Shown: positions 1-27,195 of the stretch, piece after piece
Numbering within the stretch: the first letter of the stretch is position 1
Layout: every line of letters begins with the position of its first letter
Origin: Salpingoeca rosetta
Taxonomy: Eukaryota > Protista > Choanoflagellata
Assembly: GCA_033442325.1 (NCBI GenBank)
Contig: JAWQFM010000006.1
Location: 1,160,630 to 1,187,824, forward strand
Length of the DNA: 27,195 nucleotides
Reading direction: 5' to 3'
The notes under the pieces: generated by a model
What the model saw: only the letters and a program-made list of their open reading frames with translations
The model's database searches: none
What the model was told of the DNA's origin: nothing
Position numbers and translations under genes: made by a program

Positions 1-31
<31 letters not shown>

Positions 32-46
32 GTCGTCGAGTAGTAG

Positions 47-111
<65 letters not shown>
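1..111. repeat. (GT)n microsatellite, intronic, with short interruption
   Basis: Direct reading; lies in an intron of the CDK gene. Confidence 0.95.
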
Positions 112-114
<3 letters not shown>

Positions 115-228
115 ATGAGTGGGTGCCAGCGAGATGTGAGGTACCGTGGAAGCCAACACCTGAGTGCGACAGTCAACAATCGCACTCAACAAACGCAACC
201 ACGGGCCATGGTGGCGCAGCTGTCGCAC

Positions 229-757
229 CTCCATCAGGTGGCGCATGAACTGGCGGTAATGCTGGTCTGTCAGCGTCACGGGTGCACTGGGCTCAAGCAG
301 GCCGGTCAGATCGTGCTCCATGTATTCCAGCACCTGACAGCGGAAATACGCACAACGTTGTTGTTTGGTGTGGTGGTGGTGGTTGAGGGGGGGGGGGTGT
401 TGGCATGTGTCGATTGCATCAATCAGCGTACAAGAGACCGCAACCGCGGCACACGTACACAGACACATGCCCACGCATTCGCACACACACACACGCGCGC
501 GCGCGCGCGCGCACGCACCATGTAAAAGGAAGCTGCGTGGGCCTTGTGGTCGAGGTGCATGAGCGGGGCGTCGACGTCTGCGAGAACGCCGCACAGACTG
601 ACGACCGCCGGGTGGTGCAGCCGTCGCAGCAGTCGTATCTCGCGCAGCGCAGTGATCGGGAATCCTGCAACGCACAGCAAGGGGGCACGCGGCACCGTGT
701 AAGAACACATTTGTGTGATTGTGTGATTGTGTGATTGTGTGATTGTGTGATTGGTCT

Positions 758-800
<43 letters not shown>

Positions 801-984
801 TGCGTCTGTTCGTTGTACATGTGTCACACACACACACACGCACACACACAGAGCTTGACACACATTCCCTCCCACCTGCCCCTGTTTCTTCCCACCTTGT
901 GATTCAACGTCCATCTTGATGCGCTTGAGGGCAAAGACGGGCCCATTGGCGTCCTTACGTGCGCGGTATACCTAAACACCACAC

Positions 985-1060
<76 letters not shown>

Positions 1061-3399
1061 GCACGCACGCACGCACACGCACACAGTAAAATGGATGAGA
1101 ATGACAACAATCAGGGCGCGCGTGCACGCTCTTCGTTGATGGAGCTGTGGCCCATCGTACGCACGCACATGCACAAATCACCACGTTTATGCACACATCA
1201 TCACGCACATGCAAGGGCGTGTGCACAGACGTACGCACCTCGCCGAAGCTTCCTTCTCCAACTTGCTGCAGGTCTGAAAACTGGCCAACAGTACCCGTCA
1301 ACCATCGAGGCAGGTCCATCTGCTGTTGTTGCTGCTGCTGCTGCTGTTGGTGTTGGTGTTGTTGTTGTTGTTGTGCTTGTGTGTGTGATTGCTGCTTATC
1401 TGGGCGCTCTCCACCCTGCTCCCTCTCCTCTGCGCCACCATCCTGGCCATCTTGCTTCTTCGCCCTTGCGTCCTTGCTCTGTGCCTGCCGCTGCTGTGCG
1501 GGTGTGCTGCTGTCCTCCCCGCCCCCAGGGGACTGGCCGCGTTTTGTGGGCGACGCCATCTTCTTTTTCGCACCGGGCAGCTCCCCAGCACTCTGCACGC
1601 AAGGCAAGGCCACCACGCCAGACACAGCCCACGAGACGCAAGGGGTGAGCGATAGCTATCGAAGTGACACTTGCCAATCGATCACCACACGCACGCGCGC
1701 ACACACGCGCGCACACATACACACACACACACATACACATACACACAAAGCCACATACACACAAAGCCACACAAAGCAAATACCGATAGCCAGTGCGGTA
1801 TGTGCACACAAAACTGCAAGAGCACGCGCTCAACAATGTGGCCTTTCGACTGCGACACAATACCACCGATGCACACAGTTATCACTACAAGCTTAACTCA
1901 CGCACACACACACACACAACCACACGCACACACATTACCAAGGCTGACCCACATCTATTGCCCGTTTTCGCACCTGCTTCCGCTTCTCTGCCATCTGCTT
2001 CTTTGCTCTGACAAACATGTCCAGCCCATGATCTCTCCTGCTTGACGCTGGTGTCGACGACGATGAGCCAGTACCCGCCCTCCTCCCTGGTGTTGTTGTT
2101 GATGTTGTTGCTGCGGCTGCGGCTGCCGTTGTTCTCGCCGCTGTCGCTGCGGTCGTTGATGCAGGCTTGCGGGATGAGCGTGGTTTGCGGGTCAGTCGCT
2201 CCGGGGCGGGGGAGCGGCGGCTCCGGTCGCCGCTGGCAGACCGCCTGACAACAAAGGGGGAGATGAGGAGAAGGAGAAGGAGAAGGATGGAAATGTCAGT
2301 GCACATCGACACAGAAAACATGAAAACACACACACATGCACATGCACACACACACACACGCACACACACACATGCGAACACTCTCGACACAGGAGCAAGC
2401 AGACACAACGCACGAGCGGGACCTTGGCGGGCTGCGGCGGCGGCCTTTCCTGCGACGGCCGGGGCTGGCGGACTCAGCACCTGAGCTGGAGTCTGACGGG
2501 GACGACGGCGACGAGGGTGACGATGATGGCGATGACGGCGAGGAAGGCGACACCTCGCTGGAGTGGCTGCGGCGGCGCGATCGACGGCGGGCCCGCCCAC
2601 GACCCCGGCTGCGGCTGTCATGATCGTCGTCATACGAGCTGGCGTAGCTTGAGGACGACGTGTAATCATCATCATCATCGTGGTCGTCGTCGTCGTCATC
2701 GCTCTCGTACGAGGAAGATGCGTGGCGCCGGCTGCGAGACGACGTGTGGTGATGGCTGCGCGTGCTTCCTCGCCCACCATACCGACCGCGTCGATCACCT
2801 CCTCCCCCACCTCCGCCGTGCCTGTGGTGGCCGGACCTCCGCCTGGGTTGCCGGCGGTCTGGACGGTGCGCATGGCGCGGGCGCCTGTCGTGCCTGCGTG
2901 GGCTGCCGTAGTCATCGTGCGGGACAACCTGATGCTGACGGCGGTGTTGGTGGTGATTGCGATGCGGGTTGCGATGGTGGGTTTGGGCGTGATGCCTGTC
3001 GTCACGGCGAGGCAGCCGTCGCTGTTGGTGCTGGGCATGCTCGATATGGCGACGGTGGTCACGCGAGTGGGATCGCCGCGACCTCGAACGCCCTTCTCCT
3101 CCTTTCTTGTGTTGCTGCGAGCGTTTCGACCCTTCCTTGTCTTGCTGCCTCTCCTTCTTCGCGGGACGCTCCCTACTGCGGCTGCGGCTGCGGCTGCGGC
3201 TGCGGCTGCGGCTTTGCTCTGGCTGCTGCCTGGGTCGATCACGCTCAACGGCGCTGCCGGCGCCCTCACGGCCCTCTGGCTTGGCTGCGGGTGGTGGCGC
3301 CGCTAATGGTGGTTGTGTGGCGGTGCGAAGCGGAGACCGGGACCGCGAGGTGCGCCCGCGGGGCCGACTCCGGTTGCGGCGTGGGTGATCGCGCGGCAT
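229..3399 (-). CDS. CDK12: CDK12/13-like transcriptional cyclin-dependent kinase with N-terminal RS/His-rich region (partial, continues beyond left edge)
   Basis: Phase-consistent GT-AG exons 3399-2414, 2244-1974, 1592-1239, 971-896, 664-519, 333-229. Spliced kinase N-lobe: VGEGSFGE|VYRARKDANGPVFALKRIKMDVESQ|GFPITALREIRLLRRLHHPAVV...SFYM|VLEYMEHDLTGLLE...FMRHLME. PITALRE alone suggests the CDK9/12/13 group; the long RS N-terminus and FMxxLME favour CDK12/13. Confidence 0.82.
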
Positions 3400-4424
3400 G
3401 GCGCTGCTGCTGCTGCTGCTGCCTGCTGCTCAAACTGGGTGATGTGGCAACATGAACGTTGAAAGAGCAACGAAAACCGGGGCATGAGATGGCGGCGAAG
3501 CAGCAACAGCCACAAGACGACGCAGCAGCCGTGGCAATCGCAACGTCAGAACCGCGAGAAGGAGGGAAGACGAAAACAAGCAAAACCGAGCGCGAGCTGT
3601 TGGGTGAGGAATACATAGAACACAACACAATAGCCTAGAACACGCTGCCAGAAGGCGCTGGTCGTGCGCAAAGCCTTTGAACCCGTCAAAGAGGAAGCAG
3701 AGGGTCTTGCGAACGTACTTACCGCAGTGCACGCGTTGTAAGGGGGCAACGCTTCCCTGCCGACCTCGTTCCTTTCCTTGCTTCCTTGGCACGGCTGTGT
3801 GCAAATGTTCTCGTGTACCTACCTACCTACACACACGCACACACACACACACACACACACGCACGATTGCCCGGGGGCCTTTTTTTCCCCCTTGCTTGTC
3901 GCGATGTGCGAGCAGTGATGCACTGCTGCTGCTGCTGCTGCTGCTGCTGGGGGAGATACAACGTCCGTCCGCCGTTCCACGCAGCACCCCTTGTTCCTTT
4001 CCCTTCCTTTTCCTTTCCTTTGCTGCAAAAAGCAAAAAAGCCCAAGCCACCCTAAATTCAGGGATTGATTCCTTGCACAGCCAACAAGCCAAACCAAACA
4101 AGGCGAGCAGGCAGGCCTGCCAAAGAGTGCGCGATTTCTGCCGGGTTTGCCCCCAAGCGTCGTGCACATTGTTGTTGTTGTGGTTGTTGTTGTCGTTGTT
4201 GGCTGGCTTGGTTTGTTGTTCTTCTCCTTGCCCCCACGCACACATCACCCACACACATATCACACACACACACACACACACATATCACACACACACACCG
4301 CACATCGCACTCGACCGATTCATGCCACAACAGCCAACAACAAGGCTGGCCTCACGATCACCTTTTCATTAGACACACACACACACACACAAGACACCAA
4401 GCGATTCGCCGTAAACACACAGCA

Positions 4425-6228
4425 ATGAGAAATGGCGGCAGCCCCAGCGGAGATGATGGCAAGCGGGAAGCTCGACATCGCCCACGCCGCTTGTCGCTGT
4501 CTGCCTTGCACACGCGAGAAGTGAGCGTGGATGCTGCTGTCACAGGCCCAGCCTCACCCCAGCTCCAGCGGCAGCGGCAGCAGCAACAAGTGCCGCGAGA
4601 GGGCCGCCAGCCAGATGCCCGTGCCAGCCAGCCCTTCCAAGGCTCGACACAAGCACAACAACCACCCCACTCACCACACCTGCTGCCGCGCACACAGCAA
4701 CAACAGCACCACCAACAGCAGGCGCAGCAGCAACAGTCGCAGCAACAACAACAACGCCGGCGACACTCACTGCTCGTGGGTGCAACCGCAGGTCGACAAC
4801 ACACGGCACCCTCCTCCTCCTCCATCCCATGCGCAGCGACAGCAACGGGCAGCAGCAGCGATACGACCCCACCACACTGCCTTCCGGCCTCGGATGGGTT
4901 CTCCGAGATGGCCACAATGCCGCCGCGCGCAAGCCGTCCACCGCGCCCACCATCGACGTCCCCGCCTGCTGTGCGGCGCCGACCTGGAACCGCACCCATG
5001 ATGCAACTGGTGACCAGCCCACCGCCGCCGCCATCATCACCCCATGGCGGAACGGCAGCACCCCCTTCCACCACATCCACGCCTGCGTCCTCCGCGGTCG
5101 CCTCGCCGGCGATGATCCGCTCCCAGCGGCCCGCACCTTTGCTGCTGGCATCAACGTCTGCGCAGTCTGTTGGCGCTCCGTGGTCGCCCCCGCCAACCAA
5201 CTCCCCAATGAGCCCGCCCACACACAGTGTACAGACAGGCGCTAGCACTTTTGCCACTTCCTCCTTCTTTGGCGGGCCGCCGCCGTCCACGGCCCACGCG
5301 TCGTCCGCCTTCAGCCACGGCCACAGCAGCAACGGAAGCCCGCGCGGCCGCCGCGGCAGCCGTGGCATGGACGCGCGCATGGCCATGGTGGGGCAGTCGA
5401 GCTTCCGCACGCATCAGCAGTCGCCAACCATTGGCCTGGCCTCCCCGTCGACATCGCCCTTCTCCCCTGCAACCACCATGCCGATTGTGCGCTTCCCGCA
5501 CTCGACATTGGGGCCCATGGCCTCTGGCGGTGGCAGCACGCGGCCTGGGCCCGTGTCCCCGGGCTCGGTCTCCCTCATCGCCGTGCCCTCTCTCACACAG
5601 TCGACTCGCACCAGCTTCCAACCGGTGCAGGACCCACGTGGCCCGTCGCGCACCCAGGCTGCCGGGACCACCCCGCCCAAGCGACACGGCAGCAGCCAGC
5701 GCAGAGACGTGAGTGGAGTTCACTTTGTGTATGCACGCATGTGTATTGTGTTGTGTTGTGTTGTGTTGTGTTGTGTTGTGTTGTGCATGTGCACGATTGA
5801 ACTGTATGCGCAATGGGACATGGAGCCACGGAATGTCACGGACATGCTTTTCCAACTTGCTCGCACTCAACACGTGCCCAACCCCATATTCGCCTCACGT
5901 CCTCTTTCCGACCTGCTGCACCACTCCTCCTGCCTGCATGCCTGCACATACGCGTCTGCACAGCAACGCCAGCACCACCGCAGCGCATCCTGGTGCGGCG
6001 GGGACGAGGAGGATTCCTTTGCAAAGACTCCCTTCCGCTTCACCGTAAGTGTCACCCGCCATTTCCTCATCTTTGCGGGTCTTTGTCGTCTGCATATGAC
6101 TGACGGCTGTTTGGCCCTGTTGTGTCCTGCGTTTCACTTGCGGTCCCCCCCCCCAAAACACCCTAACGCTAATTATTCTCAACCAACATGTGTGTTATGT
6201 GTTGTGTGTGTGTGTGTGATGTGTGTGT

Positions 6229-6268
<40 letters not shown>

Positions 6269-7415
6269 GTGTGTGTGCGTGTGTGTGTGTGTGTGTGCGC
6301 TGGATTTTTTTTGTTTGTTTGTTGGCAGCCGACGCGTGACTGCTCCATCTCGCCCCGCTCAACCCCGAGCCCCAGCAGCATTGATCCATACATGCGCGGC
6401 CTCTCGCCCCGCCAGCCGTCGGCGTCCCCAAGCAGAGGCGTATCCCGGACAGCAAGAGCAAGCCCACGCGCACCAACACCACCACGATTCAGGTACTGTC
6501 ATTCCACACTCAAGCATGGTTGATGTCGGCTGTCCTGGAGCTGATGGCCCAATCACTATTACGCCCCATGAGCACAGCAACACAACAGCAGCTACATACG
6601 CGTGCAATGCAAGTGCATGCTCACATTCACACACAAATACGCGCACGCACACACCACCATTCACACGCACTCACCACACCACATTCACACGCACGCACAC
6701 TCACACGCACTCACCACACCACATTCACACGCACGCACACGCACACGCACTCATCATTTTTGTTGTGTCTGTGGTGTTGTTGGACGACGCTATGGCAGGG
6801 GCGACCGCTGCGATCGCCTGCGCAACGAAGTTCGCGAGATGCTGTTGCAGAGTGAGCTCGACAACCTGACTGCAGAACACGTCAGGACACTCATGATGGT
6901 AAGCGCACGTGTACACGCTTGAGGGATGAATGCGTTCGAGGAACTGTGGGCACCTGAATGGCATTTGCCCTTTAGACACACACACACACGGATTGCCGTA
7001 CTCAGCACACACACACACACACACACACATTCACATTCACATTCACATTCACATTCACATTCACATACTCAACTCACACGCGTGCGCACGTGTTCTGTTC
7101 TCCTGTTTGCTTCTCCCCCTCCCCCGTAACCCTTTCCCAAACCCTGTGATGTGCTGTGCTGTGCAGGATGACGGAACCGTGGTGCCGATTGAAGCGCCAG
7201 TCAAGGACGCGGCTGCCGATGCCGAGAAGCGCGCAGACGGCTGCTTTCCCGGTGATGCAAAGGTCCTAGCCAAGCGCCAAACCCCGCGCACCCCAGCCGT
7301 GTTCTCCCCCGTTAGCTGTGCAAACACAGCATAGCTCTAATCAACTTCCTCGGTCGCCTTTCCTTTAGGCCACAACCGCCTGTCTCCAAACCCACACAAG
7401 GACTTGACTTCATGA
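4425..7415 (+). CDS. Ser/Pro/Gln-rich disordered protein, candidate FAM117/GLCCI1-family member
   Basis: Phase-consistent exons 4425-5708, 5964-6044 (QRQHHRSASWCGG...), 6329-6492, 6799-6898 (DRLRNEVREMLLQSELDNLTAEHVRTLMM), then 7167 onward. 3' end is ambiguous: unspliced stop at 7334, or intron 7252-7368 (CTAAT branch-like, tttag acceptor) with stop at 7415. Gene is well supported; family call is tentative. Confidence 0.62.
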
Positions 7416-8848
7416 CCACTGCCCTGGCATCCTGCTTTGGCAACCATGCGCGCCTTCCCCCCAATCCCTTTCGTGTTCATGATCTCGTGTCTTCTTGCTG
7501 GTATCGATTCTTGGTTTTTTATTTGTCTCGCGTCTTGTGACTACCGGTTCCTTGCTACTGTCGTCCTCGCTCTAGCTTTCCGTTCTCAGGTACATGCACA
7601 TGCACGCGCGCGCACACATTTTGCACACGTTTACACTTGCACACATGCACACGTTAACCCATGCGCGTGCTTTTTGTTTCGTGAACCGTGTCCTTGGGCT
7701 GGCTTGCTTGCCACAACGTGTGGTGCGACGTTTCGCCGATGCCACCAATGCATCCATATGCTGTTGCCCTCTTCTTGCTGCGCTTCCTCCGTGTTTGTCC
7801 TCTCGCTTGCTTGCGTTTTTCTGCCGCCGCCTGAGCACCTTGAAGTGGTTTTGTCTGCTTTGGCCTATTTTGAACTCCAACTTCCTCTCTGTACATGAAT
7901 GAATGTGCTGTTGCGTGTCAAATTACACATTGATGCAAGGTTTTCACTCCCTCATGCCCTCGCAAGCTCTGTGTGTGCCTTTGTGTGTGTGTGTGTGTGT
8001 GTGTGTCTGTCTCTGTCTCTGTGTTTCTGTGTGCGTGCGTGTGTCTCTGTGTCAGTGTGTGTGTGTGTGTGCGTGTGTGCGTCTTCAGTGTGTGAGCGTG
8101 ACTGCCTCTGGCAGTCGCTCTGTGTGCCTGTGCGTTTACGTCTGTCTGTTTGTCTGCCTGTCTTCCTACCTGTGTCAACTACCTTTGCGTTGGCACAAGT
8201 ATGCGTGTGTAAAAATCATCTCACCAGATATGCGCAATAGAAAAACGGGGTCACATCACGTCAGCCCGAGAGGCATGTCATGACACTTCATACGGTAAAA
8301 ACCAAGCGAGCAAGCATAATCACGGGAACAAGAGGCACCAAAACCTCAAAACACGGGAACCGAGGTGGGGGAGGGGAGTATACGTAGGGGACAGACAGGA
8401 CATGCATGAATGGCAACGAGCATGCGGGGGAGAACCACAAATGCGAATGGAGCACCGCCAAAACGCAGCAAAAACAGCGCCATTGACGTCACCAACAGCA
8501 GCAGCAGCAGCGACAGCAGCAAAGCCAACACCGCGATGCAAGAAAGAGGCACGGCATGAAAGAGCCCAACTATCAACCGATGAGGCACTGGTGACGAGGT
8601 GTGCATGGGGGGACGCAACTCGAACCAGGTCGGAAGGACCTGCAACACAGCCGAAGCAACAACACCAACCAGTGGTGTCACTGCCCAGTTGCACAACAGG
8701 CGCACTGGGGCAAAAGGGGGAAGGGCCGCGTGGGACGGGGAAGCGGAAGAAGTGGAAGGCAGACAGAGGAGGGGAAACACAAGTGTCCAACCAGCCACGC
8801 GAACTCAAGAAGTGGTAGAAGGGACGCAACACTCAGAGGTGGGGCTGC

Positions 8849-10465
<1,617 letters not shown>

Positions 10466-11182
10466 CGTGCGCCTTGCTTGCTTTCCTGCTTTGTAAGGAG
10501 CGTGGGGGGGGGGGTTGCCAAGCCGGCAATGAGCTGTGAACGAGTGAATGCAATCGACGTCAAACGCTTGCTTCCTTGCTTGTTGGCCCTCCCTTTCTTC
10601 TCCGTCAGTCAGCGGCCGGTGGGAGCTGATGGTGGTGAGAGCACAACAAAGTCTGGTTCAGCTGGCTGGAGTTGGGGGTCAACAAGTGAAAAGAAGGTGC
10701 GTTGGTGTCTGTGTGCTGTTTCTTGTGTTCTTCTGTTGCCTTTTGCTTCTTGACAACCACGACCCAAACGCCCCCAAGAGGGAAATTTTGTCGTTGACGC
10801 CTCGCAACATGTGCGAGATGTTTCGTGGCAGCCACTGTGCGCGTGCGTGTGAGTGGCTGGCTGGCTGTTTGGTTGTGCACTTATCCTCCGTCCATCCTTC
10901 TTTCTTACCCCCCCCCCGACCTCTCCTGGCATCCCCATCACCCTTGACTTGCCTGTTGTCTTTTTCTTTCTTGTTTTGTTAGTGTTGATAGCAGCAACCA
11001 CAACAAAAGGAGACGAAGAAGAATGCGACACCCCGGCATACACGGACACCCAATCCAATAGAACCACTGGCGCATGAGGAATGACGCTGGTGGTTCACCC
11101 TTCACGGCCAGCACAAACAGCCTCCTTTGTCATCGCCGATCATCACCAGTTCATGGTTGACACAGGTCCAAAGGTGCTCTGC

Positions 11183-12163
11183 TTAGTTGCGCTGAACCTC
11201 AAAGACGACGTTCTTGCCCGTGAGCTTGTTGTACACGGTGGAGTAGGTCGCAATCTGTTCGCATGCAGCGTCGGTCAAAGCGAAAGGAAGCACAACACAT
11301 GGAAAAAAAAGGCACGGGTGAGTCAAGCACCAATCGTGGAGCCAGTCGACAAACCTTGCTCGATTGAGGGCACAGTGACAATGAAGCGCAGTCGAGAACC
11401 GAGCATTGCGTCGCTCTTAAGCAGGATGGTGCCACACGACAAAGACAACGGTGCACACGATAGGCAATCACACGCATTAACATGCACCAACATCCACACA
11501 CGCCCACATCGGTAAGCATCACAGGCATTCATGCACAAGAGCCAGACCTTGTCAGAGTCGTGAATCTCCTGGTGAAGGAAGACGCGGAGGAGGCGAGAGC
11601 CATCGTGGCGGTACCGGATGCGCTTGCCAGTGATCTCGTTGGGAAAGACAATGTCGTCGAGGATGGCCTCGTGCACGGCGGTGAGGGTGCGGCTGCGGGG
11701 GCGCTTCTGCTTCAGGGCCACTGTGTTACGGGTCTCCTTGCGGATGATACGGCGCTGTGCAATGATGAACACGCTCTTGCCGCTGAACTTCTTCTCGAGC
11801 TCCTCAATCAGCGATCGCTCCTTGATCAGCTTCTGGTACTTGGCCAGCTGGGGAACGGGCACGAAGATCAGGATTGCCTTCTTGTCGGCGGTGATGTCAA
11901 TCTCCTGTGGGACAGGTAGCAAAACCCGAAAAAAAGGGGGGTAATGATGAGTGTGCATGAACAGTTCAGAACGTGCGAGCTCGTGTTGGATGACTTGGGA
12001 ACAGGAACAGAAACCACGCAAAGGCGTCGTCACGTGCTTCGTGGGCGAAGAACATGCGTGTACAACAGCGTGTCATGCTCCAGCTCATGCACACACACAC
12101 ACACACGAGCACGGACAACGGCCCATCCATGACAGCATTGCATGCAAAGCAGAAGCGACAAGG

Positions 12164-12197
<34 letters not shown>

Positions 12198-12716
12198 CGA
12201 CGACGACGACGACGACAGACAAATGAACAAACAAACAAACCTTGGCGGCGCAGATGACAAGCTCGCGGACAGACTCCTTCAGCTTCTCAGAGTTGAGCTG
12301 AAGTTCGTAGAGGGCCTGAACGCGCAAGCAAAACCAAACGAGGCACACAGCACAACAACCACACACGGCAAGCATGGGATGAAGTGAGATGGTGAACGAA
12401 ACTGGTGGACACCATGACAAATGCAAACTCAAGGCTGCAGTGGTTGCCGTGTTGGTCATGAAAGCAGACACCCTCATGCATCAGCACGACACCACACGCC
12501 ACAACAAAGCACGGCCCATGGTGGATCTCGCCCTGCAGGACTCGCGCAGCCATCAACGGAACCACGTGCACCGACCACGAATGACCACGCTGCTCAGAGC
12601 GACACCTCCACCACACCTCCACACACCTTGGCGACATCGTGCTCCAGACGGGTGGGCTCCTTGGCCTTGTTGTCCTTGCCGCGGGACTTCTTGATCTTGT
12701 GGCGTGCCGTGAGCAT
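11183..12716 (-). CDS. RPS7: 40S ribosomal protein S7 (eS7), 197 aa
   Basis: Exons 12716-12627, 12315-12241, 11904-11548, 11254-11183 (594 nt). Hallmarks [68 protein letters not shown]. Confidence 0.97.
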
Positions 12717-13960
12717 GTCTGTTGTTGGTGTTTGGGATCAAGTTGCACGCACTGGTGGGGAAATCCACAGAAGAGACAAAAGGCGTGGACAATAGGATAG
12801 AGCAGGGCACGCAACAGCGAAAGGCGACGACACGTGCGAAAAGTGAGTGATGACATGGGGCTTCTGCCAACGATACAAGGGAAGAAAAACACACCGTTGG
12901 GGGAGAGAACCCCAAAGGCACTGACACCAACGACAAACACACACACACGCCCACGGTGTAAATGTGCCGGCGTTGACACGTCGCCGAAACTCCACACAAT
13001 GCCACTATCCCCCACCACCACCCTGCTTGTCATTGCCCTCATGCCATCACAAGCAACTATGCGCTGTCTAGCTGTTGGTGTGGTTCGTGTGCTGCTGTTG
13101 TGATTAGTTGCCGCTGCTGCCAGTTTGAACCATGGTTCTGGTGGCGATGCTGTGGTTTGTTGTCTGTTCTGCCACTCAAACACACACCAGGCGGCTGCAG
13201 CACCAAGTCAGTGCAGCGTCGTTGAAAAAGTTGCTGGCGTTGCACTTGGGGGTGCAGGAGCACTGCATTACATCGTACACAGAGTGTTCCGAGCTGCAAG
13301 GGAAGGGGCCTTTCTGCACCTTCCTCTCAACACAAGCCTCGCACTGGTGTCACCGCCGGGTGCTGTCGCTGCTGCATCATTTGCACCACTGTCACGAACG
13401 ACAAGTATGTTGTGTGCAAGCTCACACACATACACGCATCTGCACTGTGCTGTTGTTGGCTGTGGTCGCTGATGCTGTTGTTGGCAGGCACGGAACACAC
13501 TGCAGCCCCTCTGTTCGGTCATGAGCACAGGTGCTTGCACACCGTGTGTCTCCACCATACACGCCTCCGCCACGCACACCAAACACGCACCACGACCCAC
13601 TCTCGTCGCCGCTTGCTTGGCTCACCTGAAGGGGGTGAAGCGAGAGCCGACCGGAGGGAAAAAGGCAGACGGCATGTGCGCTCGGTCTATTGTGTACACC
13701 AAAGTGCAGATTATTGCTTGAAAACATTAGTTAATCATCCACGTAGCAGTACTCGGTCTAACCTGAACTTGGAAATTGCTGATGTCAGCAAAAACCGCAC
13801 AGCCAAATTAAAACAGAAACCGCCCACTCGCTCGCCAACCAACGAACCAACCAACCAAACCAACCAAACCAACCAGCCAGCCACAGCCAGCTCAAGCAGC
13901 ACCTTCTCCCTCTCCTTTCTCTCTGCCTTTTGATGCAACTTGCTACTCCTTCGTCTTGAG

Positions 13961-13996
<36 letters not shown>

Positions 13997-14167
13997 AGGT
14001 CGCATCATCTCAGCACGCCGAGCGCTCACATCGCCTGTGTGTGCACCACAAGCACTTGTTGTAGCAGGTGCAAATCGTGCTTGGTTGTCGCCAAAGTCTT
14101 TCACCTCGCCAGCACCAACAGCAGCCCAGCACCCAGCCCCCAAGCACCAGCAGCAACCACAAGAAGC

Positions 14168-14389
14168 ATGTCGACACACAAGTTGATTGTGGTGGGCGAT
14201 GGTGGCGTCGGCAAGAGCGCCATCACCTTGCAGTTCATGTATGAGGAGTTTGTGGAGGACTACGAGCCAACAAAGGCAGACAGCTACCGCAAGAAGATCA
14301 CCCTCGACGGCGAAGAGTGCCAAGTCGACATCTTGGACACGGCGGGACAGGTGTGTGTGTGTGGGGGGGGGGGGTGTCTGGGTGTGTTT

Positions 14390-14460
<71 letters not shown>

Positions 14461-15075
14461 NNNNNNNNNNNNNNNNNNNNNNNNNNNNNNNNNNNNNNNN
14501 NNNNNNNNNNNNNNNNNNNNNNNNNNNNNNNNNNNNNNNNNNNNNNNNNNNNNNNNNNNNTTTAGGAGAAAAAAAAAAACAATCATCTGTGCTCCGTGTC
14601 TGCTGATGAACCAGCTGCACGATCGCTCAGCGTGATCGCCATTTCTGTATCCTCTCGTTGGGGAGCGGCGTCGTGCTGCGGAGGGGGTCGGTGAGGAGGT
14701 GACGATGCGTTGCTGTGATCAGAGTCTCGAGCGCGTCTCCGCCGTCCGCGCTGTAATGTATCTTTTAGTCACAATTCTGTGTTCTTGGGGAGGATTAGGT
14801 AGTCTGCGATCGGCCCGGTCCTCACTTCTTTTCTATTCATTTATCTTTCAGTTCCGTCGGCAGAGCGGGAATGCGTGTGTGTGTGTGTGGGTGTGTGGGC
14901 GGGCGCCACGTCGTGGCATCGTGCCCATCATTGGTGGCGGGCTGGACCTCGATAACACGTGTTCTCCCTGTGTGTTTTGTCTCGCGGTGTGACGCAGGAG
15001 GACTATGCTGCCATCCGTGACAATTACTTCCGCACTGGCGAGGTGAGGGAACGATGCCTATGCCACAGTACCACG

Positions 15076-15107
<32 letters not shown>

Positions 15108-15445
15108 CACACGCACACACGTGCCACCACGTTTTCTCACACACATACATCACACACACACACGCACACACGTGCCACCACGTTTTCTCACACACATACA
15201 TCACACACTCCCGCACATTTGCTCCTGCAATGCATCAGGGCTTTCTCTGTGTGTTCTCCTTGACAGAGACGAAGACGTTTGAGGACATGGAAGACTTTCG
15301 GGAACAAATTCTGCGTGTCCATGACACGGACTCCATGCCCATTGTTCTTGTGGGCAACAAGTCTGACATTGAAGACTCAAGACAAGTCAGCAAACAACAA
15401 GCTGAACAGCTCGCGCAATCGGTCAGCTCCCTTCCTTTGTGTGTG

Positions 15446-15485
<40 letters not shown>

Positions 15486-15829
15486 CATTCTACACGGCTC
15501 TACCTCTCAACACAGCTGGGGGTGCGTCTGTGTTGCGTGGCTATGGCCAAGCTGTGTGCACTGCCTTACCTCAGTCAGATAATGCTCCACGCTTGCGATT
15601 CTGTACACCGCTGACGACCAATCTGCGTGTGCTTGCACGTCTGATGTGCATGCAGTGGGGCGTCCAGTACTTTGAGACGTCTGCCAAGCTGCGCACGAAC
15701 ATTGATGAGGCGTTCCAAGCACTTGCGCGTGCTGTTCGTGACCGCAAAAACGCCGGCATTGGCAAGCGGGTACGGCCGACCAAAGGCGGCAAGACTGGCA
15801 AGCGCCGGGGCAAGTGCACTCTCCTGTGA
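14168..15829 (+). CDS. RALA: Ras-like GTPase Ral, 194 aa, polybasic tail plus CTLL geranylgeranylation motif
   Basis: Exons 14168-14350, 14998-15042, 15239-15421, 15656-15829 (585 nt). G1 GDGGVGKS, Ral-type switch [36 protein letters not shown]. Confidence 0.95.
14393..14560. repeat. (GT)n microsatellite running into a 100-N assembly gap (14461-14560)
   Basis: Direct reading; Ral intron 1. Confidence 0.9.
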
Positions 15830-15898
15830 TGTGATGTGATGTGATGTAATGTGATGTGACGTGATGTAATGTGATGTGACGTGATGTGACGTGACGTG
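15826..15898 (+). repeat. (GTGAT/GTAAT/GTGAC)n pentanucleotide repeat starting at the Ral stop codon
   Basis: Direct reading. Confidence 0.9.
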
Positions 15899-16034
15899 GC
15901 GATCGATAAGGCGCAGCAGAACCCAGGCGGCATGCACGGCAGATAGCGAGACACGTGTGTATGTACGAGAGCGCGAGCAATGTGGGTGGCGTTTGCTTTG
16001 GTGTTGGTTGTGATCGCGACAACTTGAAGCCCAA

Positions 16035-16107
<73 letters not shown>

Positions 16108-16520
16108 CCTGTGTGGCTATGTTACCATGCCTTGGCGGTGACTGCGTCTGGAATATGTAATGGCTGCGGCCAACCATCCCATATTGCGCCAGTTTTTGCA
16201 CCGTGGGCCCGCGTGCGCATGAGAGTCTGAAGAAGTGGAGAAGTGTTGCTGTTCCGTCGCTTTCATCGCTTGCTTGCTTGTGGCGTGTGAATGTGAATGT
16301 GTGTGTGCGTGTGTGTGTTTCACTTGTTGTTAATGCACGCAGCTGTATCGTGCAGAAGGTGTTATCGGAGCTTGTTGTTTCTTTTCAGCAAGTGGTGTGT
16401 ATTCCAAAGGATGAGAGAAAGGAACTTCAGTAAACAAAAGCGAATCAACTGGGAACGTTGGGTTATGACAGGGCAGAGAAGATGATGACAAAGCGTCAAA
16501 CATGCAACCAACAGCGCGCG

Positions 16521-16621
<101 letters not shown>

Positions 16622-16720
16622 GCAGCCACGAACAAGGCTTGTGACACAGTTTACACCTGTTTTGTGCGCTTGGGAAAACAACATTGCGATAGCAGTGGAC
16701 AACTCAAGGGCAAAGGCACA

Positions 16721-18003
16721 TTAGTAGTCTTGCACGGCCTCTTCATCATAGACAGCAAGGAGGTTGATGCGGAAGGTGGCCATCGGATGCTCAAACAGTT
16801 TCTGCCATTCAAAACAGAAACACAGGGGAGACCAGTGTGTGTGTGTGCGTGAGACAGACAGCACAACATTCCCCATAAAGTGAAACAAAACGAGAACCGC
16901 AGTAGCAGTCAAACAAGAAGAACAACAACCGAAACAGCTTAAACAACAACCCTGTCAACAGCTACAACACAAACGACAACGTCTGCTCAACGGGAACAAC
17001 TTTGAGACAAACCATCCCTTAGACATAGCCATACCAACCTCCTACAACACCTGACACAGCTCACTGAAACAACCCAACGAACACTCGACGACACCACCAC
17101 CACCATCGCCGCCGCCATTGACAGAAAACAAATCATGACATGACAGAGCGTACAAGACCACGCACCAGGAGCCGGGCTTGTTCTGGGCTGAGGGTGACGC
17201 CTTTCTCGCAGATGGTGTAGTCCTTCTCCAGCGTGACGATGCCACGCTTGAGGCTGGTGGGAAGACCAAGCTTTCGCAGCTGCGGCTCCAGCGCGTGTGA
17301 GAACTGGGGCAGGGGCCCAGCCATCAGCCGCACAGCCTGTGTCGACGGGTTGCCTGCTCTCGCGTAGTCCTTGACTTCGTATGTCTTAAACCACCTGCAA
17401 CAAGTAAACCACACGCAACCACAACCCAAAAACACACGGATGCACGGGCACGTGAGCAGACGACGCTTTTGGATGTCAACACAGAGGACAGCTGCCATGA
17501 GTGCAGGCACAGGGGAGTGGACTGGGCACAGCAAGTGCTTTGCACCAGTCGGAGCAGCACGTTACATTGCACGTGGTGACAACAGGTTGTGTGTGTGTGT
17601 GTGTAAACGTACTTTTCCACATCCTCGCGGGGCCTGTTTGTGAAGAGCACACCGACGTTGCCGGACAGCCGCTGTCATGTATGTACGCACGTGTGGATCA
17701 GATCAAACACAGCAGTCGAAAATCAAAGCGAGGTTGTGATGCGGTGTGGGCGTGAGATGCAAGGTTGAGCTGAGTCATGGTAAGTAGGACGACAACACAA
17801 AGCAAAACAAGACACCAAACACGCAAGCGCGTGCATGTACACGCATATGAAGGCCCAAATCAGGAAGCGCAGGTGGGCGCACAGATTCACACGACGTACA
17901 ACAACACAACGCGTCGCAAGCCAGCGCGTTACAAGACAACACACCACGCCACATAACAGCGATCGCAGCCAAGATCATGAACACAGACCACACAGTGTCC
18001 CAT

Positions 18004-18083
<80 letters not shown>

Positions 18084-18363
18084 TGCTGATCTCGTGCATG
18101 TTTGTGCGGTACTCTGACTCTGGATCGAGGCCAAAAGCGATGCTCATGACTTTGTTCTTGCCAAAGAAGAAGCGGGAATCACGCCACCCTGTGCGCACCT
18201 CCTTGAGCTTGGCGTTCCTCATGTTCTCCACGGAGAAGATGAACACCCGTGCAAACTCATCGCACGCATCATGTATTTGCTGCACAAGCGCCTTCTTGGT
18301 CTGCAACCCTTTCCTATCGGTCTGTGTCAGCGACACCACCTTTGCGCGCTTTGACTTGGGCAT
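16721..18363 (-). CDS. MRTO4: Ribosome assembly factor Mrt4 (mRNA turnover 4, uL10/P0 paralogue), 216 aa
   Basis: Exons 18363-18082, 17671-17613, 17394-17166, 16801-16721 (651 nt). [67 protein letters not shown]. Confidence 0.95.
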
Positions 18364-18721
18364 GTGTGCGGTGTTGTTTGTGACGTGTGTATCTGCTTGC
18401 TTGCTTGTGCTGCGTGTGTTGTGGTTGTGTGTGGGAGTTGATTGAGAATGCACGTGGGCGCTTGCTTGCTGTGAGTTTGGTGGTACTACTATTTATGGTG
18501 TCCGAAATTATCGAGGGTACAGTACACAACATCAAAAGCTGGTGTGAAAAGGCGAGCATCGCAACTTTTTGGCTCCTGCTGCTGCTGCAGCTGGTTCCTC
18601 GCATCATGTCATCATGTCATCACTCCCACTGTCATGTCACAACAGCACACATCAACAAACGCCCATCAGGTGTCACAACATACATTGACACACAAGGCAA
18701 TCGCTCATTTCTTTCACCACA

Positions 18722-23852
<5,131 letters not shown>

Positions 23853-24560
23853 GACAAAGGTGGAAGAGCAAAGGTGGGAAAACCCAAGGGCGCGAAGCTA
23901 CACCACAAAGCTGAAAAGGAAGAACCGACCGCGAGGGGAACGAGTAAATGTCTACCGCGTCAACACGTGAACGTTAGAGGTCGGTGGAGGGGAAGGGAGA
24001 GAAGGGAAGGGGGGAGGGAAGGGGGGGGAGGCGCGATGACAACACGTGCACGAGGCGGTTAGGGTGTGTGTGGATGGTCGTGCGTGGGTGGGCTTTGTTG
24101 TATTTATGAGTGCTTGCGTGAGGAATATGTTGTGAGGGGAAGGGTGCGTGCTTGGTGGTGCGTGGCCGCTGATGAATGAGAGAGATTTGGGGGGAGAGAG
24201 ATTGAGATTGAGCTTGAGCTTGAGAGTGAGAGAGGCGTGTGTTTGCTGTTGGGATGGGAGGCTGTGCACGCTGCTGAGTCTGCAGCAATGCAAGGCACGA
24301 CGAAGATGAAGACAGGTAAGGAGGGCGCTGTGATGAGGCAGGCTCAAGAGTTCGATGAAAAGTGGGATGGATGATTGCTGCGCGACAGCTCCGTCCGTCG
24401 GCCTCTTCGTCTTGCTCGCTCCCACTTTGATCTTGGCTCGTCCAGATGAGGCAGGGAGGGTGCGTCGTGGTCCGTGTCGCGGAGGAGTGGTCGGGGAAAT
24501 GACAGCTACTTCGTTGGCAGCGGCACGCGAACGAACGCTCTGCGCACAAGCGCAACAAAT

Positions 24561-24622
24561 GGCGAAAAGAACACCATATTTTACACTAATTATCGCACGC
24601 CGCGAAATTCAAAATTTTCGCC
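24561..24622. promoter_or_regulatory. E2F-like (CGCGAAA/GGCGAAAA) and CHR-like (TTCAAA = TTTGAA reverse) motif cluster in the divergent RBBP6 / SAP-DCR intergenic region
   Basis: GGCGAAAA 24561-68, CGCGAAA 24601-07, TTCAAA 24608-13, TTTTCGCC 24615-22 in a locally AT-rich patch. Confidence 0.4.
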
Positions 24623-24624
24623 TG

Positions 24625-25308
<684 letters not shown>

Positions 25309-25312
25309 GGTC

Positions 25313-27195
25313 ATGATGCTGAGCGAGGATGCAGTGGATGGACTGCCGCGACGGCAGCTGCAAACACTATGCAAGGAGCGAGGCATCAAGGCCAACAGCA
25401 AGACCGTGAAGCTGGTTGCGGATTTGAAGGCTTGGATTCGCGCCAACCAAGAGGAGCCACAGCAAGAGGAAGGACAAGAACAGAAGGAACCAGGGGATCT
25501 GTCGATGCCCACAAACCCAGAACATCACGAACAGCACAAGCAGCAGCAACAACAAGGACACGCGCAAGATCACAACAGCGAGTGCACGCAACAACACGGC
25601 GCAAGCGCACAAGGCGAAACAGGCAAGAACAACACCGAGCAGCTCCAACACCAGCAACGCCAACACCAGCAAATGCCAGAGCGGCCGCAGCAACAGCAGC
25701 AACTACAAGAACACATGCAGACCCAGAGACAACAAACATCGACAGACAACGACACAACCCACATGCAAGCCGAAGCTGGGTTCTGTGTTGTGCACGGTGG
25801 AGTAACACAGCGGCCACATGTTCGGTTGCGACTGGTCAATGGCTGTGTGATGGTGGGGGACGCCGCCAGCAACACTGGCAGTGGTACCGACATCGGCAGC
25901 AACAGCTGTGCCAGCACGGCAGACGCACAGCTGCTGCGACTGGTGCTGGAACCAGCCATCTTGCTTGCAGGCAAGTCGACCCGCCCAACACATATGCCAG
26001 ACAACATGATCTGCAGTCTGTGCTGCGAGGCCAATGCGAAGAGGCTCCTCCGCCTCACCTCTTGCCCACTTCAGGAGGAAGCCCAGCAACAGCAGCAGCA
26101 CCACCACCAGCACCACCACCACCAGCCCACATTCTCGACACATCCGCACGCACGCGCACAGCATCCAAATGCAGCAGCGCAAACCCACCGGCGGCAGCAC
26201 CAACACCAACAATCAGGTCGACGGGTTGAGTCGCGGTTGCCGAGATTTGACTCACCAGCGCGGCAAGGCTTTGAGCATCACGAGCAACATCCACCAGCTC
26301 ATCCCGCCACAGCAACACGCGCCGCAATTGCTAGGCAGCCGACTAGGAACGCCAGCGAACCGGCAACAACAGCGACGACAACGACAGCGACAAAGACAGC
26401 GACAACGCCAACGACAACAAGCGAAGCAAAACCGACAACAGCAACTGTGACAAGGAGCGGGCGTCCAGGGCGAACGTCGATGAAGAAAACCACGCAACGA
26501 CAGCAGCTGCGGCGACACAAACAGTCCAGGCGCGACAAGGCGCTGGCGGCGCGAGATCGTCGCCGCACCCACATCATCGACCGTATTCGCGACATTCCTG
26601 ACACCAGCAAAGGCAAGGAGAACCAGGAAGCCGCCACGGCCGTCAGCACCAAGGACGCTGTGCTGACCACTCCTCCTCCTCCTCCGAAACACGCCCACCA
26701 GCACCACCAGCAAAGGCGAGCAAGTGGTCATGTCGATCGGTTCCGACGAAAGAGCATGTCTAGGCGGCGCCCGCTCAGCCCCAGGTTCGAGGGTGGTCGC
26801 AGCAGCTTGTGCCCTGACGCTGAAAGCACGCCGTCCCTGCCCGCAAGCCCCGCTGTCCGACGCGAGCGTGGCGAGCGGCTTTCCCTGGGCTGCCTCCGTC
26901 CCCCGAGGCCAGTGCGTGTGAGCAAGGCCGGAGGAGGAGGAGGAGGAGGAGGAGGAGGAGGCTTTGAGGTGAAGGAAGATATCGAGTACGCACGCCGTGT
27001 GGATCAGCTCTTGCGCGCGGGGCTTGCTGAGGAGGAGCTGCTCTCCCTTGCAACACGTGGGGGCCCCAACGCCAAAGTGCAACACAGCCCTCCACGCCGG
27101 GCCACCTTCAGCAGCGAACCAGCCACCGATGAGATGGAAAGCAGCCCCAGCGACGGCGCTGATGTTGACGATGCTGTTGAAACCGGCATGGTGGT
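25313..27195 (+). CDS. SAP-domain protein with DPPA2/4-like DCR domain (partial, open to right edge; absent from ORF track)
   Basis: Stop-free frame of 627 codons from ATG 25313. SAP-like LPRRQLQTLCKERGIKANSKTVKLVADL near the N-terminus; FCVVHG...VRLRLVNGCVMV...LRLVLEPA...PTHMPDNMICSLCCEAN at 25781-26035; KEN at 26615-26623. A cacag acceptor-like site at 25307 and the upstream gap mean an additional 5' exon is possible. Confidence 0.8.
   Translation, partial: MMLSEDAVDGLPRRQLQTLCKERGIKANSKTVKLVADLKAWIRANQEEPQQEEGQEQKEPGDLSMPTNPEHHEQHKQQQQQGHAQDHNSECTQQHGASAQGETGKNNTEQLQHQQRQHQQMPERPQQQQQLQEHMQTQRQQTSTDNDTTHMQAEAGFCVVHGGVTQRPHVRLRLVNGCVMVGDAASNTGSGTDIGSNSCASTADAQLLRLVLEPAILLAGKSTRPTHMPDNMICSLCCEANAKRLLRLTSCPLQEEAQQQQQHHHQHHHHQPTFSTHPHARAQHPNAAAQTHRRQHQHQQSGRRVESRLPRFDSPARQGFEHHEQHPPAHPATATRAAIARQPTRNASEPATTATTTTATKTATTPTTTSEAKPTTATVTRSGRPGRTSMKKTTQRQQLRRHKQSRRDKALAARDRRRTHIIDRIRDIPDTSKGKENQEAATAVSTKDAVLTTPPPPPKHAHQHHQQRRASGHVDRFRRKSMSRRRPLSPRFEGGRSSLCPDAESTPSLPASPAVRRERGERLSLGCLRPPRPVRVSKAGGGGGGGGGGGFEVKEDIEYARRVDQLLRAGLAEEELLSLATRGGPNAKVQHSPPRRATFSSEPATDEMESSPSDGADVDDAVETGMV

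What the first reader, a model, noticed from the sequence alone, without database searches (positions are those of the whole stretch)
25313..26056. SAP + DCR architecture of the pluripotency factors DPPA2/DPPA4 in an apparently unicellular holozoan
Seen: an ORF the track missed (no stop in window) with an N-terminal SAP-like motif (LPRRQLQTLCKERGIKANSKTVKLVADL), a Gln/His linker, then FCVVHG-x7-VRLRLVNGCVMV-(low-complexity insert)-LRLVLEPA-x9-PTHMPDNMICSLCCEAN. Knowledge (recalled): DPPA2/DPPA4 have SAP followed by a C-terminal DCR domain with WCVVHG...V.L.F.AG...V...L.LLPA...P.H.EDNMLC..C...N. Motif order and the CxxH + CxxC putative zinc ligands are all retained. These proteins are studied mainly in mammalian pluripotency/zygotic activation and Xenopus nuclear assembly. 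Inference: the module predates animals and may be an ancient chromatin/microtubule cell-cycle factor.
Basis: partly seen in the sequence, partly recalled or inferred. Interest (0 to 1): 0.88.

Follow-up and report, generated by a model that had tools for sequence, protein, structure and literature searches.

The report
DPPA2/4-like SAP–DCR protein in choanoflagellate
A transcribed Salpingoeca rosetta gene (PTSG_11644) encodes a DNA-binding SAP domain followed by a small cysteine/histidine domain that is probably, though not provably with these tools, a distant relative of the conserved C-terminal domain of the vertebrate pluripotency factors DPPA2/DPPA4, which would date that module to before the first animals.

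Summary
The ORF from 25313 to the window end is real. It is 100% identical to NCBI hypothetical protein PTSG_11644 of Salpingoeca rosetta, so public annotation has it, but without a DCR call. RNA-seq shows + strand transcription, and the low-complexity insert is retained rather than spliced.

The N-terminal SAP fold is confirmed: AF2 pLDDT is about 90, and the top solved-structure matches are SAP domains.

The DCR reading is probable but below threshold.
- I recovered three orthologues from unnamed or environmental assemblies. All have SAP, the same Cys/His block, and a new conserved C-terminal module.
- In all four proteins Pfam DCR (PF14047) is the top or only hit on that block. It spans nearly the whole profile at 19–25 bits (E 2e-5 to 1e-3), under the 27-bit cut-off.
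- The best noise in a six-frame scan of the whole genome is 17 bits.
- ESM Atlas structure search ranks two DCR clusters first (TM 0.58–0.59), from a low-confidence model.

Against it, no DPPA protein came back from the large sequence searches, my own AF2 models of the domain are poor, and language-model features are inconsistent.

I put domain homology at about 0.75. Function (a DNA plus nucleosome tether) is inferred only. The published range for Dppa2/4 is tetrapods. The scan's only other note here (s1-434359) is this same stretch.

The parts
24036..24057 (+). Short first exon of the NCBI model (MTTRARG plus the first base of a Val codon), with a GT donor at 24058
   Evidence: P0002 starts MTTRARGVVMMLSED, and the DNA reads atg aca aca cgt gca cga ggc g|gt. 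The junction was not checked with reads.
24058..25307 (+). Intron of the NCBI model. It holds (CA)n 24637-24790, an assembly gap of 402 N at 24791-25192, and (CA)n 25193-25305, ending in the AG acceptor at 25306-25307.
25308..27195 (+). Main coding exon of PTSG_11644. The frame is still open at the window end, and the sequence downstream reads N.
   Evidence: RNA-seq run X19 covers all 30 bins, with first mates mostly on the - strand.
25343..25447 (+). SAP domain (residues 11-45), helix-loop-helix
   Evidence: AF2 pLDDT is 86-93 over residues 10-50. The best solved matches are SAP domains: Hcc-1 Z 6.0, then SLX4, E1B-AP5, MKL1 and Ku70. BLASTP against a coral NUSAP1-like SAP gives 6e-9.
25448..25780 (+). 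Gln/His/Glu-rich disordered linker
   Evidence: pLDDT below 50. It is not conserved among the orthologues.
25781..25858 (+). DCR-like domain, N-terminal half: C158-V-V-H161 knuckle plus a predicted beta-hairpin (VRLRLVNGCVMV)
   Evidence: C, V, H, L, L and G are invariant in the four orthologues. Pfam DCR matches in two stretches. The strands come from low-confidence AF2 models.
25859..25933 (+). S. rosetta-specific 25-residue Ser/Thr/Gly-rich insert inside the DCR-like domain; it is coding, not an intron
   Evidence: The insert is absent from the three orthologues. Read depth is continuous and no joint falls here in RNA run X19. NCBI's model also keeps it.
25934..26035 (+). DCR-like domain, C-terminal half: LVLEP strand, RP, then D230-N231-x-x-C234-x-x-C237-x-x-x-N241
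   Evidence: Residues 216-241 align without gaps to Pfam DCR positions 42-67 of 67. V, L, D, N, C, C and N are invariant in the four orthologues.
26483..26572 (+). Conserved basic patch (residues 391-420, RRHKQSRRDKALAARDRRR); a possible nuclear localisation or DNA-contact segment
   Evidence: A conservation island in the four-way alignment. The function is inferred.
26834..26896 (+). C-terminal module, part 1: SLPASPAVRRERGERLSLGCL
   Evidence: S, P, RR, RGE, G and L are invariant in the four orthologues. No Pfam or PDB match.
26930..26962 (+). Poly-Gly run (11 G) specific to S. rosetta, lying between the two parts of the C-terminal module
26963..27094 (+). C-terminal module, part 2: a charged helix (EDIEYARRVDQLLRAGLAEEELL) followed by the conserved V-x-x-SPP
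   Evidence: Conserved in the four orthologues. This conservation runs past the point where NCBI's model splices out (NAK|AGVA). No similarity to NuSAP.

Best explanation
The ORF is the main exon of the expressed S. rosetta gene PTSG_11644. It is a mostly disordered nuclear protein with three conserved modules.

1. An N-terminal SAP domain. This fold is shown, and SAP domains are established DNA binders.
2. A domain of about 62 residues, plus a lineage-specific loop insert. It is most probably a remote homologue of the DCR domain of DPPA2/DPPA4 (probable, not proven). I infer that it is a treble-clef-like zinc module. C158/H161 would form a knuckle, and C234/C237 would sit at the start of a helix.
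3. A new C-terminal module with no known relatives, made of an SP-rich motif and a charged helix.

By analogy with DPPA2/4 and Xenopus Dppa2, the likeliest mechanism is a chromatin tether. SAP would hold DNA, DCR would contact histones or nucleosomes, and the C-terminal module would recruit an unknown partner. All functional steps are inferred; none was tested.
For: Gene and expression:
- 100% identical to PTSG_11644.
- Stranded RNA-seq coverage across the whole ORF, with the insert retained.
- Single copy: orthologue L015 matches only this locus in the genome.

SAP:
-.

DCR:
- PF14047 is the top or only Pfam hit on the isolated domain in all four orthologues. S. rosetta: 22.3 bits, E 1.4e-4. 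P0006: 23.0 bits, E 8.6e-5, profile positions 2-65. L015: 24.8 bits, E 2.4e-5, positions 4-67. L014: 19.1 bits, E 1.4e-3, positions 3-67.
- Domain length agrees with the 67-position profile to within 2-4 residues.
- In a six-frame scan of the whole 55-Mb genome, the best other hits reach only 17.3 and 16.1 bits. Both lie in Cys-rich junk frames.
- ESM Atlas structure search with the Atlas's own model ranks two DCR clusters first, TM 0.58-0.59 over 72-74 residues. Its feature search also lists a DPPA4 cluster first, at 0.77.
- A poor AF2 model of a different orthologue still ranks the DPPA4 cluster first.
- The architecture is the same, with SAP preceding DCR.

Conservation:
- Islands fall at SAP, both DCR halves and the C-terminal module.

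Functions of the relatives:
- SAP binds DNA and the C-terminal domain associates with histones (PMC7752079).
- DPPA2/4 bind nucleosomes and multimerise (PMC13138344).
Against: - All DCR scores are under Pfam's 27-bit gathering cut-off.
- In the genome-wide scan this locus scored only 14.7 bits, because the insert splits the domain.
- No DPPA-family protein was recovered. This covers phmmer against 1.84 billion representatives and three word-seeded searches of 5.8 billion proteins, including a SAP+DCR profile.
- AF2 models of the domain are low confidence, pLDDT about 25-45. The Atlas model that gave TM 0.58 has mean pLDDT 0.46.
- The Atlas feature search with the L015 domain did not list DCR.
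- The literature places Dppa2/4 only in tetrapods (PMC6500978). Vertical descent would therefore need loss, or divergence beyond recognition, in most animal lineages.
- Unlike DPPA2/4, the domain is not C-terminal; more than 380 residues follow it.
Confidence: 0.65

Rival explanations
1. The Cys/His block is an unrelated, choanoflagellate-specific small zinc-binding domain. Its resemblance to DCR would be coincidental, or convergent on a CxxH...CxxC scaffold. The protein would then be a lineage-specific SAP protein with no evolutionary link to DPPA2/4.
For: - All Pfam scores are below the curated cut-off.
- Scores of 16-17 bits arise by chance in Cys-rich frames of the same genome.
- No reciprocal hit to any DPPA protein.
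- A generic zinc-ribbon family also appears weakly: Zn_ribbon_10, E 0.13.
- ClpX-type zinc fingers appear among the weaker structure rows.
- The L015 feature search found no DCR.
- There is a large phylogenetic gap to tetrapods (PMC6500978).
Against: - Four orthologues, sharing only 25-50% identity in this block, each pick DCR as the sole hit.
- The matches span the whole profile with near-gapless length agreement, not just the Cys motifs.
- They score 2-8 bits above the best genome-wide noise.
- Two DCR clusters out of 7.7 million rank first structurally.
- The DCR-specific partner domain, SAP, sits upstream.
Confidence: 0.2
2. The protein is the choanoflagellate representative of the NuSAP lineage. 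NuSAP proteins are spindle and microtubule-associated SAP proteins. On this reading it acts mainly on mitotic microtubules, and the DCR-like block is an add-on.
For: - By sequence the SAP is closest to NuSAP-type SAPs. P0003, a protist protein with Pfam NUSAP, scores E 1.3e-13. Coral NUSAP1-like protein P0007 gives BLASTP 6e-9.
- P0003 matches only this locus in the S. rosetta genome.
- No other NUSAP-domain signal was found in the genome.
- Xenopus Dppa2 itself inhibits microtubule assembly (PMC4028354).
Against: - PF16006 does not hit this protein at E up to 10.
- The conserved C-terminal module shows no similarity to either NuSAP-like protein by hhalign, probability 0.1%.
- Similarity is confined to about 45 residues of SAP.
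- The PF16006 genome scan also rang in no control genome, so its negative result is weak.
Confidence: 0.1
3. The ORF is a chance open frame in GC- and CAG/CAA-rich DNA, not a gene.
For: The region is low-complexity and several long overlapping ORFs exist on both strands.
Against: - Stranded RNA-seq coverage.
- An NCBI gene model.
- Three orthologues with conserved islands in exactly this frame.
Confidence: 0.01

Closest known systems
DPPA2 / DPPA4 / Xenopus Dppa2/4 (SAP + DCR, Pfam PF14047)
   Same: - The domain order is the same: an N-terminal SAP, a disordered linker, then a domain of about 65 residues.
- That domain matches the whole DCR profile, and the match ends at the ...C-x-x-C-x-x-x-N motif.
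- It is the best family by Pfam and by Atlas structure search.
   Different: - Scores are below Pfam's cut-off, and there is no reciprocal sequence hit.
- The S. rosetta copy carries a 25-residue loop insert.
- The domain is followed by more than 380 residues, including a conserved C-terminal module absent from the roughly 300-residue vertebrate proteins.
- No Dppa2_A (PF14049) region was detected.
- The host is a unicellular organism with no embryo or germ line.
- It is a single gene, so there is no paralogue to form a heterodimer.
NuSAP (nucleolar and spindle-associated protein, PF16006)
   Same: The SAP domain is of the same subtype (LQxLCKxxGIKANSK), with E 1e-13 to 6e-9. Both are long, basic, disordered proteins.
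   Different: There is no NUSAP domain match. The C-terminal module is unrelated. NuSAP has no DCR-like Cys/His domain.
Treble-clef zinc fingers (for example the ClpX zinc-binding domain)
   Same: - The ligand pattern fits. A CxxH knuckle comes first, followed by a beta-hairpin. The second CxxC pair sits at the start of a helix in the low-confidence models.
- ClpX-type zinc-finger clusters appear among the weaker structural rows.
   Different: TM is only 0.35-0.36. There is no sequence-family match, and zinc binding is untested.

Membership tests
DCR (Pfam PF14047, Dppa2/4 conserved region) | Match to the family HMM at or above the curated gathering score (27 bits) | tested here: not met
   Scores are 22.3, 23.0, 24.8 and 19.1 bits for the isolated domains of S. 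rosetta, P0006, L015 and L014. E-values run from 2.4e-5 to 1.4e-3, and the matches cover profile positions 2-67. These are significant E-values, but all lie under the cut-off. I therefore call it a probable remote homologue, not a filed member.
DCR (Pfam PF14047, Dppa2/4 conserved region) | Reciprocal sequence searches retrieve DPPA2/4-family proteins | tested here: not met
   phmmer against 1.84 billion representatives returned only the orthologue P0006 and two repeat-protein artefacts. Three searches of 5.8 billion proteins returned no PF14047 protein at E up to 10. A 65-residue domain needs roughly 30-40 bits in databases of this size, so this test has low power.
DCR (Pfam PF14047, Dppa2/4 conserved region) | Fold shared with DCR domains | tested here: inconclusive
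   With the Atlas's own model, the top two rows are DCR clusters, TM 0.58-0.59 over 72-74 residues. That model has mean pLDDT 0.46. My AF2 model of L015 (pLDDT 41.5) ranks the DPPA4 cluster first, but at TM 0.36. No solved DCR structure was found in the PDB by sequence.
LLPA ... EDNMLC..C...N) | not testable with these tools
   I could not obtain any authentic DPPA2/4 sequence or the HMM consensus, and a full-text search for the motifs found nothing. What is shown: C-V-x-H, L-x-L, G, V-L, D-N, C-x-x-C and N are invariant in the four orthologues, and N241 aligns to the last profile position.
DPPA2/4 architecture | SAP domain N-terminal to the DCR in the same polypeptide | tested here: met
   SAP lies at residues 11-45 and the DCR-like block at 157-241. 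All three orthologues show the same order.
DPPA2/4 architecture | Protein of about 300 residues with the DCR at the C-terminal end | tested here: not met
   More than 386 residues follow the domain, including a conserved C-terminal module. L015 is 670-690 residues long.
DPPA2/4 function | Chromatin or histone H3 binding through the C-terminal domain; multimerisation | not testable with these tools
   These properties are known for the vertebrate proteins (PMC7752079, PMC13138344). The one complex prediction I ran gave no verdict.
SAP domain (PF02037 / PF18953) | Helix-extended loop-helix fold of about 35 residues with the conserved L..L/G pattern | tested here: met
   The AF2 model has helices at 22-31 and 40-55 at pLDDT about 90. 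Top VIA matches are solved SAP domains, Z 5-6. UniRef names the protein 'SAP domain-containing protein'. Pfam SAP HMMs hit only weakly, and only in L015 and P0003.
NuSAP (PF16006) | Match to the NUSAP domain or its C-terminal microtubule-binding region | tested here: not met
   No PF16006 hit at E up to 10. hhalign of the C-terminal module against two NuSAP-like proteins gives probability 0.1%.

The most novel reading that the evidence does not exclude
The SAP-DCR cassette of the vertebrate pluripotency and epigenetic-priming factors DPPA2/4 descends vertically from a protein already present in the last common ancestor of choanoflagellates and animals. There it would have served a general chromatin, and possibly mitotic, role. 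Its conserved C-terminal module would have been lost, or replaced, on the way to tetrapods. S. rosetta is genetically tractable, so it would then offer a single-gene, non-embryonic system to find out what a DCR domain actually does.
Probability: 0.5. Interest if true: 0.72.

Novelty: new variant of a known kind. Interest (0 to 1): 0.6.

Why it matters
DPPA2/4 are studied almost only as mammalian germline and early-embryo factors. The papers I could read describe them as restricted to mammals, with single orthologues in amphibians, reptiles and marsupials, and describe their C-terminal domain as of unknown function (PMC6500978).

A choanoflagellate SAP-DCR protein would move the origin of the module back before animals. 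It would suggest a basic chromatin function that was later co-opted for pluripotency. The invariant CxxH/CxxC quartet gives a testable idea that DCR is a zinc module. S. rosetta also offers a single-copy gene for knock-out and localisation. If the homology fails, what remains is an ordinary lineage-specific SAP protein.

Tried and rejected
- Intron reading of the insert. The 78-nt stretch 25853-25930 has GT...AG ends and is in frame. I rejected it as an intron: RNA run X19 has continuous depth there and no joint, and NCBI keeps it as coding.
- AF2 single-sequence model of residues 1-270. Only the SAP domain folded with confidence.
- AF2 with the four-orthologue alignment. Mean pLDDT was 41.5, unusable for a PDB comparison.
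- Large sequence searches. None returned an animal DCR protein. One call failed because max_evalue is capped at 10. P0004 and P0005 are giant bacterial-type repeat proteins and are artefacts.
- Other PF14047 hits in the genome. L011 and L012 are Cys-rich non-coding frames, not paralogues.
- PDB sequence searches with the protein, the DCR profile and the C-terminal profile gave nothing meaningful.
- Atlas feature searches with the L015 domain and with the C-terminal module gave no informative hit.
- Complex prediction, two copies of the DCR-like domain plus zinc: no verdict, score 0.00, and the partner's own fold was uncertain. This is not evidence either way.
- Literature. No paper links Dppa2/4 or PF14047 to choanoflagellates or early animals. 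None mentions PTSG_11644, and none names the source samples of the orthologues.
- I did not type an insert-deleted version of the domain into Pfam, nor any DPPA sequence from memory.
Full report
WHAT IS THERE

Translating 25313-27195 on the + strand gives 627 codons with no stop.
- SAP-like segment at residues 11-45 (25343-25447).
- A Gln/His/Glu-rich linker.
- FCVVHG at 157-162 (25781-25798), then VRLRLVNGCVMV.
- A 25-residue Ser/Thr/Gly-rich insert (25859-25933).
- LRLVLEPA...PDNMICSLCCEAN, ending at N241 (26035).

The first 260 residues are 100% identical to NCBI PTSG_11644, a 601-residue hypothetical protein of Salpingoeca rosetta. UniRef calls it 'SAP domain-containing protein', and it carries no precomputed Pfam domain. 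The window is contig 6 of a 55.4-Mb, 68-contig assembly. The gene is publicly annotated, but without any DCR call.

GENE STRUCTURE AND EXPRESSION

NCBI's model adds a seven-codon first exon (24036-24057). It is spliced across an intron (24058-25307) that holds two (CA)n tracts and a 402-N assembly gap. I did not verify that junction.

Three 2026 RNA-seq runs carry reads on the ORF. Run X19 covers all 30 bins, with first mates mostly on the - strand, as expected for a + strand mRNA in most stranded libraries.

The insert inside the Cys/His domain could be read as an in-frame GT...AG intron (25853-25930). However, depth is continuous across it and no joint is seen, so it is coding.

At the 3' end NCBI splices out after ...NAK. 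The window frame continues VQHSPP, and that motif is conserved in all three orthologues. NCBI's last splice is therefore probably wrong. The real stop lies beyond the window, where the sequence reads N.

ORTHOLOGUES

An exhaustive phmmer search with the Cys/His domain found one true relative, P0006. It comes from two Logan assemblies. Its SAP exon lies upstream on the same contig, at L009:747-911.

The SAP exon P0001 led to an ENA metagenome contig. Its next gene encodes the Cys/His domain and the C-terminal module (L014:1101-2240).

A metagenome scan gave L015 (MDTD01018439.1). This is a single ORF of 670-690 residues with SAP, the Cys/His domain without the insert, and the C-terminal module. 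L015 matches only this locus in the S. rosetta genome, so the gene is single copy.

I could not determine the taxonomy of the three source samples.

In a four-way alignment, conservation is confined to islands: SAP, both halves of the Cys/His domain, a basic patch (residues 391-420), and a C-terminal module (508-528 and 551-594). Invariant residues in the Cys/His domain are C158, V159, H161, two Leu, a Gly, V-L, D230, N231, C234, C237 and N241.

SAP

The AF2 single-sequence model has pLDDT 86-93 over residues 10-50, with a helix-loop-helix. A Foldseek-independent search of 48,161 solved chains puts SAP domains on top: Hcc-1 at Z 6.0, then SLX4, E1B-AP5, MKL1, Ku70, PIAS1 and SF3B2.

By sequence the SAP is closest to NuSAP-type SAPs. 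These include a protist NUSAP-domain protein (E 1.3e-13) and a coral NUSAP1-like protein (BLASTP 6e-9).

IS THE Cys/His DOMAIN A DCR?

Evidence for:
- Pfam DCR (PF14047) is the top or only hit on this block in all four proteins. On the isolated domains the scores are 22.3 bits (E 1.4e-4; S. rosetta, in two stretches because of the insert), 23.0 bits (8.6e-5; P0006, profile 2-65), 24.8 bits (2.4e-5; L015, profile 4-67) and 19.1 bits (1.4e-3; L014, profile 3-67).
- On the full-length proteins the E-values are 0.008, 0.0015, 0.00048 and 0.025.
- The matches run over nearly the whole 67-position model, and lengths agree within 2-4 residues. The spacing between the CxxH and CxxC motifs is therefore shared, not just the motifs themselves.
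- A six-frame scan of the whole 55-Mb genome gives an empirical noise level. The best other hits reach 17.3 and 16.1 bits and lie in Cys-rich junk frames.
- The ESM Atlas holds this protein. Structure search with the Atlas's own model ranks two DCR clusters first, one of them SAP+DCR, at TM 0.58-0.59 over 72-74 residues. The feature search lists a DPPA4 cluster first at 0.77, which the tool itself rates as only a lead.
- A poor AF2 model of a different orthologue still ranks the DPPA4 cluster first and the SAP+DCR cluster fifth, at TM 0.33-0.36.

Evidence against:
- Every score is below Pfam's 27-bit cut-off.
- In the genome-wide scan this locus alone reached only 14.7 bits, for half the domain.
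- No DPPA protein came back from any large search. A 65-residue domain needs roughly 30-40 bits there, so the power of that test is low.
- My structure models are unusable, and the Atlas model that gave TM 0.58 is itself low confidence.
- The feature search with the L015 domain did not list DCR.

I put domain homology at about 0.75.

LIKELY MECHANISM (inferred)

The invariant C-x-x-H and C-x-x-C pairs suggest a treble-clef-like zinc module. In the low-confidence models, strands follow the first pair and a helix starts at the second pair. ClpX-type zinc fingers also appear among the weaker Atlas rows. The S. rosetta insert would sit in a loop between strands.

For the vertebrate proteins, the papers report several relevant points:
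- SAP binds DNA and the C-terminal domain associates with histones (PMC7752079).
- DPPA2/4 bind nucleosomes and multimerise (PMC13138344).
- In Xenopus, SAP tethers Dppa2 to chromatin, while a C terminus not conserved in mammals inhibits microtubule assembly (PMC4028354).

The simplest reading is a chromatin tether: SAP on DNA and DCR on histones or nucleosomes. The new C-terminal module (an SP-rich motif plus a charged helix) would recruit an unknown partner. That module has no Pfam, PDB or Atlas relative and is unlike NuSAP. None of this was tested. A homodimer prediction gave no verdict.

RIVALS

An unrelated zinc module with coincidental similarity is the main rival (about 0.2).

A NuSAP-lineage reading rests only on the SAP subtype and on the absence of another NuSAP signal in the genome. 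That negative result is weak, because the PF16006 scan also rang in no control genome.

A non-gene artefact is excluded by the RNA-seq and the orthologues.

NOVELTY

The papers I could search describe Dppa2/4 as mammalian paralogues with single orthologues in amphibians, reptiles and marsupials, and describe the C-terminal domain as of unknown function (PMC6500978). No paper links them to choanoflagellates or early animals, and none mentions PTSG_11644. I could not inspect InterPro's taxonomic range for PF14047; the Atlas DCR clusters are mostly Chordata.

If the homology holds, this is a deep extension of a family thought to be tetrapod-specific. It comes in a variant architecture, with a long tail, an extra conserved module and a single gene. 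I rate it a new variant of a known kind, with interest 0.6.

The scan's only other note on this stretch (s1-434359) is the same finding read again.

Noticed in passing
window 27068-27195 (compare P0002 C terminus): NCBI's model of PTSG_11644 splices out after ...NAK and ends AGVA. The unspliced frame continues VQHSPP, and this is conserved in all three orthologues. RNA-seq depth also continues to the window end. The annotated 3' end is probably wrong.
   Followed up: partly
window 9189-9288, 14461-14560, 24791-25192 and about 38 dinucleotide runs across the window: All three N gaps in the window directly abut long (CA)n/(GT)n microsatellites. Such runs of 16 nt or more occur about 38 times in 27 kb. 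Assembly breaks coincide with dinucleotide repeats.
   Followed up: no
window 25460-25708: All four runs, including the probably-DNA contig run X1, show a G>C at 25469 and a 'goes back 249' joint (25708 to 25460) with the same 12 extra letters. This most likely reflects reads or contigs from another CAG/CAA-rich locus laid onto the Gln-rich linker, not a real rearrangement.
   Followed up: no
window 26747: C>T in 4 of 20 reads of RNA run X19 only. It could be an allele, an error or editing; I could not tell.
   Followed up: no
L009:747-911 and L009:1296-2393: The Logan gene call P0006 starts inside an intron. The real first exon, encoding the SAP domain, lies about 400 nt upstream on the same contig, so the database protein lacks its SAP domain.
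   Followed up: yes
whole genome G000: No match to the NUSAP domain (PF16006) anywhere in the S. rosetta genome. A protist NuSAP-like protein (P0003) matches only the SAP of this locus. The control genomes did not ring either, so absence is not shown.
   Followed up: partly
RNA runs X17, X18, X19 on window 25305-27195: At similar sequencing depth, run X19 lays 144 reads on the gene, against 37 for X17 and 20 for X18. This may reflect condition- or cell-type-dependent expression. Sample identities are coded.
   Followed up: no
window 20389-22760 (- strand): An earlier scan note places an RBBP6 gene immediately upstream. The long ORFs I scanned there gave no Pfam hit, probably because the exons are short. 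I did not examine it further.
   Followed up: no
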